Source: Candidatus Heimdallarchaeota archaeon
Lineage (GTDB): Archaea; Asgardarchaeota; Heimdallarchaeia; Heimdallarchaeales; Heimdallarchaeaceae
NCBI GenBank assembly: GCA_018238545.1
Contig: JABCTC010000033.1
Location: 1 to 40,178, forward strand
Length of the DNA: 40,178 nt
Direction: 5' to 3'
In this document: positions 1-40,178 of the stretch, piece by piece
How positions within the stretch are numbered: position 1 is the stretch's first letter
Layout: the number at the start of each line of letters is the position of its first letter
Program-made: the position numbers and the translations under genes
Notes under the pieces: model-generated
Seen by the model: the letters and a program-made list of their open reading frames with translations, nothing else
What the model was told of the DNA's origin: nothing
Database searches by the model: none

Positions 1-654
1 ATGTTGATGTTTCTCTCTCCACTCTTTGGTTAGTTCTCCTGTCATAGCAGCTTTAAGGACAGCTTGACGATATTGATTCAGTAATAGTTTGGTTTGTTGA
101 AGGGAAGCTAGACCTGAATCAAGTTGAGAGAAGAGTTCATCAAGTTTAGAAACAATATCATTTTGTTCTTTTAACGAAGCTAGAGGAATAAGAATACCCC
201 CTAGTTTTTTTGCATTTACATTGGGTTGTGCACTACCAACCTTTTTTTCAGTTATTTGTTTCCAGTATAATGGTGATTGAAAAAAATAGTAAACATAATT
301 ATTTAGTATATTTTTTAGTAAAACTAATCTTATAAGATATGAAGCAAAAATAGCTGTAGGAAATTGTTCTTTAATTAAATAACTTTTTCCAACAGTAGCG
401 CCTGTTCTTGCAAAAACTAAGTCTCCAGGATTTAAGATATACTTCTTAATTTCAGTTTCACTAATTTTACAAAATGGAACAGCCTCCCAGTTTACGTTGT
501 TATTTTGAATATCTGTAATCCTTAAGTATTTAGGTCCTTTTGGGTCAGAAGATGCTTTAGCTGTATAACCATAATGTATCCTTTCTGAAATATCCTTAAT
601 TTTTTTCCAATTCCAATCTTTTGGAAGATCGGTTCTTTGTAAATCGCTGCTCAT
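1..654 (-). CDS. hsdS: Type I restriction-modification specificity subunit (partial, runs off window start)
   Basis: Not in the ORF track; translated by hand from ATG 654, which overlaps the hsdR stop (ATGA): MSSDLQRTDLPKDWNWKKIKDI...YLRITDI...GDLVFARTGATVGKSYLI...FASYLIR...AQPNVNAKKL...IPL..LKEQ..IV..LD..F...L.QYRQAVLKAAMTGELT. These are typical HsdS TRD and conserved coiled-coil motifs. Confidence 0.95.
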   Translation of the reverse strand, partial: MSSDLQRTDLPKDWNWKKIKDISERIHYGYTAKASSDPKGPKYLRITDIQNNNVNWEAVPFCKISETEIKKYILNPGDLVFARTGATVGKSYLIKEQFPTAIFASYLIRLVLLKNILNNYVYYFFQSPLYWKQITEKKVGSAQPNVNAKKLGGILIPLASLKEQNDIVSKLDELFSQLDSGLASLQQTKLLLNQYRQAVLKAAMTGELTKEWREKHQH

Positions 655-3389
655 CCTACTAGAACCTCATTAAGTTCAACAATTATCTCTTTTAATTTAT
701 CACCGAAAATTTCAGAAGTTTTGTAGATTCCACCTTTTAGATTGAATGGTACTTCTTGAAAGTCTTCTTTTTCTATGCTTACTGATGTTTTTATGTGCTC
801 TTTTATCATTTCCAACCATTCAATCTGTTCTTCTGTGAATCCTTCTACTATTATCTGTTGATCTATTAACCATTCTTGAAATCTTTTATCTACTGTGTCT
901 TCAAATGGTTCAAGTATTTTCGTTTCTTCCAAGGCAAATCTGATCAAAGCAACGATATTAGTTAACAATTTCTCTGGTCTTGCTCCTCTTACTTTGGCTA
1001 TATCTAATTGTTTGTAGGCTTCCCACAATCTTTCCGTAGTTAAATTATAGGGTGGGGATCTTATTGATTCTGCGAGCTCTTTTATTTGTTTGAACGTTAA
1101 ATGTCTTTGACCAAATGGTCTGTTGTAAATAATTTCTAATGCTGAAATTTCATCCTTCTTTTCTAGTAGAAATTCATTGAACGTCTTAACTAATTTTTGT
1201 GCTTGTTGTGTTGTATAACCAACCTTTACTACTTCATCAATACTTTGAACATCGATAATTTGTTCTCTTCTTTCTTTAGTTTCTATCAGAAAATTGCGTA
1301 ATTTTGGATCATCAAAGGGAGAACAAGCAATATCAGTCATCTTGTTTTTTACTTCTTCTATTTGTTCTTTTGTTGGGATTTCTGTTTCAAACTCTTCTCT
1401 TGCCGTATCTATATTTTTATCTATATTTATCGAATCTAATAAATTCTTTATTATTTTGGTAATCGGTTTTCCTGCAATTTGCTGAAACCTTTGCCGATCA
1501 TCACTATCAAGCTTGTTATTCAATCTTGATAATCTACTTGCTAAGCTGCTTAAAGAGTCATCATCTCTTGGACCAAGGATTATTTGATTAAGCAAATTCT
1601 TGAAAGACACCAATGGTTTTCTTTCAAGTGGTTGTGTATCAGTTTTATCTTTTAATGTAACTCCAATGGCGTCAACTATTACATAGTGTGTTTTAAACGC
1701 AGCGTCTGGGGTGACAGCTTTAAGATCGTTTGGATCTATTGTTCTTGTTCCTCTTCCTTTCATCTGTTCAAAGTATACTCTAGATTTAACAGCCCTCATA
1801 AATAAAAGGCATTCCAAAGGTTTTATGTCTGTTCCAGTCGAAATCATATCTACTGTGACAGCTATTCTAGGATTGTAAGAATTTCTAAATTCCTTAATTA
1901 GATTCTCCGTTTTTCCTGCACTTCTATACGTGATTTTTTTGCAAAACCTATTTCCCTTGCCAAATTCCTCTCTTACTATGTGAACAATATCTTCTGCATG
2001 AGAATCATCTTTGGCAAAAACAACTGTCTTTGGTACTTCTTCCCTTCCTGGAAAAATTTCTGTAAAGAGCTTACTCTTGAAAGTTTTGATAATTGTTCTA
2101 ATTTGATCCTTTGCGACTACCTTTCTATCTAATTGAGATGCATCATATTCCAACTCTTCATCTAGTAATTCCCATCTCTCTTCTCTTGTAAGCTTATCTC
2201 TTTTGAATACTCTTTTCTTCGCTTCTACCTTGCTTCCTTCTTTTGTTATTTTTGTCAATATTTGATATATCTCACAACCTACATTTACGTTATCAGCTAC
2301 AGCCTCTTCATGACTGTACTCCATTACAAGATTTTTATTAAAAAATCCGTATGTATGTTTAGCAGGGGTAGCAGTTAACCCAATAATAAATGAATCAAAG
2401 TACTCTAAAACCTGCCTCCATTTATTGTAGATAGACCTATGACATTCATCAACAATTATGAAGTCATATGTTTCAATGGGTATATTTGAATTGTATTCTA
2501 TATCGACAGGACTCTCATCACCTGCTGAATAAGTAAAAAGAGATTGATTTTCTAAGTCTTCATCTATGTCTTCTTCCCCCTTTAACATTGAGAAGAAACG
2601 TTGAATTGTTGTTATGGTAACTTTACTTATTTTATCAAGAGCATTGCTTTTTAATAATTGAATATTATATAATTCCTTGAATTTTCTTCCATCATCAGGA
2701 GTAACATATTGTTCAAATTCTCGTAGAGCTTGTTCTCCTAAAGATCTTCTATCGACTAGAAACAATACTCTTTTTGCTTTCGCATATTTTATTAATCTAT
2801 ACACGGAGCTAACTGCAGTATACGTTTTTCCGCTTCCTGTTGCCATTTGTATTAGCGCTCTAGGTCTAGCTTCTGAAAATGACTGTTCTAAATTCTTAAT
2901 TGCTTTTACTTGACATTCTCTTAGTCCTTCAAGATTAAGTGGTGGTAATTCTTTTAACCTTGCACGTAGAGTATTTTCTTCTTGAAGAAGTCTAGATAGT
3001 TCTTCAGGTCTGTGAAAATTGAATAAGGATCTTGACCTAGGTTCTGGGTCTCTTTCATCTCTGAAATAGATTTCATAACCATTGGTTTCATAAGCAAAAG
3101 GAACTGGGTTCGAATAAACGATATTCTCATCAATACCATCCAAATATCTAGCTGATTGTCCTGAGACACCACTTAAGGTATAACCAGCTTTCTTTGCTTC
3201 AACAACTCCAACTGCTTTCCTATCGATAAATAATAAATAATCCGCATAACCTGTTGTTAGAGGATATTCTCTGATTGCTATCCCTTCTCCTGCCCTAAAA
3301 TCAAATTGTTTGTAATCTTGAATAACCCACCCAGCTTCTTCTAGTTTTTTATCTATTAAGATTCTAGCTTCTTGTTCAGGATCCACCAT
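651..3389 (-). CDS. hsdR: Type I restriction endonuclease subunit R (EcoEI/EcoAI-like)
   Basis: Nuclease motif ADYLL...VEAK; Walker A ATGSGKT; DECH; motif VI QMKGRGTR; EcoEI-R-like C-terminus (F...Q..WL..I..HI...PF...GG). Confidence 0.95.
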   Translation of the reverse strand: MVDPEQEARILIDKKLEEAGWVIQDYKQFDFRAGEGIAIREYPLTTGYADYLLFIDRKAVGVVEAKKAGYTLSGVSGQSARYLDGIDENIVYSNPVPFAYETNGYEIYFRDERDPEPRSRSLFNFHRPEELSRLLQEENTLRARLKELPPLNLEGLRECQVKAIKNLEQSFSEARPRALIQMATGSGKTYTAVSSVYRLIKYAKAKRVLFLVDRRSLGEQALREFEQYVTPDDGRKFKELYNIQLLKSNALDKISKVTITTIQRFFSMLKGEEDIDEDLENQSLFTYSAGDESPVDIEYNSNIPIETYDFIIVDECHRSIYNKWRQVLEYFDSFIIGLTATPAKHTYGFFNKNLVMEYSHEEAVADNVNVGCEIYQILTKITKEGSKVEAKKRVFKRDKLTREERWELLDEELEYDASQLDRKVVAKDQIRTIIKTFKSKLFTEIFPGREEVPKTVVFAKDDSHAEDIVHIVREEFGKGNRFCKKITYRSAGKTENLIKEFRNSYNPRIAVTVDMISTGTDIKPLECLLFMRAVKSRVYFEQMKGRGTRTIDPNDLKAVTPDAAFKTHYVIVDAIGVTLKDKTDTQPLERKPLVSFKNLLNQIILGPRDDDSLSSLASRLSRLNNKLDSDDRQRFQQIAGKPITKIIKNLLDSINIDKNIDTAREEFETEIPTKEQIEEVKNKMTDIACSPFDDPKLRNFLIETKERREQIIDVQSIDEVVKVGYTTQQAQKLVKTFNEFLLEKKDEISALEIIYNRPFGQRHLTFKQIKELAESIRSPPYNLTTERLWEAYKQLDIAKVRGARPEKLLTNIVALIRFALEETKILEPFEDTVDKRFQEWLIDQQIIVEGFTEEQIEWLEMIKEHIKTSVSIEKEDFQEVPFNLKGGIYKTSEIFGDKLKEIIVELNEVLVG

Positions 3390-3537
3390 TTATCCCCTCT
3401 TCAACCTATATATCTTCTTTGTAGAAATTTAAAAGAGTATTGCATAAGGAATTTAAGAAAACATAACATTAATAGAAAAAAAATAAATTTAATCGGTTTG
3501 TATGATTCCATTCCATTAAGTAAGATAGTAACTAGCA

Positions 3538-6500
3538 TTAAGTTAATTTGTTTATCCAATCATAGAATTGCCTGTAATTAGTTTTTTTTACTTTTTTGCT
3601 TATTCGTGTGCTTTTCTTGTTTTTGTTTGGACTCTTAAGTAGTTCCCACTGTCTAATTTTCTCTTCAAGAACTTCCATTGTGTCAGATTCTAATACGTTA
3701 TTAACAATAATATCCTTGTTTTTTGTTAAAGCTCCAGGTAAAAACATTTTAGTTGTCAATAGCTGATCTAATTGCTCTGCTTTCCGCAGTGTCAATTTAT
3801 TTGTATGATTACATATCACTGCTTGCTTTTTCTTGTCCCACTTCATTTCATAAACTGTGAGGGATTCCCCATCAAACTGGTTTGATAGGTAGAGTTTTTC
3901 CTTTTGTAAAGAATCATTCACTTCTAATTCTCCTATTTGTTGATCATCATTCACATTTGTTTTAATCATGTCTAGAAGAATCTCTCCGTATGAGGAATGT
4001 GCATGATATATGAAATGAAATATCAGAGCAATTTCAAGAGCTACTGAAAGCTCAGATAATGAGCTTCTAGAAACCACTAAATTTCTAGTAATTGGTACAA
4101 TTTTTCCTTTTCCTAGGAATTCTTGTCTATATCCTTCTCTAATGCTCATCCCTTTGGGTAATTTCTTCTTGAGTAATCTCTCTCTTTTGAATTTTTGTGC
4201 AACAGATAAGCATTTTAACAGTAACTCTAATGATTCACTAACTCCTGCAATAATGTTGTTATCATTCATCTTTTGATTGATTGAAACTGTTAGTTTGTGG
4301 TTCTTCATTTGTAAAATCTTAATGTAATTTCTTAAGATTATCTCATTAATTATTATTTGCCTTTTCCATGTATCATTGTAGATAAATTCCTTAAACGAAA
4401 TTGAGTCATATTTTCCGTGGATTTTTCTATTTACGATATTTGGAAATGAGTTGTATGGGGCATAATACAGTTTTACAGATGAACGCTGCTTCAAGATATT
4501 AATCATGTTATTATCAAGCATCTTCTCGAGTAATTCATTTCTTCTTATATCTTTTAAGACAATTTCTTTAATTACATGACCCTTCCTTCCATCGAATCTT
4601 CTTTCAGATAATTGATGGCTTAAATGTTTCAATTGTTTGGTTGCCTTTTTACATACTCTATCTAGTAATTTCCGCATTTTTTCATTAAACAAGAAATACT
4701 CTAATTGTGAATTATAAGGCGATGTTATGCCTAATTTGAATATTTTTTGTATTCTTTGTACTAAAATTCTTAGCTTCTTTCCTACAAAACCTTTCTTCCA
4801 GAATTCTAAGATTTTGTTATTGGCTAGATTGTTATTACTAATAAATTTAGATACAAATTCGCGATTTGTTTTTCTTCTTATGATTACCAAATCTGTGCTT
4901 TCCATTGCAACAGATCTCCACTTCTTATAATCGTCAATAACATCTCTAATTTGAGATTCTTCCTCGCAATTATTTAGCACTTTACCATCAAAATGAATTA
5001 ACCCTTTATTAACGGAGTTAAAAGCTTCTTTGTAGTTTTTCAGTATAGTTAGTATCTGTTTTTCATTTCCTTGAAGATGATCAAATGACCAGAAATGGGT
5101 TGTAAACAGCGGTCTAATTATCGGTAAACCATTTTCAAGTAGTGGAATAATTTCATTTTTCTTATTGATTGTCGAATTTGTGAAACTCACAAGCCTTGGA
5201 TAGTATGTAATAATTTCTTCGTAATAATCAATTGTATCATCAATTTTTGTTGATAGTTTTGATAATCTGAACATTCCTTTCACTGCTCCAACTTTCTTAA
5301 GACACTCGAATACTTTTGAAAGTAGACCATTTTCTTTTAATGTCCTATTTTCTTTAGTAATTAATTTTCTAATTCTTTTTAGTTCCACTATTGCTAATCG
5401 CGCGTCAACAAAATCGATTATTGGAATATGGTTATCCTTAAATGAAAATAAAAAAACAGTTGGAAGTTGACCTGTTGTTACGAACCTAAACATTACCTCC
5501 TTTACACTTTTTATAGTCTCGATTGGTGGTTTGTTTGAGGTACTAGGATGTATTCTATTAATGCCTCGTGAAAAATAAAAAGCTCCTGGAAAGATTTCCT
5601 TTTCATCTGAAATTGTTTTCTCAAATATTTGTTGCTTTTTTTCATCAATGAAAGTGAGTACAAACACTTCTTCTATGTTGTTTCTCTGTATCTTGATTGG
5701 TTCCCAAAAACTTGCTATGCTCAGTAATCTATCCTTAAGGGAATCTCTTATCCAGCTCCCTCTCGCGTTTCTTATGAAAAAATCATAAATAACTAACTCA
5801 GAAGTTGAAATAGTGTTTTTTTCATTTATTGTTACTTTTTGCTCTTTTCCAAATGTACAGTTAGACGTTTTCCAGTAGAGTTGCTCCATTTGAACATCTA
5901 TGTTTGGATTTCTCTTTATTCTTTTATAACTGTTAATTAAGTCCTCATAAACTATATATCTTATCTCATCTTTTTTTGTATTCTTATTCATAAAGCCTAT
6001 AACAACTAACTCTTCTGTCTTCTTATCTAATTTCTCAATCTTAGAATAGGTTGAGAAAGCAAATTTGATGCTTTTCTTACTGCTTATAACATTAAAGTGA
6101 CTTTGCCCTAAGACTTCAGCAATTATGTGAAGATTAACACTTGGATAATATCCATTAGGAATATGTAATTTTGTTTTGAAAGTACTATCCCTCATATAGG
6201 TTGAAATTGGAAAAATTGTGGTGAATTTCTCATCTGTTGAAGTGGTTTCAATAAAAACGATTTTCTGGTAAATGTGGTCAAATACTAAACTTATCAATTG
6301 ATTTTTTACTGCACTTTGTCTCGTTCTAGAACCACTAATTTCATTTGAAATTTTGTGATTATTTATTGCCGATCTTCTTAAATTAGTGAAACCTTGACCA
6401 TAGATATACATTGATAGAATTTTCTTCGTTGTCGCCAATGCTTTACCATATGAATTTTTTTTCTTTATTATTTTTGTGAAATCTATAATTTTTCCATTAA

Positions 6501-9500
6501 CAATAATCGGAAGCCTTAACACGCCTAACAATAGCTGCTTTGCTATGCCTGTGGACTTTAGACTATAGCCATTAATAAGTTTAGAAATTCCACTTTGTTT
6601 GTAATTCTTACTTTCTATCTTTCCATTATCTAAATCTAAATCTGTTCCATATCTAGAATCCAAGAAACGGTAATAGCTTTTTAAATCGGTTATTTCAATA
6701 TTTAAAGATGAATCGGTTAGTTCTAGTGATTTTCTATCTAAAGAAATTATTCCTTTTTCTATATCAAAGAGAAAGACACCATTTTTTGTATTAACTGTGA
6801 CATTGTTGCCATTTAATTCCAGTTTCTTCTGCACTATATTTCCAAGGAAAGGAAAATCTATGACACCAAAAACGTAACTTAGTTTAGTTTGAAACTCTTT
6901 CCATTTCTTGATTTTATCTTCTAAATTATTACAGTAGCCTAATTTCGTGTTGCAAGCATAGATATAGCGTTCCAGTGAAAAGATAATATCAAAGAAAGGT
7001 GTTTCTCCTTTCAGTGTTTGTAACCCCCCTTCATTTCCTTTAGCTTCAACTAAATCATGATATACTCTCCCTATCTGCAAAAATGCTTTATTTTCAAAAC
7101 TGTGTTCCTTTATCTGATCTGATATCTGTGTAAATTCTTCAAATAAAAATTTAAATCTCAGTAATTTTTCTATATCTCCTTGATTCTTGGTTGCATCTGT
7201 AAGGAAATTTAGTACAAAATCTATTATGTTGTCGGAATAGAAACTTTGTTTATTATCTCTAAAATTCTGTAGAGATGATTTAATCTCATAACTTCTCAAA
7301 TCTAAGTTGTCGGTTTGATCTATTTTTGGTATCATTACCTCAGAGATAAAGAAAATTACTTGTGATAAGGCATGAGTATTCAGTAACCCCTTCTCATTCT
7401 GAAGAATTTGTGCAATATTGCCAGTTTCATCCATTGGTATGATGGTTAAGCCTTCTTCAAGCTCATTAATTCTTGTTACTATGTTTTCAGTTTCTATATT
7501 ATTCTCTTGAAGAGTCGAATTGATGATGATGTTTTCGATTTCACTATCAGAATTTTTGATATAAATCTGTTCTAGCTCATGATATTTTCCTAGTCTTGGA
7601 AGTTCATTTGATATTTCTATTAACAATCTATGTGCAAAGACCTTTTCTATGTTCAGAAATTCTGCAACTATCGTGGAAGAAAGCTGGATTCCTGGTTTGG
7701 AATCAGAAATTATCATATGTTTCAGTCTACTTTTTAGTTTGTCTCTTTCTTCAGTCGATATTTCAGACTCGTTTATTGAGTTTGATTCCTTTGGATTGCT
7801 TAAACTAGTTTTAGTAACTTGTAATGTTCCAGTTTTGAAGAAGTTATTGAGAAACAATTTGAACTGTTTGTCTTTTATCTTTCCTAACCATGTGAACATC
7901 ACTATTACTGCTATTGTTATTATCGGTAGAACAACATTCCAAAAACCTTCAAAATTAACTGAATTAAGCTTAATAAATATTAAACTACCTATAAAAGAAA
8001 GCACTAGAACTATCTTTACTGCTATGCTAAGGAATTTAGTTATTTTGTAAAAATCCTCATAAAAGGTGGTACTGTAACTTAAGTATAGTGTCGAAAAACC
8101 TGTAAAAGACAGCGCATATATACAAATGATGAAAATGTAATAACACCATTTTCCTCCTTCTAAAAACAGAATGTTTTCCAAATTGTTTTGTGCAATTGTA
8201 ATTACCTCATTTGTGATTTGAAATAGCACAATTGTCTTCAACACAATTTCTCCTAATGATAAAAACAATAAAGTACTCTTCAGAATAGACTCCGATATCA
8301 GTAAGATTTTCTCTGACACGAATTTCCTAATTCTTCCACGTCTTATATTTGGAGAATCAAACTGTATTTCTGTGATACTTTCTGTTGCTTCATTTTTCAT
8401 TCTTTTGCTATTTGACCATATTTGACTTATCAATATAGTAAGTGCAAGTAGAAGAAAACCAAATTCAAGATAGATAATTGTTGATTTTGATGGATTGAAA
8501 ACAATATCATTTATTTTCTCCTCATTTGGTGTATCAAATGGATTTGTGATTGTAACATTGGAATTCGAAATGCTTGTTATCAGATACTTCAGATTTTCTA
8601 AAATAACGGTATGACCATCCCCGTAAATAGATATCACAATAGTTACTTCATATGACTTTGAAAACAGCATTACATTTTTTGCAACCCAAATATTTTTTTC
8701 TTCCTTGATTTGTTCATCTATTGAAGTTTGAAAATTGAGTTTAAGCTGAATATCTACTTGTCTAACGGGTAAACCTTGCTCTGTTGTTAGGTCAAATGAT
8801 AGATTTATACTACAGTATAATGAATTAGGTACAAGTATAAAATAATCCATGAAAGTCAGAATAAGAGGACTTAAGAGAGGTGTAATATAATTTTCACTCT
8901 CTACCAATTCTCTCTCCAAACTTACCTCTTCGGACAACTCATGAATGGGATTAATAGTAATCTTACTTGTGTTAAGGATGTAAAATGCTCCTTGGCCAGT
9001 TGTTGTTCCTTGAATCGTCATAACAATGGAATCAAAAAAATTAGTGACAATTTTTACTCCATTCAAAGATTGTGGTGAATTCGTCTGAGAAGATTCAGAA
9101 ATTTCTCCACTTTCTATTGTCTCTGCCCCTATAAGTATTTCATAAGAAATGAACGGTTCAACAACCTCGCCGATGCATCCATAGTTAATAGAATACTCTA
9201 ACACTTGGTTTTGGTTGGTTGATAGTGGTTTTAGTGAAGAAAGATCAAAAGAATAATCTATCTCACAATTTTCCCAGGTAAACCAACACAAAGTATTTTC
9301 AGGTAATTGATCTCCGAAGTTAACTCCATTTCCCTTTGTCCGTATTGCGCTTATTATAATTTTGTCAGTACAATATCCAACACTGAAGTAAATCGTAATG
9401 ATATTAATTCCTGGAGAAATAGAGAGTAAGAATGTTTCTTTTGCCACTTGATTCGATCTAAAATCACATGAAGCAACAATCTTTCCATTTACTTCAATTT

Positions 9501-10179
9501 CAAAAAAACGCTCAAGAGAAGAGAAATCGCTAGAGGAAAAAGAAGTTGTAAAATTCAATTTTTCAAAATTAAGCGTGTTATTAATTACAGTTTGAATACT
9601 TCTGGTTCTAAGGGAAAATGGTCCCACTTTAAATTCTAACCAGTCTGGTATTACTGGAAACTGCGTTGGATATTCTGATAGTACTGACGGGATAATCTCT
9701 TCTACTTGTGTAGAACTTCGTATTATTAAGGATCCAGCATGATGCTGATAATCTGTTTGAGCCTCACAAATTATCGTTAAATACATGTTCCCTTCAAATT
9801 CATCTGGATAGCTGAATGCTTGTGTCTTGTTGTGCATGAGAGTGTCTTGAAACATGGTCTCAATTTCGAAAGTAATTTCTGTTTGATCAAAGATGAAAGT
9901 TACCTTTATTCCCTCACTATTACTACTATAGTCCACTGTTTCGAAAAAGAGAATTAAACTATTAAAGGAACCTAGCCTAAGATTTGAGACATCTATTACG
10001 AATTCTTCATGGGAAAAAGTAGAATTATATTCAAACACTATGTCAGATGGAAGAAGAATAGTACTATCAACGATATTATTATTGGAGCAAGATATGTTTG
10101 AATTTACAAAAATACAATTAATAGATATAAGGTTAATTGTGAAAAAAACAATTATTAGACCAAACCTCTGTTTACTCAT
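3538..10179 (-). CDS. Giant (2213 aa) membrane protein of unknown function: signal peptide, ~530-aa beta-rich ectodomain, ~5 TM helices, winged-helix-like segment and ~1300-aa cytoplasmic region
   Basis: Uninterrupted 6.6-kb ORF with a hydrophobic N-terminus and hydrophobic segments at ~8415-8480 and ~7880-8290. No catalytic motif recognised. Confidence 0.85.
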   Translation of the reverse strand: MSKQRFGLIIVFFTINLISINCIFVNSNISCSNNNIVDSTILLPSDIVFEYNSTFSHEEFVIDVSNLRLGSFNSLILFFETVDYSSNSEGIKVTFIFDQTEITFEIETMFQDTLMHNKTQAFSYPDEFEGNMYLTIICEAQTDYQHHAGSLIIRSSTQVEEIIPSVLSEYPTQFPVIPDWLEFKVGPFSLRTRSIQTVINNTLNFEKLNFTTSFSSSDFSSLERFFEIEVNGKIVASCDFRSNQVAKETFLLSISPGINIITIYFSVGYCTDKIIISAIRTKGNGVNFGDQLPENTLCWFTWENCEIDYSFDLSSLKPLSTNQNQVLEYSINYGCIGEVVEPFISYEILIGAETIESGEISESSQTNSPQSLNGVKIVTNFFDSIVMTIQGTTTGQGAFYILNTSKITINPIHELSEEVSLERELVESENYITPLLSPLILTFMDYFILVPNSLYCSINLSFDLTTEQGLPVRQVDIQLKLNFQTSIDEQIKEEKNIWVAKNVMLFSKSYEVTIVISIYGDGHTVILENLKYLITSISNSNVTITNPFDTPNEEKINDIVFNPSKSTIIYLEFGFLLLALTILISQIWSNSKRMKNEATESITEIQFDSPNIRRGRIRKFVSEKILLISESILKSTLLFLSLGEIVLKTIVLFQITNEVITIAQNNLENILFLEGGKWCYYIFIICIYALSFTGFSTLYLSYSTTFYEDFYKITKFLSIAVKIVLVLSFIGSLIFIKLNSVNFEGFWNVVLPIITIAVIVMFTWLGKIKDKQFKLFLNNFFKTGTLQVTKTSLSNPKESNSINESEISTEERDKLKSRLKHMIISDSKPGIQLSSTIVAEFLNIEKVFAHRLLIEISNELPRLGKYHELEQIYIKNSDSEIENIIINSTLQENNIETENIVTRINELEEGLTIIPMDETGNIAQILQNEKGLLNTHALSQVIFFISEVMIPKIDQTDNLDLRSYEIKSSLQNFRDNKQSFYSDNIIDFVLNFLTDATKNQGDIEKLLRFKFLFEEFTQISDQIKEHSFENKAFLQIGRVYHDLVEAKGNEGGLQTLKGETPFFDIIFSLERYIYACNTKLGYCNNLEDKIKKWKEFQTKLSYVFGVIDFPFLGNIVQKKLELNGNNVTVNTKNGVFLFDIEKGIISLDRKSLELTDSSLNIEITDLKSYYRFLDSRYGTDLDLDNGKIESKNYKQSGISKLINGYSLKSTGIAKQLLLGVLRLPIIVNGKIIDFTKIIKKKNSYGKALATTKKILSMYIYGQGFTNLRRSAINNHKISNEISGSRTRQSAVKNQLISLVFDHIYQKIVFIETTSTDEKFTTIFPISTYMRDSTFKTKLHIPNGYYPSVNLHIIAEVLGQSHFNVISSKKSIKFAFSTYSKIEKLDKKTEELVVIGFMNKNTKKDEIRYIVYEDLINSYKRIKRNPNIDVQMEQLYWKTSNCTFGKEQKVTINEKNTISTSELVIYDFFIRNARGSWIRDSLKDRLLSIASFWEPIKIQRNNIEEVFVLTFIDEKKQQIFEKTISDEKEIFPGAFYFSRGINRIHPSTSNKPPIETIKSVKEVMFRFVTTGQLPTVFLFSFKDNHIPIIDFVDARLAIVELKRIRKLITKENRTLKENGLLSKVFECLKKVGAVKGMFRLSKLSTKIDDTIDYYEEIITYYPRLVSFTNSTINKKNEIIPLLENGLPIIRPLFTTHFWSFDHLQGNEKQILTILKNYKEAFNSVNKGLIHFDGKVLNNCEEESQIRDVIDDYKKWRSVAMESTDLVIIRRKTNREFVSKFISNNNLANNKILEFWKKGFVGKKLRILVQRIQKIFKLGITSPYNSQLEYFLFNEKMRKLLDRVCKKATKQLKHLSHQLSERRFDGRKGHVIKEIVLKDIRRNELLEKMLDNNMINILKQRSSVKLYYAPYNSFPNIVNRKIHGKYDSISFKEFIYNDTWKRQIIINEIILRNYIKILQMKNHKLTVSINQKMNDNNIIAGVSESLELLLKCLSVAQKFKRERLLKKKLPKGMSIREGYRQEFLGKGKIVPITRNLVVSRSSLSELSVALEIALIFHFIYHAHSSYGEILLDMIKTNVNDDQQIGELEVNDSLQKEKLYLSNQFDGESLTVYEMKWDKKKQAVICNHTNKLTLRKAEQLDQLLTTKMFLPGALTKNKDIIVNNVLESDTMEVLEEKIRQWELLKSPNKNKKSTRISKKVKKTNYRQFYDWINKLT

Positions 10180-10317
10180 TACTAGTTAATCCGAAGTTTA
10201 GTTTATAAAGGTGGTAAAAAGCAGGTTTTGTTTATGAATTAATAAATCCAATCTAATCAAAAAAAGAATCGACATCCATTATGTTTAAAAACATATGTCG
10301 TTTCAACCAATAAGAAG

Positions 10318-10872
10318 GTGGTACGAATCGGAAAACGTCCAGCCCGTTGCTATAGACATGTTAGAGGCCCTGCAAATACAAGAGTTGGTAAATTCGTTAG
10401 AGGTGCTCCCGATGCTAGAATTAGAGCATATGATTCTGGAAACCGAAAAGGCGATTTTCCTGTTCATATTCATTTAGTTTCTAAAGAAAAATGTCAAATC
10501 AGACACACTGCTTTAGAGGCTGCAAGAATTGCAGTAAACAGAATACTTCAGAGACATTTAGGTGTTGAAAATTATCATATGACCATAAGAATTCATCCAC
10601 ATCACATCTTACGAGAAAATAAGATGATGGCTGTTGCTGGTGCAGATAGAATTCAAGATGGTATGCGAAGATCCTTCGGAAAACCAACAGATAGAGCTGC
10701 ACGTGTCAAAGAAAGTCAAGAGCTTGTAACTGTTAGAGCATATGCAAAAGATTATTTTATAATCTTAGATGCCTTGAAAAGAGCTGCCGATCGTTTTCCA
10801 ACTGTATGTAAATACAAAATTGGAAAAGGTCAAGAGCTAGTTGAAGAATTCCTGAAAGAAAGACAAAAATAA
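10318..10872 (+). CDS. rpl10e: Ribosomal protein L10e/uL16 (true start possibly ATC at 10327)
   Basis: GKRPARCYR, ALEAARI, HPHHILRENKMM..AGADRIQDGMRRSFGKP, ALKRAA..FP are L10e signatures. Confidence 0.97.
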   Translation: MVRIGKRPARCYRHVRGPANTRVGKFVRGAPDARIRAYDSGNRKGDFPVHIHLVSKEKCQIRHTALEAARIAVNRILQRHLGVENYHMTIRIHPHHILRENKMMAVAGADRIQDGMRRSFGKPTDRAARVKESQELVTVRAYAKDYFIILDALKRAADRFPTVCKYKIGKGQELVEEFLKERQK

Positions 10873-10873
10873 T

Positions 10874-10900
10874 TTTCCTTTCTTTTCCTATTTTTCTTAT
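10874..10900 (+). terminator. Pyrimidine/oligo-T tract after rpl10e (archaeal-type terminator)
   Basis: ttttcctttcttttcctatttttctt immediately after the stop codon. Confidence 0.5.
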
Positions 10901-10950
10901 TATATTTACAAAATCAATAATGTTTTTAGTTCTATCTTCTATGATAGTTT

Positions 10951-12039
10951 ATGGTTTCAGAGTTTATCCCAGGATTGAAATTATCTGAAATGTTCTTTGA
11001 TGAAGTAGTAAAGAAAATTATTGAGAGTGAATTCCCCTATCTAAGATATACTGCCGCATTAATAGGTTCTGGGTCTGAGGTATTTGGTCTGGATGACATT
11101 GTTTCTTCTGATCACCACTGGGGGCTTCGATTATATCTGTTCATAGATTCAAAAAGTTATGATGCGCATTATGATTCATTAATTAAATTACTCAGAACAA
11201 AACTGCCTTACAAATTCAGAGGCCATTCTACTCACTGGAGTTTTCCTGATCCCGATGATTCAAGAAATCAATTCCCACAATTCATTAACGAAGGAGAAGT
11301 AAATCATCGGATAGAGATTTTTACTGTAAGTGAATTTTTTAAGAAACAACTTAATCTTGAAAATACAGACCTAACTGATATAGATTGGCTTCTATTACCT
11401 GAACAGAAGCTGTTAGAGCTCACCTCAGGAAAAATTTTCTATGATACTCTTGGAGAACTAATGAAAGTTCGAGACAAATTTACTTATCTTCCTGAGAATG
11501 TCTGGAAATACAAAATTCTATCCGAATGGGAACACATTACTCAGGAGATTGCTTTTGCAGGAAGAACAGGTGAAGTAGGTGATGAGCTTGGATCCAAAAT
11601 AGAATCTTCCCGCCTTATTAGATATATTATGAGACTTGCCTTTTTGTTGAATAGAAAATATGTGCCATATGAAAAATGGTTTGGGACAGTTTTTAGCAAG
11701 TTGAAGATTGCAGAAAAACTAGAACCTCTGCTCCTAGCTATTTTTACTGAGGAAGACTGGAAACAAAGAGATACGCTGTTATGTGAAGCTTACATACTTC
11801 TAGTAAAAGAGCAAAATAAATTAGAAATAACGCTAAAGATAATAGTTGAACCCTTGCCTTTCTTCAACAGAAATATGACAATAATAGACATTCAAAAGAT
11901 AATCGATGAACTAAAAAAAGCAATTAAACCACCTTTAGATAGTATTCCTCCCATTGGTTCAGTGGATCAACTGTTGGAAATCGGTGGTGGTTTAAGCGCA
12001 AAGTTTGCAGAGAAAGCAAGAATTTTCTATGAAAAATGA
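10951..12039 (+). CDS. DUF4037-domain, nucleotidyltransferase-fold protein
   Basis: GLKLSEMFF...AALIGSGSEVFGLDD..S.DHHWG.R; WL.LPEQKLLE.TSG.IFYD; PYEKWFG match the family pattern as I recall it. Confidence 0.8.
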   Translation: MVSEFIPGLKLSEMFFDEVVKKIIESEFPYLRYTAALIGSGSEVFGLDDIVSSDHHWGLRLYLFIDSKSYDAHYDSLIKLLRTKLPYKFRGHSTHWSFPDPDDSRNQFPQFINEGEVNHRIEIFTVSEFFKKQLNLENTDLTDIDWLLLPEQKLLELTSGKIFYDTLGELMKVRDKFTYLPENVWKYKILSEWEHITQEIAFAGRTGEVGDELGSKIESSRLIRYIMRLAFLLNRKYVPYEKWFGTVFSKLKIAEKLEPLLLAIFTEEDWKQRDTLLCEAYILLVKEQNKLEITLKIIVEPLPFFNRNMTIIDIQKIIDELKKAIKPPLDSIPPIGSVDQLLEIGGGLSAKFAEKARIFYEK

Positions 12040-12048
12040 AATCTAAAC

Positions 12049-12327
12049 CTAACTATTCTCTTCAACGCTTGCTTCCCAGCCTAAAACATCAACAAACTGC
12101 TCTTCAAGCGCTACAACATCTTTATTTGTTAATGGGTTCCATTCGTCAACTGCAAATTCAATAGCTTCTTCTTCGTTCCTAGCAGTTACTCGATAATGAT
12201 AATCCCTTCTCTCTGTTCTAGTTACGATCACTAAATAATCTTCAATTACATCTTCGTCCTCAAGTACTTCTTCTATGACAACGATTTTTCGCTTTGCTTT
12301 TTTCTTTTTCTTCTTTTTCTTAGGCAT
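12049..12327 (-). CDS. Small protein with poly-Lys N-terminus and an acidic DpnD/PcfM-like core
   Basis: MPKKKKKKKKAKRK followed by YLVIVTRTERRDYHYRVTARNEEEAIEFA, resembling the DpnD/PcfM 'V.A.SEEEA' pattern. Confidence 0.6.
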   Translation of the reverse strand: MPKKKKKKKKAKRKIVVIEEVLEDEDVIEDYLVIVTRTERRDYHYRVTARNEEEAIEFAVDEWNPLTNKDVVALEEQFVDVLGWEASVEENS

Positions 12328-12460
12328 AATATCTTGTCAAGCTATCTAGTATAAAATAATTATTCCAAAAACAGTGTTCGAAATAATATTATCGATACCT
12401 GCATAGATGCTATAGAACAAAAAAGATAAAAAGAATGGAATAAATTTTGGTCTAATAACT

Positions 12461-12585
12461 GGCTCGGTAGCTCAGTTGGCAGAGCGCAAGACTCATAATC
12501 TTGATAAAAAAAGGGTTAGAACTGCAACGTGAACCTCAGATGCGAAATCTTGAGGTCGGGGGATCGAGTCCCCCCCGAGCCACCA
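12461..12585 (+). tRNA. tRNA-CAT (probably elongator Met; Ile2 not excluded) with a 49-nt intron at 37/38 (12498-12546) and encoded CCA
   Basis: Acceptor GGCTCGG/CCGAGCC + A-CCA; D-arm GCTC/GAGC; anticodon stem CAAGA/TCTTG with CAT at 12494-12496; T-arm GGGGG-ATCGAGT-CCCCC; BHB-like junction. Confidence 0.93.
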
Positions 12586-12685
12586 TCTTCTTTTCAAATT
12601 TAATTCTATTTCCTTTAATTTTATATTAATCAGCTTAAAAAACGGAAATCAAGGGAAATCACTCCCTTTGCTTCTAAATTTAAAA

Positions 12686-13159
12686 TTAAAGTTTCTGCAA
12701 TTGATGATTGGTAATTATATCAGATTCATCCTCAATAGTTACTTTAACCATCCTATCTCCTTGACCAATTTGGTATACTACTTTCATACCATCTACAACC
12801 TTTCCAAAGATGGTGTGTTTTTTGTTGAGATGTCTACAATTGTCTGGATTGAGAACAATGAAGAATTGTGAACCATTTGTATTTGGTCCAGCGTTTGCCA
12901 TACTCAGATGCCCCAAATTATGTAGTTGAACAGGGTTATCCACTTCGTCTGCAATTTGATACCCTGGTCCTCCTCTTCCAGTACCTGTGGGATCTCCTCC
13001 TTGAACAACAAATTCGGGAATCACACGGTGAAAAATAACGCCGTCATAGTAGTTAGACTTCGCTAAGGATACAAAGTTCTTTACAGTATTAGGTGTATGT
13101 TCATCAAAGAACTCGATTGTTATTACACCTTTGTTGGTTTCCATAATTGCTTTAGTCAT
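12686..13159 (-). CDS. Cyclophilin-type peptidyl-prolyl cis-trans isomerase
   Basis: FHRVIPEFVVQGGDPTGTGRGGPGY; LSMANAGPNTNGSQFFI; HTIFGKV. Confidence 0.97.
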   Translation of the reverse strand: MTKAIMETNKGVITIEFFDEHTPNTVKNFVSLAKSNYYDGVIFHRVIPEFVVQGGDPTGTGRGGPGYQIADEVDNPVQLHNLGHLSMANAGPNTNGSQFFIVLNPDNCRHLNKKHTIFGKVVDGMKVVYQIGQGDRMVKVTIEDESDIITNHQLQKL

Positions 13160-13255
13160 TTAAATCGCCTAACTGTCAATGACTACTCCTTATTTTTATT
13201 TGTAGTGGTTAGGCAATAAATTCTTAATTAAAGTATTGCACTTGATATTGGTAGA

Positions 13256-13726
13256 TTGATTATATTGAGTGCTTTGGAAGAGATACCTAAACCTGAACCA
13301 AAACCTTTAGTGAAATTCTCTCCATGGATTTCTGCAATTATAATCTTAATTTATTCTGTTACAGTACAATTTCTACTTGTCTCAAGTATGGAAAGTGCGT
13401 TTGACGTAGTAGAAGATTTCTTTGAACGATGGTCGTCTAGTTGGATATTAATTGAAATCCCCATCCCTCTGATATTAGCTGTGATTTTTTATAACTACAG
13501 CCAACATAGTAAATCACAGAACATTAGTCTATTTCTCTTTAGTATAACCGCATTAGGAACAACTGTATTGGGTATTGTCATTTATCTTATTTTAGAACAA
13601 TTTCCCATTCATGGACAATATACCAATTTCATCTTTAGCCTAACAACGACAACTGTATCGCTCATATTTGCGGTTGCAGCTCTTGTAATAAGAAAATTAG
13701 TTCTTAAACGTAAAACCTTGCAGTAA
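13256..13726 (+). CDS. Hypothetical 4-TM membrane protein
   Basis: Four hydrophobic segments and a basic C-terminus; start codon uncertain. Confidence 0.7.
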   Translation: MIILSALEEIPKPEPKPLVKFSPWISAIIILIYSVTVQFLLVSSMESAFDVVEDFFERWSSSWILIEIPIPLILAVIFYNYSQHSKSQNISLFLFSITALGTTVLGIVIYLILEQFPIHGQYTNFIFSLTTTTVSLIFAVAALVIRKLVLKRKTLQ

Positions 13727-13832
13727 GGTCCCTTCACCAGAAAGTTGACCTAAACAACAAGGTTACATTTGGAAAAATTCACTCTTCTAATAAGGTCATC
13801 TATCCCTTTCTTTCCCCTCTAGATGTGTTCAT

Positions 13833-14597
13833 TTATGATTTTATTTTGCTGACTAGATTTGTAACAACCTTAGGTAGTTCATTCATATCTTTAATATAAT
13901 ACTGATAACTTGGTTCGAATTCACAAGTTAAACATGCTTGAACAACATTGGCACCACTATTCAAAGCACATTCAAGGAACTTTGGATTATCTTCGATGAT
14001 TATTGTTCTATCTGGTTCAAACCATATATCATCTAAAACTCGTTTAAAGAAATTATCATTTGTCTTGTGTGTATTAATAAGATCTGGACCATAAAAGTTC
14101 TCGAAAAGATCTTTTACCCTCATGCCCTGTAAATATCCCTTTAGCTCAAGAGAATCTTCCCCTGAAGCTGTATAAAGCTTAAAACCAAATCTCTTTAATT
14201 TTTTAATAGCATCTACAACACCCGGAAATGATGATCGAATATTTGGTGTGATGTATTCAATCGCTTCTCGATATATTTGTTTGTATTCTGATTTTGCAGG
14301 AAGTTTAACTCCAACATAGTTGAACATCTCTTCTATCCATCTTTTTACAAAATCAGCATGATATGTTTTGTAATCAATGTCTCTATTATCACAAATCGCT
14401 TCGTTATATTCTCTCATAATTTCTCCTACAAAATTTAAATTACCTTCAGCCCACAAATAGGGTTCTCCCCCAAATTTAGGCGTGAAATACTCCCCAACTA
14501 ACTTTTGATATTGTACCCCTCTAATACGATTATCATTCATTACTCCCCCATCATCAAAAAACACAGCAAATTCAGAGAATCTCGTCTGTGACATCAC
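13833..14597 (-). CDS. HAD-superfamily hydrolase
   Basis: Motif I FFDDGGV, motif II YTAS, motif III K (HKT), motif IV IIEDNP. Confidence 0.88.
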   Translation of the reverse strand: MMSQTRFSEFAVFFDDGGVMNDNRIRGVQYQKLVGEYFTPKFGGEPYLWAEGNLNFVGEIMREYNEAICDNRDIDYKTYHADFVKRWIEEMFNYVGVKLPAKSEYKQIYREAIEYITPNIRSSFPGVVDAIKKLKRFGFKLYTASGEDSLELKGYLQGMRVKDLFENFYGPDLINTHKTNDNFFKRVLDDIWFEPDRTIIIEDNPKFLECALNSGANVVQACLTCEFEPSYQYYIKDMNELPKVVTNLVSKIKS

Positions 14598-14833
14598 TAT
14601 TCGCTTGAGTTAATAGTAAATAAAGATATTCCAAGAAATATAATGCATCGCAAGACTAGTTAAGATTTGAATACTTTCGCTAACCTCTATATCTTTTAAA
14701 ACCCCCTCCTTTCGACTGGAAATTAGAAGATCAGCTTATTAGAAGATGGTACCATTATTAGTATATCACAAATCAACAAACTTCTTTCGAACTATGAAAA
14801 ATTTAATAATAGAGTGCTTCTGAAGAGGGATAG

Positions 14834-15730
14834 ATGGTAAAACAGATTTACGAAACTCTACACACTGAACAGTCTATGTTGGATATAACTCCAGAGTTAG
14901 AACAAAAAGTTCACAAAATGCTCTTAGCTACTGAAAGACAAGTTCCAAACTTCTGGGAGATTGATACAACTGACAGTTTCTATGCCCCTGTAGATGATGG
15001 TGAAATCAGAGTATACCATTTTAAGCCTAATAATCCAATTTCAAAACGTCCTCTAGTTTTTATTCCTGGATGGGGAGGAACTGAAATAGGATTTATGGAT
15101 TTTTACGAAGTCATCCATGATAAGGTCGAGTGTTATTATATCGAAACTCGTGAAAAGAGAAGTAGCAGATTGGATAGAAAAAGAGCCAAAATAGATATGA
15201 GTCAAAAAGCTAAAGATATTCAAGATGTGATTAACTACCTTGAATTTGGCAAGAAAGATTTTGTTCTCTATGGCACTTGCTGGGGCGGATCAATAATTTT
15301 ACAAGGTTTAATTGATGAAGTAATAGACGCTCCAACTATTATTACTAATGATCCTATGCATACTCTATGGTTTCCGAAATGGTTTCTTAGATTTGTTTCA
15401 CCCATATTACCTGTTTTTGTAGTTGAACTCATTAGGTCCATAGTTAAACGAATACAGTTGTGTGGTATGAAGGAAGAAGTTCAAAGAAAAAGAGCTGAAA
15501 TTTTTGCGGATAATGCTGAAATTTGGAAATGGAAAAGAGCAGCTGACTCAGTAAAGGATTTTGAGCTCTTTGGTAAAGTTTCTGATATAACAAAGGAAGT
15601 TTTTGTAACCAATGGTACTAAAGATAAGATCCATAATCAACTAGATTACCCAAAAATCGCTGCTGAACTTCCCAATGGAAGATTCATTTACATGAAGACA
15701 GATGAATCTAGAAGAGAACGCACGTTATGA
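14834..15730 (+). CDS. Alpha/beta-fold hydrolase, 3' end interrupted by the mobile element (last codons come from the element)
   Basis: LVFIPGWGG oxyanion strand, GTCWGG nucleophile elbow, GTKDKIH acid. The sequence from 15716 is shared with the repeat at 40079 and supplies the TGA. Confidence 0.82.
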   Translation: MVKQIYETLHTEQSMLDITPELEQKVHKMLLATERQVPNFWEIDTTDSFYAPVDDGEIRVYHFKPNNPISKRPLVFIPGWGGTEIGFMDFYEVIHDKVECYYIETREKRSSRLDRKRAKIDMSQKAKDIQDVINYLEFGKKDFVLYGTCWGGSIILQGLIDEVIDAPTIITNDPMHTLWFPKWFLRFVSPILPVFVVELIRSIVKRIQLCGMKEEVQRKRAEIFADNAEIWKWKRAADSVKDFELFGKVSDITKEVFVTNGTKDKIHNQLDYPKIAAELPNGRFIYMKTDESRRERTL

Positions 15731-15806
15731 AACTTGGTCAAACTTTCCAGAGGCGGTCTAACCGTCGTTTAAGTGGGTCCCCTCACGTGCGTTGAGGGGA
15801 AGAGGA
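15716..15806 (-). ncRNA. Putative omega/reRNA scaffold of the TnpB-like protein (guide would continue into the flanking DNA)
   Basis: Conserved non-coding 91 nt between the stop codon and the element end. Contains an 8-bp hairpin (15778-15800) whose 7-nt loop is complementary to 15718-15724 (pseudoknot), and a second hairpin at 15752-15766. Confidence 0.65.
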
Positions 15807-17714
15807 TCATAGAGGCGGAAGAGGTGTACCTGAGAGAGAAGCGATATTGTGCGCGGCATTAATATGAGTATTAACTTTCCGTCCGCATTTAGTGCAAGGG
15901 GCAAGATCATACTGACCTTGAAGACGAACTAACGTTCCTCCACAACCATAATGAACAGAACTAGTATGATAAGGACGAACAGACTCTAATTGCACTTGAT
16001 AACCTAAATCTTGAGAAGCTAACCAGACAGCTTTCTGGTAAATGAAGAGATTATCAGGCATGGTGTAAATAGCTTTAGCTAATGCACCCTTAGTACCTGA
16101 GGGGTCAACAGTTAACTGCTCAATTTTCAAGGTTTTACACTGTTTTTTCACCAAAACTGCTGCAAGAAGGTGGGGGAGAAGACGAGTAAGCTCGCGAATG
16201 ATTCGCATACGGCGAGTATAAACTCTATTAAGCTCTCCCTGCAACTTACAGAAACCAAGAGTGTCTCGAGCTTTGCGTTTGCGCATCAATCCCCGATGGA
16301 GTTCAGGGAGAACTTTAGCAGTAAGGTGGGTATAACGTTCAGCTAGAAGCAAGATGTCTGGAGGGAGAGAAACAGAGGTGTTGAATGCCAACATATGTAC
16401 TCCTAAGCGATTGATATCTAAACCCAGAATAGCTTTCTTCTGACTTGAGATAAGCGGGAGATAAGTGTGGAGAAGGGTAGAGGAGTGGAAACAATCCATT
16501 GCTCCCTCGAGAACTACATCCACTCGAGGTTTGTAACTAGGTGCTTGACCACTGCTAACTTGGAAAAGTTTGATCTCTGCACCATTATGAATATACTCTC
16601 GTATTTTGGAGGGAAAAAGTGTTTTTGCAACAAGCTTCTTCTTCCCTTTCTGGGAAAAACCTAGTTCAGTCCCTCCTTGCTTCTTAATTTGTGTTGTTAG
16701 TGTTTTCGCATTCCCTTGTCGGGTGATAACATAATCTTTTTTCATTAACAATTTTACTGGTAATCTTCCTTTCTTTTTTCTTTTAAATGGTAAAGGAACA
16801 ACTTTTGCCACTGGGAGACCTTTAAGTAACTGAGGGACACTCTGCATGAAATGGTCAAAGAGTGTGAAAACAGTGATCAGCCTGATAGCTGAAAAAAGTT
16901 TTCGGGAAGGCTTCCCAAGAGTTTTTGCTAGTTGTTCTGCTAGTATTTTGAGACTTTTCCAACGAGAAAGTTGGGGACTGTTAATCCACGAGGCGAGAAA
17001 AGGGATAACGACTGCTTGCTCTTTTTTTAGTAGTTGGAGTTTGGCTAAAAAGGCTTGTTGCCTCTTGGTTATTTGGGGAATAGTAGTGAATTCATTAGTG
17101 TAAAAGAACAGTGCATCATCTATCGCTTGTACTATTGCTTGTTGTGTTGTAGAGGTGAGGAAAGAATTATGGTTTAAGTTATTAAGATGATAAGTTGCTT
17201 TCTTTTTCTTTCTCCAATATCCATCTGCTTGTTGTCTGGTGCTGGTTAAGAGGTTGATAACGTACCTTCGTTTAAGTTTCCAATAGTTCCCTAAACTGCT
17301 TTCAGCATAAGGTGATCTACCAAAGATCATCCATTCTACAAGTTGTTGAGGGTTCTTGGCAAGGAAATTGAGCAACCCTTGCACTTTTTGTTCCTTATCT
17401 TTTTTCCCTTTGATTGCAATATGCAACCAATGGAAAGCACTTTCTGCTATGTTAGGACTCTTCCCCACTTCTTTGCATAGTTGGCGGGTGAAGAACCCTT
17501 CCTTAGGGTTGGATTTGTATAATGTTTCTGCTTTCTTTACTATTTTCGGAGAAAGGAGGAGCAGTTGCTGTTCTTCTAGCTTTCTTATCCTTCGGTTGAT
17601 CTCTTCTCGTTGTTGCTGGTCTACACATTTTAGCGCCACTTGGTAGCTTCGCATCACCGTCTTTGAGTGAGTGTTGACAGCTACTTGTGCTTTCTTTGTT
17701 GCTTGTGAGACCAT
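15807..17714 (-). CDS. tnpB: Large TnpB/Cas12-like RuvC + zinc-ribbon protein (~635 aa), RuvC-III Asp replaced by His
   Basis: RuvC-I ILGLDINRLG (D436), RuvC-II LKIEQL (E535), VRPYHTSS-HYGC...CTKCG zinc ribbon, NTHINAAHNIA (H620; ORF-track numbering). ATG 17714 is preceded by GGTGA-5nt, so the track's GTG 17723 is probably part of the RBS. Confidence 0.85.
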   Translation of the reverse strand: MVSQATKKAQVAVNTHSKTVMRSYQVALKCVDQQQREEINRRIRKLEEQQLLLLSPKIVKKAETLYKSNPKEGFFTRQLCKEVGKSPNIAESAFHWLHIAIKGKKDKEQKVQGLLNFLAKNPQQLVEWMIFGRSPYAESSLGNYWKLKRRYVINLLTSTRQQADGYWRKKKKATYHLNNLNHNSFLTSTTQQAIVQAIDDALFFYTNEFTTIPQITKRQQAFLAKLQLLKKEQAVVIPFLASWINSPQLSRWKSLKILAEQLAKTLGKPSRKLFSAIRLITVFTLFDHFMQSVPQLLKGLPVAKVVPLPFKRKKKGRLPVKLLMKKDYVITRQGNAKTLTTQIKKQGGTELGFSQKGKKKLVAKTLFPSKIREYIHNGAEIKLFQVSSGQAPSYKPRVDVVLEGAMDCFHSSTLLHTYLPLISSQKKAILGLDINRLGVHMLAFNTSVSLPPDILLLAERYTHLTAKVLPELHRGLMRKRKARDTLGFCKLQGELNRVYTRRMRIIRELTRLLPHLLAAVLVKKQCKTLKIEQLTVDPSGTKGALAKAIYTMPDNLFIYQKAVWLASQDLGYQVQLESVRPYHTSSVHYGCGGTLVRLQGQYDLAPCTKCGRKVNTHINAAHNIASLSGTPLPPL

Positions 17715-17742
17715 CGTCTTCACCTATTTATCCACAGAATGG

Positions 17743-17750
17743 TATATAAA
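17743..17750 (-). promoter_or_regulatory. TATA box (TTTATATA) of the tnpB-like gene
   Basis: Archaeal TATA consensus ~29 bp upstream of ATG 17714, with the RBS GGTGA at 17724-17720. Confidence 0.6.
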
Positions 17751-17813
17751 CGCGAAGAAAAGTCAGCTAGGAGGAGTTTTTCCTCATAACAAGATTGGGT
17801 AAGTTTCTGCTCA

Positions 17814-19952
17814 TCAGTTGACTACGGTCATTGCATTAATAATAACAAGCAGAGAAGCACCAAGATCACCTATAAGAACAGCTAACCATAGTAAAGAATC
17901 GCCGAAGAAACTTCCAATAGCTGCAATTGAAACGCTTAGAAACACTAATACAAAAAATGAGAGTTTAATGAAGAGTGAGAGAAAAATATTAATTCTAATC
18001 GTTCTTTGGGTTTCTTTGCTAAGTTTGAACAAATATGGGAGACTGAATAAATCATCAGAAGCAAGCACTATATCGGCAGTCTCAATCGCAATTGCTGTAC
18101 CAGCTACCCCCATCGCTATTCCAACATCAGAAAGAGCTAAAGCTGGAGCATCATTTATTCCATCTCCAATCATTGCAATTGATTGACCATTATCTTTAAC
18201 TTCTTTGACATATTGCATTTTATCTTCAGGAAGTAATTCTGCTCTATAATCAATCCCTAACTCGCTAGCAATTTTTGAAGCTACCTCCTCATTATCTCCA
18301 GTGAGCATTACAATATTAGTTATTCCTATGTCTTTCAGAGCTTCAATAGACATTTTTGTTTCTAATCGCAGTTCATCAGACATATGTATGTGTGCTATTA
18401 CTTTCTCATCAGTTAAAACATAACTAACGATGCTTTCTGATTCCTCGCAATCCAAATCGCATGATTCAAGTGTTAAGACCTTATCAACCAGTGCTTCATT
18501 TCCAAGATAGAAATTTGTGTCTTTTCTTGTACCCTTAATTCCCATTCCGGGGAGAATCTTGACATCTTTATAACCAAACAATCTGGAATTGTTCCTTTCG
18601 CCAAGATCTATTATAGCTTGAGCAATCTTATGCTCTGAATGGTATTCTAGACCATAAGCTATTTCAATTATTTCTTGTTTTGAATAACCTTCCAAAGCTT
18701 CTACTTTATAGGCACGCAAATTTCCTGTGGATAAAGTGCCGGTTTTATCCATAGCAACTGTATCGACATCAGAAAGTGCTTCTAGAAATTTTCCACCTTT
18801 GATCAATACTCCACGTTTGGAGGCACGTGTTATAGCAGTAACTACAGTGATGGGAGTTGAAAGAACTAGTGCACATGGGCAGGATATAACCAAAATAACC
18901 AAACTTTGATACAACCAGTAACGAAGAGTTTCTGTATCTATTGGAATATTAAGAAATACCCCTGGTACAAGGAAAACTAACAATGCGACACCAACCATAA
19001 TAGGTGTATAATATTTTGCGAACCTCTGGATAAACAATTCTCTTTTTGACTTCTGTTGTTCTGCATCTTCAATAAGCAGTCTTATTCGGGCAACAGTAGA
19101 TTCTTGTGGCATTCTAGTAACTCGGATTATAATATAACCATCAAGATTTATAGAACCAGAAAAAACTTGATCTCCAACGGTTTTGACTATTGGTGTTGAT
19201 TCTCCTGTGATTGGACTCTGATCAACATTAGTATTGCCCCAGTCTATTTTCCCATCTATAGGTATTTTTCCTCCAGGTTTAACACTCACTCTATCTCCTA
19301 CAATTAAATCTTCTAAGGGTACAGTTTCATGCTTTTTACCTTTTATCAGTCTTATTGCTGTCGGAGGAGTCAAATCCATTAAAGATCGTATTGATTGCCT
19401 CGCTTTATCCATAGAAAAAGCTTCCAACAATTCAGCTAAAGTAAATAGGACGATGATCTCTGCTGCTTCTTCCCATTGTTCAATAATCATTGCACCAATT
19501 ATAGCTAATACCATTAGTAAATCGATATCAAATGTTCTAGCTCTTAGTGAGTTGAATGCTTTTGTATAAACCGGTATCCCTCCTACTACAATTACAGGAA
19601 TATAGAACAGTGGGTGATAATGTTGTACATTTAGAGAATCTATTATTAATGCCGTCACTAAAAATATTGCTCCCACAATGAAGAAAATCAAGTTTTTGTT
19701 GTGTTTGAGATTAAAAAATGATTTTTGCACATAGGTGTGATCAAATCCATAACCGGCTTTCTTGATGATTTTAATAATATCTTTCTCAGAAGTATTTTCA
19801 CTGTTATATTCAACGATGAGTTTTGTTGATACAAGATTAAGTTTAACATCTTTGATACCTAGAGTATTCTCTAAATTTTTTCGTACCTTGGCTACGCAAT
19901 TTGCGCAATCCATTCCAGCTACTACTCCACGTAACACAGGCATATTATTCAA
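17814..19952 (-). CDS. cadA: Heavy-metal P1B-type ATPase (Zn/Cd/Pb, ZntA/CadA-like); stop codon lies inside the inferred element end
   Basis: N-terminal HMA GMDCANC, TGES, SCPCAL, DKTGT, MLTGD, GDGINDAPAL, and Lys/Asp in the last TMs (IKL, GDLG). Confidence 0.92.
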   Translation of the reverse strand: MNNMPVLRGVVAGMDCANCVAKVRKNLENTLGIKDVKLNLVSTKLIVEYNSENTSEKDIIKIIKKAGYGFDHTYVQKSFFNLKHNKNLIFFIVGAIFLVTALIIDSLNVQHYHPLFYIPVIVVGGIPVYTKAFNSLRARTFDIDLLMVLAIIGAMIIEQWEEAAEIIVLFTLAELLEAFSMDKARQSIRSLMDLTPPTAIRLIKGKKHETVPLEDLIVGDRVSVKPGGKIPIDGKIDWGNTNVDQSPITGESTPIVKTVGDQVFSGSINLDGYIIIRVTRMPQESTVARIRLLIEDAEQQKSKRELFIQRFAKYYTPIMVGVALLVFLVPGVFLNIPIDTETLRYWLYQSLVILVISCPCALVLSTPITVVTAITRASKRGVLIKGGKFLEALSDVDTVAMDKTGTLSTGNLRAYKVEALEGYSKQEIIEIAYGLEYHSEHKIAQAIIDLGERNNSRLFGYKDVKILPGMGIKGTRKDTNFYLGNEALVDKVLTLESCDLDCEESESIVSYVLTDEKVIAHIHMSDELRLETKMSIEALKDIGITNIVMLTGDNEEVASKIASELGIDYRAELLPEDKMQYVKEVKDNGQSIAMIGDGINDAPALALSDVGIAMGVAGTAIAIETADIVLASDDLFSLPYLFKLSKETQRTIRINIFLSLFIKLSFFVLVFLSVSIAAIGSFFGDSLLWLAVLIGDLGASLLVIINAMTVVN

Positions 19953-20017
19953 AATAATCTACAATTTATTGCACTTAAGAATTCTTATCTAGCAATAATT
20001 GTAAAGAAAAAGAAGAA

Positions 20018-20359
20018 CTAGAGTTTATCTAGTTTCTGTAATTTCAACATCTCTGGCATTGTTGCTTTGACTTTTAGCTTCTTTTGTTGATAAAGTTTGA
20101 AGCCAGAAACTTCACCTTTGTTTAAAGCTACAAATGTCTCAACATTCATCGAATACATAATAGTTGGATTATCTAGTTTTTTCTCTTCAAGAGGTTGTGG
20201 GACACCATCAACAAGCTCAATTACATAATATTCATCAATATCTGTAAAGTGGTACTGCAGTGTTTTATTCCAACCCTTAAAATGTCTAGCAACTTTTGGA
20301 TTAGTGTATTTTTCTGCTTGTTTTTTTAACAATTCAAGAAATTCTTCTTTGTCTGTCAT
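20018..20359 (-). CDS. SCP2 sterol/lipid-carrier domain protein
   Basis: LQYHFTD...YVIELVDG...PTIMYSMNVETFVALNKGEVSGFKLYQQKKLKVK fits the SCP2 pattern. Confidence 0.8.
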   Translation of the reverse strand: MTDKEEFLELLKKQAEKYTNPKVARHFKGWNKTLQYHFTDIDEYYVIELVDGVPQPLEEKKLDNPTIMYSMNVETFVALNKGEVSGFKLYQQKKLKVKATMPEMLKLQKLDKL

Positions 20360-20372
20360 TTTCTTATCTCCT

Positions 20373-20633
20373 TTATCCGTATTCGAATTTTACGCCTGTT
20401 CCACCTTTAGGTTCATTGAAGATAACAGCATCAAATTCACAGACATTCCAACAAGCTCCACATTCAACACAATCTTTCAAATTTACTGGACGATAGATTG
20501 CACCATCGGGTTGCCAAACATCTCTTGTACAGAATTTAGCACATTCACCGCAACCAGTACAATTCTCTTCAATAACTTTGATGAATTCTCCAGTGTCTCC
20601 AGGATAATACTCTACTTTTATTTCGAACTTCAT
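20373..20633 (-). CDS. 2[4Fe-4S] ferredoxin (FixX-like)
   Basis: CTGCGECAKFC and CVECGACWNVC; C-terminal PKGGTGVKFEYG as in FixX; ATGA overlap with the upstream gene. Confidence 0.92.
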   Translation of the reverse strand: MKFEIKVEYYPGDTGEFIKVIEENCTGCGECAKFCTRDVWQPDGAIYRPVNLKDCVECGACWNVCEFDAVIFNEPKGGTGVKFEYG

Positions 20634-21931
20634 TTTCTTTTCCTCTCATTGTATAAATTCTCAAAATATGGATCTACTTGAGCATATGGTTGCATCAATT
20701 CTAAGAAATCATAAGCATCTTGAATTCGTTCCATATCTTGGTCTTCGACACCTTTCATCCAATTAGTGTGGACTGCGTTTGAGATGAAACCTCCACCCAT
20801 GATTACTTGTTGCATCATTTGGGTTATTTCCTCATCAGTTTTACTCAATACAGTTTCTTTATTCACAGCCGCAATGTGTCTAAAGGTTTGCATGAATAAG
20901 TTTTCACTAATCAGTGTTTCATAAGTTTCTGCAAGTTTCTCTTTTGAGAAATCATTTGTTTCGATAGCTTTTGCAGCTGCTTGGGCAGCATAAATTCCAG
21001 TAAAATACGCTTCGACCATTCCCTCTCCTAGGAATGGGATAACAAATCCTCCTGCTTCTCCAGTTAGAATTAAACCATTTTTCACTCTTTGTTCAATTTT
21101 TTCGTCATATTCAAGGTGAAGTCCCCATGCAACAATCTTTCCACCTTCCAATTTTTTCTTTACAATTGGTAGATTCAGATAGTTTTCCATATACTTATTG
21201 ATATTTGGAAACTCATCATTCAAAAGATGCTCATCCATGTACCCACCGGTTCCTAAGGTGACGGTGTCTTTCTTTGGAAAAATCCATGGCCAAGTCTTAT
21301 GTTGAATTCCTGGCGATAGATAGTATTCAATACAATCGCCAAATCTTTCATTAATAACTTCTTCACCTAGTTCAACACACACTGTCACATAAAGAATCAT
21401 GTTTGTTCCTTTTCTTTTAGGGATAAGACCAGCTTTTCTTCCTACTATAGAGTTAACTCCAGCTGCATCTATTACCACTTTACCATAGAATTTTTCTCCT
21501 GTATCTGTGACAACACCCTTTACAGAACCATCTTCTTCGATTATGTCTAAAATTGTGGTTGATAACCTTACTTCTGCTCCAGCCTTCTTAGCTTCTTCAA
21601 CATGCCATGCATCATGATGATCTCTTCTTATAGATAAAAGTAAAAGACCTTTTGAAGGAATTTCATGAAAAACGGTAGTTCTATCTTTGTTTATATGGTA
21701 GGTTCGCATTTCACGAATTGCTCTTTCTACAGGTCCTTCCATCAAGTAATGTAGATCAGGGTCTACAAGAGCAGCTCCATTCAAACATGTGCCTGAAACA
21801 TTCTTTTCTCCAGGGACTTGTGATTTCTCAAAAAGAATAACTTTGAGCCCCAATTCAGCAGCTTTCTTTGCAGCTGCAGGTCCAGCGCAACCTGCGCCAA
21901 CTATAACAATATCATATTCATTATTACTCAT
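20630..21931 (-). CDS. FAD-dependent oxidoreductase, geranylgeranyl reductase/FixC family
   Basis: YDIVIVGAGCAG, EK...PGEKNVSG, RR..HD.W, DAAGVNS, WPWIFPK, GEAGG...PFLGEG. Start set at ATG 21931 (GGAGA RBS) rather than 21979. Confidence 0.88.
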   Translation of the reverse strand: MSNNEYDIVIVGAGCAGPAAAKKAAELGLKVILFEKSQVPGEKNVSGTCLNGAALVDPDLHYLMEGPVERAIREMRTYHINKDRTTVFHEIPSKGLLLLSIRRDHHDAWHVEEAKKAGAEVRLSTTILDIIEEDGSVKGVVTDTGEKFYGKVVIDAAGVNSIVGRKAGLIPKRKGTNMILYVTVCVELGEEVINERFGDCIEYYLSPGIQHKTWPWIFPKKDTVTLGTGGYMDEHLLNDEFPNINKYMENYLNLPIVKKKLEGGKIVAWGLHLEYDEKIEQRVKNGLILTGEAGGFVIPFLGEGMVEAYFTGIYAAQAAAKAIETNDFSKEKLAETYETLISENLFMQTFRHIAAVNKETVLSKTDEEITQMMQQVIMGGGFISNAVHTNWMKGVEDQDMERIQDAYDFLELMQPYAQVDPYFENLYNERKRK

Positions 21932-22178
21932 TTTCTTTTCTCCAATAGATGTAATATTACTTTGTACCATAAGATACAATTTCTCGTTACTTCTCTCTTA
22001 TATCGGGATTTAAGAAATACAAGAGTATTATAAACATTATGTGCTCTAACTTGAATAATTTCAACTTTCAGAGGTTTTTAATATGTTTTTATAGAAAAGT
22101 AATTCCATAAAATTGTAAATAGTAGATTCATGTTTTGGTTATAGAAAAGTAAAAATATTATATCTTCTGAATGCTCTT

Positions 22179-23369
22179 ATGGATCTCGTTGAATTCAAAC
22201 AAAAAATAATTGATGAATCAAAATCAATTGAACAGTATGTTATCAATACAAGAAGACATATTCATATGCATCCTGAAACAAAATTTGAGGAAGAAAAAAC
22301 TGCTCAATTCATCGAAGCAGAATTACATAAAATTGGTTATGAGACAGTAAGAACTGCAAAAACGGGAGTAATTGCAGTCTTGGAAGGTGCAAACGATGGA
22401 AAAACAGTTGCGCTTCGTGCAGATACCGATGCTCTGGACATTCAAGAGGAAAATGATGTTCCCTATAAGAGTAAAATCCCAGGAAAGATGCATGCATGTG
22501 GTCATGATACTCACATTGCAATGTTATTGGGTGCTGCTAAAATCCTTTACGAGAATAAAGATAAAGTAAATGGAAAAGTAAAGCTAATTTTTCAGCCAGC
22601 AGAAGAAGGAGGCGGTGGTGCAGCAAAGATTGTAGAAGAAGGACATTTAGATGATGTTGATTCTATCTTTGGCATTCACATATGGAGAGAATTAGATGCA
22701 GGAGTAATTGGAACACGAGTTGGTCCTTTTCTTGCGTCAGCTGATCAATTCAAAATAACTGTTAAAGGAAAAGGTGGTCATGCTGCTGTACCACAGCAAA
22801 CTTATGACCCTACTGCAGTTATTGTTGATATTTATAATGCTGTACAAAAAATAGTTAGTAGAGAAATAGACCCATTAGAAAAAGCTGTTATATCACTTCC
22901 TATGATTTCAGGGAGTGATGCTCATAACATTATTCCTTCTGAAGCTTGCATGGAAGGGACTTTTCGCACGTTCAACAATGAAATAAGAGAATTTATTATT
23001 AAACGTATATCAGAGATTGTAGAAGGTTATAGTCATGCATGGAGATGTGAAGGGAAAGCAGAATTTGAAATTGATGGCATATTCTATCCGGCAACGATAA
23101 ACCATAAGGAAAGCGTTGAAAATGTCATAGAGATCTTGAAACCTTTAGATGAAGTACAAGAAGTAGATTTAACCATGGGTGGTGAAGATTTTGCATTCTA
23201 TTTGAACAAAACAAAAGGAGCTTTCATAGCTTTAGGCTTATACAATGAAGATAAAGGCATAATACACCCTCACCATCATCCAAAATTCAACGTTGATGAA
23301 GAAGTACTTTGGAAAGGTACAGCTATATACGCCCTACTTGGTTTTTACCATTTATTTGTAAACAACTAA
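22179..23369 (+). CDS. M20D family amidohydrolase/carboxypeptidase
   Basis: RRHIHMHPE, ALRADTDAL, MHACGHD.H, FQPAEE, GKGGHAA, GGEDFAFY, HHHPKF. Confidence 0.95.
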   Translation: MDLVEFKQKIIDESKSIEQYVINTRRHIHMHPETKFEEEKTAQFIEAELHKIGYETVRTAKTGVIAVLEGANDGKTVALRADTDALDIQEENDVPYKSKIPGKMHACGHDTHIAMLLGAAKILYENKDKVNGKVKLIFQPAEEGGGGAAKIVEEGHLDDVDSIFGIHIWRELDAGVIGTRVGPFLASADQFKITVKGKGGHAAVPQQTYDPTAVIVDIYNAVQKIVSREIDPLEKAVISLPMISGSDAHNIIPSEACMEGTFRTFNNEIREFIIKRISEIVEGYSHAWRCEGKAEFEIDGIFYPATINHKESVENVIEILKPLDEVQEVDLTMGGEDFAFYLNKTKGAFIALGLYNEDKGIIHPHHHPKFNVDEEVLWKGTAIYALLGFYHLFVNN

Positions 23370-23373
23370 AAAC

Positions 23374-23415
23374 AGTGTAAGTTTGGACCTTCCCAGTCTT
23401 ACACTTTGTTTTTTT
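23374..23415 (+). terminator. Hairpin plus T-tract after the amidohydrolase gene
   Basis: AGTGTAAG (23374-23381) pairs with CTTACACT (23398-23405), followed by TTGTTTTTTT. Confidence 0.6.
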
Positions 23416-23711
23416 CATACTTCAGAACGTGTCGTTTGAAATCCATCCAATCTAGAACAAATTTAAGTAAAATTAATTATAAAATGTTTAAACAACCTTA
23501 CAAGAAGGTTAAATCTCTTTTTTGCAGTATAACCTTCACTTGAAAGTCATCTTAACAACAAGTAGGGTTTTAAGAAGGAAGTTCTCTATTTTTCTCGAAT
23601 ATTGAAGCTCTAACCCTTCAAAGAGTAACATATATATAATTAGAAATGAAATATCTAACTAGTGATAAACGCGAGTGTTATCACTAAATATAGCAATTAA
23701 CGGGGATTAAA

Positions 23712-24161
23712 GTGGTCAAAGAAGTCAGTTCTTTCGATAGTAACTCAATTCATCAATTGTTAGAGGATTATGCTCTAGCACCAAATCAAGTAAATGCCAT
23801 GAAATTAGGACAAGCAATTGCAATTGAAGAAGCACCTATTGAAGTGAAGAAATGGCGATTTCGTATGGCTTTGGATGTTCTTACACCAGACAAGGGAGTA
23901 TATGCAACAATCAAAGCATGGTCTTCAATCACATTATTAGAAGACAATATTCCCCCAAGCATGAAGATCGTTACAATAAAAGAGATGTTGAATAATCCAA
24001 ACTTAAGTCCAGGAGTACTGGATGTAGTTTTGAAGAACATCTTTGAGAGAAAAGAATTACCTCGAAATTTACTTAATTATCTTGCACCTGAATTCAAAAG
24101 AGCATCAAAGATATCAGATGAATTAAAGTCTTATGTTCTCAAAAAAGCAGACAAAAAATAA
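23712..24161 (+). CDS. Hypothetical helical protein
   Basis: GTG start with a GGGGA-5nt RBS and upstream TATATATAA; no family recognised. Confidence 0.75.
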   Translation: MVKEVSSFDSNSIHQLLEDYALAPNQVNAMKLGQAIAIEEAPIEVKKWRFRMALDVLTPDKGVYATIKAWSSITLLEDNIPPSMKIVTIKEMLNNPNLSPGVLDVVLKNIFERKELPRNLLNYLAPEFKRASKISDELKSYVLKKADKK

Positions 24162-24173
24162 GATAGAAGGAAG

Positions 24174-24950
24174 TTATTGCCTCATTTTTTCAAATGTTTT
24201 TACAATAGTTTTTACAAGAAATCGATCTATCCCAAATTGTAGAAACTGATAATTTTGTAATTCAAGAGCCAAAATGTCAACTAATTCATCTGAATTTAGC
24301 GTTGATTTGTATTTTTTCTTAGCTCCTTCAAAACAAACTATTAGTTCCTTATCGGTTAAACTCTGTAATCTCCACAGTATTAGACATCTTGAAAGAAAAA
24401 GAGCTAGTTCGTCAATATTCCTTAATTCTTGGTTTGGATTTAGAGTAAATTGGTAAAATAGATTTGCTACTATCTGAAACATCTCATATAGTTTGCTTGG
24501 ATATCGGGGATAGATTTTGAGGATATCTACTAAATCATCAAAGGAATTAATTTTTTCAATGGAAAAATCATTGCTATTGATTTCTTGATAAGTACAAATT
24601 TTATGACATTCGTGTAAGCCTTGATGAATGTCCTCAATTTCGCTTTTGAGATAATCTGGAATTTTCTTTCCTAAAGGATATTCCCGTGCAAGATAAAACA
24701 ATCTATGAATAATTCCCCCCAAATAATTTAGAAGATGTTTGCTAGGGTTTCTGTTTTTCTCCCAAACTATTGGTAGGAATTCAATGAGGAGATTGAAATT
24801 GGTATAAATATTCACATTCTCTGCTAAAATATCAACAACAAAACTTTTTGATATATTTTCAATATTCGCCTTAATAAATTTGAGATTGCTTGATGAAAGC
24901 CCTGTCTCTAAAACGAGATCATAAATCGATTCTTCTGCTTTGTTCATCAC
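24174..24950 (-). CDS. Hypothetical helical protein
   Basis: 258-aa ORF filling the gap between neighbours; no motif recognised. Confidence 0.7.
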   Translation of the reverse strand: MMNKAEESIYDLVLETGLSSSNLKFIKANIENISKSFVVDILAENVNIYTNFNLLIEFLPIVWEKNRNPSKHLLNYLGGIIHRLFYLAREYPLGKKIPDYLKSEIEDIHQGLHECHKICTYQEINSNDFSIEKINSFDDLVDILKIYPRYPSKLYEMFQIVANLFYQFTLNPNQELRNIDELALFLSRCLILWRLQSLTDKELIVCFEGAKKKYKSTLNSDELVDILALELQNYQFLQFGIDRFLVKTIVKTFEKMRQ

Positions 24951-25050
24951 AGAGTATACTCCTATATGGCTTATTATTTCTTTTTGAAGGACAACAAATG
25001 AAGCGAATAATTAACCAAAATGCTTTTTTACTGTGATTAGTTTTTTACAT

Positions 25051-26268
25051 ATGGATTTCTCTATCTTCATTCCTACGATAGAGATAGGACCACCGTTTGT
25101 AGGTCCTATGGCTGGTCTTCGTAGGTATTCCTATTCATTAGTTCAAGCTCTTGTTAATCTAAATGTTGACATCCATGTAGCAACAACAACTGAACTTCCA
25201 GAAGATGATGAATTACTAGAAAGAGATAACGTCCATTTTTACTATCTCCCATCACAGATTTCTGCAAAGGGAGCCTATAGCACCCAAACTCATTTTTACG
25301 CTCGAAATCATCGAAAGTTTTCTAAGCAAGCTTACGAGATTTTTGAAGAACTCAGTGCGGATACAAAGTTTTCTTTAATTCATTCAACTGAAGTATCTGC
25401 ATATTTCTTTGCAAAAGCTAAACGAAAGAAAAAATTATCGGTTCCATTAATAATATCTGTTCATGGAGCTGTAACAACAGGCAATCTAAAATCAAGGTTA
25501 TTTGTTAAACGACCGTATTCTAGACTCTTGAGAAAAACAGTAGCACAATGCGATTACATAGTTACCCATTCCCTTTCATTACTAGACAAAATCAAACGTA
25601 TGCCAAAAGCCGCAACAGAAAAAGTGAAAATTGTTCAAACTTCTTTAAATTGTAAAAGATATTCACAAATACCTAAGATAGAGGATAAAGAAGCTTTCAT
25701 TGATAAATATGACATAGATACTAGTAAGGTGAATATCTTGTTACAGGGACCTTTCATTTCGAGAAAACAGCAACTTGAAGTTGTTGATTATTTTCCAGAT
25801 ATTATAGAAAAACATTCTAAGATTCATTTTATAGTAATTGGGGAAGGACCACTATTACAAAAACTGAAAGAGAAAATTGTTAACTATAATATAGTTGATT
25901 ACGTTTGTCTGACAGGTTACATAAATGAGGAAGAGTTACTACTCGCTTACCATATAAGTGACATTCTTCTTTATCCTGGAAAAGAAGGAAGTTTTGGAAT
26001 TTCCATAATTGAGGCATTAGCTTCAGGTTTACCGATAGTTGCAGCTGATAAACCTCCAATGAATGAGATGTTACCTCCAAAATGTGGATGGTTATATCCA
26101 CCAGAGAAAGAGAAAATTCTTGTTGACAGAATAATGAAAATCATTAATGACAAAGAGAAGAGCCAACAAACAGCTTTTAAATCACAGCAACACGCTCTTA
26201 AAAATTATGATCATTCTATTGTAGGTAAAAAATTGTTGAAGGTATATAATGAAATTATAAAAAAGTAA
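25051..26268 (+). CDS. GT4 family glycosyltransferase
   Basis: GT-B fold motifs: IISVHG, RKQQ, VIGEGPL, LTGYI, EGSFGISIIEALASGLPIVA. Start set at ATG 25051. Confidence 0.92.
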   Translation: MDFSIFIPTIEIGPPFVGPMAGLRRYSYSLVQALVNLNVDIHVATTTELPEDDELLERDNVHFYYLPSQISAKGAYSTQTHFYARNHRKFSKQAYEIFEELSADTKFSLIHSTEVSAYFFAKAKRKKKLSVPLIISVHGAVTTGNLKSRLFVKRPYSRLLRKTVAQCDYIVTHSLSLLDKIKRMPKAATEKVKIVQTSLNCKRYSQIPKIEDKEAFIDKYDIDTSKVNILLQGPFISRKQQLEVVDYFPDIIEKHSKIHFIVIGEGPLLQKLKEKIVNYNIVDYVCLTGYINEEELLLAYHISDILLYPGKEGSFGISIIEALASGLPIVAADKPPMNEMLPPKCGWLYPPEKEKILVDRIMKIINDKEKSQQTAFKSQQHALKNYDHSIVGKKLLKVYNEIIKK

Positions 26269-26326
26269 ACTTCAAGTAAATTGGAATAACCTATTTTTAA
26301 TTTGGGGAAACTTACACTATAAAACT

Positions 26327-26929
26327 ATGAATAATAACTGGCAGGTCAAGCTTTTGAAACAAGAAAAGAAGGAAAAAGTGAAACGGAAATGGGCTCTTTA
26401 TCCTTATCGATTAGCACATCATCCATTGTGTGAAAGGTTTTCTGATCATGTTTACCACATCAAGGGCTATAAAATTTGCAAGGGCTGTGCTAATCTCTAC
26501 ATTGGTTTAATTATAGGCATTATCCTTGCCCCAATAGCTATTTTTGTTCTAAATATTAATTTCTGGATAGCACTTATAGCTACAAATATACTCTATATTT
26601 TTACGCCCTTAAGCTTGTTAATCAACCCACCACGTGTTTTAAAAGATTTTTTCAGATTATTGCTTGGTATTGCTATTATAAGCATGATGGCAACAATAAT
26701 TCTCGCAATTGTTGAGCTTTATCGTGGATTTAACATCTGGGCTCTAGTAATTATGATGATAACGATATTAGTCTATATTCTAAGTAAAAGGTATTTTATG
26801 AAAATGCGAAGCAGTGGAAACGAAAAAATTTGCAGAGAGTGCGACCAATTTGAACTTCCACTTTGTGAAGGAATGAGTCAAATTGAAGAAAGTAAGGAAA
26901 AAGTTTCTGTGCCATCAGAAATAAGTTAG
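26327..26929 (+). CDS. Membrane protein with Cys/His motifs (DUF2085-like)
   Basis: LAHHPLC..F.DH...ICKGC, four TM segments, and C-terminal CRECDQFELPLC. Confidence 0.6.
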   Translation: MNNNWQVKLLKQEKKEKVKRKWALYPYRLAHHPLCERFSDHVYHIKGYKICKGCANLYIGLIIGIILAPIAIFVLNINFWIALIATNILYIFTPLSLLINPPRVLKDFFRLLLGIAIISMMATIILAIVELYRGFNIWALVIMMITILVYILSKRYFMKMRSSGNEKICRECDQFELPLCEGMSQIEESKEKVSVPSEIS

Positions 26930-27025
26930 ATAAATAAGCAGTAAACTTTTATTTTACTTGTTTTTCTTTGAAATAGTAATGGAAATCCTTAATCTACCTA
27001 ACAAAACCTCCTTGGAGCATTCAGA

Positions 27026-28612
27026 ATGAGAACAGAATTTACTTTTACCATTATGGATTTAATAGGGCTTATAGCGTTACTTATTTTTGTTCTTGCTACA
27101 TTAACTATAGCTGAAATTCTACGAAGAAAAAACAAGGTTCAAGGGAGTACTTCACGGAAAATTGTTCATTTAACTGTTGGAAATGTTATTCTCGTTTTTC
27201 CCTTTTTCTTCTCAAACGTGTGGACTGCCTTGATTGGTCCCTTGTTCTTTATTCCTTTTACTTATTTTACTTCGTCAGCATCTCCAATAAAGAGTTTCCG
27301 TTTGAAAGGCGTTGGAGAAGGTCATGCCTATGGAACGGTTTTCTATGCCATTTCTCTTACAGTATTAGTTGGATTATTTTTCTATCCTGATACTACCGCC
27401 TCTAATCCGTATAATGTAATATTATTGGCTTCTTTCATGCCTTTAGTCTGGGGGGATGGAATGAGTGCTGTTATTGGAACTAAATTTGGTGAGAAGAGTA
27501 AATACAATGTTTTTGGTAGCACTAAATCTCTGTTAGGTAGTTGGACGGCAGCTTTTGCGACCCTAGTAGTGGTTGTTATATGTTGTTTAATTTTTCATCA
27601 AACACTAGAAGTCGCAATTTATATTGGATTGCTCACCGGTTTCATAACAGCGATAGTAGAGGCCATAACTCCAAAAGGGTTTGATAATATAGCAATTCCA
27701 GCTGCAAATGCTTTGGCATTGTTCTTATTATACACATTCGCTTTAGATAAAACCTTGGAAAATTTGAATACTGATCTATCTTTGTATTCGATAATTGGAG
27801 CCTTTGTGATTGGATTGGTGTTAGCAATTCTTGGTATAACCTTGAAAGCTTTAACCTGGGATGGAGCTATTGCTGGGTTTTATTTTGGGTTCATCATTCT
27901 CGGTTTAGGATCATGGACATGGGGAGCAATGTATGTTTCTTTCTTCATTATTGGTTCTTTATTTACATTCATTGGAAAAGACAAGAAAAAAGATGCAACG
28001 GAGGAGTTTGAAAAAGGAGAGACGGCGAGAGATAGTATCCAAGCAATGGTAAATAGCATAGTACCTGCAACACTTGTATTTATTGCAATTTTAGTACGAG
28101 AACCTATTTTCACAATTATGGCAGGGGGAGCTTTTGCTACAAGTTTGAGTGATACTCTAGGCACTGAGATAGGAGTATTGTCAAAGAAGAAACCTAGACT
28201 ATCCACAAAACCTTGGATAAAAACTGAAAGAGGCACACCAGGAGCTGTATCATTAATTGGTCTACTTGCTTCAATTATTGCGGCTGCAGTGATAGCGGGA
28301 ATAGGACTTGGTGTTATTTATCTGGACAATTTTGTAGTTATGTCTTCCTCTAAAATACTGTTTTTGATTGCTGTTATTATTGGAGGATTCTTAGGTGCGT
28401 ATACTGATAGTATCTTTGCTTGCACTATTCAAAAGATGAACAAATGTAATAAATGTGGCAAAATAACCGAAAAAAAAGTTCATTGCAATGAAGAGACAAT
28501 ATTCTATTCAGGCAAGCACTGGATGCATAACGATGTAGTTAACCTCTTTAGTGTTGCAATTGGCGCATTCATTTCAGCACTTGTGTATATCATTGGTCAC
28601 TATCTAATCTAA
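27026..28612 (+). CDS. Phytol/dolichol-kinase (CTP-dependent) domain fused to DUF92 (TMEM19/VTE6-like)
   Basis: N-half: RKIVHL, WGDGMSAVIG, KSLLGS, E.....G.DNIAIP. C-half: LTWDGAIAG, RDSIQAMVN, SDTLGTEIG, G.PGAVSLIG, DSIFACTIQ, NDVVN. Confidence 0.88.
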   Translation: MRTEFTFTIMDLIGLIALLIFVLATLTIAEILRRKNKVQGSTSRKIVHLTVGNVILVFPFFFSNVWTALIGPLFFIPFTYFTSSASPIKSFRLKGVGEGHAYGTVFYAISLTVLVGLFFYPDTTASNPYNVILLASFMPLVWGDGMSAVIGTKFGEKSKYNVFGSTKSLLGSWTAAFATLVVVVICCLIFHQTLEVAIYIGLLTGFITAIVEAITPKGFDNIAIPAANALALFLLYTFALDKTLENLNTDLSLYSIIGAFVIGLVLAILGITLKALTWDGAIAGFYFGFIILGLGSWTWGAMYVSFFIIGSLFTFIGKDKKKDATEEFEKGETARDSIQAMVNSIVPATLVFIAILVREPIFTIMAGGAFATSLSDTLGTEIGVLSKKKPRLSTKPWIKTERGTPGAVSLIGLLASIIAAAVIAGIGLGVIYLDNFVVMSSSKILFLIAVIIGGFLGAYTDSIFACTIQKMNKCNKCGKITEKKVHCNEETIFYSGKHWMHNDVVNLFSVAIGAFISALVYIIGHYLI

Positions 28613-28617
28613 AATTG

Positions 28618-29877
28618 TTATTTGTCACTTAGGCATTCAATTGCAGGAAGGAAAGTACCTTTCATTACTTCTAAACTTGCCCCTCCTCCAGTACTAATGA
28701 AAGAAACTTCATCTTGAAATCCAAATTTTTCAAAGGAAGCAGCTGAATCCCCACCTCCAATAATTGTATAGATGTGATTCTCAATAAGATGTGTAGCAAT
28801 CTCTTTAGTCCCTCTCTCAAATTCTTCTTTCTCGAAAACACCTAAAGGTCCTTGCCAGATTACTTGCTTTGATTCACTTAATATATTTTTGAAAGCCGTT
28901 ATTGTTTCCTCACCGATATCGACACCAACATGATTTTCGCGAATCTCCGTAATTGGAACTTGCTCAATTTTTGTTGGATAGTCCAATTCATCACATACAA
29001 TGACATCTCTCGGGAGATAAATATTGGTGCAACTTTCGTCTGCTTTTTTCATATATTGACGCACATCATCAAGTTTTGAAAGATCTCTTATTGATTTACC
29101 TATTGCATAACCCTTAGCTAATAAGAATGTAAAAGCCATTCCTCCCCCAATCAAGATATTGTCAACGACTCCAATAAGATACTTGATTACATCTAGCTTG
29201 TCTTCAACCTTCTTTCCTCCAAGAACAACTGTCAAAGGACGTTTAGGTTTAGTAATACAATTTGATAGAAATTTCATCTCTTTCTCAAGCAAGAAACCAT
29301 ATCCTTTCTCTTCTAGATGTTTACACACACCATATGTAGAAGCGTGTTTTCTATGAGCTGTTGCAAAAGCATCTGTTACATACACATCGGCTAATTCCGC
29401 CAGTTTTTTTGAAAACTCTTCATCATTTTCTTTTTCTTCTGGATGAAAACGAGGGTTTTCTAAAAGGAGTATCTCTCTAGGTTTAAGTTTCATAGCCATT
29501 TTTTCAACATCTGAACCAATGCAATCATCTGCTAGATAAATATTTGAAAAGGGGCAATATTCCTGTAATCTTTTGTAAACATTTACAATACGCATTGCTT
29601 CGTCTACTTCACCTTTCGGTCTTCCTAGATGGCTTATGAGCATAATACGACAGTTTTCATTTAGTAAGTAATGAATAGTTGGTAGAGTATATCTGATTCT
29701 TCGAGCATCAGTTATGTTACCATATTCATCCATAGGTACATTGAAATCTACACGCAATAGAACTCGCTTGTTTCTTAAATCCAAATCAGTTATAGATTTC
29801 TTATCTCTAAATTTTAGCATGTTTGTGAGGTCATGTTTTATATATCCCGCATTTTCATTAATTTCCGAAACAAGCAT
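28618..29877 (-). CDS. pgk: Phosphoglycerate kinase
   Basis: RVDFNVP, SHLGRPKG, LLENPRF, DAFATAHR.HAS, GGGMAFTF, GPLGVFE, GGGDS, ISTGGGASLE. Confidence 0.97.
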   Translation of the reverse strand: MLVSEINENAGYIKHDLTNMLKFRDKKSITDLDLRNKRVLLRVDFNVPMDEYGNITDARRIRYTLPTIHYLLNENCRIMLISHLGRPKGEVDEAMRIVNVYKRLQEYCPFSNIYLADDCIGSDVEKMAMKLKPREILLLENPRFHPEEKENDEEFSKKLAELADVYVTDAFATAHRKHASTYGVCKHLEEKGYGFLLEKEMKFLSNCITKPKRPLTVVLGGKKVEDKLDVIKYLIGVVDNILIGGGMAFTFLLAKGYAIGKSIRDLSKLDDVRQYMKKADESCTNIYLPRDVIVCDELDYPTKIEQVPITEIRENHVGVDIGEETITAFKNILSESKQVIWQGPLGVFEKEEFERGTKEIATHLIENHIYTIIGGGDSAASFEKFGFQDEVSFISTGGGASLEVMKGTFLPAIECLSDK

Positions 29878-30036
29878 TTATACTTCTCCTTGTGTTAACT
29901 GATACATATTGCATATACGTATCCGACTACATGTTATAGTGCGTTGAATAAAAAGATTATCCATCAATCTTTTGAAGAATATTGAAATTTCAACTGAATC
30001 AGCAGAAATAAGAAAAGCATTAATTATTTGTTTGTC

Positions 30037-30519
30037 ATGGAATTTCAGATTACTGAGAGCAAATCTTCAGATTTAATCGAAATATCGAGAATTTGGACAG
30101 AAGTAATAGATTATCATGCAAAATTTGATAATACGTTCACATTAGTTAAAGAAGGATCGCTAAATTTTCAATTGATGATAACTGCTGCTTTAACTGACTC
30201 CAGTCAGGTTGTATATGTAGCAAGAAAGGGAGAAGAAGTAATTGGATTTCTATACGGTTTTATCAAAAAATATTCAGGTATGTTTAAACCAAGGATAACA
30301 GCTCATGTTTCAGATATAGCAATCAAAAAAGATTATAGACGTAAAAACATTGGAACGGCATTAATGTCTAAATTTGAAAATGAATTTGCTAAATCTAGAA
30401 AGGCAGACGAGATATCACTTAATGTGCACTCGCAGAATATAGAAGGGTTAAATTTCTACAACAAATTAGGATTTAGTAAAAAACTTATTACTGTACAAAA
30501 GAGTTTAAGGAATGATTAA
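30037..30519 (+). CDS. GNAT family N-acetyltransferase
   Basis: HVSDIAIKKDYRRKNIGTALM (acetyl-CoA motif A) and N.EGLNFYNKLGF. Confidence 0.9.
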   Translation: MEFQITESKSSDLIEISRIWTEVIDYHAKFDNTFTLVKEGSLNFQLMITAALTDSSQVVYVARKGEEVIGFLYGFIKKYSGMFKPRITAHVSDIAIKKDYRRKNIGTALMSKFENEFAKSRKADEISLNVHSQNIEGLNFYNKLGFSKKLITVQKSLRND

Positions 30520-30918
30520 ACCTAGACCAAGATGGTTCATGGGAACAAAATCTTTGTTTATTTTTTGAAATCCCATACCACTCCCAATGGCAGATACAGG
30601 TAATGAAATAGAGCCTTGTTCAACTTTAAAAACCACTTCAATTTTTATTTTTGGATTAACTGTTTCTTCCATTTCATAACAAAAACACTTCGATTCTGCA
30701 GGTGAAAAACGTGTTGTCAAAACAACAGTATCATCAATAAGCAGTTGAATAATAGCCTTTGGATGACCTTCAATCTTATCAATTTGAACACATACTCCTT
30801 TTACACCATCTCTAAATAACAAAGCAGAAAATACTTGCTTCACTTCTTCTATGCCAGCACCCAATATTTTTGATAAAGGCAATGTAGCAGATGGCGTATA
30901 ACCCCAAACTTTAATCAT
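30505..30918 (-). CDS. Hypothetical beta-rich protein
   Basis: ORF probably starting at ATG 30918 (MIKVWGY); overlaps the convergent GNAT stop by 15 bp. Confidence 0.6.
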   Translation of the reverse strand: MIKVWGYTPSATLPLSKILGAGIEEVKQVFSALLFRDGVKGVCVQIDKIEGHPKAIIQLLIDDTVVLTTRFSPAESKCFCYEMEETVNPKIKIEVVFKVEQGSISLPVSAIGSGMGFQKINKDFVPMNHLGLGLIIP

Positions 30919-31019
30919 GTAGTTATTATTTCTTATTCTATTATTAATAAATTTACTTGAAAACAAAGAAGAATCACTAATTTTTTAATAAAAAATAAAA
31001 AGGAAAAAAGAAAAAAGAA

Positions 31020-32036
31020 TTATTTTCTCTTTTTCATTAAGACATAGACTGCGCCAATTATTGCTAATGGGATTACAGCGAATGCAAATTCGTATGATGT
31101 ATCAACAGGAGTTTTAACGAAGAAGTTAATGATATTATTGACAAACATTTGTCCATAATTGACACCATCGTTGTAAATACCATTTTCAGTTACTTGATCA
31201 TACATGAACTTGTAGTGAGTGAAAAATGCTTCTCCACCTACAATAAGATGACTGTCGTTAAGATCTTTCAAGTCTTCATATACAACGGCTGGAATGTAAC
31301 CTGTTTCACCGGCATATAGATCTAAATCACCGTCACTTACATCTGAATCAATTGAAGTTGCGTTTCTACCATAAGTTATTAGGACTTCCAAAATACTTGG
31401 AAAGACTGATTTTCCGAGGCGTAGATCCTTATAATAGGTTCCATCAAAAGCTAGAACGGCACAAGGTCCATGTAGAATAATACCGGCTTCCATACCTTCA
31501 GTAAGGTTGTAAACTAGATCATCATACAAGTCGTCTCCATAACCTAATTCATTTGCTCCAACTCTGTAAGCGGAACCATCATTAAATTCTGGATCTTCGA
31601 TAGAAGTAGCATCCAATCTTAGATGTGAATCAATGTACGAAAGTACACTGTTTATTGGATCAGGACTAAAGTAACCACCATAGTCAGAATCTCCAACTGC
31701 AATTAGCAATTTGTCTCCAAGTCCTAACCAAGCTTTGATGTCAGCTTTTTCAGCTGCTGTAAAGGCATCATCACTTTGGATTAAGAACAAAGCGTCTACA
31801 GCATCGGGTAGTTCCCATGTCTCGTTAATGAGTAGCACGGTGTTACCTGCTGCTGTTAAATTGTCCATTATGGGTGATAGATCGTCCATAGTTGTATGAT
31901 ACCCACCATGTGAAATGTCAAATGCAAAAGTTGCACCAGTCACTGTAATGGAGGTAGTATATGCCATGGTAGGAGCAACGCTCCCGTACATCATTCCCAC
32001 AATTAGAATTAATGCGAAAACATATTTTCTATTCAT
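31020..32036 (-). CDS. Secreted, C-terminally anchored GldG/DUF4350-like (glutamine-amidotransferase-like fold) surface protein
   Basis: Signal peptide; FDISHG, FT.AE...IK.WL..G..L...GDSD, N.VL; C-terminal TM plus KKRK; GGTGA-5nt RBS. Confidence 0.7.
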   Translation of the reverse strand: MNRKYVFALILIVGMMYGSVAPTMAYTTSITVTGATFAFDISHGGYHTTMDDLSPIMDNLTAAGNTVLLINETWELPDAVDALFLIQSDDAFTAAEKADIKAWLGLGDKLLIAVGDSDYGGYFSPDPINSVLSYIDSHLRLDATSIEDPEFNDGSAYRVGANELGYGDDLYDDLVYNLTEGMEAGIILHGPCAVLAFDGTYYKDLRLGKSVFPSILEVLITYGRNATSIDSDVSDGDLDLYAGETGYIPAVVYEDLKDLNDSHLIVGGEAFFTHYKFMYDQVTENGIYNDGVNYGQMFVNNIINFFVKTPVDTSYEFAFAVIPLAIIGAVYVLMKKRK

Positions 32037-32321
32037 TTATTTCACCGCACATATCTGTGCACGTAATACAAAAGATAACTACTATTTTAATGTTTTGCCT
32101 TACTTTTAGAGAGAATAGTTTCCCGACAAAAAAGCCATCTTTAACGCATTTTGTAGAATTATTTTAACGTTTTAATTATTAGAATGGATTACATGCTATG
32201 AAGTATACACTCCGACAATATTACGTATATTTAAAAAAAAATTTCAGAGCTGTTTTCATAACCAATAATTAACATTTATCTGCTGTAATTAAATAATTAC
32301 GCAAGTGCTAGTGATTCATAG

Positions 32322-33926
32322 ATGATCGAGATATTTCATGTAAGGCATAACAAATCACGTATACTTACTCCACAAACTGTTCTTGAGGTAGGAGATAGCA
32401 TATTAATTGCAGGTAAAGAAGAACAACTACCCTTTGTACAAGCTAATCAAAAACTCAGACTACATATATTGTTTATTTCCCCTGTTGGAACAATTATTGA
32501 TTCAGATCAATTACGTTTAGATGAAACAGGTCTCCGCCACATTTATCGTTTTCCGATAACACCCGACCTTTTTTCTGGTACCTACATCCTTCAGTTTGAT
32601 GGTGATTTTAAGCGTGTAACAAAGGTCAATATTAAAACAAAGAAGCAATTAATGCATCGATGGATATTTACATATGGTGTCAAGATAATAAATCCAAATA
32701 ATTATCCCATAAATGAATTCACCATAGATATCATGATACCACCTAACATTTCTCCCATTCAACAAATTACAAAGATTGAGTGTAACTTTCAACCTAGCAG
32801 ATTGATTACAGATAAAGAGGGAAATAGATGGATGAGATTTTACTTTGCACAACTCAATCCTAATGAAAAAATAACTGTCGCATATCGTGCGCTTATAATC
32901 ACTAGATTGGTCTCCTATGATGTTACAAGAATAAAATCAGAGGAAAAAAACATAGAAAATCTTTATCCTGAAACTTTTAGAAAATATACGCAAGATGAAC
33001 CATTTATTGATTCTTCGAACAAAAAAATCATTCAAATAGCCCAAAAAACAATTGGTTTTTCTGCGCTAAGCAAGGTTTTAGCGTTTCTGAAATTTCTCAG
33101 AGAAAATATTCAATTCCTTCCTCAAAGTGGTGACTTTGGAACACTTTATGCACTAGAAAATGGATACGGAGATTGTACTGAATTCGCTTCACTTTTTGTA
33201 AGTCTTTGTAGAGCTGCTAATGTACCTGCTAGACTTACTACGAGTATTATGCAAAGTGAAAATGGAGAATGGCAACATCATTCACAAGCTGAGTTTTTTG
33301 TAAATGGCATATGGATTCCAATCGATCCTACTTTGCAGGAAGATACGAGATATTTATTACGAAATCCTGGTTGCATAATGTTACAACGAGGTAACACAAT
33401 GGGAGATTCTCCAATTAGGCAGATTCGTTATTTCTATGACGACATTCAAAATAACAAGATAACAATACACACTTTCATTGACATATACAGCGATAAAGGA
33501 AAAATAATGAAAAAGATGAGAGAAATCCCTTCAGAATTGGTGCTAGGAACAAAAGGTACGCTTTTTGAGGATATATCTTGGAAACACACCATACCAAGTT
33601 TAGAACTAGAGCGACAGGTTCACAGTATTGATATTAGAGTAACTGCACCAGAAACTGCACCTGTTCACAAACCCTTCAATATTCCAGTTCATATGTATAA
33701 TAGAGGGGATGAAGATGTTACTGGAACGCTTCGGATATCTTTTGTTCGTGGTGGAATCTATACAAGCCATCTCTACCCGTTATTACTTGAAAGGAATTCT
33801 CATGAACCAATCATGATAGAAATCCCAGCAACAAATTTTCTAGGAAAAACTCTTGTTGAATTTATCTTCCAAGATGAAAATGGAGAAAAATTAGGCTACG
33901 AACAAAGAAAAATTCACTTTCAATAA
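32322..33926 (+). CDS. Transglutaminase-like (Cys-His-Asp) domain protein
   Basis: GDCTEFASLFVSLCRAANVPARL, HSQAEF, WIPIDPT; flanked by beta-rich domains. Confidence 0.9.
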   Translation: MIEIFHVRHNKSRILTPQTVLEVGDSILIAGKEEQLPFVQANQKLRLHILFISPVGTIIDSDQLRLDETGLRHIYRFPITPDLFSGTYILQFDGDFKRVTKVNIKTKKQLMHRWIFTYGVKIINPNNYPINEFTIDIMIPPNISPIQQITKIECNFQPSRLITDKEGNRWMRFYFAQLNPNEKITVAYRALIITRLVSYDVTRIKSEEKNIENLYPETFRKYTQDEPFIDSSNKKIIQIAQKTIGFSALSKVLAFLKFLRENIQFLPQSGDFGTLYALENGYGDCTEFASLFVSLCRAANVPARLTTSIMQSENGEWQHHSQAEFFVNGIWIPIDPTLQEDTRYLLRNPGCIMLQRGNTMGDSPIRQIRYFYDDIQNNKITIHTFIDIYSDKGKIMKKMREIPSELVLGTKGTLFEDISWKHTIPSLELERQVHSIDIRVTAPETAPVHKPFNIPVHMYNRGDEDVTGTLRISFVRGGIYTSHLYPLLLERNSHEPIMIEIPATNFLGKTLVEFIFQDENGEKLGYEQRKIHFQ

Positions 33927-33950
33927 AAAAAAGGAAGGGAAAAACTGGCA

Positions 33951-36848
33951 TTATATACCAGTTATTGCTTCTGCTCTTGATCCCAAGATAACATTGGTTA
34001 TGAATAGACTTACAATTTGTAGAAACATCAATATAACGCCTAATGCACAAAATATTTGGAATTTCAAAGGATTCCAGGCCATATACCATGTTATTGTTCC
34101 AGCATTAGCCTGAAATATCAGAAATATTGTTGTTGATACTTCAGATAAACAATAGAGGAACGATACTAGAGACCCTGCAAAAACATTTAGGGAGATTAGT
34201 GGTATAGTAATACTTGTAAAAGTTTTAGCTCTACTTGCTCCGAGGTTAAATGCCGCTTCCTCTAAGACTTCATCCATTTGTTGCAATCCTGCATAAGCAG
34301 ATCGTACCGTAAAGGGGAATTTTCTAACAGCATAACTCAGTATAAGTAATGTAACCGCTACTCCAATAAATGGATCTAAACGAAGAGATGATGTAATCCA
34401 TGCCATTGAGTTCGTAAACCAGTTAGGATTTCGTGAGGCAATTCCACTCCAATCAAAAGCTCTGTAATAACCAATCGCCAGTACAATTCCGGGAATAGCT
34501 ATAGGTAAAGTTACTAGAGCATCAAGAAGATTCTTTCCTCTGAAATCTTTTCTACTTATCACATAAGCTGCTAATGATCCTAGAACAACTATTAGTAACG
34601 TTGCTATTACACTGTATACCAAAGTATTAATCACATACCTTGGTATATTGTACGTTGAAGAAACGAAAACTAATCTATAATTTTCAATCGTGAATTTTAT
34701 ATCACCCGGGCTTCCAACACCCAGCGTTTCCATCAGAGACATAAGAATCACCCCCACATGCACCATGAGTGAATATGCAAATAACACTATAAGGAATGGA
34801 TATATGTATAATAATTTCCATCCTGCTTTTGCCATTCGGTATTGTCCAGCTCGACCTTTTGATACCATAGAGTATTTCCGGAGAGAGATATATTTTCTAA
34901 TCACAAAGAATCCGATAATGGCCATTATTAGTAAAATCCCACCTAAAACACACACTTCAGGCGTGATTACAGCAGACCCTGCTCTTGCATAGTTTTCAAA
35001 AATATAGTACGTCAGATAGTTTTTTGCAGCACTATCTCCCATCGCAGCAAAGATTATCGGAGTTCCTACATCTTCCATTGAGAGGATTAAGACCAATATT
35101 GCTCCTGCACCAATTCCGGGCATTGCAAGAGGAAGTGTTATAGTCCTAAATAATTTGAAACTACCAGCACCCAAATTTTCTGCTGACTCCTCCATTGTTG
35201 GATCAATATTGATAAAAGAAGAAAATGCATTAAGATAAACTAGAGCATAGAAATGTGATGTTTGCACAAGGGTAATAGCTATGAACCCTTCAAATATTAG
35301 TTTGAAGTTAAAGACTGGATCCAAAAAGAAATTGTTAAGAAAACCATTTGGACCAAGAATCAGACGGAAGCCCATACCAGAGATAAATGGTGGTATAATA
35401 AGAGGAGCTAGTGCTAAAATACTCACCAATCTTTTACCAGGGAACTCAAATCTTGCTAAGACAAAAGCTAATGCCGTTCCTAATAGTACAGAGAAAAGAG
35501 TTGTAGATAAACCCAGTATTATTGTGTTTACCACGACGCCTCTATTTACTCCACTCAAGACTAAGACATTCACAGTTCGTGTATCCTCATATTCTCCTAT
35601 CAAACTTAAAGCTAGAATGCTTGAACTATCTAGAATATGGATACCACCTTTTTCTTGAGCAAGGATTATCTGACTCGATGTTTCGTCGACATAGATATCT
35701 TGTGTTCTATAAATTGTAGTGTTGTAGTAACTTATTTCTGAGATATCTGAAACATTAGATGAATCTAATATTGTTAGTCCATAATCTAGCTTTATATCAT
35801 CACGAATAGTTACATAACTATAATTATCTACAACCTCTACGCCAAAGGATTTTATGTCAGATTTATAATCTAACAAAGAAAATGATAATGGATCAGAAAT
35901 ATCAAAAGTAGCAAAACCAAAAAGACCAAGTGCTACATAAGCTGTATTTCCCTCAATTTTAATATCTTGTGCTCTAATGGAAATGGTCTTATTAATACTA
36001 TCCTCAACATAATCATAAGAGTTTATAGTGTTAACTTCGATTGGGTCACTTGGGTCACTTATATCATATACAATTATTCCAGAGGCATATCCAATTAAAT
36101 ATGCATAATCACCAGAGATAGCTATTGTTTTTGAATCAGTTTCTATAGATATAGTTGATAGTACCTGTGGATCAGTAACATCTGAAACATTTATTATGGA
36201 AAATCCTTTGTTATTATTATCAAGATATACAAGATTATTGTCTATATCTAATGTTAAGAAATCTGTAGAATTAACTAAATCAGGAAGGAAACTTACAGGA
36301 TAAAAGGTATCAGATATATCTGAGATGTTAAAAATTGTTAATCCACTTTGACCAGCTGCTGTATAAAGATAATCACCTTGTATTTCCATATCCGTGAAAT
36401 AACTCACTTCATCATAATAATTAACAACTTCCGTAAGTGAATCTGGGTTCGTAATATTGATAATTTCAATACCAGCCCCTCTTTCAGCAACAAATGCAAG
36501 ATTATCTCGAACAATTACAGATACTGAGGGACCTCCGATTTGCTGCTCACCTATGTGCCACAGGTGAGTAGTGTTATCTCCTGGAAAATTAAAATGAATA
36601 GGATCGGTAAACACGTTTGTAATCGGTTGAGTAGACCATATTCCATTGAAGTAAACTCCACCTGATAAAACTAGGACTAATGGAACAACCATCCAAATAA
36701 TAAAGACAATTGTTACAATAACAATAATTAAGTTAGTTGAAGGGTCACGAAGTAGTTTTACGTACAATATATCAAGTAACGATTTTCTTCGTTTAGTTTT
36801 TTCTGTTGACTGGCTTTCATTCTTTTCTTTCTTTCTCGAGCTTGCCAT
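33951..36848 (-). CDS. Fe(III)/thiamine-type ABC transporter permease (two fused permease halves) with an inserted LVIVD-repeat domain
   Basis: Two EAA motifs (EESAENLGAG, EEAAFNLGAS), PPFISG and IPGIVL; seven LVIVD-like repeats between TM1 and TM2. Confidence 0.9.
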   Translation of the reverse strand: MASSRKKEKNESQSTEKTKRRKSLLDILYVKLLRDPSTNLIIVIVTIVFIIWMVVPLVLVLSGGVYFNGIWSTQPITNVFTDPIHFNFPGDNTTHLWHIGEQQIGGPSVSVIVRDNLAFVAERGAGIEIINITNPDSLTEVVNYYDEVSYFTDMEIQGDYLYTAAGQSGLTIFNISDISDTFYPVSFLPDLVNSTDFLTLDIDNNLVYLDNNNKGFSIINVSDVTDPQVLSTISIETDSKTIAISGDYAYLIGYASGIIVYDISDPSDPIEVNTINSYDYVEDSINKTISIRAQDIKIEGNTAYVALGLFGFATFDISDPLSFSLLDYKSDIKSFGVEVVDNYSYVTIRDDIKLDYGLTILDSSNVSDISEISYYNTTIYRTQDIYVDETSSQIILAQEKGGIHILDSSSILALSLIGEYEDTRTVNVLVLSGVNRGVVVNTIILGLSTTLFSVLLGTALAFVLARFEFPGKRLVSILALAPLIIPPFISGMGFRLILGPNGFLNNFFLDPVFNFKLIFEGFIAITLVQTSHFYALVYLNAFSSFINIDPTMEESAENLGAGSFKLFRTITLPLAMPGIGAGAILVLILSMEDVGTPIIFAAMGDSAAKNYLTYYIFENYARAGSAVITPEVCVLGGILLIMAIIGFFVIRKYISLRKYSMVSKGRAGQYRMAKAGWKLLYIYPFLIVLFAYSLMVHVGVILMSLMETLGVGSPGDIKFTIENYRLVFVSSTYNIPRYVINTLVYSVIATLLIVVLGSLAAYVISRKDFRGKNLLDALVTLPIAIPGIVLAIGYYRAFDWSGIASRNPNWFTNSMAWITSSLRLDPFIGVAVTLLILSYAVRKFPFTVRSAYAGLQQMDEVLEEAAFNLGASRAKTFTSITIPLISLNVFAGSLVSFLYCLSEVSTTIFLIFQANAGTITWYMAWNPLKFQIFCALGVILMFLQIVSLFITNVILGSRAEAITGI

Positions 36849-37006
36849 CTTAATTCTTCCAAAAATCTTTAGTCAAAAGCCAATAAACTTAATGCTTTTT
36901 GAACTTTACTTAAAATTTCAGTAAGAATCATGAAAAATTACAGAAAAGTCACTAGAATTAATAATTGAAAATATAAAAAGAAAGAAAGGAATTAGAGTAA
37001 TAATCT

Positions 37007-38488
37007 CTAATTTCTGCGTTTTTTACGAATTATAGGAATAGCAGCTAATACAGCAATGGCCAATACAACAGGTAATGTGGGTAATGGATTTTCAGTTGGT
37101 TCTCCAGCTAATGCTTGATATATTGCATTATACTTTGTTCCAGCGAAGGTTCTCCAAGCACTTTCATATTCGGCAGCAACTAGAGGATCACTGATAAATT
37201 CCTCATTAATAATAAATGCTTCCTCGAAAGTGAAATTCACACGTCCTAAATCTACAACTAATTCGTTGAAATAAGTTTCATTAATTTCTCCGTCTCTTAG
37301 TTGAGAGACCATTTCTCCCCATGTTTGACGTAAGAGAGTGTGCTTTGAAGTTATTGTGTTGTGGAAATAGTAAATAGTCACATCAAGTAGGTCTGTTGCT
37401 TCTGTTTCATTGAAGTCAATACCTTTGTTGTCTAATGTGGAATTATAAAGAACATAAAGTGGTTCTTTGGTTAGACCAAATGGGGTCCAAAAAGCGCTTT
37501 CCATTACGGGAAGACGGTTTACACCTTCAGTTAACCAGACAGATTGTCCGTCTGCTGAGAATAGGTATTCAAGAAATGCTTCTGCTGCTTCTTGATCATC
37601 TACATTTACACCTAGTGCTATAGGATCTCCATTTACAATTGATTGACCTTCAGGAATAATGTATTCACAATTTGGATTTTCATCTACAGCAATAACACCA
37701 TAGAAATCTATTGTCATAGCGATTCCTACTTCACCTTGAACTACTGCAGCACGAGTATCAACTGAACCAGGATATATACCAGAATTAGCTCCCATACGTG
37801 TCATTATTGACCATCCTTCTTCCCACCCAAATGCTTGGAGTATAATTTGATATATTCTTGTATTTGAGGTGGTTAAAGGTGGATCACCCATACTGATAGC
37901 TTTTACGCTTGGATTTATGTAGTAAGTTGGTGATGCTAGTTCTTCCCAAGTGTGTGGTACAGGAAGTCCATGTTGATCAAGGAAATTATGGTTTACAGTG
38001 AAACCAAAAGAGGATATAGCATTTGCAATCCAAATTAGTTCACCACTTGTGTTGTTTAATTTCATACCTGCTCCAGCAATTATATCGGGAACATTTGTAT
38101 TTATGTAATCAATTAAAGTTGTATTATCAACTGCTTTGAGCAATCCCCAATTATTCATGGTATTGAACAATGCAGGACCACCGCCCCATGCAAGATCTAC
38201 AGATTTTGAAGGATCTTGTAAGAGTTTTTTCCACCCTTCATCTGTAGTGGCTTGTAGGAAGACTATGTCAGTGATACCAAGTTCAACGGCTCTTGGAGTT
38301 GCTAGAAATGCAGTTGAAAATGCTGCTTGGATTGTTGTATCATGCCTTGTAACAACAGTTAACGTGGTAGCATCCGGTGATGCAATAGGAGTAACTGGAT
38401 TGTTAGTTTCCGCATTCACTGATAGAAACGGTCCGACAGTTAATGATGCAAGTAAAATAGCAATCAATGTTAAATTTTTTATTTTCAT
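37007..38488 (-). CDS. ABC transporter substrate-binding protein (Fe/thiamine class), C-terminally anchored
   Basis: Signal peptide; VVTRHD, DLAWGGG, FGFTVN, P.TWEELA.P, DP.LTTSNT, IDFYG; C-terminal TM plus RKKRRN. Confidence 0.92.
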   Translation of the reverse strand: MKIKNLTLIAILLASLTVGPFLSVNAETNNPVTPIASPDATTLTVVTRHDTTIQAAFSTAFLATPRAVELGITDIVFLQATTDEGWKKLLQDPSKSVDLAWGGGPALFNTMNNWGLLKAVDNTTLIDYINTNVPDIIAGAGMKLNNTSGELIWIANAISSFGFTVNHNFLDQHGLPVPHTWEELASPTYYINPSVKAISMGDPPLTTSNTRIYQIILQAFGWEEGWSIMTRMGANSGIYPGSVDTRAAVVQGEVGIAMTIDFYGVIAVDENPNCEYIIPEGQSIVNGDPIALGVNVDDQEAAEAFLEYLFSADGQSVWLTEGVNRLPVMESAFWTPFGLTKEPLYVLYNSTLDNKGIDFNETEATDLLDVTIYYFHNTITSKHTLLRQTWGEMVSQLRDGEINETYFNELVVDLGRVNFTFEEAFIINEEFISDPLVAAEYESAWRTFAGTKYNAIYQALAGEPTENPLPTLPVVLAIAVLAAIPIIRKKRRN

Positions 38489-38699
38489 ATTATCTTCAAC
38501 CTTCTTATTGATATTGGATTAATATCGTGTACCAAACTAGAAATTAATCTATAAAAGTATTTCACTTCATATTAAAGTAGCATTATATGCTAAATTTTCT
38601 AGGAATTACATTGGTTAAGCACATATTGTCAATTTATTAACACAATAAGATTTAATAATTGAAAAATTGAGCAGAATTATAACTTAAGTTAGTGATAAG

Positions 38700-40124
38700 A
38701 TGAAAAAGCGAATCATTATCTCTGTAATGATATTATCGATATTTATTGCATCTAGCGGTTTGAAAATAACGGCCAATGAGCTTAGTTTTGACAGCATAGT
38801 GTCAATTAATGAGGAACAAGAGAAGCCTTATTTTGATAATGTTGTATTGATAACATGGGATGGAACTAATTCAGAATGGTTCAACAAACTCATTGATAAC
38901 GGAACTCTGGTTAACTCCCAACGTATTTTAGAAAATGGTTATAGACAATTTGTAAGAGTGGCTTCTCATAGAACAAGTACAGATCCTGGATTAACAACTT
39001 TAGAAACAGGATATGGACCAGATATCACTGGGATTTACTATAATCAATTTGGGGCAGGTACTTTAAAACTAGCAATCCCAGAAGGATTATCAACATTCGA
39101 GCGTTTGAAGAACAGTTTTGGTACTGATATACAAACATCTTTGTTTTTCTCATGGGGTAATGCGCCCATAGATACTACCTACATGGCACAAAGCGCTGAT
39201 TATTGGGGGTCAATTTACAATAATACAATACGAGAAGAAGTTGATTATTATTGGGGTTCAGAAAATCTTAGCTGGGTGCCAGATGACCCAGAAACCTATA
39301 GCGCTATTATCACTCCATTTGACGAAGATGTTGGTATGTATCGCAACCCACTCCTTAAAGCAGAATATTTAGGAAATAAAGCTGTAAATTGGGTAGGAAA
39401 TCATACTAATAATCGATTTTACTTAAGAATGCATTTTACAGAGCCAGACCAAGCAGGTCACGGTTTTGGTGTAACAGAAAGCGAGTTCAGCAAAAGTATT
39501 ACTCCCGAATATATGCAATCCTTAGTTACTTGTGATATTGCAACAGGCATGGTTTACGATGTTCTTGAATCCGCTGGTGTGCTCGACAAAACATTATTCA
39601 TAGTTGGTTCAGATCATGGAATGTATTATCGCAGTCATGATGCTAATCCTTGGCCAGCTGATCAATGGCCAAAGTCAGAGACCACTTTCCTTTTCAGTAA
39701 TTCGTCAGTACAACACCCACTAGGAGATGTTCCAATAAAACAGAAAGACATCTCCCCTACAATCCTAGCATCTATGGGTGTTGATTTATCACTTCTCTCG
39801 CCAGCATATGTTAATGATGACGATACTGGGATACCTTTATGGGACTTCATAGAAGATGATATTCCTTCAATACGTGAGATAACATTCCAAGTAGAAGATG
39901 AGGATTATCAAGTTCTTGATAATGGGGTTAAAATCGGAAAAATTTTCAATATTAGTATGAATGTTTTAGAATGGTGTCGAGATTATGATGCAACACTTGA
40001 AATTGATGGAACTGTTTTTGATGCTAATATAACGAGATCTGATTTTGTTAGATGGTATAATGTTGATACTTCATCTTTGAACGCACGTTATGAAACTTGG
40101 TCAAACTTGCCAGAGGCGGTCTAA
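38700..40124 (+). CDS. Secreted alkaline-phosphatase-superfamily protein, truncated by the second element copy
   Basis: ITWDG, RTSTDPG (Thr nucleophile), EPDQAGH, GSDHG. The terminal NARYETWSNLPEAV is encoded by element sequence from 40079. Confidence 0.85.
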   Translation: MKKRIIISVMILSIFIASSGLKITANELSFDSIVSINEEQEKPYFDNVVLITWDGTNSEWFNKLIDNGTLVNSQRILENGYRQFVRVASHRTSTDPGLTTLETGYGPDITGIYYNQFGAGTLKLAIPEGLSTFERLKNSFGTDIQTSLFFSWGNAPIDTTYMAQSADYWGSIYNNTIREEVDYYWGSENLSWVPDDPETYSAIITPFDEDVGMYRNPLLKAEYLGNKAVNWVGNHTNNRFYLRMHFTEPDQAGHGFGVTESEFSKSITPEYMQSLVTCDIATGMVYDVLESAGVLDKTLFIVGSDHGMYYRSHDANPWPADQWPKSETTFLFSNSSVQHPLGDVPIKQKDISPTILASMGVDLSLLSPAYVNDDDTGIPLWDFIEDDIPSIREITFQVEDEDYQVLDNGVKIGKIFNISMNVLEWCRDYDATLEIDGTVFDANITRSDFVRWYNVDTSSLNARYETWSNLPEAV

Positions 40125-40178
40125 CCGTCGTTTAGGTGGGTCCCCTCGCGTGCGGTGAGGGGAAGAGGATTATAAGGA
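40079..40178 (-). mobile_element. Right end of a second, diverged copy of the TnpB-like element (runs off window)
   Basis: 92/100 identity to 15716-15815, including the last codons of a paralogous gene (TCC TTA TAA vs CCT CTA TGA). Confidence 0.88.

What the first reader, a model, noticed from the sequence alone, without database searches (positions are those of the whole stretch)
15696..15806. Compact pseudoknotted guide-RNA scaffold with a sharp scaffold/guide boundary
Seen on the sense (-) strand after the stop: UCCCCUCA-ACGCACG-UGAGGGGA hairpin, then a CGGU-UAG-ACCG hairpin, then a terminal CGUGCGUUC. The 7-nt loop is exactly complementary to the terminal CGUGCGU; copy 2 keeps 6 of these pairs. 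Conservation stops right after GUUC. Established: TnpB reRNAs end in a pseudoknot at the transposon end and take the guide from flanking DNA. Inferred guides: UCUUCUAGAUUCAUCUGUCU (copy 1) and AAAGAUGAAGUAUCAACAUU (copy 2), both antisense to the interrupted genes. Caveat: two stem positions are G-U on + but A-C on -, so a role on the opposite strand or as DNA is possible.
Basis: partly seen in the sequence, partly recalled or inferred. Interest (0 to 1): 0.74.

Follow-up and report, generated by a model that had tools for sequence, protein, structure and literature searches.

The report
Asgard IS607 guide-RNA scaffold, second module
This is the folded RNA tail that most likely guides the DNA-cutting protein of a jumping gene in an Asgard archaeon; such guide RNAs are a known kind, but here a second conserved RNA hairpin lies in the middle of the protein's own gene and is also kept by gene-less mini-copies, which hints at a two-part guide RNA.

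Summary
The feature is real. It is the right end and probable guide-RNA (omegaRNA) scaffold of an IS607-family transposon of Heimdallarchaeia. The pseudoknot covaries across 36 copies (4 of 7 pairs compensatory) and in lineages with about 31% TnpB identity; G-U bias favours the minus strand. Empty sites give a host target motif ACYGT with a GT core, not the usual GG. The 638-aa protein has a TnpB/Cas12f fold with a D-E-H RuvC. New here: a hairpin plus CCCUCAGU motif inside the tnpB coding sequence (16871-16827) is frozen at synonymous sites, its hairpin covaries in divergent lineages, and ~390-bp gene-less mini-elements carry the same motif fused to this scaffold. That suggests an extended or two-part guide RNA; its role is inferred. 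No RNA data were available. This copy lacks tnpA and has mismatched flanks. The scan had already noted the family, the pseudoknot and the mini-elements on other DNA; I found no note of the mid-gene link.

The parts
17824..17828 (-). Host-derived target motif ACCGT (family consensus ACYGT); its GT is the inferred crossover core and the motif is the predicted TAM
   Evidence: 40 of 48 left ends are preceded by ACCGT or ACTGT, with no conservation further out; an empty allele in a relative keeps ACCGT once; also seen before putative left ends in ~31%-identity lineages (by eye); Logan contigs end exactly at 17824
17782..17823 (-). Transposon left end; tnpA has been deleted just after it in this copy
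   Evidence: Left-end profile; autonomous copies carry about 600 bp of tnpA here
17743..17750 (-). Archaeal TATA-like box TTTATATA, shared with the gene-less mini-elements
   Evidence: Sequence; conserved in mini-elements; promoter function is inferred
15807..17723 (-). Oversized TnpB-like ORF, 638 aa (635 from ATG 17714); RuvC D436, E535, H620, invariant D557, HxxC-CxxC zinc site
   Evidence: Pfam PF07282 below cutoff; AF2 pLDDT 88; best structural matches Cas12f and ISFba1/ISDra2 TnpB, Z 12-13.6, rmsd 4.6-5.2 over 335-358 residues; residue census in 96 homologs
16827..16871 (-). Second RNA module inside the tnpB coding sequence: RCA-stem-UGU hairpin (16865-16837) followed by CCCUCAGUUA (16836-16827); weaker constrained patches span about codons 253-340
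   Evidence: Peak of synonymous conservation, 0.89 against a mean of 0.57, 0/2000 permutations; 6/6 against 2.3% single-codon use; top of 31,601 hairpin placements in 16 divergent homologs; the 13-mer occurs 14 times in the genome, always in tnpB or a mini-element
15778..15800 (-). Scaffold hairpin P1 with the pseudoknot loop ACGCACG (15792-15786)
15730..15770 (-). Scaffold long stem: AAAC/GUUU (15770-15767 with 15733-15730) and GGUUAGAC/GUUUGACC (15763-15756 with 15743-15736); the two CAAGTTT repeats may double as TnpA sites (inference)
15718..15724 (-). 3' pseudoknot strand CGUGCGU; its last GT is the right-end core and the true scaffold/guide boundary
15698..15717 (-). Predicted guide of copy 1 (host DNA from a hydrolase gene); its cognate left flank lies on contig C102
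40081..40167 (-). Second right-end scaffold copy, cut by the contig end; predicted guide 40080-40061

Best explanation
The feature is the right end of an IS607-family transposon and the core scaffold of its TnpB guide RNA. SHOWN by sequence comparison: the element (17823-15718 here; about 2.7 kb with tnpA in autonomous copies) sits after host ACYGT with GT at both junctions; an ~83-nt fold (P1, a 6-7 bp pseudoknot, a long stem) is under pairing selection on the minus strand and ends at that GT. INFERRED from characterised IS607 systems: serine TnpA excises the element as a circle and rejoins the flanks; a transcript from the TATA box runs through tnpB and past the right end; TnpB binds the scaffold, uses the next ~15-20 host nucleotides as guide, and cuts the empty site (ACYGT + guide match), so that repair from an occupied copy restores the element. 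The occupied site is spared because TGYGT stands where ACYGT is needed. INFERRED, weaker (about 0.45): the working RNA is larger than these 83 nt and includes the hairpin-CCCUCAGU module in the middle of tnpB, as a TnpB loading or processing element, looped out or supplied as a separate piece; gene-less mini-elements fuse the two modules into one ~240-nt RNA and borrow TnpA and TnpB in trans.
For: IS607 transposase upstream in autonomous relatives, NF033518 at 164-169 bits against a cutoff of 110. TnpB/Cas12f fold. Covariation and minus-strand G-U bias. Sharp boundary in 27 copies. Five reconstructed empty sites align to homologs without a gap at the junction, and 4 elements restore ORFs of 100 or more codons on each side at that register, against 1 each for offsets -1 and +2 (both the chimeric window copy) and none for +1 or -2. 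ACYGT motif. Published IS607 model: TAM equals the TnpA target motif, the scaffold ends on the core dinucleotide, and a pseudoknot was tested as required (10.1101/2023.11.20.567912; PMC10711439). D436, E535 and D557 in 96/96 and H620 in 94/96 homologs suggest a maintained active site. Second module; mini-elements in 12 of 24 genus genomes and a second genus, fold z = -4.6.
Against: No transcript or cleavage data. His replaces the RuvC-III Asp; such variants are catalogued and presumed active (PMC10691335), but the passages I read report no activity for one, so the protein may bind without cutting. Sequence models match only the last ~55 residues, below cutoff. The pseudoknot strand overlaps the DNA end, so part of its conservation may be for TnpA. 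No partner for CCCUCAGU was shown. One mini-element (L127) lacks the module.
Confidence: 0.85

Rival explanations
1. Same element and scaffold, but the His-type TnpB does not cut double-stranded DNA. It binds the empty site or processes RNA, for example to recruit TnpA or block transcription.
For: H620 at the RuvC-III Asp position in 94/96 homologs. Some orthologs process RNA but show no dsDNA cleavage (PMC10278001). Enlarged helical N-terminal lobe.
Against: D436, E535 and a further Asp (D557) are invariant. Conserved rearranged sites are argued to stay active (PMC10691335). The family is mobile with variable guides, as expected for homing rather than regulation.
Confidence: 0.25
2. The mid-gene module is a safety catch rather than part of the scaffold: its single-stranded UCCCUCA pairs with the 3' strand of P1 (UGAGGGG) and keeps the unprocessed mRNA inactive until TnpB trims it.
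For: A 7-bp helix is possible in nearly all mini-elements, with two wobble-compatible changes. There is precedent for an inhibitory, complementary mRNA region in AmaTnpB (PMC10278001).
Against: No compensatory change. Its duplex energy ranks only about 70th of 1894 coding windows. Divergent lineages keep the hairpin but not CCCUCA, although most keep a similar P1. The local P1 wins in the predicted fold.
Confidence: 0.2
3. The mid-gene motif acts as DNA, as an internal TnpA site or enhancer; its reverse complement resembles the AACTGA motif of the left end.
For: 6-8 of 8 matches to left-end positions 6-13 in many copies. Retained by mini-elements that need TnpA in trans.
Against: The stem varies freely in sequence while staying paired, with G-U on the sense strand. 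The hairpin persists in homologs with no tnpA nearby that share one tRNA-Cys locus across three data sets. The left-end motif varies where the module does not.
Confidence: 0.15
4. The right-end structure is only a DNA signal for the transposase and no guide RNA is made.
For: It lies at the transposon end and holds two CAAGTTT repeats that mirror left-end motifs.
Against: IS607 transposases act on double-stranded DNA (PMC10711439). Compensatory changes, a pseudoknot and G-U bias on the transcribed strand are not expected of a dsDNA site.
Confidence: 0.05

Closest known systems
IS607 TnpB omegaRNA/reRNA systems: ISXfa1 (PMC10711439), CboIStron (10.1101/2023.11.20.567912), ISFba1/RAGATH-18 (PMC11061315, PDB 8IAZ)
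   Same: MerR-HTH serine TnpA followed by tnpB; scaffold at the right end, closed by a pseudoknot next to the guide; scaffold ends on the core dinucleotide; target motif outside the left end; no target duplication beyond the core.
   Different: Core GT and motif ACYGT, against GG cores and G-rich TAMs (TGGG, GGG, AGGAG, GAGGG). TnpB of about 640 aa against about 390. D-E-H RuvC. ~83-nt non-coding core against ~150-190 nt, with no Rfam match. A conserved RNA module 1.1 kb upstream inside the ORF.
RuvC-III-rearranged TnpB clades (RIIIr, Asp to His) of Altae-Tran et al. 2023 (PMC10691335)
   Same: His at the RuvC-III Asp position; some rearranged clades are mostly archaeal.
   Different: RIIIr-4 is described with an RHH/MazE partner, not seen here. 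Clade assignment was not tested.
PATE-like gene-less IS200/IS605 elements that keep an omegaRNA (PMC10055086)
   Same: Both ends plus scaffold, no protein, multi-copy, dependent on proteins in trans.
   Different: IS607-type ends; an added ~170-nt structured 5' domain whose invariant core matches a motif in the middle of tnpB.
AmaTnpB mRNA cis-inhibitory region and self-processing (PMC10278001)
   Same: [quoted passage not shown]
   Different: There it was found in one ortholog next to RuvC-II. Here the element is conserved family-wide, lies upstream of RuvC-I, and is kept in non-coding derivatives.

Membership tests
IS607 family | Serine-recombinase TnpA with N-terminal HTH upstream of tnpB | tested here: met
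   In autonomous copies sharing these ends: NF033518 above cutoff, MerR + Resolvase. Deleted in the window copy.
IS607 family | Insertion by crossover at a dinucleotide core, with no terminal inverted repeats or longer duplication | tested here: met
   GT at both junctions; empty sites keep ACYGT once and align without a gap.
IS607 family | Core is GG, as in the characterised members | tested here: not met
   Core is GT: T in 48/48 and G in 43/48 left flanks, GT in 27/27 right ends. Treated as a variant, since GG is typical rather than defining.
IS607 family | Circular dsDNA intermediate and TnpA-catalysed excision | not testable with these tools
   No right-end/left-end joint was listed in four Logan contig sets; contigs drop rare forms.
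TnpB omegaRNA (OMEGA) systems | Conserved structured scaffold with a sharp scaffold/guide boundary at the element end | tested here: met
TnpB omegaRNA (OMEGA) systems | Pseudoknot between a 5' hairpin loop and the nucleotides next to the guide | tested here: met
   4 of 7 pairs compensatory in the main clade; further changes in divergent clades.
TnpB omegaRNA (OMEGA) systems | Protein with TnpB/Cas12 architecture (WED, REC, RuvC, zinc site) | tested here: met
   AF2 model; top matches Cas12f 8DZJ (Z 13.6, rmsd 5.1, 358 aligned), TnpB 8IAZ (13.2, 5.2, 343) and 8H1J (12.0, 4.6, 335).
TnpB omegaRNA (OMEGA) systems | Canonical D-E-D RuvC triad | tested here: not met
   D436-E535-H620, plus invariant D557; matches the catalogued rearranged type.
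TnpB omegaRNA (OMEGA) systems | RNA expressed across the boundary; guide- and TAM-dependent DNA cleavage | not testable with these tools
   Needs RNA-seq or biochemistry.
IS200/IS605 (Y1 TnpA) | HUH Y1 transposase as partner | tested here: not met
   The transposase between these ends is a serine recombinase.
Known Rfam RNA families (e.g. RAGATH-18, sotRNA, HEARO) | Covariance-model match | tested here: not met
   No match near a gathering score for the element or the mini-elements.
Type V CRISPR (Cas12f) | CRISPR array and tracrRNA | tested here: not met
   No array in the repeat scan of the window; the gene lies between transposon ends.

The most novel reading that the evidence does not exclude
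The guide RNA of this Asgard IS607 TnpB is bipartite: a tracrRNA-like 5' module is written into the middle of the nuclease's own coding sequence, about 1.1 kb from the right-end core, and the two parts work together (looped out or after self-processing) on an enlarged D-E-(D)-H nuclease. Gene-less mini-elements are natural single-guide fusions of the two parts.
Probability: 0.35. Interest if true: 0.85.

Novelty: new variant of a known kind. Interest (0 to 1): 0.62.

Why it matters
The pseudoknotted right end alone is a new member of a known class. Three things raise it. (1) It defines a testable RNA-guided system in Heimdallarchaeia, close relatives of eukaryotes, with a predicted TAM (ACYGT) and a non-GG IS607 core. 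(2) The His-type RuvC is catalogued but seems little tested, and here the scaffold, boundary and TAM are all specified. (3) A conserved RNA element inside a tnpB ORF, shared with non-coding mini-elements, was not found in the papers I could search. If it is part of the guide RNA, tests using only the 83-nt core would fail, and the natural ~240-nt mini-element RNA is the ready-made single guide. It would also bear on how TnpB RNAs became split into tracrRNA and crRNA.

Tried and rejected
(1) Joining the window's own flanks as the empty site: rejected; relatives show the left flank continues into the C63 flank and the right flank belongs with C102. The long open frame at offsets -1/+2 is most likely the antisense ORF at 17818-18186. 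(3) Plus-strand reading: rejected by G-U bias. (4) Single-sequence folding is uninformative: z -1.2 and -0.15. (5) Target motif chosen by pairing with the scaffold's ACGGU: not supported; divergent lineages keep ACCGT but their scaffolds lack ACGGU, and the one ACAGT case is too little. (6) Second sites for the guides: no ACYGT + guide match in the genome extended much beyond the 8-nt seed searched; ACYGT is only about 4% below Markov expectation. (7) Expression: no RNA holder listed; the four runs laid were DNA contigs, none spanned the element and no circle joint appeared. None of this is evidence either way. (8) Rfam: nothing. (9) Literature: no held paper with Heimdallarchaeota + TnpB or Asgard + TnpB + reRNA; the library lacks most subscription papers. 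(10) Misassembly against real recombination for the mismatched flanks: unresolved; sister contigs break in a collapsed 124-nt stretch, but the window is not identical there. (11) The first regular-expression pull of mini-element cores returned nothing; the later one selects for the motif, so the unbiased evidence is. (12) The scaffold model found no match outside two genera among 82 class genomes, although divergent scaffolds exist.

Full report
CONTEXT. The flagged stretch follows the stop codon of a 638-aa ORF (17723-15807, minus strand) with a weak TnpB zinc-site match. Named homologs come from Candidatus Heimdallarchaeota; the protein family is concentrated in the genome's own family and is rarer elsewhere in the phylum (48 of 300 genomes). 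The genome holds 27 copies of the right-end sequence.

THE OBSERVATION. P1, its loop ACGCACG and the complementary CGUGCGU are present as described. On 36 copies the structure P1 + pseudoknot + AAAC/GUUU + GGUUAGAC/GUUUGACC is 96.3% paired, with 9 compensatory pairs, 4 of them in the pseudoknot; no shuffle reaches this and slid controls give 18-42%. The shuffle keeps no phylogeny, but the changes fall at different positions in different lineages (for example ACACACG/CGUGUGU, AUGCACG/CGUGCAU, ACGCUCG/CGAGCGU), and homologs with 31-44% protein identity have the same loop-terminus pairing with other letters. The last A-U pseudoknot pair fails in 15 of 36 copies, so the loop needs slack and the core is 6 bp. 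Conservation stops after GT at 15718, not after GUUC; the guides are 15717-15698 and 40080-40061.

THE ELEMENT. Copies with the same ends carry an IS607 transposase before tnpB; autonomous elements are about 2.7 kb, and the window copy (2106 bp) has lost tnpA. Left ends are preceded by ACCGT (26) or ACTGT (14) in 48 cases, and ACCGT also precedes putative left ends in lineages with ~31% TnpB identity. The motif is host DNA: a relative's empty allele reads ATG-ACCGT-TGG. Reconstructed empty sites that keep one GT align without a junction gap in five cases and restore long ORFs in four. In characterised IS607 systems the TnpA target motif equals the TnpB TAM and the scaffold ends on the core dinucleotide (10.1101/2023.11.20.567912; PMC10711439). 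By that logic the TAM is ACYGT and the core GT, unlike the GG cores and G-rich TAMs reported. The window's two flanks do not belong together: the ATPase flank continues in contig C63 and the hydrolase flank in C102. This is a misassembly or a real recombination between copies (searches do not decide), so copy 1's guide would target the empty hydrolase locus.

THE PROTEIN. The AlphaFold model (pLDDT 88) matches Cas12f and TnpB best. D436, E535 and D557 are invariant in 96 homologs and His stands at the RuvC-III Asp position in 94. Asp-to-His variants are catalogued and presumed active (PMC10691335); the passages I read give no direct activity for one. Whether D557 faces the active site was not checked.

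THE SECOND MODULE. Many right ends belong to gene-less elements of 350-400 bp: left end, the same TATA box, a ~170-nt structured region, then this scaffold. They occur in 12 of 24 genus genomes and in a second genus, fold far better than shuffles (z -4.6), show compensatory changes and match no Rfam family. Across subfamilies the constant part is UUC-RCA-stem-UGU-CCCUCAGU. The same motif lies in the tnpB coding sequence at 16871-16827. The 13-mer occurs 14 times in the genome, always in tnpB or a mini-element, against 0.07 expected. Codons 285-299 are the peak of synonymous conservation in the gene (0.89 against 0.57; 0 of 2000 permutations); all 6 highly degenerate invariant residues there use one codon, against 2.3% of 132 elsewhere. 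In 16 divergent homologs, which were not used to pick the site, this hairpin ranks first of 31,601 placements, with mixed pair types in the upper stem; CCCUCAGU itself is confined to the main clade. The hairpin persists in homologs with no tnpA nearby, which points to a TnpB-related RNA role rather than a transposase site. What it does is not shown. A loading or processing element that is part of an extended or two-part guide RNA seems most likely (about 0.45); a cis-inhibitory switch like that of AmaTnpB (PMC10278001) about 0.2; a DNA site about 0.15; other roles the rest.

COMPARISON AND NOVELTY. It works like, and by the tests possible here belongs to, the IS607 TnpB OMEGA systems. It departs in the GT core and ACYGT motif, protein size, D-E-H site, short non-coding core, and the mid-gene module. 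Searches found no held paper on this family. The scan's own notes had flagged the oversized TnpB, the pseudoknot and the mini-elements on other DNA; I found no note linking the mini-element RNA to the tnpB coding sequence. These notes are not independent support.

VERDICT. Observation partly confirmed, reading partly supported. New variant of a known kind. Interest 0.62: about 0.35 for the pseudoknot alone, raised by a fully specified test system and the unexplained conserved RNA module inside the nuclease gene. No expression or activity data were available.

Noticed in passing
G000 C68:51223 region; L029:487; L067:3476; L065:3679; L152; L066:3145; L097:4389: A divergent group of these TnpBs (39-44% identity, no tnpA seen nearby, scaffold usually ending GA) has 'guides' that resemble a sequence 100-150 nt downstream (13-17 of 20, against 10-12 in eight other homologs). 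In four cases that sequence is the antisense strand of a tRNA gene (Cys three times at what looks like one shared locus, Pro once). Possibly domesticated TnpBs with fixed, tRNA-directed guides, or relics of insertion into tRNA genes.
   Followed up: partly
window 14834-15730 (+) and 17814-19952 (-): Both neighbouring genes (alpha/beta hydrolase, P1B ATPase) are cut by the element and take their stop codons from it; their missing parts lie on contigs C102 and C63, so this contig join is chimeric or rearranged.
   Followed up: yes
G000 C43:687-774: One right end has the pseudoknot loop replaced by its reverse complement, which breaks the pseudoknot: a loop inversion or an assembly error.
   Followed up: no
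window 17824 and 15717 in runs X1, X6: Logan contigs end exactly at these element boundaries, as expected if occupied and empty alleles coexist in the samples.
   Followed up: no
window 16865-16837 and homologs: In divergent homologs the mid-gene hairpin ends in ACTGT, a perfect target motif, whereas the main clade has AGTGT; a self-targeting or autoregulatory role is not excluded.
   Followed up: no
L098, L099 (mini-element 3' half of the 5' domain): GGAG/CUCC and AGGAA/UUCCU pairings cross the GCGCA/UGCRC stem, suggesting a further pseudoknot; other subfamilies (L122, L129, L170) have a different domain here.
   Followed up: partly
window 3538-10179 (-) and 651-3389 (-): A 2213-aa ORF with no Pfam match lies next to a type I restriction-enzyme R-subunit-like gene.
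   Followed up: no
window 16115-16095: This copy's tnpB has a second segment complementary to P1 (best duplex in the gene), but it is not conserved in other copies and is probably chance.
   Followed up: partly

What the first reader, a model, noticed from the sequence alone, without database searches (positions are those of the whole stretch)
15716..17821. Element ends are imperfect inverted repeats with paired heptamers, unlike IS200/IS605
Seen, reading inwards: right end GAACGCACGTTAT-GAAACTT-GGT-CAAACTT(T/G); left end CAACTGATGAGCA-GAAACTT-ACC-CAATCTT-G. That is 18-19 of 31 identical, with two heptamers one helical turn apart, 13 bp from each terminus (15729-15745; 17807-17791). No target duplication is visible beyond a GA dinucleotide at all three junctions (15716, 17820, 40079). 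Established: HUH-type IS200/IS605 ends are hairpins without terminal IRs; IS607 serine-recombinase elements use short repeated motifs and a dinucleotide crossover. Inference: mobilised in trans by an IS607-like or unknown recombinase.
Basis: partly seen in the sequence, partly recalled or inferred. Interest (0 to 1): 0.72.

Follow-up and report, generated by a model that had tools for sequence, protein, structure and literature searches.

The report
IS607-type transposon ends, Asgard archaeon
The paired heptamers are real and are most likely the transposase docking sites of an ordinary IS607-family jumping element in a Heimdall-group Asgard archaeon; the window copy has lost its transposase gene, which longer copies in the same genome still carry.

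Summary
The heptamer pairs exist exactly where stated. The strict motif occurs 23 times in the 3.6-Mb genome, always at element ends (0.19 expected).

The boundaries and the "31-nt terminal inverted repeat" are wrong. Alignment of 27 right ends and 9 left ends, plus three empty sites in relatives, puts the ends at 15718 and 17823-17828. The heptamers then lie 11 nt from one end and 16-21 nt from the other. The junction "GA" is coincidence.

Longer copies with the same ends carry a 196-aa IS607-family serine transposase. The window copy is a 613-bp tnpA deletion, and the same deletion junction sits at two other sites. No Y1 transposase was found.

A subterminal imperfect inverted repeat at unequal distances, and no target duplication, is the published IS607 design.

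Three details differ from the textbook case:
- The target is 5'-ACCGT (tnpB strand) and the shared junction letters are YGT, not GG.
- The right-end heptamers are also one strand of a covarying guide-RNA stem.
- The last 7 nt form a covarying pseudoknot, and its -3 base tracks the target's -3 base.

Earlier reports of this scan described this family on other contigs. Verdict: a new member of a known kind.

The parts
15718..15812 (-). Right end (RE): about 95 nt conserved in every tnpB copy and every miniature copy. It is the 3' part of the guide-RNA (omega-RNA-like) scaffold; the guide would start at 15717 and read downwards.
   Evidence: 27 termini aligned. 49-sequence alignment A1 with covariation.
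15718..15720 (.). ACG shared by both junctions and the empty site. This is the zone that must contain the crossover dinucleotide (AC or CG on the + strand; GT or CG/TG on the tnpB strand).
   Evidence: Empty sites. The third base matches the target's third base in 15/15 and 4/4 complete copies.
15729..15745 (+). RE heptamer pair GAAACTT-GGT-CAAACTT, positions 12-28 from the end. Proposed TnpA binding sites; on the RNA strand they are the 3' strand of a stem.
   Evidence: statistics; stem columns 103-106/140-143 and 110-116/131-137, with 3 pairs showing compensatory changes.
15779..15799 (-). Hairpin CCCCUC-A-ACGCACG-U-GAGGGG. Its loop (15786-15792) is complementary to the terminal 15718-15724, forming a pseudoknot.
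   Evidence: pseudoknot helix 94.8% paired; GC to AU in 6 sequences and CG to UA/AU in 3. Further compensatory variants.
15807..17714 (-). Intact tnpB-like gene (635 aa from the ATG at 17714; 638 aa from the GTG at 17723). Large TnpB with His at the RuvC-III position.
   Evidence: only the C-terminal Zn-ribbon/TNB region matches, below cut-offs. 121 homologue clusters; every source name that gives an organism says Heimdallarchaeota, apart from one 'subsurface metagenome' record. D436, E535 and H620 invariant.
17782..17785 (.). Deletion junction: 613 bp holding tnpA are missing relative to copy C102 (its 1044-1656), at a short CCTC-type microhomology.
   Evidence: The identical junction is found in C71:1-1084 and at the end of C7, with different flanks.
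17791..17807 (-). Left-end (LE) heptamer pair GAAACTT-ACC-CAATCTT, inverted relative to the RE pair.
   Evidence: Conserved as AAAWCTT-N3-CAATCTT in diverged full copies and miniature copies while the neighbouring bases vary.
17808..17823 (-). 16-nt LE terminal spacer. Its length is fixed in most copies and its sequence is variable except a CAGT/ACTG island.
   Evidence: spacer 16 nt in 56 of 82 pattern hits, some of them chance; consensus caACTG..
17824..17828 (.). Target pentamer ACGGT (ACCGT on the tnpB strand), the probable TAM. Its first three bases, ACG, repeat the first three bases of the RE.
   Evidence: Orthologous empty site G016:C60 reads CCA-ACGGT-CATTGC. The pentamer is the last conserved block of every LE.
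40081..40178 (-). Right end of a second copy, cut off by the end of the contig.
14834..15717 (+). Left-flank gene (no Pfam match), cut by an insertion. Its continuation lies after the left end of a different, tnpA-bearing copy on contig C102.
17829..19952 (-). Heavy-metal P-type ATPase gene hit 16 codons before its stop. Its missing tail lies next to the right end of another copy on contig C63.
   Evidence: HMA, E1-E2 ATPase, hydrolase domains..

Best explanation
The 2.1-kb element (15718 to about 17825) is a non-autonomous member of an IS607-family insertion sequence of a Heimdall-group Asgard archaeon.

Full copies (about 2.7 kb) encode a serine-recombinase transposase (TnpA: N-terminal MerR-like HTH plus resolvase-type catalytic domain). 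Downstream lie a large TnpB-like RNA-guided nuclease and its guide RNA at the right end. The window copy has lost tnpA through a 613-bp deletion.

The paired heptamers, 10 bp apart, are most likely the subterminal sites where a TnpA dimer docks with its two HTH domains on one face of the helix. They form an imperfect inverted repeat so that both ends can be synapsed. As in other IS607 elements they lie at different distances from the two crossover points.

TnpA made by a full copy would excise the element as a circle and reinsert it at 5'-ACCGT (tnpB strand). Strands would be exchanged at a dinucleotide inside the shared YGT, so nothing is duplicated.

The right end is dual-coded. The same heptamers are one strand of a guide-RNA stem, and the last 7 nt form a pseudoknot with a hairpin loop. 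TnpB would then use ACCGT as its TAM and the flank beyond 15717 as guide, to re-cut emptied donor sites.

Shown: ends, target pentamer, absence of duplication, TnpA family, RNA covariation, copy structure. Inferred: TnpA binding to the heptamers, the circle intermediate, the exact crossover dinucleotide, and TnpB activity and TAM.
For: - Boundaries from 27 right ends and 9 left ends.
- Three empty sites in relatives, each holding a single pentamer where the element sits.
- IS607 TnpA in copies with identical ends.
- tnpA deletion mapped. The same junction occurs at three sites, and about nine protein-less copies of roughly 400 nt share both ends. Both facts require mobilisation in trans.
- The strict motif occurs only at element ends. 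At the left end it stays conserved while its surroundings vary, in elements only 70-78% identical.
- Chen et al. [quoted passage not shown] They also describe 10-bp-spaced motifs bound by TnpA dimers, and two motifs at bp 10-28 of the IS1535 right end. Here the pair is at bp 12-28.
- RNA structure: 97.4% of cells paired against about 40% when the partners are slid; 5 pairs with compensatory changes; 0 of 500 shuffles reach the observed values.
Against: - No binding or transposition experiment exists for this element.
- The termini are not GG, which 'most' IS607 members have (PMC6188088).
- At the right end the heptamers are also constrained by RNA pairing, so their conservation there does not by itself show protein binding.
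- Only two motifs per end were found, whereas the IS1535 left end needs four for efficient synapsis.
- Four of 17 full copies from other Heimdall genomes have left and right ends that do not share YGT.
- The window copy's flanks are not a matched pair. Part of the picture therefore rests on sibling copies and on draft assemblies that break inside the repeat.
Confidence: 0.85

Rival explanations
1. The heptamer pairs are conserved for RNA reasons only. At the right end they build the guide-RNA stem. At the left end the complementary copy would pair with the right-end RNA (14 of 18 positions) or act in the 5' leader, for instance to control tnpA/tnpB expression or guide-RNA maturation. The transposase would then recognise something else, such as the ACTG island or the ACYGT/YGT ends.
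For: Covarying stem that includes both right-end heptamers. The left-end motif is the reverse complement of the right-end motif (sequence). A conserved ACTG island lies between the left-end heptamers and the end.
Against: - The left-end pair lies only 16 nt inside the element and upstream of every promoter-like sequence seen; whether it is transcribed is unknown.
- An inverted arrangement with a 10-bp phase is what a dimeric HTH transposase needs, and it is documented for IS607 elements (PMC6188088).
- The three spacer bases differ between the ends (GGT against ACC read inwards), which weakens any RNA duplex but is irrelevant to protein half-sites.
- The two readings are not mutually exclusive.
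Confidence: 0.1
2. The element and its miniature copies are moved by a recombinase other than the element-encoded TnpA. Candidates are a host small serine recombinase or homologous recombination and gene conversion between copies. On this reading tnpA in the long copies is a passenger or is no longer active.
For: Two of the four tnpA loci carry stop codons. The window copy's flanks show that copies recombine with each other. Weaker resolvase-like hits exist elsewhere in the genome (C6, C88, C26, all below the cut-off).
Against: Two tnpA genes are intact and full length against the IS607 model. tnpA sits inside the same ends, in the canonical position, in several genomes. Insertions are precise at one pentamer in many unrelated sites, which homologous recombination cannot produce.
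Confidence: 0.04
3. An IS200/IS605-type element moved as single-stranded DNA by a Y1 HUH transposase. Its conserved 5-nt left-flank motif would be the cleavage/target site.
For: A conserved pentamer directly outside the left end and a hairpin near the right end.
Against: - No Y1 transposase was found in the genome (assembly 91.8% complete).
- The left end does not fold better than shuffles (z -0.37).
- Both ends carry the same motif in inverted, not direct, orientation.
- A serine transposase is encoded inside sibling copies.
- Both junctions share ACG with the empty site.
Confidence: 0.01

Closest known systems
IS1535 (Mycobacterium tuberculosis), IS607 (Helicobacter pylori) and ISC1926 (Sulfolobus), as analysed by Chen et al. 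2018, eLife (PMC6188088)
   Same: - tnpA (serine recombinase with N-terminal HTH) followed by tnpB.
- No terminal inverted repeats and no target duplication.
[quoted passage not shown]
- Short motifs about 10 bp apart that bind TnpA dimers; the two motifs of the IS1535 right end lie at bp 10-28, and here at bp 12-28.
- The same short sequence is shared by both junctions and the target.
- The TnpA catalytic domain is closest to ISC1926 TnpA (6dgc).
   Different: - The shared junction letters are YGT (ACG on the + strand), not GG.
- The target is a 5-nt motif, ACCGT.
- Only two motifs per end were seen.
- TnpB is about 640 aa, with His in place of the RuvC-III Asp.
- The host is an Asgard archaeon.
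CboIStron, the IS607-family element of Clostridium botulinum (bioRxiv 10.1101/2023.11.20.567912)
   Same: - The serine TnpA excises a circle and leaves a scarless donor joint.
- The target motif chosen by TnpA equals the TnpB TAM.
- The right end finishes with the core letters, so the guide-RNA scaffold's last bases repeat the end of the TAM (TGGG against TCGG there; ACCGT against TGCGT here).
- 40-60 bp of each end suffice for excision.
   Different: No group I intron was seen here. The core is different. Nothing has been tested experimentally here. A large family of protein-less miniature copies is present.
RuvC-III Asp-to-His TnpB branches and serine-recombinase-associated archaeal TnpB clades (Altae-Tran et al. 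2023, PNAS, PMC10691335)
   Same: A conserved His at the RuvC-III position across a whole branch. Association with serine recombinase TnpA. A largely archaeal distribution.
   Different: I did not place this family on their tree, so which named branch it belongs to is untested.

Membership tests
IS607 family | Transposase is a serine recombinase with an N-terminal MerR-like HTH and a C-terminal catalytic domain | tested here: met
   Met in sibling copies with the same ends, not in the window copy. NCBIfam NF033518: 174.5 bits (cut-off 110) over positions 3-185 of 187. MerR-type HTH hits at residues 3-46. 6dgc, 3lhk, 3ilx and 6dgb are the best solved relatives. 4 loci, 2 intact.
IS607 family | tnpA followed by tnpB on the same strand inside one pair of ends | tested here: met
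   C102, C72 and C71:12851-15580. The window copy keeps tnpB only.
IS607 family | [quoted passage not shown] | tested here: met
   The heptamer pair lies 11 nt from the right end and 16-21 nt from the left end. The outer segments are unrelated (5 of 13).
IS607 family | No target-site duplication; both junctions and the empty target share the crossover dinucleotide | tested here: met
   Three empty sites. The empty site has one ACGGT-type pentamer. The occupied site has ACG at the right-end junction and ACGGT at the left-end junction.
IS607 family | Termini and target are GG (true of 'most' members, PMC6188088) | tested here: not met
   The right end finishes ...GTGCGT or ...GTGTGT, and the left flank is ACCGT or ACTGT. 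This is not a strict family criterion.
IS607 family | Transposition through a circular double-stranded intermediate, dependent on the catalytic serine | not testable with these tools
   Needs PCR across the RE-LE junction or a transposition assay.
TnpB / omega-RNA (OMEGA) systems | Structured guide-RNA scaffold at the 3' end of tnpB, running to the transposon end, with a pseudoknot next to the guide | tested here: met
   Covariation on 49 sequences and more variants. No Rfam family matches. Expression and processing were not tested.
TnpB / omega-RNA (OMEGA) systems | RuvC D-E-D catalytic triad | tested here: not met
   D436 and E535 are invariant, but the third position is an invariant His (H620) down to 31% identity. 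His-type branches are catalogued in PMC10691335. Activity is untested.
IS200/IS605 family | Y1 HUH transposase | tested here: not met
   No PF01797 match in the genome (91.8% complete); the controls gave matches.
IS200/IS605 family | Subterminal hairpins at both ends on the same strand | tested here: not met
   The left end folds no better than shuffles on either strand (z about -0.4). The right-end hairpin is explained by the guide RNA.

The most novel reading that the evidence does not exclude
Three functions may be written in the same three letters at the right end (YGT). These letters are (1) the zone where the serine transposase exchanges strands, (2) the last bases of the guide-RNA scaffold, locked in a pseudoknot, and (3) a repeat of the last bases of the TAM/target.

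The -3 base changes together in all three places: the hairpin loop, the right-end terminus and the target. C goes with C and T with T in 19 of 19 complete copies in the genus. In other Heimdall genomes 13 of 17 copies agree.

If this is not just shared ancestry, the element's target choice is re-programmable by one base that must be matched in RNA structure, transposase core and TAM. One mechanism would be a CG/TG crossover dinucleotide instead of GG. Another would be guide RNA pairing that reaches into the 'TAM'.
Probability: 0.2. Interest if true: 0.6.

Novelty: new member of a known kind. Interest (0 to 1): 0.3.

Why it matters
For annotation, this fixes the ends, target motif, probable TAM and guide start of a transposon family that breaks many contigs in Heimdall-group Asgard genomes. 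It also explains two disrupted genes in this window.

For mechanism, it offers a natural IS607 element with a non-GG junction and a 5-nt target. Its transposase sites overlap a guide-RNA stem, which makes it a compact case for asking how transposase specificity, TAM and guide-RNA structure are kept compatible.

None of this changes the general picture of IS607 elements.

Tried and rejected
- Assembly chimera of two copies. I tested whether the window copy is an assembly chimera of the copies on C63 and C102. It differs by about 9-10% from every other copy along its whole length, so it is a distinct copy. However, its last 200 nt or so are identical to those of C71a and C7. The link to its right flank therefore depends on the assembler's repeat resolution.
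- Known RNA family. An Rfam search of 15400-18100 gave no match.
- Fold of the whole right-end region. The 243-nt stretch does not fold better than shuffles (z -0.43). Only the terminal 95 nt or so carry the supported structure.
- Further motif copies. I looked for third or fourth heptamer copies deeper in either end, as in the IS1535 left end. None is in phase and none is conserved between subfamilies.
- The exact crossover dinucleotide. I tried to fix it from variants. The CAT-type right ends (L038, L129) pair with ACTGT left flanks and fit neither GT nor YG, so this stays open.
- Dyad symmetry around the inferred circle junction: none seen by eye.
- Labelling the left-flank gene as a hydrolase: dropped, because it has no Pfam match.
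Full report
**What is in the window.** Between a truncated unnamed ORF (14834-15717, +) and a heavy-metal P-type ATPase gene (17829-19952, -) lies a 2.1-kb block. It has 41.6% G+C in a 34% genome. It holds one long ORF on the minus strand (15807-17723, 638 aa). Only the last 55 residues or so match TnpB/Cas12f models, and below their cut-offs. Homologues form 121 clusters at 31-94% identity; every source name that gives an organism says Heimdallarchaeota, apart from one 'subsurface metagenome' record. A scan of GTDB genomes returned 75 loci, nearly all titled Heimdallarchaeota. D436, E535 and a His at the RuvC-III position are invariant. His-type branches are catalogued in PMC10691335.

**Checking the observation.**
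- They are not chance. The strict pattern GAAACTT-N3-CAAWCTT occurs 23 times in the 3.63-Mb assembly: 20 at right ends and 3 at left ends, against 0.19 expected. A looser pattern gives 50 hits, 41 of them at element ends.
- The boundaries are not right. Among 27 right ends, conservation begins at ACGCACG (15718) and the two preceding bases vary. So the 'GA' seen at three junctions is coincidence.

**Empty sites.**
- The ATPase flank in relative G016 reads ...TTCTTCCA-ACGGT-CATTGC. In this genome the missing 3' tail of that gene (...tttctttctccCA) lies next to the right end of another copy on contig C63.
- The left-flank ORF continues in relatives as agaagaga-[AAGGT / ACGTT / GAGAT]-TAATGGG. 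Here TAATGGGATTGG... follows the left end of a tnpA-bearing copy on C102.
- A miniature copy on C21 sits where relatives have GT-[ATGGT / CTGGT / GAAGT]-AAAA.
- In all three cases the empty site holds one pentamer. The occupied site has flank-ACG...element...ACGGT-flank. The target is therefore 5'-ACGGT (ACCGT on the tnpB strand). Nothing is duplicated, and ACG is shared by both junctions.
- A side result: the window copy's two flanks belong to two different insertion sites. The copy differs by about 9-10% from all others along its length, so it is not a simple chimera of two contigs. Either copies have recombined or the assembler mis-resolved the 200-nt stretch that three left ends share.

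**Who moves it.**
- Copies with the same ends on C102 and C72 carry a 196-aa ORF between tnpB and the left end.
- This ORF is an IS607-family transposase: NF033518, 174.5 bits against a cut-off of 110, with a MerR-type HTH at residues 3-46. Its closest solved relatives are ISC1926 TnpA, MJ0014, ISC1904 ORF1 and IS1535 TnpA.
- The genome has four such loci, two of them intact. It has no Y1 transposase.
- The window copy lacks 613 bp that hold tnpA (junction 17782-17785). The identical junction occurs in C71:1-1084 and at the end of C7, next to different flanks.
- About nine protein-less copies of roughly 400 nt share both ends.
- The deletion derivatives and the miniature copies can only have spread with transposase supplied in trans, or by recombination between copies.

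**How the ends compare with the literature.** Chen et al. 2018 (PMC6188088) state that IS607-family termini are unrelated. [quoted passage not shown] The IS1535 right end has just two motifs, at bp 10-28. Here the pair occupies bp 12-28 of the right end and begins 16 nt inside the target pentamer at the left end.

Across elements only 70-78% identical, and across miniature copies, the left end keeps ACYGT-N16-AAAWCTT-N3-CAATCTT while the spacer varies, apart from an ACTG island. That is the signature of a cis site under selection. TnpA binding itself is inferred, not shown.

**The right end is also RNA.** An alignment of 49 distinct right ends supports three features:
- a hairpin at 15779-15799;
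- a long stem in which both heptamers form the 3' strand;
- a pseudoknot between the hairpin loop (15786-15792) and the last 7 nt (15718-15724).

In this structure 97.4% of cells are paired, against about 40% when the partners are slid. Five pairs have changes on both sides, and 0 of 500 shuffles reach the observed values. More compensatory variants appear in other genomes. Rfam has no matching family. This fits a TnpB guide RNA whose guide starts at 15717.

**Target, TAM and the -3 base.**
- On the tnpB strand the left flank is ACCGT and the right end finishes TGCGT. This repeats the CboIStron logic, TAM TGGG against right end TCGG (bioRxiv 10.1101/2023.11.20.567912).
- A second subfamily has ACTGT and TGTGT.
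- In complete copies from this genus the -3 base agrees in 15 of 15 C-type and 4 of 4 T-type cases. In GTDB Heimdall genomes it agrees in 7 C-type and 6 T-type cases, with 4 discordant copies.
- The hairpin loop changes with it.
- This suggests that the crossover dinucleotide is YG rather than GT, or that RNA pairing reaches into the TAM. Sequence alone cannot decide, and related copies are not independent observations.

**Verdict.** The inference of mobilisation in trans by an IS607-like recombinase is supported. The architecture is the published IS607 design, here with a non-GG junction, a 5-nt target and dual-coded right-end motifs. Earlier reports of this scan on other contigs of the same genome (e1-5526221, e1-5525713, e1-5526089, e1-5525793) reached the same family assignment. 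I re-derived the copy number, the transposase, the His residue, the pseudoknot and the miniature copies independently. I added the empty sites, the target pentamer and the end geometry.

Noticed in passing
window 14834-15717 and 17829-19952; G000 contigs C63:1-1210 and C102:1-1760: The window copy joins the 5' part of one interrupted gene to the 5' part of another (a P-type ATPase). The matching 3' parts lie next to other copies on C102 and C63. This is either an inversion or other recombination between element copies, or a repeat mis-resolution in the assembly.
   Followed up: partly
G000 C43:96165-96565, C21:11427-11827, C90:3734-4133 (loci L023, L024, L083): Protein-less miniature copies of roughly 400 nt. 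They keep the 95-nt right end, a different structured interior and a left end with AAATCTT-ATT-CAATCTT. At least nine are present in this genome and more in relatives.
   Followed up: partly
G000 C43:677-775 (locus L008): In one right end the hairpin loop is inverted: CACGTGCGTTG where the other copies have the reverse complement. Because the loop sequence is nearly self-complementary, pseudoknot pairing would survive with two G-U pairs.
   Followed up: no
window 17728-17760, minus strand: A TTTATATA box about 28 nt upstream of the ATG at 17714 looks like an archaeal TATA promoter for a nearly leaderless tnpB transcript. It lies inside the sequence retained after the tnpA deletion.
   Followed up: no
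locus L112 (JAGLTB010000021.1): The 8 nt outside the right end (TTATGTTT) are the reverse complement of 8 nt just outside the left end (AAACATAA). The left pentamer there is ACTTT. This may be an insertion into a palindromic site or a rearranged copy.
   Followed up: no
loci L038, L078, L118, L122, L127, L129, L136: A subfamily whose right end finishes GCAT, with a compensating change in the hairpin loop. Where the left end is readable, its flank is ACTGT (L038, L129). The guide-RNA fold was therefore kept while the two ends no longer share YGT.
   Followed up: partly
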